From positions 2,294,001-2,358,000 of the forward strand of contig CM026547.1 in the NCBI GenBank assembly GCA_014905635.1: DNA of 64,000 bases, in the 5' to 3' direction. Positions 1 through 64,000 of the stretch are shown here, one piece after another. The notes under the pieces were generated by a model. The model was not told the DNA's origin. It made no database searches and worked only from the letters and a program-made list of their open reading frames with translations. This DNA comes from Scenedesmus sp. PABB004 (Eukaryota). The position numbers and the translations under genes are program-made. Numbering within the stretch: the stretch's first letter is position 1; each line of letters opens with the position of its first letter.

Positions 1-57
1 TTGAACCCGCGACCTCTCGTACCCTAAACGAGAATCATACCACTAGACCAAGTTCCC
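1..57 (-). tRNA. tRNA-Pro(AGG), copy 1; its 3' end runs off the window
   Basis: Identical to 3565-3621. Anticodon arm CTCGT-TTAGGGT-ACGAG and T-loop GTTCAA on the minus strand. Confidence 0.9.
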
Positions 58-749
58 GGAAGCCGCGCAAGACAGCTCCCGTCACATGTGCTATTCTCAA
101 GACCTCCGGTGAAGGAGGCGCGTTCGGTGAGGTTGCCCGTCGAGCCATCTGCGCGTAATATGTACAGCATGCCTCAAATTTGGCCAAATCGCACCCTGCC
201 ATCCTTTCGCACCTGTGACCCCCGCAACGTGTTAGGGGGGCCCGGGAGGGCCACTCAGACCCACTGTTGAGCGGGGGGGAGGAACAACTCGCCACAAAAC
301 ACCGCCAAAAGTCGACGATACTGCGCCACGGCGCGCGCCAGCGCGCCCAACAGCGCCCACGCGACACGCCACACACGCACACCGGCCGCGCGCGCCCGCG
401 CCGCCGCCGCCGCGGGCCGCACGCCGCCCGCCGACGGCGCGAGGCCGCGCGGCCCGCCGCGGCCAGCGCAGAGCCCGCTGAGGTCGCGCCCCAGCTCGTG
501 CGGCTCGCGCCCAAGCTCGCAGGCGCGGCCGCGCGCTGGCGCACCAGCCGGCGCGTGGCTGCCGGCGACGCGCCCGTCGCGCGGGGGCGCCGGCGTCGAA
601 GCGCGCCCATCGGACGGGCGCGCGGGCTGCGCGCGCCACACGGGCCCCAGCCCGCCGCTGGCCACGATGCAGCTGCTCTGTGCTCCGTGCTGCTCCGCTG
701 CGGCCGGGCCGGTTGCACGCGGCGGTGCGGCGCTGCGCGTGCACGTCAC
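1..749 (+). repeat. Direct repeat copy A (tRNA-Pro plus about 690 bp of its 5' flank)
   Basis: Nearly identical to 3565-4307. By eye there is one G-run indel and one substitution in the first ~715 nt, and more divergence in the last ~35 nt. Confidence 0.95.
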
Positions 750-829
750 TCAGAGCCCCGCTCGCGCCGCCTTCCTGCCGCCGCGCACGACACAGGGGCC
801 AGCCGCGCAGCACGCAGCCGCCCGCCGTG

Positions 830-2399
830 CTACTGCTGAGGCGCCAGCGCGGGCGCGGGCGCGGGCGCCGCTGCGCTGCCGGGCGCCGCGGCCGCCGCCG
901 GCGCGGCCGGGAGGCGCGTGTAGTCTGGTAGCGGGCCGACCTTGTTGATGGGCCAGTACTTGAACACCGCGCGGCCCAGGATGTTCTCCTTGGGCAGCGG
1001 GCCCCACACGTGGCCGTCGTAGCTGTTGTTGCGGTTGTCGCCCAGGCAAAACACCTGGGCGGATGGGGGGGGGGGCAGCGGCGGCGCGTGGGCTGCTGCC
1101 GCCGCCGCCGCCGCGCAGCGCGCCGCCGCGCAGCGCGCCGCCGCGCCGCTGCGCGCCGCGCTCACGTCGCCCGGCGGCACCACGAGCCGGCCGAGCGTGT
1201 AGGCTGGGCGCTGGTAGATGAACGGCTCCTCCCGCGCCACGCCGTTGACGTAGAGCGTGCCGTCGCGCACCTGCGGCGCGCGGACGCGTCGGCGCGCGCG
1301 TCGGCGCGCGGGGCGCGGCGCGGCGTGGCGCTGCAGCCCCGCATGCGCACGCGCACGCGAGCGCGTCGGCGCGGCGCGCGCCTCGACGGTGTCGCCCTCG
1401 ACCGCGACGACGCGCTTGATGAAGACGTTGTCGCCAAACAGGTCCTTGCTGCCCACGCCCTCCACGGGGTGGAAGATCACGACGTCGCCCGCGACCGGCG
1501 GCCTGCGCGGCGCGCGGCGCGCGCGCGGGGCGCGGCGGGGCGTGGCGGTCGGGCCGCGCGGGGCGCGGCGGGCGCACGCGCGCGCGCGCGCGCCGCGTCG
1601 CGCCGCGGCCACGTCTGGGCCGGGCCGCGGCCGCGGCGCGCACCGGCTGAAGCGGTAGGTCAGCTTCTCCGCGATGAGGCGGTCGCCGACGTCAAAGGTG
1701 GGGAACATCGAGAGCGACGGGATGAAGCGCGGCTCCGCGACAAACCTGCGCGCCGGCCGGCGGCGCGGCGGCGCTGCCGGGTCGGCCCCGGCCGCTGCTG
1801 CACGCGCGGCGGCGCAGCCGCGGCCGAGCCCGGCCCAGCGCCCCGCCCGCCGCCGCTGCCGCCGCGCAGGCCGGCCCGCCCCGCCGCGCGCGCACCAGCG
1901 GATGCCGTAAGAGATGCCCAGCGCCAGCGTGATGGTGAGCAGGTCGTCTTTGCTCACGCGCAGGCCCAGGAAGCTGAAGTAGCCGTCCGAGGGCGGCGGC
2001 TGCTCCAGCTGCTGCTGCTGCTCCTGCTGCGCCGGCGGCTCCTCGGCCCGCAGCTTGGGCGCCTCCTCTGCGACGGCGGGGGCGGTCAGGGGCCGGCCCG
2101 GGCGCGCATGCGGCCAGCGGCGAGGCGCTGGCGGCGGCGCAGCAGCGCACCTGCGCCGGTGTTTGTGCTGTTGGCCCGGCATGCCGGTGGCCCGCGCGCC
2201 CGCGACGCCGGCCTGGGGGTGCAGCGGGGCGCGGTCTCAGCCCGCAGCGCCGGGCGCCGCAGCGGCCGGGGCGGCCCGCAGCGGCCGGGGCGGGCGCCCA
2301 CCTCAGCGAGGCCCGCGGCGCCAGCCCGCAGACCGGCCGGCTGGCGAGCGGCCTGTCACATCGAGTCACATTGAGCGTGAGGCGGTTGAGGCGGTGCAT
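830..2399 (-). CDS. Type I signal peptidase, thylakoid processing peptidase (Plsp1/TPP-like), 6 exons
   Basis: Motifs EPRFIPSLSMFPT (catalytic Ser), FIKRVVA (catalytic Lys) and GDNRNNSYD. Transit-peptide-like N-terminus. Five introns resolved, one GC-AG (1271-1381). Confidence 0.92.
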
Positions 2400-2866
2400 G
2401 GCGCCGCGCAGGGGCCCCGCCTGGCGACGCGCGCCGACCGCTGCCGCCGCTGCAGCTGCCGCTGCTGCTGGCAAGGTCGGACGGAACGAGGGGTGCGTGC
2501 GGAGGCAGAGGGATTGAACAGGGGGGTTGGGGGAGCGGCGGCCGTGCGCGCGGCGGCGGGCGCGGAGACTCCGGCCGTCATATCGCGCTGCGCCCTCCCG
2601 GGAGCGCGCCGCTCAGTGGTGTCAGCGTTGCTGTGGGGCCTACTCCAGCCAGATTATGAGCCCGCAGGCGCTCAATCTGGGGCAGGGCGGCGCAACCGCC
2701 GGCCTGCTGTGCCAGATTAAGACAGCCCCGCCAGCGCTCAAAACCGTACTCTGTGCAGATTGCCTGCCCGCAAAAGCTTACTCCACAGAGTAGCCAGATT
2801 GCTAGATTACCAACGCTGACACCACTGGCGCCGCTGGTCTTGTGAGCGCGCTCCCTCGCCCCACCC

Positions 2867-3305
2867 CAGCTGCTGCCGGGCGCGCAGCCGGCACAGCAGT
2901 CGCTGCCGCAGGCGGGCCAGCCGCCGCCGGCGCCGCCGCACGGCGCGCCCGGCGGCGCCGTCGCTGGCGGTGCGGCGGCGTCGGCTGCCGCCGCCAGCGC
3001 GCCGGCGCGCGGCGCCGCGGGCAGTCCGCCGCCCCCCGCGCGGCGCCGCTTCCCGGTGTGGTGGCACGGGCCGGTCTTCTCGGGCAGCGGCTACGGCAGC
3101 GAGGCGATCAACTTTGTGCTGTCCCTGGCACGCGCGGGCCGCGGCGTGTCGCGCGGCGACGTGTGGGCCTCCCACCACGGCGACGTGTGGCGCGAGCACG
3201 TGGTCGCCGCGCTGGCGCCCGAGGACAGGGCCGGTGCGCCACGGGCGGCGCGCGGGGCGGGGCCTGCTGCGGCGCGCGCGACGCCGCCGGGTGCGGGGCC
3301 CGCGC
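2867..3305 (+). pseudogene. Truncated inverted copy of part of exon 1 and intron 1 of the GT4 gene (source 16730-17168)
   Basis: 439 nt, colinear with no indels and about 14 mismatches by eye. Encodes VWWHGPVFSGSGYGSEAINFVLSL but lacks the start codon and downstream exons. Confidence 0.9.
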
Positions 3306-3537
3306 GCCGGTGTGCTTTGCGCGCCCCGGGCACGGCGGCGCGCACCTCCGCGCGGGTGGCACAGCGGCGGCGGCGGGAGGTGGAGGGTGATGCCATGCAG
3401 CCCGCAGCCTGCAGCGGCGGGACGTGCGGCAGCGGCTTCGGGGGCGCCGCGGCAGCAGCGGCGCCCGGCGGCGCCCGGCGGCCCCCAGCGGCCCTCCCGC
3501 GCGCTATCGAGGAGCGGGCGCCCCGGTTTGGGGTGCG

Positions 3538-3549
3538 AAAAAGGTAAAA
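3538..3549 (-). terminator. Pol III oligo-T terminator of tRNA-Pro
   Basis: TTTTACCTTTTT directly 3' of the tRNA on the minus strand. Confidence 0.75.
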
Positions 3550-3621
3550 GGGGAACTGCGGGAATTGAACCCGCGACCTCTCGTACCCTAAACGAGAATC
3601 ATACCACTAGACCAAGTTCCC
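3550..3621 (-). tRNA. tRNA-Pro(AGG), copy 2
   Basis: Reverse complement is GGGAACTTGGTCTAGTGGTATGATTCTCGTTTAGGGTACGAGAGGTCGCGGGTTCAATTCCCGCAGTTCCCC. It has a 7-bp acceptor stem, A and B boxes and an AGG anticodon. Confidence 0.96.
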
Positions 3622-4307
3622 GGAAGCCGCGCAAGACAGCTCCCGTCACATGTGCTATTCTCAAGACCTCCGGTGAAGGAGGCGCGTTCGGTGAGGTTGC
3701 CCGTCGAGCCATCTGCGCGTAATATGTACAGCATGCCTCAAATTTGGCCAAATCGCACCCTGCCATCCTTTCGCACCTGTGACCCCCGCAACGTGTTAGG
3801 GGGCCCGGGAGGGCCACTCAGACCCACTGTTGAGCGGGGGGGAGGAACAACTCGCCACAAAACACCGCCAAAAGTCGACGATACTGCGCCACGGCGCGCG
3901 CCAGCGCGCCCAACAGCGCCCACGCGACACGCCACACACGCACACCGGCCGCGCGCGCCCGCGCCGCCGCCGCCGCGGGCCGCACGCCGCCCGCCGACGG
4001 CGCGAGGCCGCGCGGCCCGCCGCGGCCGGCGCAGAGCCCGCTGAGGTCGCGCCCCAGCTCGTGCGGCTCGCGCCCAAGCTCGCAGGCGCGGCCGCGCGCT
4101 GGCGCACCAGCCGGCGCGTGGCTGCCGGCGACGCGCCCGTCGCGCGGGGGCGCCGGCGTCGAAGCGCGCCCATCGGACGGGCGCGCGGGCTGCGCGCGCC
4201 ACACGGGCCCCAGCCCGCCGCTGGCCACGATGCAGCTGCTCTGTGCTCCGTGCTGCTCCGCTGCGGCCGGGCCGGTTGACCGCGGCAGCGCTGCGCGTGC
4301 ACGTCAC
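3565..4307 (+). repeat. Direct repeat copy B
   Basis: Matches 1-749 at an offset of about 3564. Confidence 0.95.
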
Positions 4308-4584
4308 AGGGGCGGAGCCTCGCTCGTGGCGGCCGACCAGCAACAGCCCCACCCAAGCGCTCTCAGCGCGTGGGATCGCCCCTGGCGTTATTCGCCCTGC
4401 GTCGCTGGGGCTGGCCGAGAAGGCTGCTGCAGCGCACGCAGAAAAAAATCTCGCTCCCCCCACCTCACCCGCCCCTGTTGACCCCGCCGCGCTGCACGCT
4501 GCAGCGCCCCCCCCCCTCTTGCGCCTGCGCCGGCGGGCGCGTCCGTTTGGAACTGCGGGCCTGGCGCCGCCGCGGCTGCCGCGC

Positions 4585-5904
4585 CTACTCCGGCCCCGTC
4601 CACAGCGCGTGCGCCCCAAACAGCAGGAAGAGCACACCGCCAACGATCTGCGCGCGGCGCGGCGCGGCGCGGAACGGCGGTGAGCAGGCAGGCGCGCGCG
4701 TGCCGTCGGCGCGCGCGCGCCGTGCGCGCGCCGCACCCCGACGAGCCGCTCGTCGATGTGCTCCGCCAAGTGCTTGCCGCCCAGCACCGCGGCGCCTGTG
4801 CAGGCGGCGTGGCCGACGATGCTGCCGATGATCACGCCCACCACGTCGAGCTGCGCCGCCAGCCTGCGGCGGCGGCGGCGCGGCGCGCGTCGGCGTGCAG
4901 CGCGGCGGCGCGGGCCGCCCCGCGCGCGCGCGGCGCTGCTGCTGGCGGCGCCGCACCCGATGGTTGCGATCTGGCTGCGGTCGCCCCACTCGGCGAGGAA
5001 GGTGAGCGTGAAGGCCTTGAGGAAGACCTGCGAGAACAGCGCGCCCAGCACCCGCGCGGCGGCGCCCTGCTGCTTCTTGGCGCCGTCGTCGCTGTCTGTG
5101 AGCGCGCGCTTGCTGCTGCCGCCGCTCAGCTCCTTCTCAACCTCCTCCAGCTCCGACTCGCCGTCCTGCGCGCGCGGCGGCGCGGGAACGCCGCGGGCGC
5201 CGTCGCGCGGCAGGGCCGCCGTCGCACGCGGCAGGCTGGCGCGGGCTGCGGCGGCGCGGCGCGGGCTGCGGCGCGGCGCGGGCTGCGGCGGGGCGCACGT
5301 CTGTGTGTGTGTATGTGTCGTAGAGGGTTTTGAAGCCGAAGAAGAAGAAGAGAATGGTCGCCGCGTAGTGCGTGTAGACCTTGGATATCTGTGCACGCGC
5401 GTGCCGGCGCGTGGCGGCGCGTGGCGGCGTGTGGCGCGCGTGGCGCAGTGCCGGCGGCCGCGCGCGCGCTGCGAGCAGCTGCGGCCGGGCGCGCAAGCAG
5501 CTGCGCGCACCAGGTTGGGCGCCGCCCAGCCCAGCAGCGCCGACAGCACCGTCATGGCCGCCAGCGCGCCCAGCGCGCCGGCAAAGACCTGCGCGGCCGC
5601 GGCGGCGGGCCGGCGGCGCCCGTCGGCCGCTGCCGGCAGCGCCGCGCGGCGGCAGCGGCGCGCGGCCGCGCGGCCCGTCCCGCGCGCCGCGCCGCACCGT
5701 CCAGCGCGAGCTGCGCATGGCCATGATGGCGGCGATGAAGAAGGTCTTGTCCCCCACCTCACTGGCGCCGATCACGCCCACCGACTTGCCCAGCGCCTCC
5801 AGGAAGCGCCTTGACAGGCCGCCCATCGCGCTGGGAGGCCCCGCTGTGCCGTTGAGGCTGGCTATGGAGAACCGCGCTGTCAGTGCACGCCCGGCCGCCT
5901 GCAT
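4585..5904 (-). CDS. GDT1/TMEM165 (UPF0016) Ca2+/Mn2+ transporter, 6 exons; start uncertain
   Basis: Two ExGD(K/R)(T/S) motifs: SEVGDKTFF and AEWGDRSQ. Five GT-AG introns. Confidence 0.9.
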
Positions 5905-6275
5905 GTGCGCGCGGGCCCGGCAGCGAGGCGCGTGCGGCAGCGGCGCGCCGGCAGCAGCACGGGGGGTGGATGATGGGCGCGGCGCAGCGCGAGCCGGGGC
6001 GGCGCTGCTCCGCGGTCGTGCCGGGTGGCCGGGGGCGGCGAGCAGCAGCCTGATGCGCGGCGAGGGCGCAGCCTGAGCCCGGGGCGCAGGGGTTTGTGCT
6101 GTTGCCCCACTCGTCAGCCTCCGCAGCCCCGCCAGTCCCGCCAGCAGCGCACCCGCCACCCGGCGCCGACCCTCTCGCTCTCCTCGACCGCCCGGGCTCC
6201 CCCCGCGCGCGCCCCGGCACCGCAGCAGCAGGGGCAGCAGCTGCTCGACCCGCCCACCGCGGGCCGCCGCCCGCC

Positions 6276-7777
6276 ATGGCCCGCGTCGGCGGCCACGCGG
6301 GCAGCGGGCTGCGCGGCCGCGCGCCCGCGATCGGGCCCGCCCGGCGGGCCAGCCCGGCCCGCGGGGCGCCCCCCGGCCAGGCGCCGCGCCCGCGCGCCGC
6401 CCTGGCGCGGGCACCCGCCCCCGCCGGCGTGGCCGCGGCTCCCGGGCGAGCGCCAGCGCCGGCCGCGCGCCCGGGCGGCGGCGGCGGCGTGTGGAGCAGA
6501 GGCGGCGCGGGCGGCCCGCCCGCGCGCGGCGCCGCGGTCGTGCCCTCCCTGGAGCGGCTCTACCAGCTGAGCCCGCTGCAGCCCCTCCCGTCCGCCGCCG
6601 GCGGCGGCGGCGACGAGCCGGCGTGGCGGCACGGCGTCTTCCTCGTCTCGGTCGACGACAAGCCGCCGACGCCGACGCGCAGCCCCCAGGAGAAGAGCCC
6701 CGACTACTACGCCAACGTCGGCGACGCCATCCGCACGCTGCGCGAGGACGTGCCGGCATTGTTCGAGCGCGAGCTCAACTGTGAGCGCGGCGCTGCTGCG
6801 CCGCCGCCGCCGCCGCCGCCGCTGCTGCCGCCGCCGCCGCCGCCGCCGCTGCTGCCGCCGCCGCTGCCGCTGCCCCGCCGGCAGTGGCGCGGCTGGCGCC
6901 AACGGCAGCCAGGACGCGGCACGCGCGGCGGCGCGCCGGCGCGGCTGGGCGCGCGACTGGGCGGCGCGCCGGCCTGCGGCGCGCCGGGCGCACTCCCACG
7001 CCCGCCCGCGCAGACGGCATCTACCGGGAGGACATTGTCTTCCGCGACCCGCGGAACAGCTTTGCGGGCATGAAGAACTACAAGCTCATCTTCTGGAGCC
7101 TGCGCTTCCACGGCCGCATCTTCTTCACACGCCTGTACGTCGAGGTCCGCCGCATCTGGCAGCCGAGCGACGGCGTGATCAGCATGCGCTGGACGGTGCA
7201 CGGCATCCCGCGCGTGCCGTGGGAGGCGGAGGGCATCTTCGACGGCATCAGCCAGTACAAGCTCGACGGGCAGGGCAAGATCTACGAGCACGCCGTCGAC
7301 AACGTCATCCTGCGCGACCCGCCCATGCAGGGCCTCGGCCCGCTGCTCGCGGGGCTCAACCTCGTGCCCGGCGCGCCACAGCAGCCCGTGCCCGGTGCGC
7401 GGCGCGGCAGGGAGCGGGCGGCGCGCAGCTGCTGGCAGCTGCGGGCGGCGCGGCGGGGGAGCGCCGACCGCCGGCGCGCTGACGCCCCCATGCCCCTGCC
7501 GGCGCGCGGCGCGCCGCCGCCCGCAGGCGCCTGGTTCCGCGGCCTGGAGCAGGAGCGCGGCGCTGCAGCAGCAGCGCCGGTGGCCAGCCGCGCCGCGCTC
7601 GCAGGCGAGGGCAGCAGCAGCAGTGGCGGCAGTGGCAGCAGCAGCGGCGGCGGCGGCGGCGGCGGCAGCAGCTGGGGCGAGGGCTGGCTGCCGGCCGGCC
7701 TGCAGGCCGGGCCGCTGGCGGCGGAGCAGCTGCTCCCAGCGCCAGCCGCGCTGCCGGTCGCGGCGGACTCGGGTTGA
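6276..7777 (+). CDS. DUF2358 / NTF2-SnoaL-like protein, probably plastid-targeted, 3 exons
   Basis: YYANVGDAIRTLREDVP..IYREDIVFRDP..YKLIFWSLRFHGRIFF..FDGISQYKLD..KIYEHAVDN. Confidence 0.82.
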
Positions 7778-7996
7778 GGCGGGTCGGGCTCCGCGTGTGC
7801 TGCGACCGCCGCACACTGTGTATCATACTCAAAGGCCCGCCGCGCAGCGAGCATCGCTTTCGTCTGCCGCCGCCGCCGCCGCCGCCGAGCATCGCTTTCG
7901 TCTGGCCGGCCGGGGCGCATGAGCGCGTCTGGCCAGCAGCAGCCAGCAAGCTGCGCGCGGCTTTTGGTCGGGGAGAGCCCCGACTCGCGGCGGCGT

Positions 7997-8001
7997 TGTA
8001 A
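7997..8001 (+). promoter_or_regulatory. TGTAA polyadenylation signal (DUF2358 gene)
   Basis: Chlorophyte poly(A) motif 220 nt after the stop codon. Confidence 0.55.
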
Positions 8002-8082
8002 ACTGTTTCAGCACGCCGGCGGCGTGGGCGCGTGGGGCGCGCGGGCAGCAACAGCAGCGGCAGCAGCGCGCGGGGGCTGTGA

Positions 8083-9577
8083 TCAGTCGTCCGCCGCCGC
8101 CAGCTTGGCCTTCTTGGCGCTGCGCGTGTAGGCGCGCAGCACCCACTCGTTCTCCGCGTGCGCCTGGTCCACCGTGCCCAGCTTGATCTGGTACGGCCGC
8201 AGCTCAAACCGCGGCCCGCACTGCGGCGGCGCGCCAGGCAGTCAGAGTTGACCCCCAGGGGTCTTAGGGCGCAGCCCGCGGCCGCACGCGCGCGCCCGCA
8301 GCCCGCGGCGCACCTCCTTGAGCTCGATGGACTTGGCGCCCTTTGGCGCGGTGTAGGTGTGGTGCCGGAACGCGACGTAGTCGTCGGTGTTTGCAAACGT
8401 GACGACGCGCTTGCTGTCGTCCTTTGGCACGGGGAAGAGGTGCTTCAGCACCGCCGCCAGCCGCGCGCCCAGCTGGCTGGTGAAGCCCTCAAACACCAGG
8501 TGCGGGTACGCCTCGCTGATCGTGCCCACCTGCGCGCGGCGGCGCGACACGCGGGCGGGTGCGCGCACGCTGAGCGCGCTGAGCGGCGGGCCGCGCTCGG
8601 CGCCGCGGCGCGCCCGCGCGCGGCCGCGGCGCCGCGCCTCCTTCTTCTGGCCGATGTCGTGGCGCAGCACTGTGTTGAAGATGCCAAAGTAAGCGGTGGG
8701 GCCGTACGGCAGGTGGCACACGACCATGCCGTCTGCGCCACGCGGCGCCACGCGGCGGTGGCCAGGGCGGCGCCGGTCAGTGGCGGCGGCGGCGGCCGGC
8801 GGCGGCAGCAAGGGGGCGCGCGCCCCGCCCGCCCGGCGTCCCTGCCGCGCGCAGCGCCCCGCGCCGCGCGCACCCGGCTCGCCCCTGTGCTCGTGCAGCA
8901 GCACCACGTCGGTGAAGCCGTGGTTGCGGCACGTGTCGACGAGCTCGCTCAGCACCAGGCCGCCGCGGTTGATGCGCTGGCTGTTGGGGATGACCAGCCG
9001 CATCTCCTGCACGCGCCGCGTCGCGCCGCGCCGCGGCGCGCCGCTGAGCGCGCGAAGCGGGTGCGGCCCTGCCGCAGCAGCGCGGGGGCCGCGCGGCCGC
9101 GCGCGCCGCCCGGCCGGGCCGCCCCCCGCGCCGCCGCGGCCGCGCCTCGCCCACCTTGGCAAACTGCGTGAGCCGGCTGCTGGGGTCGCGGCTGGTCGTC
9201 ACGAGCACCTTGGGGTCGGCCTCGCCCGCGTGCGCGTACTCGTCGTCGACGTGGCTCCGCGGCACCGCGGTGTTGTCGTCCTCGAGCGCGACCTCCCGCC
9301 GCAGCGCCGCCTCGTCGCGCCGCAGCTCGTTCGGGATGGGCTTGCCCTCTGCCGGCCACGCGGGCGGCGCACGGCGCGGCGCGGCGGTCGGCGGGGCGAG
9401 GCGGGCGGCGCGGCAAGGCCGTGCGGGCGCCGCGCGCGGCTGCGCTGCGCTGGGCGCGGCCGCACCGTCGAGCGCCTTGCGAATCTGGCGCTTGCGCTCA
9501 TAGCTGGCCTTCTCCTTGCCCTCCAAGCTCTTGCGGTACAGGTACTCCTTGCGCAGGCGCGCGTTGCGGCGCAGCAT
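8083..9577 (-). CDS. IMP4: U3 snoRNP protein IMP4 (Brix family), 6 exons
   Basis: MLRRNARLRKEYLYRKS, DDEYA..DPKVLVTTSRDPSSRL, HEHRGEPDG, HLPYGPTA, ECGPRFEL. Confidence 0.95.
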
Positions 9578-10084
9578 GGCGGCCGAGCGCCGCGCCGCCG
9601 CGGGGCGGCGCCGCCTGCAGCCGCCGCTGCTGCGCCTCCGCGCCCCCCGCCGCCGGCCTGCCCGGGCGCCGGTCGCGGCTGCGAGAGCAGGGCGCGGCGG
9701 TGCCGCCGGGCGCGCGCGGCGGGGCTGCGGGACCGCAGGCGGCGGCGCGGGCGGCGGCAGCAGCCGGCGACGGCGGGGCGCGGCTCTCTCGCGGGGCTGT
9801 CAGTCTGCGGCGCGGCGCGGGCTGGGTGAGCGCGGGTGTCTGTGGGCAGCACAGCCGAAGGACGTAACGCGGAGCTGCGGCGGCGGTCACGACGGCGCCG
9901 TTCTTTTCGCGACGACTCTGTGCGCGTTCGCCCCCGCCCGCCCATTCGCCCCCTACCCCTCCCCGTGACGCGGCGGCTGCCGTTTGTCAGGCGCGCGGGA
10001 GGCGGCACACACAGCAGCGGCGGCAGCAGCGGCGGCAGCAGCGGCGGCACCGCCGGCAGCGGCGGCGCCCTGCCGGCGGCAGCC

Positions 10085-12148
10085 ATGGACGCGGATCCGT
10101 CCACGCTTCGGGAGTTTCTGGTCGTGTTCACACCCTACGCCGTGCTCGCCATCAGCGTCGTGTTGGCGTGCTTTGCCACGTGCGCGCGGGGGCCTGCCGC
10201 CGCCGCAGCGCGATCGGCGGCGCCCGCGCGCCCGCGCGCCAACCCTTTCGCCCGCCCGCCCGCCGTCCGCAGCGGGCGCGGGCTGCTGCGCAACGCGCTG
10301 CTGTGCGGGCTGACGGGGATGACGGTGGTCAAGCCGAGCGTGAGCATGGCGACGGGCATGGACGGCGTGAGCAAGAAGCAGGAGAAGCGCCTCGCCGCGC
10401 AGCTCAAGGGCGCGGCGGCCAACCACGAGCTGCGCTGGGGCGAGGTCGAGACGAGCCTGCTGGCGCAGCTGGAGTTCACGGACGAGCTCGACCTCCTGGT
10501 GCGCCTGCGCGGCGCGCCGCCGTGCCGCCGCCCGACCGCGCCGCCGCCCGAGCCCGCCGCCGCGGCCCCTCCGCCGCCGGCGCAGGCGGTGATGGGCCTG
10601 CTGCTGCTGGTCAACATCGGCACCGCGGTGGCGGCGCGCTGGCACGGGGGGCCCACCTTGTCCCTGGTGTCCTACCTGGTCGTCGCGGGGGCCACGCTGC
10701 TGCTCGCCTACATGGCAAAGGCGCGGCGCACGCGGGGCAGCGCCTGCGCAGCGCCCACGCCGGCACCCGCGCGCCCACGCTCGCGCCGCCGCGCCCGCGC
10801 CGCCGTGCCGCGCGCCACGCCGCGCGCCCGCGGCGTCCCCGACCGACCGCGCGCGGCGCGGCGCGCAGGTGGAGTGGCTGCACCCCAGCGTGGGCCGCAC
10901 CGACAAGCGCGCGATGGTCGTGCTGGCGCTGGCGGGGGCGGGCCTCGCGTGCGGCGTGCTCGCGGCGCCGCCGAGCGCGCTGCCGTTCAACGTGCCGGCC
11001 GCGGCCGAGGAGCTGGCGGGGCGCGTGCACGCGGCCGTCGTGGCGCGCAGCCCGTGGTGGACGGACAAGGATGTGCCGCTGACGCCGGCGCCCGTTGCGC
11101 TCGCCGTGCCGCTCGCGGTGGTCGCGGGCGCTCTGAGTGAGCGGCGCCGCGGCGGCGCGCGCGGCCGCGCGACCGCGCCGCGCGGCGCGCGGCCGGCCGG
11201 CGACGGCGCGCCGCCCGCCCGCCCGCCCCCGCGCCGCGCCGCGCCGCGCAGGCGCGCTGCTGCTGGGCCCCGGGCTGCGCTACGGCCGCGTGCTGCACAT
11301 GCTGCTGTCGCCGCCGCTGTGGGCGGCCAACTTCAAGCCGAGCGTGGCCGGCAAGCCCCTGTGGACCATGGTCGCGCGGCTGGGCTTCGTCGCTGAGCTG
11401 CTGGTCGTCCCGCTCTGGGTGGGAGCGCCGCGCCGCGCCGCGCCGGCGTGAGTCAGCGGGCGGGCGCCACGCCGCCCCGCCCCACGCGCGGCGCGCTCAC
11501 CCGACGCGCGCCCCGCGCCCCGTGGCCGCGGCCAGGTGGTGCCGCTGACGGACGTGCTGGCGCTGCCGGCCGAGGCGCTGCCCTACGTGCGTGGCGGGGG
11601 GCTGCTGCTGGCGGGGCTGCTGCAGGCCGGCGCGCTGTCGACGCTCGCGCAGGTGCGCGCGCGCCGCCGCGGCGCGTCGCCGGCGCGCCCTTGCGCCCCC
11701 CCCCCCCCTCCCCGCCCGACCTCCCGCGCGCCGCCGGCCCGGCCCGGCGCGCTCGACCGCCGCGGCAGACGTTCCTGCTGACCGCGCCGTACGCGGTGGA
11801 CGTCATCCTCTCCACGCCCGAATGGGACGCGACGACGCGCAGCGCGCTCGTGAAGCAGCAGTGCACGCTCACGCTGCGCCAGCTCAGCAAGGCGGCGCTG
11901 CAGCTCGCGTTCATGCCGATGCTGCTCTGCGTGAGCGGCGCGGTGCTGCTGCTCGCCGCGACGCCCCGCCCGCCCGCAGCGGCGCCGCCGGGGGCGAGCA
12001 GCCGCCTGCCGCCGCGGCGTGGGTGGGGGGCCGGTCCGAGCTGTTTGCCTGCGTGTCGGGCTTCATCGGCTGGTGGGCCGCGCTGAGCCACGTGTTCTGG
12101 GGGTCCCTCGGCGCCCTCATGGCGCGGCTGGCGGGCTCGGGCGAGTGA
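10085..12148 (+). CDS. Multi-pass membrane protein, TMEM161-like, 7 exons; apparent frameshift near 11960-11995
   Basis: Six introns resolved and many hydrophobic segments. LEFTDELDLL, ALQLAFMP and the C-terminal FIGWW recall TMEM161. Confidence 0.6.
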
Positions 12149-12493
12149 ACGAGTGGGCGACGCCCAGGGCGGGGCCGCGGGGCTGCGGCGCACAGGGGGT
12201 GCCCGCCGGGCGGCGGACGCGGGGCAGAGGAGGGTGGCTGGGCCGGACGCGCGCCGTGGCGCACGGGGCGGTTGCCTCGGCGCGCGCGCCCCGCGCCGCC
12301 CGGCCTGTGCGGCGGGGCGGCGCGGGCGCCGAGGCGCGAGTAACGAAGACGAGAGAGCAGTGCACTGGCCGCGGGGCCGCGGCACCCCCGCGGCGCGCAA
12401 GGCGAGCCCGCAATGGGCGGGCCGCGGCCGCGCGTGGCGGCCGCCACGCGCGGCCGGCGCTTATTCGCGTGCGCGTGCGCGCGCCGCCGCCGC

Positions 12494-12751
12494 TCAGCAG
12501 CGCATGACGGCGTTGCTGCCGTGCGCGAGCGACGTCGCGAGCGTGCTGGGGACCCAGCCGTTGTTGAAGACGTACGAAAAGGCCGAGACCTCGCCCTCGC
12601 GCGAGGGGTCGTACTCCAGCGGCTTGGCCTGCCCCGCCGCGAGCCCGCGGTCGCGCTCCTCCCGCAGCAGCCGCGTCACCAGCTCCAGCAGCTGCCCCTG
12701 CGCCAGCTCCGGTATGCTCGCCGCGGGCGAGCAGAACTGCAGCTTGCCTGC

Positions 12752-12785
<34 letters not shown>

Positions 12786-14250
12786 GCGGGCGCGCGTCGG
12801 CGGCCGGCGGGCGGCGCGCGAGCTGCGTCCGCGCAGTGGGCGTGGGGCCGCGACCGCGCGGCGGCGTGCGGCGGGCGCCCCACCCACCGCGCGCGACGTA
12901 GGCGACGTGCGTGGGCCAGGCCTCGAGGCCGTCGAAGATGTGCGTCGCGTACACGATCGCCGCGCCGCGCGTCTCGCATTCGGCCGCGAGGAAGGCCATG
13001 AGGTCGGCGCGGCCCAGCACGTCCAGGTCAACGGTGATCTCATCCAGCAGCAGCACCTGGGCGCGGCGGGGCGCAGGAACGCGGGCGAGGGGGCCGGGCG
13101 GCCACGCGTCAGGGCGGGCGCGCAATGCAGCGGCGCGGGTGCGCGGGCGCGGTGCGGCGGCGGCGGCGGCGCGCGCCCCGCGCCCCGACCCGCGCTGCGC
13201 GCCGGCGGCGCGCCTTGAACGGGCGGAGCAGGCCGACGCAGATCTGCACACGCCGGCGCTGGCCGTCGGAGACCTGGTGCATGCGCCACTCGGGGTCGAT
13301 GTCCAGCACGCGCATGAGCGCGTCCCGCCGCGCCGCGGGCACGCCGGGGACGCTGTCAATCATCTTGCGCGCCGGGAAGTCGCCCGTGAGCGGCACGCTC
13401 GTCCCCGCAAACGCGATGTCGCGCGTCCAGTTGCCGCCGACGTACGCGAGGTCGCCCGACGTGGTCAGCAGCGTGTCGTGGAACGGCGGCCGCCCGAGCA
13501 CCGACACCGCGCCGCGCGAGACCATGTGCTTGCCCGCCAGGATCTTGAGCAGCGTCGTCTTGCCCGCGCCGTTGGCGCCGACGAGCAGGCAGCGCGTGCC
13601 GGGGCGCAGCGAGAGGCACATGTCGGTGATGAGCGGCGGCTGGTCGGGGACGGGCCGGCCGTCTGCGGGGAAGGAGGAGAGGAAGGTGCGGAGGCCGGGG
13701 GCAGCTCACAGCGCGCCGCCGGCCAGCGCCGCGCCGCCGCCGCCGGCGGCCAGGCCGGTGGCGGCACCCGCCGCTGCTGTCGCTCGGCGCCGCCGGCGCG
13801 CCGGCGGAGGCAGCTGCAGCGCGCGCGTACGCGTGGCCGAGCTGCCGCGCCAGTGCTGGCCGCGGCGCGGCGCGCCGGCGCGGCCCCGATTGCGCGGGCC
13901 AGGGCCGCGCGCCAGCGCGTGGCCCACAGCGCCCGCGCCCCGCGCCGCGCCTCACCCAGGCCCGGGTATGCAAAGTCCAGGTGCTGAACGTCGATGCTGA
14001 ATTCCTGCTGCGCTGCCGGCGCGTCCGCGGGCGCCGCTGGCGCGCTGGCAGCAGCATCGCCCGCCCGCGCCTGGCCCGCGTCCGCCGCGGGCGCTGCCGC
14101 TGCCGCCGCTGCTGCTGCCGCTGCTGCGGCCTCTGCCTCGGCCTTGATCCGCGCCGTGCGGGCAAACGGCCCCTCGCTCTCCACCACCGACGGCCGCGCC
14201 GCCTCCAGGCCGCGGCCCTTGGCGTGCGTCACACTCACGGGGACGGGCAT
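12494..14250 (-). CDS. Soluble ABC ATPase of ABCI19-21 / CAF16 type, 4 exons
   Basis: Walker A GANGAGKT, signature [11 protein letters not shown], Walker [12 protein letters not shown], and YATHIFDGL. No membrane domain. Confidence 0.9.
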
Positions 14251-14494
14251 CGTGGGAAGGCTGTGCGGATGCGGGGGCCCTGGGCGACCCGGACTGGCGC
14301 GCTGCGGGCCGCCGCAGGTCAGCTGCCCGCGCGGCGCCGGCGTCGCGACGGCCGAGGTTCCCGCGCCGCACAAACCGCCCACGCACGCAGCGCCCTCGCT
14401 CGCTCAATCAAATCTCCACGCGCCCCAAGGAGCTGCTCAACCCAAGTTCGTCCCCCCTGGTCAAGGGCCTTGGCTCAAGGCTTGCCGTGCGTAG

Positions 14495-17400
14495 TCAGGG
14501 GATGGCGTCCTCCACGCGCCGCAGCTCGTCGAGCACCAGCTCCGCGATCGCGCCCGGCGAGTAGCGCTCGACCATGCGCGCGCGCGCCGCGGCGCCGCGC
14601 GCCGCCGCCTCGCCGCGGCGCGTGAAGACGCGGCGCATCAGCTGCCGCAGGTGCTCCACGCTCGGCTGCGCCCAGCGCTGGCCGCGGAACCACCTGCGCG
14701 CGGGCGCGGCGCGGGCGGTGCGGTGGCGCGGCCGGCGCGCGGGCGGCGCGCCCGAGCACCTGCCCGCGTGCGCGCGCCGCACCAGAGGACCTCTGCGCCG
14801 CCCTGCACCGGCACGAGGCCGTCAATCGCGAGCGGGTAGCCCACCGACTCGTCGAGGAAGGCAGTGATGCCGCTCCTGGGCGGGGGGCAGGGAGCGGAGG
14901 ACGCAGGGCGAGGGCGGAGGGCGGGGCTCGCGCCGCGCGCTGGCGTGACGGTGGCGGCGGCCGCCGCCCCGGCCGGGCGCAGCCGCGCCGCGACCCACCA
15001 GTTGGTCGACAGCACGGGCAGTGCCATGCTCATGGCCTCGACCTGGGGCCGCCCCCATCCTTCGCCGCGCGTGGGCAGCACGAACGCGTCGCCAGCCCTG
15101 CGCGCGCGGCGACGGCGACGGCGGCGGCGGCGGCGGCGCACGCTCTGCAGGGGACGGCGGCAGGCGCGCCCCGCGCGGCGGGGCGCGGGCGGGCGCGGCA
15201 GCGCGGCGGGCACTTGTAGAAGCGAGGGAAGTCGGCGTCAGAGATGTGGGAGTCGACCACGTAGAGCGTGGGGTGCCGCGCGGCGCGCGTGTCGGCGTCC
15301 AGCGCGTTGGCGTCCCGCGCGTCGCCCGCGCCGCGCTCCTGCAGCGAGCGGCGCAGGGACTCGCCCGCGCGCCCGTCGCCGGCGGCCAGGCTCTGAGCCA
15401 AGGCCCGGATCGCTGTGACCACGCCCGCCACGTGCGCGCGCTGGCGCAGCTGCGCGTCGCCCACGTCGCCAGGCGCGTGCGCCGGCGCCGCGTCTGCGCC
15501 GCCCGCGCTGGGCGCGTGCGCCGGCGCCGCGTCTGCGCCGCCGCCCGCCGGCGACGAGCAGTTGCTGGCCGCGCCCCAGGCGCCGCGGCCGCACTGCGCC
15601 AGCAGCTGCCGCGGCCGCGCCGTGCCCGTGGCGGCCGCGCGGGCGCCGCCCGCGCGCGGCGCAGGGCTGCCGCCGGCACGCGGCGGCGGCGGAGGCGGCG
15701 GCGGCGGGAGCTTGCCCGCCCAGCCGCGCATCTTGTCCTTGAAGCCTGAGCGGCGGCGGCCGCCGCGCGCGGCGGCACCACGCTCGAGCCCTGGCGCGCG
15801 CGCGGCAGCGGACGCGGGCCTGCAGCTTGAGCTCGCGCGCGCACCGTTGCCCGAGTCGGAGAAGGGCTGCGTGAGGATGTAGAGCTCCACGTCGTCCCCG
15901 GGGCCAAACTCCTGCGTGCGGCAGCAGGGCGCCGGCGGCGCCGGCGGCGGCAGGGGGGCGGGTGAGGGCGCTGCGCGTGCTACGTGGCGCGCTGCGCGTG
16001 GCGTGCGCTGCGTGGCGCGGCCGCGCCTGCAGGTACGCGGTGAGCAGCGTCGACCAGCCCTTGCGCTCCTCCCACTTGAAGGCGCTGATGAAGCGGTACG
16101 GCCGCGCCGGGGGCGCCGCGCCCGCGCCGGCCTTGGCGCGCGCCCGCGCGGCGCCGGCCTTGGCGGGCCAGGGCTGGCCGAACACGAGCTGCGCCCGGGC
16201 GGCGAGGTCGAGCGGCGTGTGCGCCGCGGGGTCAAAGTAGGTGGTGTTGACGCCCTCCGGCACGACGCGCAGCTTGTGCGGCGACACGCCCGACGCGGCA
16301 AACGTCTCGCGCTGCCAGGCGGAGGGCACCCAGACCTCGGTCATCGCGTTCAGCCGCGGCACAAACTCGGCGGGCAGGCTGTCGGTCTGCGCGGCGGCGG
16401 CGCGGGTGCTCGGGTGCCCGCGTGCGCGGCGCCGCCGCGGGCAAGGCGCGCGCGCTGTGCGCTCCGCGCGCCCGCCGCACGCGCACCTCAAACATGGTGC
16501 GGCCGATGGTGTACACCCAGCCCCGCTCGCGGGGGTCGGGCGGGCAGCGCGCGCCGACCTGCCACACCGGCTCCGGCACCGCCCAGTTGGTCGGCACGGA
16601 GTGGCACACCACGATCGCCGCGCGCTCGCGCGCAGCCTCGGCAGGCAGGGTCGTGAGGTGCTCCAGCTCTGCGGCGGTGGCGGCAGAAGCGGCGGGCGCG
16701 GGCGGGCGGCGCGCGGAGGTGAGCTGCGGGCGCGGGCCCCGCAGCCGGCGGCGTCGCGCGCGCCGCAGCGGGCCGCGCCCCGCGCGCCGCCCGGGCCGCA
16801 CCCGCCCGGTCCTCGGGCGCCAGCGCGGCGACCACGTGCTCGCGCCACACGTCGCCGTGGTGGGAAGCCCACACGTCGCCGCGCGACACGCCGCGGCCCG
16901 CGCGTGCCAGGGACAGCACAAAGTTGATCGCCTCGCTGCCGTAGCCGCTGCCCGAGAAGACCGGCCCGTGCCACCACACCGGGAAGCGGCGCCGCGCGGG
17001 GCGCGGCGGGCCGCCCGCGGCGCCGCGCGCCGGCGCGCTGGCGGCGGCAGCCGACGCCGGCGCACCGCCAGCGACGGCGCCGCCAGGCGCGCCGTGCGGC
17101 GGCGCCGGCGGCGGCTGGCCCGCCTGCGGCAGCGACTGCTGAGCCGGCTGCGCGCCCGGCAGCAGCTGCTGCAGGCCCGCCGGCAGCGGAACCTCAGGCA
17201 CGGGGGTGCCGGTGGCGCCCGCCGCCGCCTGCCGGCCGGCGTCCTGGCGCGCGTGGTGCCGGCGCGGGCTGCCGCCGCCGCCGCTGCCGCCGCCAACTTC
17301 GCCGCCGAGCTGCTCCTGCCGCGGCCGCGCTTGCGGCTGCGGCGCACCGCGCCCGATCCGCGCGCCCTCGGGCGGCGCGGCCGCGTGCAGGGCCTTGCCG

Positions 17401-17636
17401 CCGGCGCCGCTGCTGCTCTCCGGCTGCTGCCGAACCGCCACGAGCACGCTGGCGGTGACACCAGCGCACACCAGCAGGCTCAGCGCCAGCAGCAGGCGGC
17501 TCCGTGGGCGCCCGAGGCGCCGCAGCAGCGGCGGGGGCGGCGCGGCGGCGCCCTGCGCGCTCAAGCGGGCTCCACTGCCGCGCCGGGGCGCGACAGGGGC
17601 GCCCCAGGCGGCCGACTGCGGCGCCGCGCCCAGCAT
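14495..17636 (-). CDS. Glycosyltransferase family 4 (GT-B), type II membrane protein, 8 exons
   Basis: N-terminal TM (LLLALSLLVCAGVTASVLVAV), SGYGSEA, IGRTMFETD, EVWVPS, FKWEERKGW, FVLPTRGEGWGRPQVEAMSM. Confidence 0.88.
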
Positions 17637-17973
17637 CCGCGCGCGAGCAGCGCCGCGCGCTGCTGCCGCGGCCTGCCGCCGCCCGCGATGCCGCGAGCCC
17701 CACGCGCGGGAAAGCGGCCTAGAGCGCCAACGCTGCCGCTCCCGCGCGGTCGAGGCTGCCGATGCGGGTCGCGGATGTCGACCTGCGCGCGCGCGGGGGC
17801 GGCGGCGGCGCATGCGCACGCGCACGAGCCGCGTCGGCGCCGCACGCGGGCGAGGGCACGGCAAAGCTGGGGACGCGCAGCTCACCAGGCTGCCACAGGC
17901 GGCTGGGGAGCGCTCGTGTGTGCGTCGGAGGGCTGTTGCAGACGGCAGCGCCAACAACGCGTCGCGACGCCCG

Positions 17974-19118
17974 TCACACCGCGACGCGCGGCGGCTGGCC
18001 GCCCGTGACCGCGCTCATCAGGACGAGGGCGGCCAGCAGCAACGCGGCGTCCTCGGAGAGCGCGGCCGCGAGGTCGCGGTATCCCGCGGCCGCCGCCAGC
18101 AGCTCACGCAGGCCCGGCACGAGAGCGGTGACGTCAAAGCCGCGCAGCCGCGGCGGCAGCGCGCCGGCGCCGCCCCCGGCCGCACCGCCCGCAGCGTCTG
18201 CGAGCGCGCGCCGGCCGCGCGACGTGTGGTGCAGCAGCACCAGCGCGCCCGCGAGCAGCGCCGCGCTCGCGACGACCAGCAGCACCGCGGGCGGCGCCGC
18301 GAGCCGCGCGCCCCCGAGCGCCGCATACGCCAGCAGCAGCGCCACGGCCGCGCGCAGCACCGCCGTCTGCCGCACCGCCACGCCCAGGCTGGGGCCGAGC
18401 CGCAGCAGCGCCGCCGCCGCGCCCTGCGCGGCGCCGCCGCCGCTGCCGGCCCCGCCGCCGCGGCGCCGGCCCAGCCCTGGTCGGGCTGCGCGGGCAGGTC
18501 GTCGCCGCCGGGCGGCGCCCAGCCGGCGCCGGGCGCGCTGGCGTCGGCCGCGGCAGCCGCTGCCGCGGCCGTGACCGCCGCGGGGGCGCCGCCCCGCGCG
18601 CGCAGCCCGGCCGCCGACGCCGACGGCGCGGCGTCGCCGCCGCCCGCGGCCACAGCCGCCTGCGCGCGGCGCAGGCTGTCGCCCACTGCTGCCATGAGCG
18701 CCGCGGCGGCGCGCTCCTGCTCCTGCTGCTGCTGCCGCTGCAGCTCTTGCTGCTGCCGCGCCGCGACCGCCGCCAGCTCCCGCTCCTGCTGCTGCTGCTG
18801 CTGCTCCGGCAGCGGCGCCGCGCTTGGCGGCCGCGCCTGCTGCTGCTGTTGCTGCAGCGGTGGCGGCGACGCCGCCGACGCCGGCGGCGGCCCTGCGCAC
18901 GCGGCGGGGGCGCTCGCGTCGGCCGCCGCCGCTGCGCCGGCGCGAGCTCCCCGGCAGCCCGCTGGCGCGTGCCGGCGGCGCTGCCGCGGAATCCACGCAC
19001 CTGTGTCGCCGTCGGGCTGCGCGGGCTCGGCGTAGGGCCCCAGGATGGCGGTCATGCGGTCCGCGCCGCGCGCCAGGATCTTCTGCCGCCGCGCCTCCGC
19101 GCGCGCGCGGGCGTCCAT
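17974..19118 (-). CDS. GET2/CAML-like ER insertase receptor subunit; frame break or intron near 18425-18480
   Basis: N-terminal ARRQKILARGADRMTAILG resembles the basic Get3-binding motif. Low-complexity linker, then three C-terminal hydrophobic segments. Confidence 0.65.
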
Positions 19119-19698
19119 GCTGCTGCGCCTGACCGGTGACCGGTGACCGCGGGGGCGGAAGGGGGGAGGGGCTCGGCGAAGTCCGGGGCGGCGGGGGCGC
19201 CCGGCGTCCCCGCACGCTCGCGGGCGCGGCGGCACAGGTCTCGGCGGCGGCGCGCGGCGCGGCGCATGTATGCAGCGCCGCCGCAGCTCACCCGCAGGCG
19301 CCGTCACCCGCGCACACCCCGCCCCGGCCGCAGGAGCCAGGACCCCGCCAGGCCGCGCGCAGCCTCTCGCAGCAGCGGGCGCCGCTGAAACGCCCTCGAT
19401 CCGCGCGCCGCGCCCTCTGGTTCTGTGCGCGTGACTGCGATCGGGCCGTCGCGCCGGCGATCGGCGCGCCGCGACCGCGGACGGGGCCAGGTGGGCCGGA
19501 GCAGCAAGATGCGCCCGCCGCGTCGCCGCCCGGGCGCAGCGCGGGGCGCCCGCGGGCCCTGGCGCGCCCTGCCGACCGCATGCGCCGCGCTGGCCAGCAG
19601 CAGCAGCCTGGCCCGGCCCGCGCCGCGCCGCGCCGACCGCCGACCGCCGTCGCTGCTGCTGCTGCTCTGCCCGCGCGCAGGCGCCCGCCGCGCAGGCG

Positions 19699-19920
19699 AT
19701 GTCATCCCCGCAGGGCATCTTCAACCGCCACGAGGAGATCCGGCTCGCGCTGCGCTTCTTCCTGCAGGCGCTGCACAAGGCGCAGGCGGCGGGCGCCGCG
19801 ACGCCCGACAAGCGGCGTGTGCTCTTTGACTTTGCGCGCTACAAGGGCCTGCGCCCCGTGGTCGAGCGCCTCGCCACGCCGGGGCTCAGGCCGGACCCGG
19901 CGCCCGCGCCGCGCAAGTGA
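19699..19920 (+). CDS. Uncharacterised 73-aa small ORF directly upstream of ERV1
   Basis: ATG to TGA. 69 of 73 codons end in G/C. Complex sequence (GIFNRHEEIRLALRFFLQALHK..RRVLFDFARYKGLR) unlike local intron or UTR sequence. Confidence 0.65.
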   Translation: MSSPQGIFNRHEEIRLALRFFLQALHKAQAAGAATPDKRRVLFDFARYKGLRPVVERLATPGLRPDPAPAPRK

Positions 19921-19925
19921 GCGCG

Positions 19926-20579
19926 ATGCAGCAGCAGCAGCAGCAGCAGCGCGCGCAGGCGCCGCCGCCGTGGTGGGCCGCCGGCCCGCTCGGCGGCGTC
20001 GGCGCGGCGCTGCAGGGCCTCCAGCGCAGCGCGCAGCGCCTCGCGGACGGCGTGCCACGGCCCGGCGCGGCACGGCCTTCGCCGGCGGCGCCGGCGCCGG
20101 CGTCGCCGCGCCCCGGCGCGCCGGCCGGCGGCGTGGCGGCGCGGGGGCGCGCCGTCGACGCCGCGGCCCTGGCCGCCGGCGCCGGCGCCGGCGCGGCGGC
20201 ACGCGGCGGCGGCGCGCGGCCTGTGACCAAGGAGGAGCTGGGGCGCGCGACGTGGACGTTCCTGCACACGCTGGCGGCGCAGTTCCCCGAGCGCCCCACC
20301 CGGCAGCAGCAGCGCGACGCGCGCGACCTCATCGGCTGCCTCACGCGGCTCTACCCCTGCGCCGACTGCGCGGACCACTTCCAGCGCCTCGTGCGCGCCG
20401 ACCCGCCCGACGTGAGCGGCGGGCCCGCGCTCGCGCTCTGGATGTGCCGCACGCACAACGCCGTCAACCGCCGGCTCGGCAAGGCGCCGTTCAACTGCGA
20501 CCTCGTCGCCGCGCGCTGGGCGCCGATGGACTGCGACGAGCACAACTCCTGCTCCCTGAGCGTCGGGCGCAAGCGCTAG
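19926..20579 (+). CDS. ERV1: FAD-linked sulfhydryl oxidase ERV1/ALR, apparently intronless
   Basis: ELGRATWTFLHT, LYPCADCADHF, WMCRTHNAVNRRLGK..FNC and a C-terminal CDEHNSC pair (plant-type C-terminal shuttle disulfide). Confidence 0.93.
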   Translation: MQQQQQQQRAQAPPPWWAAGPLGGVGAALQGLQRSAQRLADGVPRPGAARPSPAAPAPASPRPGAPAGGVAARGRAVDAAALAAGAGAGAAARGGGARPVTKEELGRATWTFLHTLAAQFPERPTRQQQRDARDLIGCLTRLYPCADCADHFQRLVRADPPDVSGGPALALWMCRTHNAVNRRLGKAPFNCDLVAARWAPMDCDEHNSCSLSVGRKR

Positions 20580-20750
20580 GCGGCGGCGGCGGCGGCGGCC
20601 GGTGAAACACGGCGGCGCGCGTTGCACCCCGCTGCAGCTGCACTGGCGGCCAGCATTCTCCGCAGCGCGTTCACAGCTCGATCACGCTATTCACCAGCAG
20701 CTCGAGCAGCAAGCCTGCCCGCACAGCTGCACGCTGCAAGCGGCGTCGAG

Positions 20751-22694
20751 ATGGCGCGGCCGCTGCTGCTGCTTCTCCCGCTGCTCCTGCCGCTGCTGCT
20801 GCTCGGCACGGGACCCGCCGCTGCGCACGACATCCCGGGCGACTGCGTGGAGGACTGGTTCGATCAGACGCTCGACCACTTCCGCTGGGAGCGCGAGCGC
20901 GGCGCCGCTGCGCCGCGCGCCACCTTCCGGCAGCGCTTCTTCGTCTGCAACGCCACCTACGACGGCCGCGGGCCCATCTTCTTCTACGGTGAGCCCCGGC
21001 ACGCTCGCGGCGCGGCGCTGCGCGCCGGCCGGCGCGCGCCGCCGACCGGCGACTGCCGCCGCCGCCCAGCCGGCAACGAGGGCCCGCTCGAAGGCTACAT
21101 CCGCAACTCGGGATTGATGTTTGAGAACCGTGTGGCGCACGGCGCGCTGGTCGTGTTCGCCGAGGTGCGTGCGCGCTCGCTGAGCCGCGCACGAACTGCG
21201 CCGCCGCGCTGAGCCGCGCACGCGCTGCGCCGCCGCGCGCGCTGAGCCGCGCACGAACTGCGCCGCCGCGCGCGCGCGCTGCGCCGGCCCCGCGCGCAGC
21301 ACCGCTTCTACGGGCAGACGCAGCCGTCTGGCGCCGACTACGCCCTGCTCACCTCTCAGCAGGCGCTCGCCGACTACGCTGCGCTCCTGTGGACGCTCAA
21401 GCGGCGCTGGGGCGTGGCGGGCGCGCCGGTCGTCGCGTTTGGGGGGTCCTACGGCGGCATGCTCGCCGCGTGGCTGCGCCGCCAGTACCCGCACATCGTC
21501 GTGGGCGCCGTGGCCTCGTCGGCCCCCGTCGGCCAGTTCCCGGGCGGGGCGGGGTTTCGCCCGGAGGCGTTCTGGGACGTCGTCACGCGAGACGCGACGC
21601 CCACCGCCGGCGCGGCGCCCGACTGCGCGGCCAACGTGCGCGCGGGCTTTGCCGCGCTCTTCGCGGCGGGCGCGACGCGCGCCGGGCGCGACGCGCTGCG
21701 GCGGGCGTTCCGGCTGTGCGAGGCGCTGACGGGCGAGGCCGACGTCGAGGCGCTCGCGTACTGGGTGCAGGGGGCGTTTGACGCGTACGCCATGGGCAAC
21801 TACCACTTTGCCTCGGACTACATGAGCTCGCCAGGCGCGCCGCTGCCGGCGTGGCCGATGCGCGCCGCGTGCGCGCGCATGAGCCGCCTGCCGCCGGCGC
21901 GCGCCGCGGCGGCGCGCCGCGCGCTGCGGGGCGGCGGCGCGCCCGCGCCCGCGGCCGCGGCCGCCGGCGCCGGCGCCGGCGGCGACGTCGACCTGCTGGT
22001 GCGGCTGCGCCGTGCCGCGGCGCTGCTGTACAACGCGACGGCCGACAAGAGCTGCTTCTCGCTGGAGCTCTCCGGCCCGGCGGCGGGCAACACAGGCGAG
22101 CGGTTGCGAGCGGTGGCGGGGCGGCGGCGGGCGCGCGGGCAGCGGTCTGACGCCGCGGCGGCCCCGCCGCCGCAGGGCCCTGGGACTGGCAGGTGTGCAC
22201 CGAGTTCCTCGGCCAGGAGCTGCCGTATTTCCCGGCCTCACGCCAGAGCATGTTTTGGGACCAGGGACCGTTTGACTGGCCGCGCATCGAGGAGCACTGC
22301 CGCGAGGCGTGGGGCGTCACGCCCAGCCCGCACGCGTCGCTCGTCGCGCACGGCGGTCGCGACTGGAGGTGTGTGGCCGGGGCAGCTGGTGGGGCGCCGC
22401 AGCTGCTACCCCCGCCCGCGCCGGGCCCCCGCAGAGCAGCCGCCGCCGCGCGCGCGCAGGGGCGTCAGCAACGTCGTGTTCAGCAACGGGCTACAAGACC
22501 CTTGGAGCGCCTTCGGCGTGCTCGAGGACGTCAGCGACAGCGTCGTCGCCGTGGTCATCCCCGACGGCGCACACCACAGCGACTTGATGTATTCGCGCCC
22601 CGACGACAGCGAGGCACTCACGGCTGCGCGCGCCACGATCATGCGCCACGTGGCGCGCTGGGTGGCCGCGGCGCGGAGCGTCGCGCCCGCGTGA
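20751..22694 (+). CDS. Serine peptidase S28 (lysosomal Pro-X carboxypeptidase-like), 5 exons
   Basis: Signal peptide, FDQTLDHF, AGNEG, AEHRFYG, GGSYGG (Ser), NGLQDPW (Asp), GAHHSDL (His). Confidence 0.93.
21179..21271 (+). repeat. Intronic minisatellite, about 3 x 29-33 nt (GCTGAGCCGCGCACGAACTGCGCCGCCGC)
   Basis: Three tandem near-identical units in S28 intron 2. Confidence 0.85.
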
Positions 22695-22842
22695 CATGCC
22701 GGCGGCGGCTGACGTGCGGATCGACTGGCGAGCCGGATTGGGTGACAAGGCACGTTGCACGTCGCCGCCCTCACACGCGCGCTCGCGCTCCGCTCAACGC
22801 CCCACTCAGCAGCCCGCGCTGGCCGCCCCGCCGCCGCCGCGC

Positions 22843-25800
22843 TCACACGTCGCGGTCGGCCATGTCGGCGTCGGCGCCCTGGTCGCTTTGCCGCATCGCC
22901 GCGCCGCGCTCCCCCTCGCCGCCCAGCTCCCCCAGCTCCAGGCCGACCTCGTCGGCCAGGTCGCTGCCGCTGCCGCCGGCCGCCGCCCAGGGCGCGCCCG
23001 CGGGCGCCGCGCGCGGCGCGCGGCGCGGCCGGCTGCAGCTGCCGTCGCTGCTGTCGCCGTCGTCCTCGCCGCCGCGCGGGCCGCGGCTGCTGCTGGTGCT
23101 GGTCGTGTCGGCGCCGCCCGCGCGGCGCGCGGCGCGCGGCGCAAAGCCCTGCCCGCCGGCCGCCACGGGCGAGCCAGGGCCCGCGCAGCCGCCGACCGGC
23201 ACGGGCGACGCGCGGCCCGCCGCGGCGGCGCGGATGGGGCTGGGCGAGCCCCACTCGCCCGCGTCGCCGCCCAGCGGCGCGCCGAGCAGCAGCGGCCCGT
23301 CCGTCTCCATCGCCGCGCCGCCGGGCGCCGGCGCCGCCGAGGGCGCGGCCGCCGCGGCGGCCGCGGTGTCGGCGGCGGCCTGGCGCTGAGCCTCGGCCTT
23401 GGCCGCGACGTGCGCGGCGCGCGCGGCGAGCAGCTCGTCCACCAGGCCGGGCGGGTCGGCGGCCGCCTCGGTGCGGCGGCGATAGAACAGCACGTACGCG
23501 GCGCGGCTCTGGACCTGTGCGGGCCGGGGCGGGCGGCGGCGCGTCAGCGGCGGCGGCGCGGGCGGGCGCTGCGCGGCGGTGCTGCACGCGGGCGCTGCGC
23601 GGCGGCGCGGGCGGGCGCCGCGCGCGTGCGCTGCGTGCGCGGCGCGCACCGCCTCCGGGCTGATCTCCTCGACGCGGCTGTCGTCGAAGCAGTGCCAGCG
23701 CCGGTCGTCGGGCATCTGCGCCGCCGCGGTGTAGTGCCCGCCGCCGAGGCCGCCGTAGTGGTTGCTGACCGCGTAGCAGTCGTACAGCGGCGGCGACGCC
23801 TGCGGGCCGAGCACGTAGCGGGAGAGGTCGAGGCCCTCCAGCGGGAACAGCACCTGCGTGTCGAGCTTGTCGCGGTTCCAGCGCGTGTAGCTGAAGCGCT
23901 TGAGGTGCACGACCAGCACCTCGGGCAGGCTCCACAGGTCCAGCTTCTTCTCAGCCTGCAGCCGCGCGCGCGGGGCGACGGCGGCGGCGATGCGCGGCGG
24001 GCGGCGCAGGGGGGTCAGCGGCGCGCGACGGCGGCGTGGCATGCGCGCGCGAGGCGACGCGCGCGCGACGCGGAGGCGGCGGCAGCGGCGGCGGCGCCCG
24101 GGTGCGCGCCTGCACGTGCGTCTTGCACTTGGGGCAGTACCACTCGTCCGCCTCGCTGAGCTGCTCGGGCTGCAGGAACGTCTCCACGCACGCCTCAAGG
24201 CCGACGCTGCGGCCGCGCGGGTCGGCGCGCGCCGCGCGGATGGGCTCCAGGCTCGCGTCAAACTCGGGCTGCTCCAGCGCGCCCAGAACGTAGTCGCCCA
24301 CGACCACCACGTCGCCGCCGGGCGCGGCCGCCGCCGCGCAGCCGCCGGGCGGGCCGCTGCCGGGCCCCGGCGGCGCCCAGAAGTGCGGGTCGGCGCTCGG
24401 GCCGGGCGGCGCGAGCACCGGCGTGGGCTGCCCGTCGTCGTCGCCGCCCTGCGCCTGCAGGGCCGGTGGCGGCGCCCCCGCCGCGCCCGGCTGCTGCTGC
24501 TGCTGCTGCCCCGGCTGCTGCTGCTGCTGCTGCGCTACGCCGCCCTGCTGCTGGTCCAGCTGCTGCTGGTCCGGCTGCTGCTGCTGCTGCTGCTGCTGGT
24601 CCTGCTGCGGCTGCTGCTGCCGCTCCGCGTCCGCCGCGGCCGCCGCTGCGAGGTAGGCCTCCGCGCTGTGCGCCGCGCCGCAGCCGACCTGCCAGTCCAG
24701 CACGAACGTGCTGTGGTGGACGTGGGGGTGGAAGTGCGACGCGCACCACGACGCCACGCTCGTGCTGCAGTCCGCCGTGTCGCGCGCGAGCTTGAGCAGG
24801 TACGGCGGCCAGGCAGCGCCGCCCGGCGTGCCCCCGCCCGGCGTGCCCGCGCCGGGCGTGCCCGCCGCGGGCGCGGCGGGCGCCGGCTGCGCCGCCCAGA
24901 GATCCAGCGGCGTGACCGGCACGCCGCCGCTGCCCAGCACGCCGGTGGCGCTGCCGGCCGCGGCGCCGCCGAGCTCCGCCGCGGCGAGCGCGGCCGCCGG
25001 GTCGGCCTCGCCCTCGCTCGGCGAGCCGCCGCCGGCCGGCGCCACCGGCTGCAGGTCCTCCAGGCCGCCCAGGTCCATGTCGCTGGCGGCGCCGCTGCCG
25101 CTGCCGTGGCTGCCCCACGTCGAGTTGTTGTCGCCCGCCTCGCTCGCGGCGGGCGGCGCGGCGCCGCGCGGCGCCGCGCCCGACGCGTGGCGCGAGGTGC
25201 AGCAGGGGTCGGGGCTGGGGCTGGGGTCGGGGCTGCCGGGCAGGGCCGACGCCGCCGCCATCGACACGTCCGGCGCGCCCGCCGCGCCCGCCGGCTGCGC
25301 CGGGGCCGGCGCGCACGCGGCGCCGCCGTCGCCGCCGCCGCCGCCGCCGCCGCCGCAGCTCGGCGGCGCGCGCTGGCGCAGCGCGGGCACCGCCAGGAAG
25401 GGCCGCAGCATGCGGCGCACGTGGCGCCACAGCGGCGCGGCGTGGCACAGCGCATACTCCTGCTGCCCGTTGGCGCTCAGCCCCGCGCGCGCGACGTGGC
25501 CCGGCTCGTACGTCTCGCCCGGCGGCAGCCACAGCAGCAGCGGCGCACTGAACTTGTCGTCGCCGCCGCCGCCGCGCCGCTGCCCCGCGCGCCGGTGGTA
25601 CACCACGACCTGCCGGGGGCGCCGCGAGCGGACGCGCCGTGAGCGGCGGTGCGGGCGGCGGCGGCGCGGGCAGCGTGTGCTGTCGCGCGGCACGCCGCAC
25701 CTTCTGGTTGCCCTCGCCCGCCGGGCCGGCGGCGGGGTCTGCGTAGTAGTAGACCAGCAGCGCGCCGGGCGGGCTGACGCTGCGCGGCTGCAGCTCGCTC

Positions 25801-28633
25801 ACGCGCGTGCGCGCGTCCTCGTGCACCACCAGCGCGTAGCTCGACGTCAGGCTGCTGCTCAGCCGCGCCGCGACCAAGTGCTCCTCGGGCCGCTCCAGCG
25901 CCAGGCCCGCGGCGCGCACGAGCGCGGCATACAGCTCCCGCAGCGTGCCTGGCCGCGGCGGCGGGTGCGCGGCGCCGGGTGAGGCGTGGGCGCGGGGCGG
26001 CCGCGGCAGTGCCGCGGCCGCCCTCCGCGCCGCGCCGCGCCGCGCCGCGCCGCGCCGCACCGCTGTGCGGCACCTCCAGCCCGAACTCGCGCGGCGGCGC
26101 GGCGCCGTCGGCGTGCAGCAGGATCGCCTCGACCTGGCGCACGCGGCTCTCTGGCAGCGGGAGGCTGAGGTACATGAAGGGGTCGAGCTTGACGCTGCTG
26201 TACCCGCACCCCGGGCACACGAGCGTCGACTTGTACAGACCCTGGCGCCGCGGGGCGCGCGGCGCAGAGAGGCGCAGCGCGGGGCGCGCGTGGGGCCCGG
26301 CAAGAGCGTCGGGCGGGGTGCACGGGGCGGGGCGGGGCGGGGCGGATGCGGATGCGGCGGCGCGCGCGGGGCGGCGGCGGCGCGCGGGCGCGCACTCACC
26401 TGAAAGTGGTCGACGATGTGCGAGTCGTTGCGGGCACGGTAGTTGGCCCACGCGCGCGCCGCGAGCTCCGCGTCGGGCACGCCCTCGCTGTCCGGCTCCT
26501 GCGCGCGCCGGCCGGCGCGCGGCGGCGTGCGGCCGTGGGCGGCGGCGCGCAGGCAGCGCGCGGCCGCGCAGACGCGCCCGCCGCCGCCGCAGCAGCCGCC
26601 GCGGTCGGGCGGCGTCGCCGCCGCGGTCACCTCGATGTAGGGCTTGACGTGGATTCGGTTGATGTCCTCGTGCAGGCCGTCCAGCAGGAAGGCGAGAAAC
26701 TCTTGGCTGTCGTGCTGCTGGTAGCCGCTGAACTGCGGCGCAAACTGCGCGATCTTGGCCTTGAAGCCGCGCGGGCTCACCGTGCCGACCTCGGGCTGCG
26801 CGGCGCGGCGCGGCGCGGCGCGGCGCGGCGCGTGGCGGCGCAGCGCGGGCGGGCGCGTGGGCGGGCGCAGGCGAGCGGGCGCGGGCGCGGGCGCGGGCAT
26901 GGAAGCGCTCTGCGGCAGGCGGCAGGCGGCGGCGCGGCGCGGGCACGCACCCGCCAGAGGTTGGCCATGAGGCCGCCAAACGCGGTCGCGAGCTGGCCGG
27001 CCATGCCGAGCGGGTTGGCGGTGTTGAGGTCTGCCTCGTACGTGCCGCTGAGGAAGACGCGCATGAGCGGCACGCTGTGCATGAGGCACTGCAGGCTGCT
27101 GTTCATGAAACAGGTGTTGCCCAGGTTGACCAGGCCCACCAGACCCGGCCGGCCGTCCGAGCGCTGCGCCGGCGGCAGAGGCGGCGGCAGAGGAGGCGGC
27201 GGCGCGGGTGGGCGTGCGCGGCGCGCGGGCGCGGCGCGCGGGCGCGGCGCGCGGGCGCGGCGCGCGGGCGCGGCGGCGACCGCCGCCCGCGCCGCCGGCG
27301 TGCCGCCGCCGCCGCACGTGCACGGTCGAGTCCTCGAGCGCAAAGCTGTTGGCGCGCCCAAACATCGGCCGCCCGCTCCCCATCGCGATGACCGGCCCGC
27401 CGCTGCCGGTCTTGGCGTCCGCCACCGCCTCCAGCGGGTTGTCCTGCGAGCGCGGCAGCGGGCGCCCCTCGGCCCCCGCCGCGCCCGCGCCGCCGCCGCC
27501 GCCGCCGCGCCCGCGCCGCCGCCGCCGCCGGCGCGCCTCTGCCCCGCCCCGCCCGCGCCGCCGCGGCGCGCACCTTGTCGTCGAGCAGGATGGCCTGGTT
27601 GTCCACGACGCGCACCTCGCCCATGGTGCTGTCGAGCAGGAGGTCGAGGTTGGCGTACTTGCCGTTGTGAAAGTAGTCCCAGATCTCCGCCCGCCCCGGC
27701 TCCACGCCAAACGCGGCGCACGCGCGCTCCTTGAAGCTGCGCACCGTCTCCTGCGAGCGGCGCGGCGCGGCGGCGGCGCGTGGCGGGGGCGCGGTGCGTC
27801 GGCGCGGCGTCGGCGCGCGGCGGGGGCGCGGCGGCGGCGCGCGGTGGCGGCACGCGGCGGCGGCGGCGCGCGGGGCGCGCACGTTTGTGTCGGCGACCAT
27901 GTCTTTGAACTCGTTGGGCGCGCCGCCCCACACGACCTCGAGGCGCAGCGGGTAGATGATGACGCGCGCGCGCTTGTTGTGCGCGGCGCGGCCGCCCGGC
28001 ACCGCGGGCCGCGCGATCGTCGGCCCGCCGCCGTACCAGCCGTGCAGCAGCGCCCAGGAGCCCGCCGACACGATCTCAAACTGCTCGTTCTCGCTCAGCC
28101 CCGGCGCGAGGTCGCCGTTGAGCCCCACCACGGCGTCGTTCGAAATCGCGCCCGGCGCCGCCGCGCACGCCGGCGGCGCCGGCGCGGGCGCCGCGCCCGG
28201 CGGCGCCGGCGCGGCCGCGTCCGGCGCCGGCTGCTGCGCGTGGCTGAAGCCCGTGTGCGCGCACCAGTCGGCCCACCACCTGCGGCGCCGCGCGCGCGGG
28301 GGCGCGCACACGCTCGGCGGGCGTGGGCGCGGGCGCGGCGCCGCGCTGCTGCGGACCGGGGCCGCCGCGGCCGCCGCGGCCGCCGCGCGCGGCGCGGGGC
28401 TCTTGCGCTCACGACTTGCTGATGATGTACATCTGCGCGCCGCTCTCGACCTCCCGGCGCTCCTCGGCCGCGACGGCGGCGGCCTGCGCCGCGGGCGCCG
28501 GGCGCGCGCTGCCCCCGCCGCCGGCCTCGGCGTCGGGGGCCACGCCGATGCAGGCCAGGTTGTTGCCCTCCTCCATCATGCTGTCGGCGGCCGGCGAGGG
28601 CGCGGCGCCGCCCAGCAGCAGCGCGTGGTCCAT
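22843..28633 (-). CDS. Ubiquitin-specific protease, USP4/11/15 (plant UBP5/8-11) type with DUSP-UBL, 12 exons
   Basis: DUSP motifs (WWADW, PGAISN, GWYGGG), Cys box [29 protein letters not shown], His box [17 protein letters not shown]. Confidence 0.94.
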
Positions 28634-29251
28634 CAGAGCAGCGGCGGCGCCGCTGTCGCTGGCGCCCGCCCCCCGGGGCGCGCGGGCGCCGGCCGAGGCC
28701 GGAGGCGCCCCTCAGACAGTACAGGCGAGGACCGAGGGCATGCCGCGACCGCGGTGCGACGTCGGGCGTCGGGTGGCGGGCGGCGCCTGCTGCTGCTCCG
28801 CGGGCGAGAGGCCCTGGGCGCGAGCGATGGCCCGGGACGGTGGGGCCCGCAAACGTGGGCTCGGCGTGGCGCGCCCAGGCGCACAAGGGCAGCGCCCTGA
28901 GCCCTGGCGCCAGGCTTGGCGCCGTTTGATGTGCCCCGTCCGCTGGGCGCGCTGAGCCATCCCCCACACGCGCGTCCAGCACCACAACAACACGCCGCGC
29001 CACGCCCGCCGCCGCCGCCGCCGCCGTCGCCGCCGCCGTCGCGCCGCTGCTGCCGCCTCTTCTTCTCACTCTGGGCACCACGCCGCCACGCCGCACACCG
29101 CGCCCTCGCCACCCCGCCGTCCTCTGACTGCTTGGAGACCGCGCCAGCCGGGCGGCGCGGTGCCAGCGCTGCCGGCGCCAGCTGTGCCGCTGCCAGCGCC
29201 AGCTGCGCCCTGCGCCAGCCTGGCGGGTGGCGCGCCGGGCGCAGGGCGGCG

Positions 29252-29596
29252 ATGGACACGTATGAGCGCACCTACAGCAGCGCGCTGCTGCCGGGGCAGC
29301 CGTCAGAGACGGCCGACGACTACGCGATCGCCGTCGCGGTCGCCGAGTCGCTCGCGGACGACCCGTCCGCGCCGCCGCTGCCGCCGGAGCCGCCGACGGC
29401 GCCGCCGCTGCCGCGCGCGGACACCAGCCTGGACGAGGCGCTGGCGATGCAGCTGCACGAGCACGAGGTGGAGCGCCTCGGTGCGCCCCCGGCGCGGCGC
29501 GGCGCGGCGCGGCGCGGCGCAGCGCGGCGCGGCCGGGGCGCGGCGCGCGGGCCGGCTCGCCCGCCCCGCCGCCGGCTCGCGTGCCCCGCCGCCGGT

Positions 29597-29630
<34 letters not shown>

Positions 29631-30414
29631 CTCACGCCCCCCCCCCCCCCTCACGCGCGCCGCCGCCTCGCGCGCCCCGCGCCCCACGCCCCGCGCAGTG
29701 CACCCGCGGCACGCGAAGCGGGCGCGCCGGCGCGAGCGCGCGCTGCAGGCGGTGCTGGGCGGCCTGGGGCTGGCGCGGCAGCGCGTCATCCCGCGCACCA
29801 ACCCATGCATCCAGGCGCTCTCGCCCGACCACGTGAGCGCCGACCGCGCGCGCCTGCTGCTGCGCCTCGACATGTGGGCCCTGCAGGAGCGCCCCGTGGT
29901 CGGCGACGGCGCGTGCCAGTTCCGGGCGATCGCAGACCAGCTGTTCGGCCGGCAGGAGCTGCACGGCGAGGTGCGCGCGCGCGTGGTCGCGCAGCTGCGC
30001 GCCGCGCCGGAGCTGTACCGTGACTACGTGCCCGACGCCGACTACGCGTCGTACGTGCGCGCCGCGGCCAAGCCGGGCACGTGGGGCGACCACGTCACGC
30101 TGCAGGCGGCGGCCGACGCGTTTGGCGTGCGCATCCTGGTCGTCACGTCGTTCCTGCAGGCCAGCGTGATCAGCCTCGCGCCGCTGCGCGCCCGCCGAGC
30201 GCCCCCTGAGCGCACGCTGTACCTTGCCTTTTGGGCGGAAGTACATTACAACTCACTCGCGCCCAAGGAGCCCGGATCGCCGGGCGCGTCGGACGGCGGC
30301 GGCGGCGGCAGCGGCAGCAGCAGCAGCGACGACAGCAGCGGCGGCGGCGCGCGGAAGCTGCTGGGCAGCAAGAAGCTGCGGCGCGCGGCGGACGCGGTGC
30401 TGCACCTGGGCTGA
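29252..30414 (+). CDS. OTU-domain deubiquitinase (plant OTU9-12 type), 2 exons
   Basis: GDGACQFRAIADQ, WGDHVTLQAAAD, FWAEVHYNS. Two ubiquitin-binding-like helices in exon 1. Confidence 0.9.
29598..29650 (+). repeat. Poly-C tracts (C32 and C14) in the OTU intron
   Basis: Direct reading. Confidence 0.9.
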
Positions 30415-31178
30415 CGGCGCGGGCGCGGGCAGGGGGCGGTGTGAACTCAACCAACAAACTCGGGGACGGCGCCGCGAGGCGCTGCGCGCGGAGCGCGGCG
30501 GTCAACGCGCGTTTAACAATAACAATCGGCCCCGCCGCGGCCTGCATTCAGACTCGCGCGCGCCGGCCAGCGAAACTGATGCTGCCCCCCCCCTTTTGTA
30601 CACGTGAGAGGGCCGCGGCCCCCGGGATCCCACACGCGTGCGCCACGCCGTGCACCACCGCACCGCTGGGTGGGTGGTGGTGGGGCCGGGCCGCGCGTCG
30701 CCGCCAGATGATGGGACTGTGGACTGCGGATCGCGGTGGTGGGGGCCCCGCCGCCGGGGCGGCCCCCTGCACACGCCGAGCCCTGAGTGCAGAGTGCAGC
30801 GCTAACTGCCCGCCCGTCAACGCCCGCCCGAGCGCCCGCAAAGCGATGCCGCGCCGCGGGGCCGCTGCCGCCGCGGGCGGGTGAGATGCACGCCTGCCTA
30901 GCCACCGGGCCCGCCGCGCCGGCCGCGCAGCAATGCCGTGCGCGCGCCGCCGCGCCGGGCCGGCCTTATTGCCAGTGCACGCGAGCGAGTGAGCGGCAGC
31001 GCAGGCCAACCATGGTGCGCAGCTGTGGCATCACGCACGCACAAGTGCTGCCCCCCGAGCGAGCGCGGCGTTGCTTGCTCAGCACCGCCCCGCCGCCGGC
31101 CACGAGCTGCTGCGGCGGGCGCCGCCGCCGCAGCTCGCGGGCGCGCGCCGCGCGCACGCACAGCAGCGCGCCGCGCGC

Positions 31179-32470
31179 TCACGCGCGCGCGCGGAGCGCG
31201 TCGGAGAGGTCGAAGCGCTCGAACTCGCCGGCCTCGTGGAGGCGCTGCGCGTAGCGGTAGCCGAGGAGGATGATCTTCTTGAACTCCCGGAACTCCTTGA
31301 GCGTGAGCATGTCGAAGCGGCCGTTGCGCACGATCGCGGGGTCGAAAAAGTAGTCAAACACGACCGCGTCGCCGCCGCACTTGAGCAGGTCGCAGTTGTC
31401 GTTGGCGAAAAAGTCGGGGAAGCTGCCGTCCAGGCACTGCGCGCGGCGCGGGCGCGGCGGCGGCGGTGGCGGCGGCGGACGCGCGTGGGCACGTGCGCGC
31501 GCGGCGGGCGGAGAGGCGGCGGGCGGCGGCGCGGCGCCGTCGGCCCCCCGCGCGCCGCGCCGCCGCGCACCTGCACGCCGCGGCACTCGCGCGTCATCTT
31601 CCAGTCGAGGAAGAGCGGCACGTGCGCGCTGGCCATGGCGACGTTGATGAGGTCGGCCTTGTCGGTAAAGGCGTCGATGCACACCTGGTCGCACCGCGGC
31701 AGCGTCGTCACGACGATGCCGACCTGCCCGCTGCACCGCTCCGCCGCGTCGGCCGGGAGCAGCTCGTCCAGCCACGCCTCGATGAGCCCGCCCCACGTGC
31801 CCATGAGCCCCAGCGGGCGCTCCCACACGTTGTGCTTGCGCGAGTGCGCGAGCGCGCTCTCCATGACCGCCTCGGGCGGCACGTCGCACGCGGCGAGCAC
31901 CGCCGCGAGCCCGCCGCCGCTCGCGCCGACCATGGGCACCTTGCTCAGCGCAAAGTGCTGCGCGAGGTACTGCACGGCGCCGAGCTGCCACCAGAAGTAG
32001 ATGCCGCTGCCGGCCCAGCTCAGGCGCAGCTTGGGCTTGACCGCGGACGGCGCTGCGCGGCGGGCGGGCGGCCGGCGCGGGGCGGGGCGAGTCGGCGGCG
32101 CGGCCACGTGGCGGCCGTGCGGCGCAGCGCTGCGCAGCAGGCGGCAGCCGCGCGCGGGCGCCGGCGCGGGCGCATGCATGCGCGGGGGGGCGCGCGCGCG
32201 CGGGGACACCCGGGAGGGCCGGCGCGGCTGCGCACCTGCGACGGGCACGGGCTTCGCCGCCGGCGCCGGCGCGTAGCTGGGCGGCAGCACCAGGCCGCCC
32301 AGGCCGACGAGGCCGTCTGCGGTGGGCTGGCGCTGCAGGCTCGCGGTGCGCGCCGCGACGGTCGGGCGCGGCGCCGCGCCGCCGCCGACGCGGGTCGGCA
32401 CGAACAGGCTGCCCACGCTGGGCGGCGCCACGGCGCCCCGCGCGGGCGCCTGGACGCCGCGCTGCTGCAT
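31179..32470 (-). CDS. Patatin-like phospholipase/lipase, 3 exons
   Basis: LSWAGSGIYFWWQLG, GASGG nucleophile elbow, ASAHVP, CLDGS. Confidence 0.87.
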
Positions 32471-33208
32471 GGCGGCCTGCGGGCGCGCCGCGGTCAGCGG
32501 AGTAGAGTTAGTGCGCCATCAGAGCCCCCCAACTCCCCCCACGCACGCCCGCACGGCCTGGGCCGGCCGCTGGACGTGCCCAGGCGCGCGCTGGAGCGCC
32601 CAGCTCCGCCGCGGGGGCTGGCGCGCAGCCCGCACACCGCAGGCGGCCGCGCTCTAGAAGACAGTGCGCCCGCCTCCCCCGCACGCCGGCCCCCGCGCCC
32701 GCCGCGGCCGCGCGACGCACCTGACGACGCTGGCGAGGTCGGCGCGCGCGGTCGGTCGCAACGAGGGAGGGTTGCCGCGGGCAAGGAGAGGGCGCTGCGC
32801 GTTGGGGGCGTCGCGTGCGCGTGAGGCGGCGGGGTGTGGAGCGGCCGGGGGCGTCGCGAGAACGTGGTTCGCAGCGCTCAACAACGGCACCTCCGGCTGG
32901 ATGCGGGGCGCCAACCAAAACTAACACGTCGCTCGACGCAAGAAAGTCGCGGCGGCGCGCACTCGTGCGCTGCCCGTCGTCTGCGTCGTCGCGACCGTGT
33001 CTGTGCGCGCGCCGCCCGCAGCCGCCCCGGCAGCAGCGAGACGCGGTCACCGCTCGGGCTGCTCGCGCCCCCGCGCCCTGCCGAGGACGCCTGTGACGTA
33101 CACACATCCCCGCCAGCCCGGCGCGCCGTCGCGCGGCGCCCACAGCGCCGGCGGCCGGCGGGGGCGGCAGCGGCGGCGGCCGGCGCGGCCCGCGCGGCGC
33201 GGGCCGTG

Positions 33209-34756
33209 ATGCTGCGCTTCACCGGCTGCGCGCACTTTCGGCAGCGCCTGCTGCTGTCCACGCTCAGCGGGCGCGCGATCCGCATCGACGACATCCGCGC
33301 CGGCGAGCAGAGCCCGGGCCTGCGCGACTTTGAGGCGTCGCTGCTGCGGCTGCTGGAGAAGCTCACCAACGGCTGCGTCGTGGAGATCAACGAGACGGGT
33401 GTGCGGGGGCCCCTGCAGGGGCCGGCGCGCGCGCGCGCGGGCGCGCGGGCGGGCGCGCGAGCCAGACGCAGCCGGCCGCCGGCGCTTGCCGCCGCAGCGC
33501 CGAGGCGCCCCCGCGCGCGCCCGCCCCGCGCGCGCCAGGCACGAGCCTGCGCTACCGCCCGGGCGTGATCATCTGCGGCGGCGGCCTGGTGCACGACTGC
33601 GGCGCCGGGCGCAGCATCGGGTACTACCTGGAGGCGCTCGTGCTGCTCGCGCTCTTCGCCAAAAAGGTGCGCCACCTCAAGGGCAGCCGCGCCAGGGGGG
33701 CGCGCCGCGCGCCCAAGGCCCGGGCCCCGCGCGCGGGCCCAGCCTCCCGCCGCTGGTGGTCAGCCCCGCCGCCGGCGCGCCGCGCCGGCGCGCCTCCCAG
33801 CCGCCCCCCGCCGCCGCCGCCGCGCGCCGCGCGCCAGCCGCTGTCGATCACGCTGCGCGGCGTGACGAACGACCACCTCGACCCGAGCGTCGACCTCTGG
33901 CGCACGGTGGGGCTGCCGCTGCTGCGCAAGGCCGCGGGGCTTGACGACGCGGGGCTGGAGCTCAAGATCGTGCGCCGCGGCGCGCGCCCCGCCGGCGGCG
34001 GCGAGGTCGCGCTGCGCGTGCCGCTCGTGCGCGCGCTGCCGCCGGTGTCGCTCACCGACGAGGGCATGGTGCGCCGCGTGCGCGGCATCGCGTACTCCAT
34101 GCGGGTGCGCGGCGCGGCGCGGCGCGGCGCGGCGCGCGCAACAGGTGCAGAGGCAGCCGCGCCGCCCGCGCTCGCGCGTGCCCGCCGCGCCCACCGACGC
34201 CGCCGCCCGCGCGCAGGTCCCGCCGGCCAACGCCAACCGCATGGTCGACGCGGCGCGCGGCGTGCTCAACGCGCTGCTGGCGGATGTGTACATCTTCACA
34301 GACGCGGCCGGCGGCGGCGGCGGCGGCAGCCCGGGCTACGGCATCACCCTCGTCGCGGAGACCACGAGCGGCTGCCTGCTCAGCGCCGAGGCGGCCGCGA
34401 CGCAGGGCGCGCGCGGCGCCGGCGGCGGCGGCGGAGGCGGCGATGCGGAGGAGCCGCTGGTCGTGCCGGAGGACATCGGGCGCGCCGCGGCGCAGCTGCT
34501 GCTGGACGAGGTCGCGCGCGGCGGCGTGGCCGACGGCACGCACCAGGGCCTGCTGCTGCTGCTCGCGGCGCTGGGGCCCGAGGAGATGAACTGCGTGCGC
34601 CTCGGCCCGCTCACGCCCTACGCGGTGCGCACGCTGCGGCACGTCAAGGAGTTTCTGGGCGTCACGTTCAGCATGCGCACCGAGGCGGCCAGCGGGACGA
34701 TCTACCTCAGTTGCGTCGGCGCGGGGCTCAAAAACATAAACCGCAAGGTCACGTGA
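33209..34756 (+). CDS. RCL1: RNA 3'-terminal phosphate cyclase-like protein, 4 exons
   Basis: HFRQRLLLSTLSG, PGLRDFEASLLRLLEKLTNG, INETGTSL, RGVTND, PEDIG, SCVGAG. Confidence 0.95.
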
Positions 34757-35792
34757 CCCGCGGCGGCGGCGGCGACGGGGCGGGGCCGCCGCGTGCCGGC
34801 TGGCAGCTGCAGGCGCAGCAGCCGCGGCGGGCGGGGCGAGGTAATGCCGACCGGTCAATCAATTACACGCGCCGGACGGATGTGCGGGGCCGGCGCGGCC
34901 CGAGGCTTTGCAGCCAGCGGGCGCGCGGCCTGCCGAGCGTGCGTTGGCGCAGCGCCGACACGCTGCGAGCGCTCGCACGCGCGTGGGCGTGCGTGCGATA
35001 GATCGCCCGACGACGCGCAGCCCGTCTATGTCAGCGGCGGCAGCTGACCCGCGCGGGGCTCGGCGGCAGCAACGGCCCTGTGCCGGCGCGGAATGCGCGC
35101 GCCGGCGCGCAGCGCGCGTGCTGCCGCCCCCGACGGCCACAGGGCAGACCGCGACCAACGCTATCAACGCCACGCTAGTGTGCGGCCCGTGGGGCGCTGC
35201 CGCTCCAAGCAATCGCGTCCGCCGCGCAGCTGCTGCGCGGCGGCGCTGAGCGCCGCGCAGCGTTCGCGGGAGCCGTCGCCGCCGCCCTCTCCCTAGCTGC
35301 CGGCGGCACCGACCAGGGTGCAGGTGGCGCCTGCAAGGAAGGCGCTGCGGGAGCGCCGCGCCTGCGCCGCCTGGGGCGCCGCCGCGCGCGGCGCTCCCGG
35401 CAGCGCAACACAGTGAGTGACTCACGCCCAAGGCCCTTCATTTGGAGCTGGTCATCACGGCAACCAACCAGCCATTCTCCCCACACACCCACACCCACAC
35501 ACCGGCGCACACACCCCGCCTGCGGCCCACGCGCGGCAGGCAGCGCCGCGCCGCGGGCCGCGGGGTCCGGTGTTATGCCGCTGCGCGCGTCCCGCCGCGG
35601 CCGCGCGGCGGCCGGCTGGGCCAGCAGCCGCCGCGCCGCGCCGCGGGCGGCGCAATCGAGACAGTCCCACGCCGGCCAGTACCGACTGAGCGCAGCTAGC
35701 TGTACAGGGTGCGATACTCCTGCTGGACCCCCCCCCCTGATGCCCGCCAGCGCCCCGCAAAACGCGCGCTCCGCGCCGCGGCCGCGGCGTGC

Positions 35793-38700
35793 TCACAGCT
35801 CGGGCTGGCACTGCGCGCAGGCGTCGATGCCCTCCGAGTCGTACGGCGAGAAGAGGCTCTCCTGCTCCGCCTGGCCCGCGGGCCACGCGTACGCGCTGCG
35901 CAGCCGCTCCCACGCGGCCGCCTTGGCGCCGCCCGGCCCGACCGCGAGGCTCTCCTTGGCCGCGCCCGCCGCGCGCCGCCGCGCCGCGTCCTCGTACGCC
36001 TCGCGCTGTGCCTGCTCCATCGCCGCGGTCGCGTTGAGATTGGCGTGGATGCGCCGCGTCTCGCGCAGGTCGTCCCACGTGTCCAGCACGCTGTCCTGCG
36101 CCAGCCAGTCCTCGGCGTACACCGGCGTCCGCCGCGCGCTGGCGGCGGGCGGCGGGGGCTTGGCCGCGGCGCCGGCCGGCTTGGCCGCGCGGCGCTGCGC
36201 GGCGCCGCTCTCCAGGATCGTCTCCTCGCCCCTGTCCAGCGCCGGCGCGGCGGCGGACGCGCCGCCCGCGCGCGTGGCGCGGCCCTGCAGCGAGAAGCGC
36301 AGGTTGGCGAGGTTCTCAAACACCGGCGTGCCCGGCGCGGAGCTCGCGGCGAGCACGAGGCACGCCTCGGTGCGGCGGCCGGCCGAGGCGGGCAGGTCGA
36401 GGGCGCCGAGCTCGACCGTCCGCATCGTGCGCGCCGCGGGCAGCCGCGCGGCGAGGCTCGGCGCGGCGCCGTCCTGTATCTTGGCGTACTCGCCGACCGA
36501 GAGCTTGAACGTCGCCTGCACCTGGCTCGTGTACATCACGGCGACCTTGTAGCGCCCGCCCGTCACCACCTGCGCGGCGCCGCGTGGCGGCAGCACGCGG
36601 CGGCACGCGGCGGAGCGGGGTCAGAAAGGGGCGGCTGGGCGCGCGGCGCGCAGGCGCAGCGCGGCGCTGGCTCGCGCGCGGCCGGCTGCGCTGGCAGCCC
36701 CGTGCGCGCGCGCCGGCCGCGGCCTCACGTCGAGCGCAAAGCAGGCGCTGTCGCCGACGCGGCTGAAGCCGGCGGCGCCGTTGGGCAGCAGCTGCACGCG
36801 GCCGGGCGTGCGCTCGTGCGCGCCGTCGGGCAGCACGTTTGTCACGCCCCACTCGCCGAGGCCGAGGAAAAAGGTGGGCTTGTTGAAGCTGTGGTGGTCC
36901 GACACGAGCTCGCCAAAGTGGCGCCGCGCCGCGGCGGAGAGCTGCGCCGCGAGCGCGTCGCCCTCCGCCCCGCCGACCTCGTTGCAGGGCAGCTCAATGT
37001 GGCTAGCGCCGGGGAGGCGGTAGACCTTGCCAGTCGCGCCGAGCCACTTGAAGTCCTTGTACCGCACGCCGAAGCAGCGCGCAAAGCCCTGCCCGTCGAC
37101 GCCGCCGGTGTCGTAGTCGAGCAGCGGCTGCGGCTTGAGCACGGTCCGGTCGGGGCCGAGCGCGGGCACGCTGTCGGGGCTCCAGCACTGCGGGCCCATC
37201 TCCATGACGTAGCGCCCGAGCTGCGCGGCGCTCGCGCGCCGCGTGCCGCGCAGGCTCGCGGCCGGGCGGCCCGCGCCGACGAGGAGCAGGTTTTGGAAGC
37301 TCAGCCCGTCCCAGGGCAGGTGCGCGACGCCGCCCGCGCCGGCGAGGCCCGCGACCGTGGGCAGGACGTCGGTGATGGAGAGCAGCGTGCTGTCAATCAC
37401 GCCCGCCTGCACGCCCGGGCCGCGCACGGCCAGGAAGTTGCGTACGCCCCCCTCCTCCACGCTCTTCTTGTAGCCCTGCATGCCGCTCGGCATGCGGCGC
37501 TGCGGCCGCGGACGCGGCGGCGGCGGGGGTCTCAGCCGCGGGGCCCGCGCGGGCACCGCGGCGCGGCGGCCGCGGGTGGCACGGCGCCCCGCACCAGCTT
37601 GTCGCGGCCGCGGCGCTCCGTGGGGAAGAGTTCTGCGCCGTTGTCCGACATGAGGAGGACGTAGGTATTGTCGCGCAGCGGGCTGGCGTTGATGAAGTCA
37701 AACAGGCGCCCCAGCACGTCGTCCATGTACTCCAGCATTGCCCACACCTGCGCGGCCGCGCGGCGGCAGGGCTCGGCGCGCGGCGCGAGGGAGGCGGCGC
37801 CGGGGAGGCGGCGGCGCGGCGGCGCGGCGGCGCAGGCCAGGGCGCGGCGCAGGCCAGGGCGCGGCGCGGCGGCGGCGCGCGCGCCTCGGCGGTGTCGCCG
37901 GGCAGCTTGGGCGTCATGTTTTTGTACTTGCTCTTGTACGGCTCCGGCGCGGGGCGCTGCCAGCGCGGGCCCTGCCCGGGGCGCATGAAGCCCCTGCGGC
38001 GCGGCGCGCGGCGCGTGGGCGGCGCGGCGGCGCGGCGCCCGCCTGCCCGCCGGCGCACTGGCCGGCCGGCGGCGACGGCGCGGCGTGCCGCGGCGCGGCG
38101 CGGCTCACTGGTGGATCGCGTGCGGCGCGTAGTACTGCGCGGCGGCGGCGCGGGGCGGTGCGCGGGGCGGCTGAGCGTGGTGGCGGCGGCGCGCCGCGCC
38201 GGCACAAGCTCTGCGCCGGCGCGCGCTGCGTGTGTGCGTGCGTGCTGCGTGGTGTCGCACCATGAAGAAGGGCTTTGCGCCGGGGGCCTCGTGCTGCTTG
38301 AGGTAGCCGATGACCTTGTCCATGAGGTCCTGCTCCATCAGGCCCTTGGTCTGGACGTACGCGCCGTTGTGCCTGCGCAGCGGCGCGAGCGGCGCGCGGC
38401 GGCGTGAGCGGCGCGGTCCCCCCTGGGCGCCGCCGCGACGGCGCCGCGGCGCCCCCGCGCACCGCATGAGGTTGTCCAGGTGCACGTGGCTCGACGGCAG
38501 CCAGCTCTCCTGGAACCCCACCTCCCACGGCTCGTAGCCCAGCGTGCGGCCGTTGTGCCTGCCGGGCGCGCGCGCCGCGGCGGCGCTCCGGTCGGCGCCG
38601 CCCCGCTGGGCCGCCCGCCCGCGCCGGCTGCGCGCGGCCCGACACCAGACCCACGGCCCCCGCACCATTTCCCAAAGTGGGCCGTGTCGTAGCCGGCGGC

Positions 38701-39900
38701 GGCAAACAGCTCGCCCGCGGTCACCTCGGCGCGGTTGATGTAGTCGTAGCCTGGCGGCCGCGGAGGTGGGCCGCGCGTGAGCGCGACGCCGCGCTGCGCC
38801 GTCCCGCGCCGCATGCCCTGCCCCGCCGCCGCCGCCCGCCCGCCAGCCCGTCCGCCCGCCCGCGCGCGGCGCACCCCCGTTGATGAGCATCGTGCCGGTG
38901 CGCTGGTAGTCGCGGCCGGTCAGCAGCATCGCGCGCGTCTGGCTGCACATGGGGCTGACGTAAAAGTTGTCAAACTCGGTGCTGCCGCGCAGGAAGGCGT
39001 CGATGTTGGGCGTGTTGACCCACGTCGGGCGGCCGCCGGGCGGCTGCGGCTGGTGCAGCCCAATGTCGTCGTAGCCCTGCCCGGAAGGAGAAAGGGAGGG
39101 GGGGGGGGAGGTCGGCGGCGGCGGCGCGCGCCCGGCCCGCCGCCGCCGCTGCGGACGTGCGTGTGCGAGCGCGTGGCGGCGTGGCCCGGCGCGCCCACCT
39201 GGTCGTCGGTGAGGACGACGATGATGTTGGGCCGCGCGCCGGCCGGCAGCGCGGGGATGGGCGCGCCCGGCGTCGCGCGCGGCGGCAGCGCTGCGGCGGC
39301 GCGTCGCGGCGGCGGCGGCACGCGGGGCAGTGGGGCGGCGGCGGGGGGTGGGGGCGGGCCGCGCGGCCGCCGCGCGGGGCGTCACCGGCGCTGCCCGGCG
39401 CCGTCGCAGCGCCGCCGCTGCCGCCGCTGCCGCCGCTGCTCACTCGGCGGCGTGCAGCCGTAGGCGGGGCCGTAGTTGGGCTTCGCGCCGCCCGGCGCGG
39501 CCTTGGCGCTGCCGCCGAGCTGCTGCTGCTGCCGCGGCGGGCTGCGCTCCTCGGCGCCCGCCGCCGCCACATCGTCTGCGACCGCGGGGGCGGGCGCGTC
39601 AGGCACCGCGCTGAGCGGCGCCGGGCGCCAGGCGCCGCGCGTGGAGCTGGCGCCAGGCAGCGCGCGCGATGCGGGGCGCGCGTCGCGCCGAGCCGGCCGC
39701 AGGCGCCGGCGCCGCGGCCGTGGCGTTGTACAAGCGCGCTGTGCGCACACACGCGACGCCACGCCGCCCAGGCGCCTGCTGCCGCCGTTTCGCGGCGCGC
39801 GCGTGCCGCCCGCCTCACCGGTCGCGCTGCGCACGCACGCGGCCGCCAGCAGGCACGCCAGCACCGCGACCGCCAGCGTGAGACGCCGGGGGGCCGCCAT
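35793..39900 (-). CDS. Secreted formylglycine-type arylsulfatase with C-terminal extension, 12 exons
   Basis: Signal peptide, PNIIVVLTDDQGYDD, CSQTRAMLLTGR, GYDTAHFGKWH, MSDNG, K..EEGGVR. Confidence 0.88.
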
Positions 39901-40476
39901 GGCGCGCGCTGCGGCGGCCGGGCCGCGGACTGCCTTGCAAGGGGGCGCGCCGTTCACGGCGTGCGCGCCATCAACGTAGCTTGAGAAGAAGGCGCCAGAG
40001 GGAGCGGTGTGGGGCGAGTCCCGGCCGCGATGCGGCGGCGGGATGCGGTGACCTCGCTGCTGTTCAGCGGCTGGCCCGCCGGTGTGAGACGCCGCGCGCC
40101 CGGGCGGCTGGCCCGTGAGGTACGCGGAAAGTCTGGGAACTCGGTTCTGGGCCGTGACGCGGCGATCGACCGTGGGTGGGGGAGGGCGGTGGGTGACAAG
40201 GAGGTCGAGCTGGGCTGGCTCGCACGGTGCGACTCCGCCTCCGGCGAACGGCCTCGTGCGAGAGACAGCACGAGCTCAAGCGCAGGAGGACGAGCGGCGC
40301 GCCCGCGTCCCACGCGCGCAGGCCCGCCGCCGCCTGTGAGCGCGCCGGAGTGAGCGATCCGCGGAACTCGGCGGCGCGCGCACGGGTGGCTGTTCCAGAG
40401 CGCCTGCAGGAACGCCGATCGTCTCACCCCCAATCAGCGCGTGCTGGAGCCACAAAAGTGCACGCGCGTCACTCGC

Positions 40477-43400
40477 TCACGACGACAGGCCGAGGTCGTC
40501 GGGCAGCGCCGCCGCGGCGTCGACCGCAGCGCCGCCCAGCGCGGCGTCGCCGCTGCCGAAGCCGCCTCCGCTCGCGCCCCAGCTGGCGTCGCTGCTGAAC
40601 GCCGACAGACCGGGCGCGCCAAACGCGAAGCTGCCGCCAAACTGGGGCGTTCCGCCGCCGCCGCCGCCGCCGCCGCCGCTGGCCCCGTGCTGCGCCGCAG
40701 CGAGCAGCAGCTGCTGCTGCTCCGCATGCAGCTGCCGCAGCTGCGCCGCCTGCGCCTGCAGTAGCTCGGCCTGCGCCTGCAGGCTCTCGGCCGCGGCGAG
40801 GCCGCCGCCCAGCGGCAGACCAAAGTACGGGCCGCCGAGCGCCGCGGCCGCCGCCGGCGGGTGCTGCCCCAGCTGCAGCAGCGCGCCCCCGCCGTGCTGC
40901 GCATAAGCTCCGAGGCCGCCGTCCGGCGAGGCGAGCGGCGACGCGCGGCCGCTCAGCTGCGCGGCGTCCAGGCCGTGCAGCGAGAGGTGCTGCACCAGCC
41001 GGGCGCGCAGCGCCGCGTCGTGGTCTCCGCCGGCGCCTGCGGCGCTGTCGGGCACGCGCCCGAGCACCGCCGGGTCCTTGGGCGCCAGCGGCGGCAGCGC
41101 CGCGTCGCCCAGGCCCAGCGCGGAGCTCCAGATGCCCGCCGCCGCCACCGTGCTGCGGCCGCCGGGGGCGCCGCCGGCAGGCACGGCGGGCGCGGCGCCG
41201 CCCGGCGCGGGCGACGCGGTCCGGGCCGGCCCCTGAAGCAGCTCGGCCGCTTCGCTGCCGCCGGCGCCACTGCCACCGCCGCCGCCGCTGCCCCAGCTTC
41301 CGCCGCCGAGGTCGAGGAGGCCCAGCCGCGCCGCGCCGGCGCGGCCGCCGCCCCCGCTGCCGGCCGGCGCCGCCGCGCTGTCGCCCAACTGCCGCCCGCC
41401 GCTGTCGGCCGCGGCCAGCGCGCTCTGCGCCGCGCCCGCCTGGGCAGTATGCCAGCCCGCCGGCGCGGCGGCGTCGAGCTGCGGCTGCGCCGCCGCCGCC
41501 ACCGCTGGCGAGGCGTCGTCCAGCAGCGCCAGCATGTCCCGGCCCAGCCGGTCGAGGCTGTCGCTGCGTGCGTGCGCCCAGCCAGGCGCGGGCGGCGTCG
41601 CCGCCCGCGCGGGCGCCGCGGCGGGCGTGGGGCTCGGCGCCCCGCCGCGGCGGCTGGCCTGCCCGCCCGCCTCGCGCGGCACGCCGCGACCCGCGGAGCT
41701 GCCAAACACCACCGCCAGGGCCTTGCCGCGCTCGGCGGCCTTGGTTCGCGCGGCGCGGCGCTCCGCCGCAGCCTTGTCGCGCTCCGCCCTGCCGCGCTCG
41801 GCGCGCTCGGCGCGCTCCCTCTCCTTGGACTCCCGCCGCGCGCGCTCCGCCTCGGCGCGCTCGCGATCCAGCTCGGCCTGCTGGCGCTGGTCGCGCCGCA
41901 GCACCCGCCACGCGCGCGCCGCGAGCTCGCCCAGCACCGCTCGCACGTGCGGCGGCACGCCGTCCGCGCCACCGGCGTGGCTGGCGTCGCTCGCGTCGCT
42001 CGCGTCGCTGGCGGACGACGAGCTGCTGCTCCCCAAACTGCAGGCGCGCAGCAGCTGGCGCGCGCCGGCGCCGCCCCCCGGCCCGCTGCCGGCGTCGTCG
42101 CGCGGCTCGCTCGCCGGCTGCTCCGCGTCCCCTGCTGCAGCCGGCTCCTGCTGCCCAGCCTGCTCTTTTGCCTTGCGCGCCAGCTGCCGCGCTGGCAGGC
42201 CGAGCACCTCCTCTGCCTTGTCCAGGGCGGCGCGCAGCGCCGCAATTCGCCTGCTGGCAGGCCAGTCGCTGTGCGGCTTCAGCGCGGCCTCGAGCTCCTG
42301 CTGCGCCTCTGCTGCCGCCAGCTCGCGCAGCAGCCGGCGAGCGGGCTCCAGCGCGGACGCCGCCACGCCGGCCTGCTCCGCCGCGTCGAGCCTGGCAGCC
42401 AGCTGCGCGTGCGCCGCGCCGCCGGGCTCGTCCGCCGCCGTCGTCGCGGCCGCCTCCAGCAGCTGCTGCGCCTTGAGCACGCGCCGCGGCGCCGCGGCAA
42501 CCTTCACGCCCGCAGCCGTCGCCTCGGCGATGAGCCGCGACAGCGCGGAGCTACTCACGCCGTCGCGCAGCGCGGCGCAGAGCCTGGCCTCGCACGTCGA
42601 CTGCGCGCGCCACGCCGCCAGCGCGTCCGCCGCGCGGGCCGCCTCGCCGGGCAGCAGCTCCTCGCAGCGCCGCGCGTCGCGCATGGCCGCCTCGACCGGC
42701 GCCGCCAGCGCGTCCAGCGCCGCGCTGCCTGCGCTGCCCGCGCTCGCCGCCGCGAGGCCGCGCAGCGCGGCGTCCAGCTGCTGCTTCACGCGCGCCGCAG
42801 CGGTGAGGCGCGCGCGCAGCTCGCTGGCGGCGCGGTACTCCTCGGGCGCCAGCTCCTCCGCGCCGACCTTGCGCGCGTTGAGGATGGCCGCCTCCAGCCG
42901 GGGCAGCTCCGCGACGCTGCGGTGCGCGAGGCAGGCCCTGTGCAGCGCCTCGGCGCTACGCTCGACCTCCAGCCGCCGCCGCGCTGCCTGCAGGCGCGGC
43001 AGCAGCGCATCGCTGAACGCGGCGCTGGCGGCGCCGCCGGCGGCGCCGCCGCTCGCGCCGGCCACCGCGGCGGCCGCCGCCTCGGCCTTGGCGACGGCCG
43101 CCCTGAGCGGCCCGCTGCCACACGGCCGGCGCGCCATGCACGCGTCCAGCGCGCCCGCCGCGTCCGCCGCGGCGGCCTGCGCCTGCAGCTCCTTCACCAG
43201 CTTGCGCGCCCGGATCACGCCCGCGCCCACGCCCGCCTCGCGCGCCGCCTCCGCCGCCGCCTCGAGCGCCGCCACGCCGCGCTCCCACGCCGCGGCGTCA
43301 AAGCCCTGCAGCGGCGGCGCCGCCAGCGCCTCACCGCCGCCGGCCTCGCCCGGCGGTGCGGCTGCGCCGCCGGCGGCGACGCTGGCGGCGGTGCGCCGGA

Positions 43401-46400
43401 CGACGCCATCTACCACCGCCTGCAGTGCGGCCGCCGCCGCGGCGCGCTGGCTGGCCTGCTCGTGCAGCGCGCGCGCCGCCGCCATGTCCGCGCCGAGGCT
43501 GGCAAACGGCTGTGCCGCGGCGATGGCCTCGGCCAGCGCCGCTGCGCTCTCGGCGCTCGCGCCGGACGTGCGCGCTGCCTGGAGCAGCTCCCGCAGCCGC
43601 GCGCCCGCGGAGAGCTCGCGCTCGGTGGCGTCCGCCACCTGCGCCGCCAGCGCCTTGACCGCGGGCGAGGGGCAGGTGGCGAGGCCCCGCGCCGCCTGCA
43701 GCTGGTCCAGCAGCGCTGCCGACACGGGCCGCGCCAGCAGGGGCGGGCGGGGCAAGCCGCCGGCGCCGCTGCCGCGGTCCGCGCCGCCGGCGCCGCCGTC
43801 CCGCTGGGGGTCCAGCAGCGCGGCGGCGAGGGCCTCCTCCAGCGTGGTGACGGGCCCCAGGCAGGCGCCGAGCAGCGCCTCGGCAATGAGCAGGTCACTC
43901 TCCGCGGTGCGCGCCCACGCCCGCAGCGCGGCGACCTGCGCGGCGCCCCAGCGGGCGGCGGTGGGCGGATGACGGCGTCAGCGGGCCGCGGAGCCGGCAT
44001 GGCGCTCGTGGCGAGCAGCCAACGCGCGGCGAGCAGGCGCCGTGCGCCCCCAGCGCAGGCCCGCCGCGCACCAGCTCGGTGCCGACCGCCGCCTCCGCGC
44101 CAGCGCCGCCGCCCGCCAGCCCTGCCGCCACGAGGCGGTCCCACTCCTGCAAGCACTGCTGCGCGCGCCACACGGTCGCCTTGCTGGGCGGCGTCCGCGC
44201 GTCGGTGGCGACCAGCAGCGCGATGTGCGCGTGCACGACGCGCCCCAGCGCCGCGCCCACGCGCGCCGCGCGGCGGGCATGCCGGGGCGCGCCGCGCTGC
44301 ACGCGCGCGTTCAGCTGCGCAGCGGCTGCGTGGGCGCTCCGGACGGCCTGCACCGCCAGCGCGGTGCAGCCCGCGCAGCCGCACGCCTCAAACTTGAGCA
44401 GCACGCTCTCAGCCCAACAGCAGTACACCTCCGCCTGCTCATCCTCCGGCACCACCAGCGGCGCCGCCGGCCCCACAGCTGCCGCGCCGCCGTCCTCGCT
44501 GCCGCCGTCAGCGCTGCCACAGTCCTCGCTGCCGCTGCCGCTGCCGCTGCCACCGCTGCTGCTGCCGTCGTCGCTGCTGCCGTCGCACGACGAGGCGCTA
44601 CCACACAGGTCGAGTCCCTGCAGCGCGTGCACCGCGCGCACGCAGCACCCAAATGCGAGCTCCGTCGCGTCGTCGCCGCCGGGCTCGCACGGCGGCGCCT
44701 CGCCACCGCAGCCCGCACCGCCGGCGGCGAGCGCTGGCCCGGGCGGTGCTGGCGCGGCGCTGCCGCAGCTGCCGCCTCCAGCCCCGACCTGCTCCTGCTG
44801 CTGCCGCCGCCCGCCTGCGGCGCTGCTGTTCAGCAGCGCATCGTCCGGCGCCAGCTCGGACAAGCTGCGGCCTCCCGCTGCTTCTGCAGCGGCCGAGGGC
44901 GTTGCCGGCGCGAGCGGCTCCAGCCCGGCATCACTGCTGGAGCTGGAGCACACGCCACTGCCGTGCTCGCCGCTGCTTCTCCGCGCCTGCGGCGGCTCCG
45001 CCCTGTGCTGCCGGAAGCCTGCCCGCTGCTTGGCCGCCGCCAGGTGCGCGCGGCCCTGCGCCGCCTCGTCTCGCATGCGCGCCAGCAGCCCGCAGCGGCG
45101 CGCGTGCTGGTCCTGCCGCCGCTGCTGCTGCCGCTTCGACACGTGCGCCTGCAGCACCGGCCGCTGCAGCGACGTTGCGCTGACGGTGAAGCCCACCAGC
45201 GCCAGCAGGCAAAGCCAGGCGAGGCGAAGCCAGGGCCCCACGCCGAGCTGGAAGGCCAGCAGGCAGCGCTGCGCGATGAGGCTGCGCGCGACGCGGCTGC
45301 GGCACTCCCACACCTGCGCCGGCGCAGCAGCACTGAGGCGGCGCGGTGCGTGCTCGCCGGCCGCGCCGCGCCCGCCGCGCCCGCCCTTGCACTGGCTGCC
45401 GCGCGGCGCGCGCCGCCGCGCGCACCGCACCTCCTGCTCTTCCCGCCCCAGGCAGTGGCACGCGCGGCGCCCCGTCTCGCGGTCGAAGCCGCAGCAAGCG
45501 GGCACCAGCTGCAGCGGCAGCTCGCCCGCCGCCGTGCGCAGCGTGGGGTCGGCGCCGCTGAACAGCAGGAGGTCCACCTGCGCGGGGTTGCCGCGCAGCG
45601 CTGCGCAGTGCAGCGGCGTGGCGCCGTCGAGCAGCGCCGCGACCGTGTCCAGCGGCTCCCCGTCAGCGGCGGCCGCCGCGCCCGCAGCCGGCCGCGCCGG
45701 CACGCCGTCGCCGCCGCCTGGCAACGCCTGCTGCTGCTGCTGCCGCTGCTGCTGTGCCTGCGGCCCGTGCAACAGCGCCGCGCGCAGCACGGGCGGCACG
45801 CTGTCGGCGTGCTCCTGGCGCGTCATAAAGTCAAGCAGCGGCCGCACGAGCTGCGGGTGCAGGCGCGTGTTGACCAGCGCCCGCCGCTCGGCCTCGTCCA
45901 CCGCGAGCGCCGACAGCGGCGCGCCGCAGTCGTCGCCGTCGCCGCCGCCGCGCAGCCCGCGCGGCGGCGGGCAGAGGCGCGGCAGCTGGTGCCAGGGGAT
46001 GCAGAGGAGGAACTCCAGGAAGCCAGGCGGTGCGTTCATGAGCGCCGCAGCAGCCAGCGCTGCGCCCCCCACGGCCTGCAGGCGCGGCGGCCGGTCGGGG
46101 CGGGCGGGCCGCGCGCGCGCGGCCGCGCGCCCTGCGACGCGCGCGCGCAGCCGCCGCCGCCGCGCACCCGGCAGCGCTGCGGGGTGAGCTCGTGCAGCGG
46201 GTCCTCGCACGCGCGCGGCAGCACCGCGGACAGCGCGGCGGGCAGCAGGTCGCCCAGCACGCCCTCGGTGATGGCCTTGACCCGCGCGTCCTCGCGGTCC
46301 ATGTGCCGCTGCAGCTTGGCCTCCAGCGCCGCGTGCCGCGTGGGGTGCCGCGCCGCGCCCGCGGCAGCGGGGCGCTCGCCATTGGCCGCGCCGCCCGGCG

Positions 46401-46470
46401 GCGGCGGGTCGGCGCCGGCGCATGCAGACGCGCCGCCGCCGGACGCGCCGGGGGTGCTGCTGCTGCTCAT
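40477..46470 (-). CDS. Large (about 1,900 aa) ankyrin-repeat protein of unknown function, at least 4 exons; start uncertain
   Basis: GATPLHCAALRGNPAQVDLLLFSGADPTLRTAAGELPLQL (ankyrin). Three GT-AG introns join exons in frame into the long final exon that contains ORF 40477-43755. Confidence 0.7.
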
Positions 46471-47096
46471 GGCCGCGGCCGGCGCCCAGCCGCCGCGGCC
46501 GCGCGCTGCTCACGCAGAGGCCCTGCGCGCGGCGGCGCGCGTGCGCGGTGTGGGCTGCTGCGCGCCGCGGCTGCCGGCCCCGCGGCAGCGCGCGCCCCTC
46601 ACCGAGCGTGTCCCGCTGCCCGGCTGCGCGCATCAGGGGGCATCGGCGCCTCCGCAAGAAGCCCGCAGCCTGCGGCGGCGGCGGCGGTCGGGCGTGCGCT
46701 GCTGCTGCTGCGGCGCCGCAATGCCTGCACAGGCGAAGGTCCAGCTGCGTGGTCCCGCCCATGACACCCACAGCGCGCGCCTGCCTGCTCGTGTGTCGGT
46801 CGCGGCCGGCCCACCACCTGCGCCCGCCCCCGTGAGCGGGCGCCACCGCGCCCTGCGCCTGCACGTCCTGAGGCTGCGAGGCTGTTGATGAGGCTGCCGC
46901 TGCGGCTGCTGCTGAGGCTGCTGCCGCAGCGCAACGAGCGGCGGCGCGGCGGAGCAGCGCTGCGGAGCGGTGCCGCTGCGCGGAGGGAAGCAACGGCACC
47001 AGCTGGACTGGCACGCGTGCGGGCTGTGAGACGCGGGGGCCGGCCTGTTTCAGCGGCCCGTCGCCAGCCCTTGACCTCGTCGCCCCCGGCCCGGCC

Positions 47097-48665
47097 CTAA
47101 ACCTCGTCGTCGTCGTTGTCCGCCGGCAGCGCGGTCAGCACCTCGACGCCGTCGTGCGTGACGAGCAGGGTATGCTCAAACTGCGCCGCGTAGCTGCCGT
47201 CGGCGGTGACCACGGTCCAGCCGTCGCGCCAGGTCGTGTGCCGGGCGCCCCCGAGCGTGAGGATGGGTTCGATCGTGAAGGTCTGCCCCACCTCCATCGC
47301 GCCGGGCCGCACGTTCCGGTGGTGCAGCACGGCCGGCGCGGCGTGAAAGGCGCGGCCGATGCCGTGGCCGACAAAGTCGCGCACCAGCCCCAGCCCTGTG
47401 GCGGCGGCGGCCGCGGGCGCGTGGCGCGGCAGGCGCGCGCGGCGCCCGCCCCGCCCCGCACGCCCCGCCCTGCCCCGCGCTCACCCGCGGCGTCCGCGAC
47501 GCGGTGTATGGCGTGCCCGATCGCGCGGAACGGCACGCCCGGCCCGCACACGGCGATCCCCGCGTCCAGCGCGGCGCGCGTCGCCTCGACCAGCTCCGCC
47601 ACCGCGGGCGCGGGCTCGCCTGCAGCGGCGCGGCGCGTCGGCGGCCGGCCGGCCGCGCGCCGCCGTCGCCGTCGCCGCCGCACTGGCGCGCGCGGGCGGG
47701 CGCGCCGCCGCACCGACGTAGAACGTTGCGTTGGTGTCGCCGTGGTGGCCGCCCAGGTAGGCGGTCACGTCAACGTTCACGACGTCGCCCTCGGCCAGCG
47801 GCCGCGCGTCAGGGATGCCGTGGCAGACGACCTGCCCCGCGTGTGCGCGCGCGGCGCGGCCCCTCGGCGCCGCTGCCCGGCGCGCGCGCGCGCGCGCGCG
47901 TGCGCGCGCACCCCCTCGGCGCCGGCCTCCCCCGCACCGCCGGCCGGCGGTGTCGCCCGCCCACCTCGTTCACGCTCGTGCAGATGCTCTTGGGAAAGCC
48001 GTGATAGCGCAGAGGCGAGGGGTAGGCGCCCGCGGCGACGACATACTCGTGCACCGCCGCGTCGATCGCGTCCGTGCTCACGCCCGGCGCGACGAGCGCG
48101 CCCGCGAGCCGCAGCGCGCGCGCCGCGAGCCGCCCCGCGGCGCGCATCGCCGCGACGCCCTGCGCGCGCCCCCGCGCGTGAGCGCGGCGGGGCGGGCCGC
48201 GCCGTGCGCCTGCTCCGCGTCCGTGTCTGCGCCTGCGCCGCGCCGCGCCCGCGCCCGGCCCACCTCCGCGTCATGCACCTCCGGCCGCCGGGACAGGCCG
48301 CACTGCAGCCCGCCCTGCACGGCGCCGCCCAGGGCGTAGGGCGGGCGCGCGATGTGCGGCGGCACCGCGCGCTCCGGCGAGACAGCCGCCGGCGCCAGCG
48401 GCGCCGCCGGGCGGCGCTGCGCGCTGCTCCGCGCGGCGCGCTTCGCTCGGCCGGCGAGGCTGGCCAGCAGCACGCCGCCCCAGCCGCCTGGCGCCTGCTG
48501 CGCCCGCTGCGTCTGCTGCTGCTGCTGCTGCGTCTGCTGTTGCGTCTGCTGCTGCTGCTCCTGGAGCCCGGCGTCGCTGCTGAAGCCGGCCGCCGCGGTC
48601 GTGCCGCGCCGCCACTGCTGCCGCGCGAGCAGGGCCGCCGCCGACTGCCGCGCGCGGCTGGCCAT
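47097..48665 (-). CDS. Methionine aminopeptidase type 1, organellar, 5 exons
   Basis: [45 protein letters not shown]. Presequence-like N-terminus. Confidence 0.94.
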
Positions 48666-48916
48666 GCGGGTATAACGGGCGGCGCTGCCCTGGCGAGGCG
48701 GCGGCACTGGCGGCTGCCGCCGCGGGCGGTGCGGGCGTGCGGCAGCGGCGGGGCGCGGTGCGGCGCAAGTGACAGACAACAGGCTGACTCGCCCTGCCTC
48801 GCTCGAGTTCCGGTCGTCGCGCATGGCCTGACCAGGGCGAGAGCGCGCGTGACCCAAGCAGTGCGACACGCGCCGCCGCCGCCTGGCCGGCTGCTGCTGC
48901 TGTCGCGCGTGGCGCC

Positions 48917-50853
48917 ATGCACGCGCCAGCGCGCCTCGCCGACCTCGGGCGTCGGCAAAAGCAGCACGTCGGGCCGCGGCCGAGCGGGGACCGCCACCTG
49001 CTGGTGCCGCCGGCGCAGCAGCGTCTGGCGCCGCGGCGGCCGGCCTCCTGCCGTGCGCTCGCCGAGCAGCTGCACCCGCAGCAGCAGCCGCAGCAGCAGA
49101 CGCAGCAGCAGCAGTCGCCGGAGCAGCAGCAGCCGCAGTTGCCGCAGTCGCCGCAGTCGCCGCAGCAGACGCCGCCGCAGCAGCACCCGCAGTGGTCGTT
49201 CGGCCGCCGCGCCGCGCTGCACGACGCGGCGGGGCGGCTGATGCTGAAGAACCTGACGCTGCCGGAGCTGGAGGAGTGGTGCGCCTCCGTCGGCGAGCGC
49301 CGGCCCGCGGCACGCGCACGCCAGGTCTGGCGATGGCTGTACAGCGACGGCGCGTGGGCGGCGAGCCTGGAGGAGACGCTGGGCCGCCAGAACGGCCTCA
49401 GCGCCGCGTTCTGCGCCGCCGCGGGCGCCGTGGCGAGCGTGGACGGCGGGCTGCTGCTCGACTCGGTCGCGCGGGCGGCCGACGGCACGCGCAAGCTCGT
49501 CTTCAAGCTCACCGAGGGCCCCGGCGCGGGCGCCAGCATCGAGGCGGTCCTCATCCCCATGGCCCACCGCCGCGGCGAGCGCAACCACGTCACGCTCTGC
49601 GTGAGCAGCCAGGTGGGGTGCGCCAGGTGGCGGGCGGCTGACGGTCACGCAGGGGTTCCAGCCCGCCGCCGCCGCGCCAGACGCCGCGCCAGACGCTGTC
49701 CCACCCCGCCGACCCGGCGGCGCTCGCCAGGTGGGGTGCGCCATGGCCTGCCAGTTCTGCTTCACAGGCCGGATGGGCCTGCTCGCCGACCTCTCGACCG
49801 CGCAGATCGTCGAGCAGGTGCGGCGGCGGCGGCGGCGGCGCGGTGGCCCTCTGGCGCGGCGGCCGGCCGGCGGCGCCGCGCGCGCCCGGGCGCGCCCTGC
49901 CGCCGACCCCGCCCGTCCGCCGCGGCAGATGGTGGTCGCGTGCCGCGTGCTCGCGGCGGAGCCGGGCGGGGCGTCGATCGCGAACGTGGTCTTCATGGTG
50001 CGCCGCCCCGCGGCGTCGGCGGCGCGACCCACCGCCCGCCTGCCGGGCGCGGCCGCGGGCCCAGCCCCGCCGCCGCGCCGCGCCGCGCCGCGCCGCGCGC
50101 AGGGCATGGGAGAGCCGCTGGCCAACTTTGACGCTGTCATGGCGGCCGTCGCCATCATGACGCACCCGCTGGGGCTGCACGTCTCGCACAACAAGCTCAC
50201 AGTGAGCACGGTGGGCCTCGTCGCGCCGCTCGAGCGCTTTGCGACGTCGGGCAGCAACGTGCAGCTCGCGCTGTCGCTGCACGCGACGACCGACGAGGTG
50301 CGCGACTGGATCGTCCCGACCAACAAGGCCGCCGGCGGCCTCTCTGCGCTGATGGGTGCTCTGCGGCGGCACTACGCCCACGGCAACGCGGCGGGGCGGC
50401 GCGTGCTGGTGGAGTTTACGATGCTCGCCGGAGTCAACGACACCCCCGACGACGCGCGACGCCTGGTGGCGCTGCTCGAGGGCATCGAGGCAAAGGGTGC
50501 GCGCCGCGGCGCGCTGGGCGCCCGCGCTGGGCGCCCGCGCCCGCGCCACGCCCGCCTGCCGCCGCACGCACGCCGCCCCATGCCCGCCCGCCGCTCCCCC
50601 TCCACCCGCAGTGAACCTCATCATGTTCAACCCGTTTGCCGGCACGCGCTTCCGGCCGTCGCCCATGGAGGCGGTGCTGGCGTTCCGGTCGGTGCTGGTG
50701 GGCGCGGGCCGCATCTGCACCATCAGGGACAGCCGCGGCGACGACTCGATGGCTGCGTGCGGGCAGCTGGGCAACCTGATCGACAGCGCGCGGTCGCCGC
50801 CGCTGCTGCCGGTGCCGCCGGCGTTCGAGGCCGTGCTGGCGCCGCCGGCGTGA
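48917..50853 (+). CDS. RlmN-family radical-SAM RNA methyltransferase, organellar, 5 exons
   Basis: CVSSQVGCAMACQFCFTG (CxxxCxxC), MGMGEP, SLHA, ACGQL. Confidence 0.93.
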
Positions 50854-50949
50854 GCAGCTGCGCAGGCGTGAGCAGCTGCGCCGGCGCGCCGTGGTAAAGC
50901 GCGCGCCGCGCCGTTACTCGCGCGCGCCGCCGCGCGGCGGCCAGCGCGC

Positions 50950-52889
50950 TCAGCCCAGCAGCAGGCGTGCAGCGTCAGCGGGCGTGAGCAGGCTGGTGCC
51001 ACCCAGCAGCACGGCCGGCTTGTAGCCAAACTGGTGCTCCTCCAGCTCCTGCCGCACCTCGCGCACCTCGGCGGCGCTGATGCCGCCCACCACAAACAGC
51101 AGCAGCGTGGGGTGCTCTGCCACGCGGCTGCGCCCCGGCGCGGCGGCGCCGCCGAGGCCGAGCCGCCCCAGCCCGCGTGTGAGCAGGCCCGCGACGAGGC
51201 TGGAGCTCTCCGGCGCCACCAGGTCGCGGTTGTCGGCCTGCGGTGGCGCAGCGGCGCGGCGCTCGCACAGCGCGCGAGGGCGCCGGGCGCTCGTGGGCCG
51301 GCACACCGTGGGCTGCCGCGTGCACCAAGGGCGCAGGCGGCAGCGGCGCGGCGCGCACCTGCAGCAGGATCTTGGTGAGCACCTGGCGCACGAGCGGCGT
51401 GGCGCTGGCCGCGGCGCCGGTGTCGGCGTCCACCTGCATCAGCCGCCGCACGTCGCGCAGCTTGCCGCGCGCCGCCGCGAGCCAGCGCAGGCGCTGGAAC
51501 GCCTCGTGCAGCTGGCCGTCCAGCGCGCCACGCACGCCCGCCGCGTCGGACGCCAACCGCCCGACGCCGCTGCCGCGCGCAGCAGCTGCTGCACGCCCGG
51601 CAGGCACGCGAGCTGCGCCAGGCCGGGCGCCTGCTGCTGCTGCTCCGCCGCCGCCGCGGCCATGGCCGCGTCGGCGAGCGCGCCGCGCAGCTGCGCCTCG
51701 TCGGCCGAGTAGAGCGGCGGCGCGGGCGGCACGCGGTCGCCGGAGAGCGAGTACGTGGCCACGAGCAGCTGCAGCACGTGGTCGAGCAGCAGCCGGCCCT
51801 GCGCGCGCGTGCCGCGGCCGGGGGCAGCCGCGTCGGCGCCCGCGCCGCCGCCGCGTGTGCGCCCGCGCCGGCCCGGCCCCGGCTGAGAGCCAGCAGCGCC
51901 CACCTGCCGTGCCGACTCGATGGCCTCCAGCAGCAGCGGCCGCAGCATGGCGCCGCCCTCGCAGCCGTCCGGCAGCGCGAGCAGCAGCTGCCGCTCCAGG
52001 CCAGCCAGGCGCTCCCAGAAGGCCCAGGGCCCCGGCGGGCCGCCAGGGGCCGCCGGCCCCTCCGACAGCGCCGCCGCTGCCGCGAGGGCGAGGCCGACGA
52101 TGGGCTGGTGCCGCATGAACACGTCTGGCCGAGCGCGGCCGCGCGGCGCGGCGAGCGGTGAGGGCGGCCAGCGGCGTGCGCACGCGCGCGCGCGCGGCTG
52201 CGCCGCCCGCGGCGCCCACCGGTGCTCGCGGTGAGGCCGGCGGCGAGGCCCTGCAGCTCCGCGGGCGACACCACGCTGCTCAGCTTGCTGCGCGTGGCGG
52301 GCGACACCTTCTCCGCGCGCAGCGCCTCCTTGAGCCACTTGCGCAGCAGCAGCAGCGCGTCCTTGGGCCGCTTCGGCCACAGCTGCACCAGCCAGCCCAG
52401 CCAGCGCCGGTCGGCGGGATGGAACAGGCTGAGCCCCATGGGGCAGCCCAGCGGCGCGGCGGCGCTGCCGCCGCCGTCGCGCGGCGCCGCCGTGTCTGGC
52501 GGCGGCGCGAGCGGCTGCAGCGGCGCCAGGTGCGGCACGTCCACGCGCAGGTCGGCGGGCCTGGCGCGGCGGCGGCGGCGGCGGGCGGCGGCGGTCAGGG
52601 TGCGACCCTGACATGGTGGGCCGGCAGCTGCGCACGCAGGGCTGCGCGCGCGCCCGGCGCTCACCGCAGGCTCACGTGGCACGGCGGCGCCGCGCCGTGC
52701 GGCCCCGGCGGCGCGTGCTGCGGGCCGGGCGCCGCCTCGGCGCGCGGCAGCGTGGCGAGCACCGCGTCCAGCACGTGCTCGCCGTGCATCGCGGGCGTGG
52801 CGAGGTCGAGGCTGCGGTCAATGAGCACCAGCCCGATGCTGCCCGCGGCGCCGGCGCCAAAGCCCTGCGCCGCGGTGGGCGACGTCTCC

Positions 52890-52926
<37 letters not shown>

Positions 52927-54019
52927 CGCCGGCGCGCTGCCCCGCCTGCGGCAGCGCCGCGAGCTCCTTGGCCACCGCAGCGGCGACGGGGCCGCAGGCA
53001 TAGGGCTCCAGGCGCGCGCCGAGCACGCGAGAGAGGTCGGCCAGCGCGTGCGCGAGCAGCGAGAGCCCGGTCGACGCCCCGACCGCGCCGTCGTCGCCGT
53101 CGAGCTCGCTGGGCGCGTCGGCGCCGGCAAAGCCCGCCGCGCGGCCGCCGGCGCTGTCGGGCGGCGGGGCGGGGGGGGGCGGGTGAGCGGGTGAGCGGGG
53201 GCGGCGCACCGCGCTGCGGCGCGTACAGCGTCGCGCCGCGCCGCACGCCGCACTCACGCTGCCTTGCTCGCGACCGCGCCCGCCGCGGGCAGCACGAAGG
53301 TCTGCGCGTCCAGCGCGACCAGGTGCAGCGGCAGGTGGCGCACGCTGAGCGCGAGCACGTCCTCCTGTGGCGCCGGCAGGCCCGCCGCGGCGCGCGCCGC
53401 GGCCACGTCCTGGCGCAGCGCGGCCGCGTAGTCCGCGTACGCCTCGACGCCCAGCGGCGTCAGCTCGGGGCCCAGCTGCGCGTGCGCGAGCTCGCTGACG
53501 GCGCAGAACAGCATGCAGCGCCGCACGCCGGGGTGCACCTGCGCGGGCGGCCGGGGGGCGCGGCGTCGCGCGGGCGCCAGCCGCGGGCGCCAGCCGCGCC
53601 CGCCCGCCGCAGGGCCCCCACCATGAGCAGGTGCACCATGGCCTGGTGGCTGTCGGTCAGCAGGCGCGTGGTGAACACCACGAGCGCCTCGGGCGCCCGC
53701 CCCGCCGCCAGCGCCGGCAGCAGCGCGTCGTCGGGGTGTGCACGCTCGAGGTCGCACACGCCCAGCGCGCCCAGGCCTGCGGCCGCGGGCGGCGCGCGTG
53801 ACCGTGAGCGGCGCCGCCGCGCCGCCGCTGCGAGCTCCCGCCGCCGCCGCCGCCCCGCGGGGCGCGGCGCGCACCGATGAGGAAGGCGGGCCCGAGGCTG
53901 AGCTGGGCGACCTCCGCCGCGCCGGCGTCCAAGTAGACCAGGGCGCCGTGGATGTCGATGGCAGCGTCCAGCACGGGCCGGCGCGCCGCCTCCAGGACGC
54001 TGTCGGCCGCGGCGGCCAT
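50950..54019 (-). CDS. Sec1-family domain protein, SCFD2/MIP3-like, 7 exons; apparent frameshift near 51575
   Basis: VYLDAGAAE, LIDRSLDLATP, LFVVGGISAAEVREV, LGGTSLLTP. Confidence 0.8.
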
Positions 54020-54470
54020 CGCTGCCGGCTCGCGGCGAGCCGCTGCTGCTCAGCTGGGCCTGGGCCCGCCGCTACTCGCTAGCGCGGCTGGACCATGGGC
54101 ATAGTCCCTGGGATCAGCCGAGCGAGCACACGGGCACGACGGTGCGGCCGGCTGCGCCGCCGGGGCGACGGCGTGATGCCCGGCGCCGCGGCGGTTGCCG
54201 CAGCTCGCGAGCCCGCGCCGCTGGCAGGCGCCTGGAGCGCCGCTCCCCAAGCGCCTGTCACGCAGTCGGGATCAAGCCGTCAGCTGGCGTGCCCGGCGCG
54301 GTGCGCGAGCGGCAGCGGCACGCGGCGGCGCGAGGAGGAGCAGCGGGCGGCGACGCACGGCGTTGGGACCGCTGGCGAGTGCTGCTGAGCTGCTCTGGAA
54401 CTGCCGGCGCGCCGCCGGCCACCGCGGTGCAGCCGCCGTTGCTCGCAGCCCCGCGGCTCACCGGCAGGGC

Positions 54471-55322
54471 TCACCAGCGCGCCGTCCACGCAGGCCGGGG
54501 CAGGTGCGCCTTGTCGAGCTCCCACCCGTGCGCCGGCAGCGCCGCGAGAAAGGCCTCCACCCAGGCTGCGTCGGCCGCAGCCGCAGTCGCGGCCGCCGCG
54601 CCGGCCGCCGCGCCGGGTCCGCTCCCGCGCAGCGCGGCCGCGACGTGCTGCGCGTGCACGTACGCCCGCAGCTGCACGGCAGCACCGGCGTCCTCGTGCA
54701 GCACGCACTCCACCGCGGCGCGCCGCCCCCGCCCGTCACCAGCAGCAGGTACTGCCCCGCGCCCGCGCCCGGCTGCGCGGCGAGCGCGCGCTGCAGGGCA
54801 GCGCCCGCGCCGCCGCCGCCGCCGCCCGCCGCCGCGCCGGCCAGCGCGCTCGACAGCCGCGCGCCGAACCGCACCGGCACGGCGGCGCGCTGCGTCAGCC
54901 AGTCGCGCGCGGCGGCCAGCGGCGGCGCCAGCAGGCTCTCCAGGCCCGCCACCTGCGCCGGCGTGAGCACTTTCTCCTGCGGCCGGCGCGGCGCGGCGCG
55001 GCGCGCGTGTCAGCGGCCAGCACTCGCGGCGTGCGCGTGCGCGTCGCGCGTCGCGCGTCGGCGGCGCGCCTTGTCGCGGTACGCTGCCGCGAGCAGCTTG
55101 AGCCGGCTCTCGTTCAAGCTCGACAGCACGAGGCACCGGAGCGCCCGCACGTTGGCCCACACGTGGACGGCCGTCAGCGCCGCAAACACCAGCCACGCCG
55201 CGGCGACGTGGTCGGCCAGGCGCGAGGCGCACCAGATGCCCAGCAGCGAGCCGACGATGCTGGTCAGGCGCTCGCGCGAGTCCGCCTGCGCGGGCGGCGG
55301 GCAGCGCGGCGTCGCGGCGCCA

Positions 55323-55356
<34 letters not shown>

Positions 55357-56264
55357 ACGCCGCGCCGCCACGCCGCGGCGGCGGCGGCCGCCGCGAGCCA
55401 GCCCCGGCGCGCCGCGCGTGCCTTGGCCGAGATGTCTGCGGCGTTGCTGCCCGCCGCCGCAAAGTGCTGCGTGAGCGCCGCGTGCGTCGCGCCGGCTGCC
55501 ATGCCCACCAACGCGCGCGCCACGCTGCCGAGGCTCGCGAGCAGCATGAAGCAGCCCGGCACGAGCGGGCTCGCGAGGTCGAGCGCCATCGCTAGGTCGT
55601 TCATGACGTCGGCGAAGAGCCGCCACTGCTTCGCGTTGGCGTCAAAGCTCACGCCCGCGGCCGACGCAAACGCGATGCCGCCCGCCATGCCCAGCGCGTC
55701 GCGCACGAAGAACGACGTGACCGCGCCGAGCGCAGTCGCGGACGTGCTGCCGACGCCGACGCCGCGGAAGACGGCGTGGCTGGAGAGCACGCCGCGCACG
55801 TAGCTGCTGACCGCCTGCACCGTGTGCCACGCCGCAAAGCCTGCGCCGCCGGGCGCGGCGGGCGCGCGTGCGCGGCGGCCGCAACCGCCGCAACCGCCGC
55901 TGCCGCGCTGCCAGCGCGCTGCCAGCGCGGCGGCGGCGGTGGCAGCGCGGCGCTGCCGCCCGCTGCCGCGCGCTGCCGCGCCTGCATAGTCGGGCGTCAC
56001 GGTGTGCGGGTAGCCGCTTGGAAGGAATGCAGACTCCAGCAGTGCCCTCACGCTCGACGGGTGCGTGGAGTCAGCGGGGCGGCCGCGGGTGGCAGCGGCC
56101 CGAGCGTGCAGCCCCGGCAGCGCCTCGAGCTGCCCGGCAGCGTCGACGCGCCAGCGCTGCACGGGAGCGCCGCCGCCGCCGCTGCCGCCGCCGCGCTGCT
56201 CCTCCAGCACTGCGCCGTCCTCCAGCACTGCGCCGGCCTGGGGCTTGGCCTTGCGGGGCGCCAT
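54471..56264 (-). CDS. RUS1/DUF647 (root UVB sensitive) family protein, 4 exons; apparent frameshift near 54725
   Basis: FLPSGYPHTVTPDY, FDANAKQWRLFADVMND, HFA..NAADISAK, HVWANVRALR..LNESR. Confidence 0.9.
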
Positions 56265-56710
56265 GGCGAGCGGGCGGCTGGGAGGACTGCGCGGCGTGTG
56301 GCGGCGCGCGGCGGCGTGGTCGTGCGTCCGCACGACTCTCGGGGTTCACAGCACTTGAACAGGGCCGCGCCACGCCCGCCCCCGCTGTCGGCACCCCGCG
56401 GCAGTCATCGCAGTCACCGCACAGCCACCGAGCGCCCACAGGCGCCGCGGGAGGCCGCCGCATCTTCGTCGCCGCTGCTGCGCCCGCCCCGCGCGTCCGC
56501 GGTCCCTGCAGCCCCGGGCCCGGGCGCCAGCGCAACCGACATCTGTCACAGCAGCTGGGCGGCACCCACCGCGCGGCAGCTGCGGGCGATGGGCGCCGCG
56601 GCGGCGCCGCAGCAGCAGCAGCCTCGCCCCGGCGCGTAGAGCAGCGCCGCCCGCCGCCAGCGAGCCGCCGCCGCAGCCACCCCGGCGCTGCCTCGTGGGG
56701 CGCCGGCACG

Positions 56711-57520
56711 ATGCTGTCGGCGCGCGCGGCGAAGCACAGCCTGAACATCATCGACCGCCCGCTGCCGCGGAGCAAGCTCGACGTCCCGACCGTGAGCCTC
56801 AGCGCGTACGCGTACCTCTTCAGCGAGCTCATCTCCTACGCGATGGACCGCGCCGCAAGCATCACCGAGCTGGAGGACAGGTGCCGCCGCGGGCGGGGGC
56901 CGGCCCGCGCGGCGCGCCCGTGCCGGCGGCGCGCGCGCCGCCGACGCGCAGCACGGCGCTGACGCGGCGCCGCCGCCGCCGCCAGGCTCGACCGCGTCGG
57001 CTTTGACGTCGGCGGGCGCGTGCTGGAGCTGCTGGGCTACCGTGAGAAGGCGCCGCGGCGGCGCACGGACGTGCTGGACGTGCTGAAGCACATCCACAGC
57101 GTCGCGTGGCCCGCGCTCTTTGGCAAGCCCGCGGACGACCTGCAGGCCGCCAACGCGGCGGACGACGAGTACATGATCACAGACACGGACCTCCTGGTCG
57201 GCAAGTTCATCTCCATACCCCGCAGCTACGCGAGCTTCGTGCCCGGCTCGCTCGTCGCCGGCATCGTGCGCGGCATGCTCGCCGCGGCGGGCTTCCCCGC
57301 GCGGTGCGCCCCGGCGCGCGGCGCGCGGGCTTGCCCCGCGCCGCCCCCGACCCCGCCGCCGCCGCCGCCGCGCGCCGCGCCGCGCCGCGCCGCGCGCAGC
57401 GTTTCGGCTCACTTTGTGGAGCAGCCCGGCGGCAGCAAGCCGTCGACGACCATCCTCATAAAGTTTGACGCCTCGGTCATGCAGCGCCAGGCGGCGCTCG
57501 ACACGGCGCGGCGCGGCTGA
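56711..57520 (+). CDS. TRAPPC5: TRAPP complex subunit 5 (Trs31), 3 exons
   Basis: IIDRPL, VSLSAYAYLFSELISY, GFDVGGRVLEL, WPALFGKPADDL, AGFPARVSAH, TTILIKF. Confidence 0.93.
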
Positions 57521-57560
57521 GCGGAGGCCGGATGGGCGGGCGGGCTGTGGGGGGAGGAGG

Positions 57561-57565
57561 TTACA
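57561..57565 (-). promoter_or_regulatory. TGTAA polyadenylation signal (MAEA gene)
   Basis: TTACA on the plus strand, about 95 nt past the MAEA stop codon. Confidence 0.55.
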
Positions 57566-57658
57566 CGAAGCGCGTCCGGGGTAATGCACGCGCGGACAGC
57601 GTCGCCCTACAGAGTGCTATGGTACACCCCCACAGCCGCAGCGCGCGGCGCGGCGGCG

Positions 57659-59101
57659 TCACACGATGAACGCGCGGCGCGCCTCGTCAAAGCCAAACAC
57701 ACTGCCGGTGCGGGGGCAGACGACCTTGCCGCCGTTGTTGGCCGCGATCTGCTCCAGCGCGGCCTGGGAGTAGACGTAGCCGTTTGGGAGGACCATGGGC
57801 GGGTTGTGGTCGCTCATGATGCTGCGCGTGACCGCGCACAGCAGCTTGCTGTGCGCGTGCTTCGCGTACGGCAGGCCCTCCGCGAGCGCGCGCAGGCCCG
57901 CGTGGTGCAGCGGGTCCTCGCGGCTGCCGCCGCCGCCGGCCGCGGGCGGGCTCTTGAGCGCGACGAGCCCCGCCTGCAGCTGCACCGCGAGCGCGCTCTC
58001 CGGCAGCAGGCCGTGCAGGCGGTACAGCTCGCGGTGGAACAGCTCCAGCAGGCCTTCCCACGCGGCCGGCGCAAAGAGGGCGCGGTAGCGCGGCAGCTTG
58101 GGCTCCGCCGCAAACGCGAGCGTCGCGAGCGCGCGCTGCAGTTCGCCCATGTGCGCCGCCGCCCAGGGCGCGAGGTGCTGCCGCGCGTAGCCCACCGCCG
58201 CCAGCCGCTGGTCCTGCGAGCGGCGCGCGGCGCACGGCGTGGGCGCGCCGCGCTTGCGCCCCCGCCCGCCGGCTGTCGCGCCCAGCCCGCGCGCTGCCGC
58301 ACCGCGCGCACGAGCTCCAGGAACTCCTGCAGGCGCAGCTTGAACTCGAGCGGGCTCTTGAGCTTGCGCAGCCGCGCGCGGTTCTCCGCGCACCACGCGA
58401 GCGCGGGCGCGCAGTCGCGCGCGCGCAGCGCCTCGACCACGCGCCGCGCGTCTGCAAAGATGTGCCCCTCGCTCAGCGCCTCGGTGCCCGACTCGGCCGC
58501 GAGGCGCGCTGCGCGCGCGGCGCGGCTCGGCGCGGCGTGGCGGGAGGTTCAGCGGCGCCGCCCGCGCGCACTCGCCCCCTGCCTCGAGCGGCCGCTGCCG
58601 CCGCTGCCGCCGCTGCTGCCGCCACTGCCGCCGCCGCTGCTGTCCGCCGCGCGCAAGGCGCCCTGCTCCCCCGCCGCACGCACCCGCGGACTGGTGCTGC
58701 CCGCCGCGCAGCATGTGGTCCACGAGCAGGCGATCCAGCCGCTGCTTGCTCCACGCCACCACGCCGCCGCGCGGCGGGCGCCCCAGCGCCGCGAGGTGCT
58801 CCAGCCGCGCCCTGCACCGGCTCGCCTCGTCCGCCTCCTGGCGCCCCACGTCGGCGAGCTTGCGCTTGAGGCCCTGCAGCCGCACGACGAGCGCGTCGAG
58901 CGCAGCTGCCTCCGCTGCTGCTGCTGCTGCAGCTGGTGCGCCCGCGCCGCTGCTGCCGCCGGCCGCCGCCGCCGTGCTGAGGCCCGCCAGTGCCTCGCTG
59001 GCCTCGTCCACCAGGCCCTTGCGCTCCTTGGCGGCGCGCTTGAGCGCCTCAAAGGGCACCCGCAGCAGCGCGGCGTCGCACAACTCCCTGTCGTCGGCCA
59101 T
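57659..59101 (-). CDS. MAEA: CTLH/GID E3 ligase subunit MAEA (Gid9/Fyv10), 3 exons
   Basis: LRVPFEALKR, LisH (RLDRLLVDHMLR), CTLH (ALAWCAENR..LEFKLRLQEF), LPYAKHAHSKL, PMVLPNGYVYS, CPRTG. Confidence 0.92.
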   Translation of the reverse strand: MADDRELCDAALLRVPFEALKRAAKERKGLVDEASEALAGLSTAAAAGGSSGAGAPAAAAAAAEAAALDALVVRLQGLKRKLADVGRQEADEASRCRARLEHLAALGRPPRGGVVAWSKQRLDRLLVDHMLRGGQHQSAGACGGGAGRLARGGQQRRRQWRQQRRQRRQRPLEAGGECARAAPLNLPPRRAEPRRARSAPRGRVGHRGAERGAHLCRRAARGRGAARARLRARARVVRGEPRAAAQAQEPARVQAAPAGVPGARARGAAARGLGATAGGRGRKRGAPTPCAARRSQDQRLAAVGYARQHLAPWAAAHMGELQRALATLAFAAEPKLPRYRALFAPAAWEGLLELFHRELYRLHGLLPESALAVQLQAGLVALKSPPAAGGGGSREDPLHHAGLRALAEGLPYAKHAHSKLLCAVTRSIMSDHNPPMVLPNGYVYSQAALEQIAANNGGKVVCPRTGSVFGFDEARRAFIV

Positions 59102-59393
59102 CGTGGGGCGTCGGGCCACGCCGCGTCACGGTTGCGCAGACCGGGAAGCAGCTCGGCAGGGGCGGGGCGGCGCGAACAGAGCACGGGGCGGCGACAAAGG
59201 GCGCGGGCAGCGGAGCGGTCGGGTGGTCAGGGCGCAGCTCGCTCCGCAAGCGCGTGCGCTGCCCACGCCGCGCACCATCGTTGCTCACACACGACGAACG
59301 AGGCGTGGAGCGTGTGTTCGGACGCGTTGCTTGCCCGCAGCGGCCGACTCGCGCGCGCGCCGGCGCACGGCACCGCGCCGCGGCGGGGGCGGC

Positions 59394-62300
59394 ATGGCGC
59401 TGCCGCGTCTGAGTCGCGCTGGCGCGGCGTGGCTGGCCGGCGCGGCCGGGCTGGGCGCGCTGGCGCCGCCCGTGGCGCTGGCCGACAAGAAGGAGGACTC
59501 CTACTTCGACCCGGACGCCCTGGAGCGCGGCGCCAAGGCGCTGCGTGAGATCAACAAGAGCCCCTTCGGCAAGCAGGCGCTGGAGCTGTCGCGGCAGCAG
59601 GAGGTGACCAAGCAGACAGAGGCCAAGGCAAAGGAGGCCGAGTTCAAGGCCCAGGCGGCGAGCTATGCCAAGGCGCGCGCCGCGATCGCGGGGCATGGCA
59701 CCCCGCCAGCTGCCAGCGCGGCGCCGGCGCCCGCGGCGGCGGCACCGCGCCGCGGCGGCCGCGCGGCAGCAGCGCGCGGCCGCGCCGGCCGCCGGCGGCG
59801 GCGGGGCGCGCGGCGGCGGCCGCCGCGCGCGCCGGCGCGGCGCGCCCGGGCGCTCGGGGGCGGGCAGCACGCGGGCGCCGCCGCATGCGTGTGCCGGCGC
59901 CGCGGCGCGGCGCGGCGTGGGGCGGCGGCGCCCGTGCCGCGCCGCCCACACGCCGCGTGTGGGCGACCCCGCGCCGCGACTGCGCACCGCGCAGGAGCAA
60001 GAGTCGGTGCGCTGGCAGGAGCAGCGCAAGACCATGCAGGAGGAGGCGCAGCGGCAGGCGCAGCTGGCGCAGTACAACGATGAGCTCGCGCGCAAGCGGC
60101 AGCAGAGCGAGCACGAGCTGCAGCGCCAGCGCAACCAGGAGCTCGTCGGCATGCAGGAGCAGGCGGCGGCGCGCAAGGAGGCGGAGCGGCTGCGGATAGA
60201 GCAGCAGATACAGGCGGAGCGCCGCGCCGCCGACCAGCACGCGGTGCGGCGCGCGCGCCGCGCGCGCCGCGCGGCCGGGGGCGCGGCGGCGCCTCCCGCG
60301 CCTGCGGTGCGAAAGGAGTTGAGCCGCGGCCGCGCCACTCCCCCCTGGCCTGTCCCGCAGGCGGAGCTGCAGAAGGACGTGGAGCGCGCGAAGAAGCTGG
60401 CCGAGGCGGAGGGCCGCATCAAGGAGAACCGGGAGAACGAGGACGTCAACCGCCGCGCCGCGATGCTCAAGTGAGGCGCCGCGGCAGCAGCGCGGGAGCG
60501 CGCGCGCGCGCGCCGGCGGCGCCGCCCCGGCGGCCGCGCGGACGCCCGCGCCGCGCCGTGCCGCGGCGCCGCCCGCCAGGTACCAGGAGGAGACGCGCAA
60601 GGCGATTGAGAGCATCAACGCCGTCATGGCCCACCTCGGCGCCGCGGCGGTCGACCTGCTGACCGACACCAACAAGCTCGCCATGCTCGTCGCGGGCGGC
60701 AGCGCGCTCGCGCTCGGCGTCTACGGCGCGCGAGAGGGCATGCGCGTCGCGGGCAAGGCCGCGGAGGCCTGGCTCGGCACGCCCAAGCTCGTGCGCGAGA
60801 CGAGCCGCCGCGCGCTGCTGGGCGGGCCGCAGAACCTGCTGCCCGCCGCCGCCAAGAAGTCGCTGGACCAGGCACGCCGCCGCCGCGGGGGCGGCGCGCG
60901 GGGCTGCCGGTTGGGCCGCCGCGCGCAGGGGGCCGGCCGGCCGGCGGCCGCGCTGCGTGCCGACCGCGCCCGTGCCGCCGCCGCCCCGCCGCCGCCCCGG
61001 CTGCGTGCGGTTCAGGTGAAGAAGGACTTCAGCGACATCATCCTCCCCGGGCAGCTGCACGACCGCGTGCGCAGCCTCGCCGCCATGGCCGCCAACACCA
61101 AGCTGCACGGCGCGCCCTACCGCCACATGCTCTTCTACGGTGACACCCGCTTGCCGCGCCGCGCCCGCGCGCCCGCCCGCCGCGCCCGCCGCGCGGCGCG
61201 GCCGTGACCCCCGCACGCGCGCCCCCGCGCCCGCGCACGCGCCCCCAGGCCCGCCCGGCACGGGCAAGACGATGGCGGCGAAGCGCCTCGCGCGCACGAG
61301 CGGCATGGACTATGCGATCCTCAGCGGCGGCGACGTCGCGCCGCTCGGCGGCGGCGCGGTGACGCAGCTGCACGCCGCGTTTGACTGGGCGGAGCGCAGC
61401 CGCAAGGGCCTGCTGCTCTTCATCGACGAGGCCGACGCCTTCCTGGGGCGCCGCAACGACGCGATGAGCGAGGGCCTGCGCGGCGCGCTCAACGCGCTGC
61501 TCTTCCGCACCGGCGACCAGTCGCGCGACTTCATGGTCGTCCTCGCGACCAACCGGCCCGGTGCGTGGGCGTGCGCAGGCCCCGCCCCGGGGTCCCGGGG
61601 ATGGGGGGGGGGGAGTGTGCGCCGCCGCGCACGCCGCACCCGCACCTGCGCACCCGCCGCCACCCCGCGCGCCGCGCCCGCGCGCCGCGCCCGTCCCGCC
61701 CAACCTCCTCCGCCCGCGCGGCGCGGCGCTTGGCCCAGGCGACCTGGACGACGCTGTCATCGACCGCATGGACGAGGCGATCCACTTTGACCTGCCCGGC
61801 CCCGAGCAGCGCGCCGCGCTGCTGGCCCTCTACCTCGACCGCTACATCGCCAAGGCCGGCACCGCCGGCGGCGACGCCGGCGCGGGCGGCGGCGGCGGCC
61901 CGCTCGCGCGCCTGTCGTCGGCGCTGCGCGGCCGCAAGGCGGCGGCGGACGCGATTGCCGTCGACCCGGGCGTCGACGGCGCGCTGCTCGCGCGCGCGGC
62001 GGCGTCGATGGAGGGCTTCAGCGGGCGCGAGATCGCCAAGTTCATGGCCAGCGTGCAGGCCGCCGTCTACGGCAGCGCCACGGCGCGGCTCACGCCGGAG
62101 ATCTTCAAGTGCGCGGCCTGCGCCGCGCGTGGGCGCGCCGCGCCGCGCGCCCTTCGCAGCGCCCGACCGCCGGCCCCGCCCCGCCCTGCGCCGCGCCGTC
62201 CCGCCCCGCCCCGCCCCGCCCCGCCGCGCCGCCGCAGCCGCGTGCTGCAGGCCAAGCTGGCCGAGCACGCCGCGCGGCGCGGCTTCCTGCTGGGCCACCA

Positions 62301-62400
62301 CGGCACCGGCGACAGCGCGCCCCGCGCCGGCGGCGCCGGCGGCGCTGGCGGCGCCGGCGGCGCCGCGCCCGCCGACGCCGGCACCGGCAAGGCGCAGTAG
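59394..62400 (+). CDS. ATAD3: Mitochondrial AAA ATPase ATAD3, 8 exons
   Basis: [16 protein letters not shown], coiled coil, [43 protein letters not shown]. Confidence 0.95.
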
Positions 62401-62714
62401 CTGGCGTGGAACGCTCCCGCGCTGTTCGTGCGAGGCGCGCATGCAAAAGCCCTCGGGGCACCCGAGTCGTCGGGGCACCCGAAGCAGCAGCAGCACACCG
62501 AGGCGCCAGACCGCGCCCCGCTCCCGCCAGGCGCCCACGTCGCCTCCTAGAACGACCGCGCGTCCGACGTAGACTCCCGCGCGCGCGCAGGCCCGGCAAA
62601 CGGCAGCCCGCAGCTCCTGCGGCAACGGCAGCGCGCCGCGGTGCCACGCGCTCGCGGCAATGCGACGACGCTCACGGTCCTAGGCGGCCGACGCTCGCTG
62701 CTGCGCGGGGCGCC

Positions 62715-64000
62715 ATGACCGTGCCTCCGCAGCAGCGCTACGGCGTGCCGGCGCTGCGGCGGCCGCGGCGGACGCTCACGCCCTCCAGCACCGTGGGCCT
62801 GGGCGCCGTGGTGCGGCTGGCTGTCTGCTGCGGCGGCCCCAGCGGCCAGGCGCTGCTGCGCGGGGCGGGCGCGGCGGCGCCCGCCGCTGCAGCGCCTGGT
62901 GCCACCACCGCCGCCACCGCCGCCGCCGCCCCTGCGCAGGCGCTGTGCGTGGGGGTGATCTTCGTGGCGGGCCACCACAGCATATCGCGCTCGTGGCACC
63001 GAATGCACTCGCCGAGCGTGGAGCAGCCGGCGGGCTGGGCGACGCTGCACCGCACTACCACGGTCGAGACGGCTACGCTGACCATCAGCAGCAGCGCCAT
63101 CACCGGCTCCGCGCTCACCGCGACCACCACCGAGACGGCCGCCAGCGCTGAGGCGGCGGCCGCGGCGGCGGCGGCCGCGGCCGTAGGCGCCGGCGGCGCG
63201 GTGGCGCGGCAGCCCGCCGGCGACGCGGCCGCGGGCGCGCCGGGGCGCAGCAGCAGCGTGCTGCACATGCTCGGCGACCTGCAGCACAGCCTGCAGGCGA
63301 TGCTGGCGGCGCGCACGGGCTGGCGGCCGGGCGACGCAATCACGCGCGCCCACCTCGCGGCCGCGGCGGCGGCGGCGATGCCGGAGGAGGGGCGCGACAT
63401 CGAGCTCACGAGCGGCAGGGTCTCGGCGGTGCTCGGCCGCAGCCGCGCGCACCAGCAGCTGCAGCGCCTCGCGGCGCAGGCGGGCGGCGGGCTGGCGGGC
63501 GCGGACAAGGGCGAGGACGCGAGCTCCGCCGAGGCGTACGCGGTGAGGCACCGGCGGGGCGGCGCGGCCCGCCGCCAGCCAGCCGCGTGCGCGCCCGGCC
63601 GCCCGGCCGACCGCGCCGCCCCGCCCCGTGCCGCGCCGCGCCGCAGGTCCTGTACGGCCGGGGCGGGGGCACCGTGGTCTTTGCGCCGCACGACGACCTC
63701 GCGACCTGCCCCGAGGGCTCGGCCGCGCCCGGCGGCGCGGCGGCGGCGGTCGTGCTGCTCGCGCGCGGCGGCGCCGCGGCGCTCAAGCGCTCGCTGGACG
63801 GGCTGATGCTGCTGTACAGCCGCGCGGAGCCGGAGGTGCGCGCCGCGCTGCACATCTACATCGGGCTCGACAGCGACGACCCCGACCTGCGCGCCACGGC
63901 GGCCGCGTACGCGCACGAGTCGATGGGCGCGGTGAAGCTCGTGCACCACGCGCGCGCCTCGGCGAAGCACCTCAGCACCAACCAGCTGCACGACGCCGCA
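62715..64000 (+). CDS. Partial type II membrane protein, divergent GT13 (GnT-I)-like glycosyltransferase; 3' end outside the window
   Basis: Removing intron 62811-62939 gives a signal anchor, followed by a T/A-rich stem. The last exon AVVLLARGGAAALKRSLDGL..LHIYIGLDSDD resembles the start of the GnT-I GT-A fold. Confidence 0.5.

Follow-up and report, generated by a model that had tools for sequence, protein, structure and literature searches.

Green algae express hundreds of bicistronic nuclear loci, and experiments described in the available sections of two reports favour leaky scanning as the way to the second reading frame (Gallaher et al., 2021, PMC7896298; Duenas et al., 2025, PMC11892635). 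In the loci presented there, such as the pair encoding TOM22-like and SDHAF3-like proteins, a small conserved first ORF is followed closely, on the same strand, by a conserved second ORF; the pair is colinear across distant chlorophytes, the first ORF is free of AUG and both products are mitochondrial, as is frequently the case for green-algal bicistrons according to the same sections. The locus that we describe here, in which a homolog of the mitoribosomal protein mS113 precedes the sulfhydryl oxidase ERV1, shares all these features, and the original prediction, made from the DNA letters, was right to state that green-algal nuclear mRNAs with a short first ORF are known. It differs from them in the spacer, which is 1-47 nt here and thus far under the medians of 212-260 nt given for algal polycistrons (PMC7896298, available sections). 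CDC26-TTM3 of plants and algae, which we compare only through its mention in PMC11892635, is likewise a deeply conserved combination of a small first and a larger second ORF, with unrelated proteins.

The window, by which we mean the whole analysed stretch of 64,000 nt from Scenedesmus sp. PABB004, carries the two ORFs on its plus strand. ORF1 occupies 19699-19920 (73 codons, with the TGA stop at 19918-19920), the spacer GCGCG can be read from the sequence at 19921-19925 (5 nt), and ORF2, the ERV1 gene, extends over 19926-20579 and encodes 217 aa. Upstream, a divergent minus-strand gene has its ATG at 19118, and downstream a gene for an S28 peptidase starts only 171 nt past ERV1, so that tight spacing in this genome is not peculiar to the ORF1/ERV1 pair. 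G+C content of the window is 78.9%, and two spurious ORFs, 341 and 566 aa long, overlap the site; therefore, an open frame by itself is weak evidence here, and the reality of ORF1 has to rest on other data. The elementary observations of the original prediction were borne out when they were repeated: 69 of the 73 codons of ORF1 end in G or C, and a scan of 19200-20100 gave ATGs in any frame only at 19266, 19270, 19509 and 19580, all upstream of ORF1, then at 19699 and 19926, leaving none between the two starts. It is also true that 19926 is the only in-frame ATG ahead of the ERV domain, being the first after an in-frame stop at 19827-19829, while the other methionines of the protein are residue 173, inside the domain, and residue 201, beyond it. 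No Rfam family was found in 19000-21000. The poly(A) signal TGTAA is missing from the 171-nt gap 3' of ERV1, but this is uninformative because the whole 64 kb contain a single copy of the motif on the plus strand and three on the minus strand.

What is the small protein encoded by ORF1? The original prediction could not assign it to a family, and no Pfam family was found for it at E <= 1, nor any usable match in the ESM Atlas. Nevertheless it can now be assigned. A search yielded 35 homologs (E 5e-25 to 1e-12) with the invariant motif RxEEIRLAxR...DxxRYKG, and the profile of these 35 sequences, compared with the PDB, found chain Yh of 8a22/8apn/8apo (E 4.7e-22, 80.8 bits), with profile positions 5-65 aligned to residues 3-63 of the 65 in the chain. 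Chain Yh is named mS113 of Polytomella magna and belongs to the mitoribosome solved from that alga (Tobiasson et al., 2022, PMC9576764), and ORF1 is identical to it at 23 of 56 positions in a pairwise comparison (41%, E 3e-17). Judged from this homology, ORF1 encodes a homolog of mS113, which is a small, lineage-restricted protein of the small subunit of the mitochondrial ribosome. The two proteins belong to the same length class (73 and 65 aa), align end to end and have in common the motifs RH.E.R.ALRFFL and D..(K/R)YKG. Their amino acid compositions differ: the core of the ORF1 subfamily is nearly devoid of Met, Trp and Cys (Met in 1 of 35 sequences, Cys or Trp in 3 of 35), whereas in a more distant set that includes P. 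magna mS113, Met is present in 9 of 23 and Cys or Trp in 22 of 23. A further difference is that the P. magna protein has been seen in a mitoribosome structure, while the product of this alga is known from its gene. The AlphaFold2 model of ORF1 is moderate, with two helices (residues 5-30 and 38-48), a mean pLDDT of 70.3 and a pTM of 0.38. Foldseek with this model gave no match in the PDB at E <= 0.001, and 8a22 was absent among 40 weaker rows; we take this null result to be uninformative for a two-helix peptide bound to a ribosome.

That ORF1 is a real gene is also shown by its codons. Its G+C content by codon position is 0.74/0.51/0.95, in contrast to 0.83/0.90/0.82 in the same frame over the 264 nt upstream (19435-19698), where there is no codon periodicity. 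Among the three closest loci dN/dS is 0.06-0.13, and this value, together with the 35 homologs, supplies the conservation of the peptide on which the original prediction depended. It might be thought that ORF1 is a mere regulatory upstream ORF of ERV1 whose peptide has no function, and its position would fit; however, so strong a conservation of the peptide, and the presence of its homolog in a solved mitoribosome, leave hardly any credence for this idea.

The second ORF is less mysterious. Pfam PF04777 (Evr1_Alr) covers residues 107-198 of its product with E 4.7e-32 and profile positions 1-92 of 93, that is, the domain is complete, and the best solved relative is PDB 2hj3 ('Sulfhydryl oxidase Erv1p', E 5e-43), which we take to be the Arabidopsis enzyme. 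The active-site CxxC, Cys145-Ala-Asp-Cys148 (20358-20369, plus strand), aligns with that of 2hj3, as does the structural pair Cys174/191; the C-terminal pair Cys203...Cys209 (20532-20552, plus strand) aligns with the C-terminal pair of 2hj3 across a one-residue gap. By these comparisons, ORF2 encodes a plant-type ERV1, a predicted FAD-linked sulfhydryl oxidase: like 2hj3 it has the ERV/ALR domain and the CxxC, and its second cysteine pair is C-terminal and not N-terminal. It departs from 2hj3 in that this pair is Cx5C, one residue longer, and in its long low-complexity N-terminal region (aa 1-98), which contains a poly-Q run encoded by (CAG)7, a WW motif and a GLQ..Q..A..V.R motif. The WW and GLQ motifs are conserved directly after the ATG of ERV1. 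The mitochondrial matrix is where a mitoribosomal subunit protein acts, ERV1 being an enzyme of the intermembrane space, and the suggestion in the original prediction that the two products may be partners finds no support.

Is the neighbourhood of the two genes an accident of this genome? Seven loci of metagenomic or WGS origin that contain an ORF1 homolog were collected, six of which could be tested for the neighbouring gene, and in all six ERV1 is next on the same strand and is opened by the first ATG in any frame after ORF1. These six loci amount to five distinct sequences because L002 and L003 are identical. The homologs in L001-L005 and L007 have, like ORF1 itself, their own start and stop; the stop codon, which is TGA, TAA or TAG among the relatives, is kept in every locus, and ERV1 is read in a different frame from ORF1 in all six distinct sequences, that is, in the window and the five others. 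The spacer is 11 nt in L001, 16 in L002/L003, 1 in L004, 22 in L005, 47 in L007 and 5 in the window. Thus, order and tight spacing are conserved, and the expected linkage of the 73-aa ORF to ERV1 holds. A gene model of Sanguina aurantia, described below, likewise has the mS113-like part ahead of the ERV1 part. Neither flanking gene of the window was matched in the related loci, and four long ORFs in the flanks of L002 have no Pfam family. That the order and a spacing of 1-47 nt have been kept while the flanks differ suggests that the pair has been held together as a unit.

As a possible refutation, the original prediction had named splicing of both parts into one fusion ORF, and the public gene model for the window, P0042 (726 aa, 'DPP7'), does predict this. 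When P0042 was aligned to the window by tblastn, the rows retained were 19699-20052, 20025-20414, 20718-22097 and 22458-22691, other rows being of low complexity. Its first intron runs from a donor GTGAGC overlapping the ORF1 stop (19917) to an acceptor AG at 20029, so that the mS113-like part and ERV1 would be joined in one protein. Donor and acceptor are consensus-like and were picked by a gene predictor, and a model from Sanguina aurantia (Chlamydomonadales), P0073, is likewise fused: its N-terminus resembles mS113 (49% identity to the P. magna protein), and Evr1_Alr follows at residues 442-533. Against such a fusion, however, the putative intron has the full periodicity of the ERV1 frame: aa 1-35 of ERV1 show 0.89/0.57/1.00 by codon position, with 35 of 35 codons ending in G or C, while the values for introns of the next gene are 0.89/0.93/0.85 and 0.89/0.82/0.84. 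The splice would also remove the conserved WW and cut the GLQ..Q..A..V.R motif; the ORF1 stop codon varies among the relatives, and the donor is not conserved. On the side of mS113, the P. magna protein is a free-standing 65-residue chain, 27 of 30 representatives of the ORF1 homologs are 53-145 aa long, and of three longer forms that turned up with ORF1, two are N-terminal extensions of it without ERV1. Finally, the second intron of P0042 deletes the part of the ERV domain that corresponds to Pfam positions 60-93 and joins the remainder to the S28 peptidase, which makes the model unreliable; P0042 is chimeric, made up of ORF1, a truncated ERV1 and the gene that follows. We therefore regard a spliced fusion as very improbable. 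Sequence and conservation show that the two ORFs are separate coding regions, 5 nt apart, and the original prediction was correct in seeing no room for a terminator or promoter between them.

If the genes are separate, are they read from one mRNA? Conserved order and tiny spacers in green algae lead us to think that both are probably carried by a single transcript. Our favoured reading, which we consider likely, is one chlorophycean nuclear transcription unit with two separate protein genes, the mS113 homolog and ERV1, the latter being reached by leaky scanning. The promoter and 5' leader should lie within the non-coding stretch between the divergent gene and ORF1 (19119-19698, plus strand), which lacks codon periodicity and contains the upstream ATGs. 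Splice-like motifs are indeed present there, CCAG|GTGGGC at 19491 and CGCGCAG|G at 19680 and 19695, and a candidate 5'UTR intron from 19491 to 19680 or 19695 would span the upstream ATGs at 19509 and 19580. Such an intron would not be needed if transcription started within about 119 nt of ORF1. In the relatives, the nearest ATG upstream of the ORF1 homolog is 61-290 nt away. It is also conceivable that ERV1 is translated mainly from a monocistronic transcript that starts inside or just upstream of ORF1, and ORF1 from a longer, overlapping one. This genome does tolerate short gaps, as that between ERV1 and the next gene tells, but spacing and order are kept in five other distinct loci with changed flanks, and the published algal loci are exclusively polycistronic in the available sections of PMC11892635; we hold nested or separate transcripts to be quite unlikely.

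In the favoured reading of a single bicistronic mRNA with leaky scanning, the capped mRNA would start in the 580-nt divergent intergenic region, and the majority of scanning 40S subunits would initiate at the AUG of ORF1. Some of them would pass this AUG, find no further AUG until that of ERV1, and initiate there. A single promoter would thereby control how much of both mitochondrial proteins is made, and their ratio would depend on the start context of ORF1. How do the start contexts agree with this? In favour of it, G at +4 is found in 0 of 6 sequences for ORF1 and in 5 of 6 for ORF2. Against it, all six ORF1 starts have a purine at -3, but only 4 of 6 ORF2 starts do; in the window the contexts are alike (GCGATGT and GCGATGC), and that of ORF2 is no stronger. 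The start of ORF1 is thus not clearly weak. The absence of internal ATGs looks more striking at first sight, since ORF1 and spacer of the six sequences contain none against 12.7 expected from base composition. When synonymous codons are resampled for the same proteins, however, only 0.41 ATG are expected in total and the probability of none is 0.64. The depletion thus comes from a Met-free protein and GC3 bias, and we rejected it as a proof of scanning.

The same bicistronic mRNA could also yield ERV1 by termination and reinitiation, in which the 40S subunit resumes 5 nt past ORF1. The purine at -3 of ORF1 in all six sequences counts for this, because leakage may then be small. Reinitiation after an ORF of as many as 73 codons is generally inefficient in eukaryotes, which speaks against it, and RNA at the ORF1/ORF2 junction is no more structured than its shuffles (z = -0.40). 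The short spacers in all six sequences, set against the much longer medians of algal polycistrons, favour reinitiation, and in the available sections of PMC7896298 the two mechanisms are not mutually exclusive; mutational tests in green algae, as far as those sections and the corresponding ones of PMC11892635 tell, favour leaky scanning. On balance reinitiation appears unlikely to us, and leaky scanning stays the preferred mode by which ORF2 would be initiated.

A bolder view may be put forward, although we find it rather doubtful as a whole. The mS113-ERV1 pair might be an ancient operon-like unit, older than the split of Sphaeropleales and Chlamydomonadales, in which one mRNA couples the production of a mitoribosomal protein to that of the intermembrane-space disulfide oxidase; in the lineage with spacers of 1-47 nt, the core of mS113 would have lost Met, Trp and Cys for scanning ribosomes to cross, or else ERV1 would be made by stop-start reinitiation. 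To our knowledge, the latter has so far not been demonstrated for green-algal bicistrons.

The mS113-ERV1 pair did not turn up in the published lists of green-algal bicistrons. A text search of the supplements of PMC7896298 and PMC11892635 for Erv1, Evr1, ALR, sulfhydryl, PF04777 and the ORF1 motif gave no entry; by its sheet headers, Dataset S1 of PMC11892635 holds gene IDs, measurements and filtering notes, so the absence there rests on the annotation table, Dataset S5. A literature search on ERV1 or mitoribosomal bicistrons in Chlamydomonas or Polytomella found nothing relevant, and PMC11258321 was discarded as a source on ERV1 because 'erv1' occurs only within a DOI of its reference list. 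A text search for mS113 brought up no ribosome paper; the protein is not discussed in the available sections of Tobiasson et al. (2022, PMC9576764), nor named in those of a 2026 preprint on mitoribosome evolution.

Here, an apparent orphan microprotein has received a name by way of mS113, a protein that, according to our literature search, has so far been known only from one cryo-EM model, and its family turns out to be conserved across chlorophycean algae. The public model for this window, in which three genes are fused and ERV1 is truncated, exemplifies errors that conceal small first ORFs from comparative studies. The spacer of 1-47 nt offers a compact natural test case for leaky scanning versus reinitiation. 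We count the mS113-ERV1 pair, conserved as it is, among the bicistronic loci known as a class from green algae; with it, a deeply conserved pair joins the catalogue of green-algal bicistrons, and both of its products are mitochondrial, in line with the enrichment reported for that catalogue.

ORF1 (19699-19920, plus strand), which consists of 73 codons and TGA with 69/73 codons ending in G or C, is followed by a 5-nt spacer, GCGCG, and then by ATG 19926, where the 217-aa ERV1 ORF (ORF2; 19926-20579, plus strand) starts, all as originally predicted. ATGs in 19200-20100 are found at 19266, 19270, 19509, 19580, 19699 and 19926 and at no other position, which bears out the claim that none occurs in any frame between the two starts. 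The ERV1 reading frame is last closed upstream by a stop at 19827-19829; after its start codon it has Met at residues 173 and 201, and ATG 19926 is indeed the sole in-frame one before the ERV domain (Pfam, residues 107-198). It is to be noted that the window has a G+C content of 78.9% and, where ORF1 lies, also overlapping spurious ORFs of 341 and 566 aa, so that the length of ORF1 alone is no proof. Coding and non-coding sequences were told apart here by G+C per codon position, which is 0.74/0.51/0.95 in ORF1 and 0.70/0.54/0.99 in the ERV1 core, 0.83/0.90/0.82 in the 264 nt upstream of ORF1, and 0.89/0.93/0.85 and 0.89/0.82/0.84 in two introns of the next gene.

What is the small protein encoded by ORF1? 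It has no match to a Pfam family or in the ESM Atlas search, and the original prediction had regarded it as unassignable, a view that no longer holds. A search of 5.8 billion proteins gave 35 homologs out of 36 candidates (E 5e-25 to 1e-12, local identity 58-80%), whose alignment has an invariant core, RxEEIRLAxR...DxxRYKG. When the family profile was compared with solved chains, it matched the 65-aa chain 8a22_Yh (also in 8apn and 8apo), with the molecule name "mS113", at E 4.7e-22 over its residues 3-63, and all later matches had E >= 0.28. An exact-sequence look-up identifies this chain as mS113 of Polytomella magna, to which ORF1 is 41% identical in pairwise alignment (E 3e-17). These structures come from the P. 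magna mitoribosome study, in which 94 proteins were modelled, including 26 that had not been identified before; discussion of mS113 was not found in the available part of its text (PMC9576764), nor did a literature search find the name in its ribosomal sense. An AlphaFold2 model of ORF1 consists of two helices at moderate confidence, and Foldseek with this model did not recover 8a22; therefore, the assignment of ORF1 as a homolog of mitoribosomal mS113 rests on sequence. The family is small: its profile retrieves 30 members from 1.84 billion representatives (E <= 1e-3), and 27 of these have a length of 53-145 aa. ORF1 dN/dS is 0.06-0.13 among the relatives L001, L002 and L004, and 0.23-0.85 or saturated in more distant pairs, where dS is depressed by shared GC3 bias. 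Thus the peptide is conserved, as the bicistronic reading would have it, and these ratios indicate purifying selection. The family falls into two groups. In the close group the core contains Met in 1/35 sequences and Cys or Trp in 3/35; the figures in the distant set are 9/23 and 22/23. To the distant group belong P. magna mS113 and a Sanguina model; Met is frequent in it, and a Trp (SWYKHK) is conserved.

Metagenome contigs scanned with the ORF1 alignment gave seven loci, L001-L007, and in six of them (L001-L005 and L007) tblastn places ERV1 on the strand of ORF1 and downstream of it; L006 was left out of this count, its contig stopping 20 nt past the ORF1 match. L002 equals L003 over 921 nt and ORF1 is identical in L005 and L006, and therefore five distinct relatives are represented. 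In each of them ORF1 ends at a stop of its own (TGA, TGA, TAA, TAG, TAG), ORF2 is out of the ORF1 frame, and the earliest ATG past the ORF1 start in any frame is that of ERV1. The predicted linkage is thus kept, with spacers of 11 nt in L001, 16 in L002/L003, 1 in L004, 22 in L005 and 47 in L007. The genes that flank the pair in the window, an S28 peptidase and the minus-strand gene upstream, are both unmatched in L001-L007; ORF1 and ERV1 alone are kept together.

Could the two ORFs be spliced into one? Longer forms of ORF1 were found in 3 proteins among 429 candidates, two of which are just N-terminally extended ORF1. In the public model P0042 (726 aa, "DPP7"), the first 72 residues are 99% identical to ORF1, and ERV1 from AQRLADG and then the S28 peptidase follow; it is a chimera. 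Its intron 1 (about 19917-20029) uses a donor, GTGAGC, that overlaps the ORF1 stop, and its intron 2 (about 20412-20726) removes ERV1 residues 163-217, so that the ERV domain of the model spans 59 of the 93 Pfam positions, against 92 for the plain ORF. The fusion by intron 1 is implausible, since the codon periodicity of this segment is perfect when read in the ERV1 frame (0.89/0.57/1.00), its removal would delete a (P/G)WW motif and break a GLQ..Q..A..V.R motif, and the donor is not conserved among relatives. A second search for longer forms, made with the distant alignment, gave a 569-aa gene model of Sanguina aurantia, P0073, which shows 49% identity to P. magna mS113 over its residues 3-67 and has an Evr1_Alr domain (residues 442-533) that is 64% identical to the window ERV1. 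About 370 low-complexity residues separate the two parts, with a PWW motif near residue 156. This second public model fusing an mS113-like part to ERV1 is probably another mis-joined bicistron. Sanguina and Polytomella belong to Chlamydomonadales and the organism of the public model matching the window to Sphaeropleales; the order mS113 then ERV1 therefore seems to span both, Sanguina being known from the fused protein model alone.

ORF2 matches Pfam Evr1_Alr at 4.7e-32 over 92 of 93 profile positions, and its closest solved relative is 2hj3 (5e-43), which we take to be the Arabidopsis enzyme. The alignment spans the CxxC (Cys145/148) and the C-terminal pair (Cys203/209, Cx5C), which is a cysteine layout of the plant type. 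ERV1 acts in the intermembrane space. The (P/G)WW motif lies 13-22 residues from the start in 5/6 sequences (the window and its five relatives), followed in L001, L002 and L004 by an Ala/Val/Gly-rich hydrophobic stretch, which may serve algal ERV1 as an anchor in the membrane or as a signal for sorting. GLQ..Q..A..V.R is common to the window, L005 and L007. In the window ERV1 (region 19926-20030) a poly-Q run, (CAG)7, stands at the start, and in that of L007 a much longer one lies further in.

How would ERV1 be translated? According to the parts available of two studies of green algae, hundreds of nuclear mRNAs are exclusively polycistronic, and leaky scanning is favoured by experiments in which the start context of ORF1 was altered (PMC7896298; PMC11892635), in agreement with the background given in the original prediction. 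The mS113-ERV1 locus is probably of this kind: spacing and conservation suggest that both ORFs would share an mRNA, on which ERV1 would be reached by scanning past the ORF1 start. G at +4 is found in 0/6 ORF1 and 5/6 ORF2 starts, which fits leaky scanning; purine at -3, found in 6/6 and 4/6, is against it or neutral, and in the window itself the two contexts resemble each other. Spacers as short as these would also fit termination after ORF1 and reinitiation at the ERV1 start on the same mRNA, which we regard as improbable. Absence of ATG was rejected as separate evidence for scanning. Base composition predicts 12.7 ATGs for ORF1 plus spacer in the six sequences, where 0 are present (ORF2: 20.3 predicted, 17 present), but with the proteins and the local codon usage preserved the expectation is 0.41 out-of-frame ATGs over all six and P(0) is 0.64; the Met-free protein and GC3 bias therefore explain the ATG-free state, which gives no independent support. 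As for the leader, motifs of the proposed 5'UTR intron are present (GT at 19491, AG at 19680 or 19695), and a transcription start no more than 119 nt ahead of ORF1 would make the intron unnecessary; in the relatives the closest upstream ATG is 61-290 nt away.

ERV1 is separated by 171 nt (20580-20750) from the signal-peptide-bearing S28 serine carboxypeptidase gene (20751-22694, plus strand; Pfam 7.9e-71 on the public model), a gap within the spacing reported for algal polycistrons. Overlapping transcripts, tiny UTRs or a tricistronic unit would account for it. Two Met codons lie in frame within ERV1, which speaks against a third ORF being reached by simple leaky scanning. The divergent gene (18018-19118, minus strand; apparent start ATG 19118, MDARARAEARRQKILARGADRM...), which has no Pfam family and is likewise unmatched in the seven loci, would have a 580-nt intergenic region in common with ORF1. 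TGTAA is the usual chlorophyte poly(A) signal. The 64-kb window has one copy of it on the plus strand and three on the minus strand, and poly(A) sites here may use another signal.

Is the pair already known? The supplements of the 2021 paper (PMC7896298; Phytozome and CDD descriptions of 87 + 173 loci) have no entry for Erv1, Evr1, ALR or sulfhydryl and no ORF1 motif, and their sole "thiol oxidase" row is a different gene. Neither an ERV1-type entry nor the motif was found in the 2025 supplements (PMC11892635), including the InterPro table; Dataset S1 there, going by sheet headers, holds gene IDs, measurements and filtering notes. A literature search on ERV1 and mitoribosomal bicistrons found nothing relevant. 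The mS113-ERV1 pair would thus be a new addition to an already known class of green-algal bicistronic loci. Proteins of the COA4-like, COA6, Cmc1-like and COX copper chaperone type are a substrate class of the ERV1 pathway. Small Cys-motif intermembrane-space proteins of these four types are in the Auxenochlorella bicistron list (PMC11892635, Dataset S5), and the ERV1 oxidase and its clients may all tend toward bicistrons.
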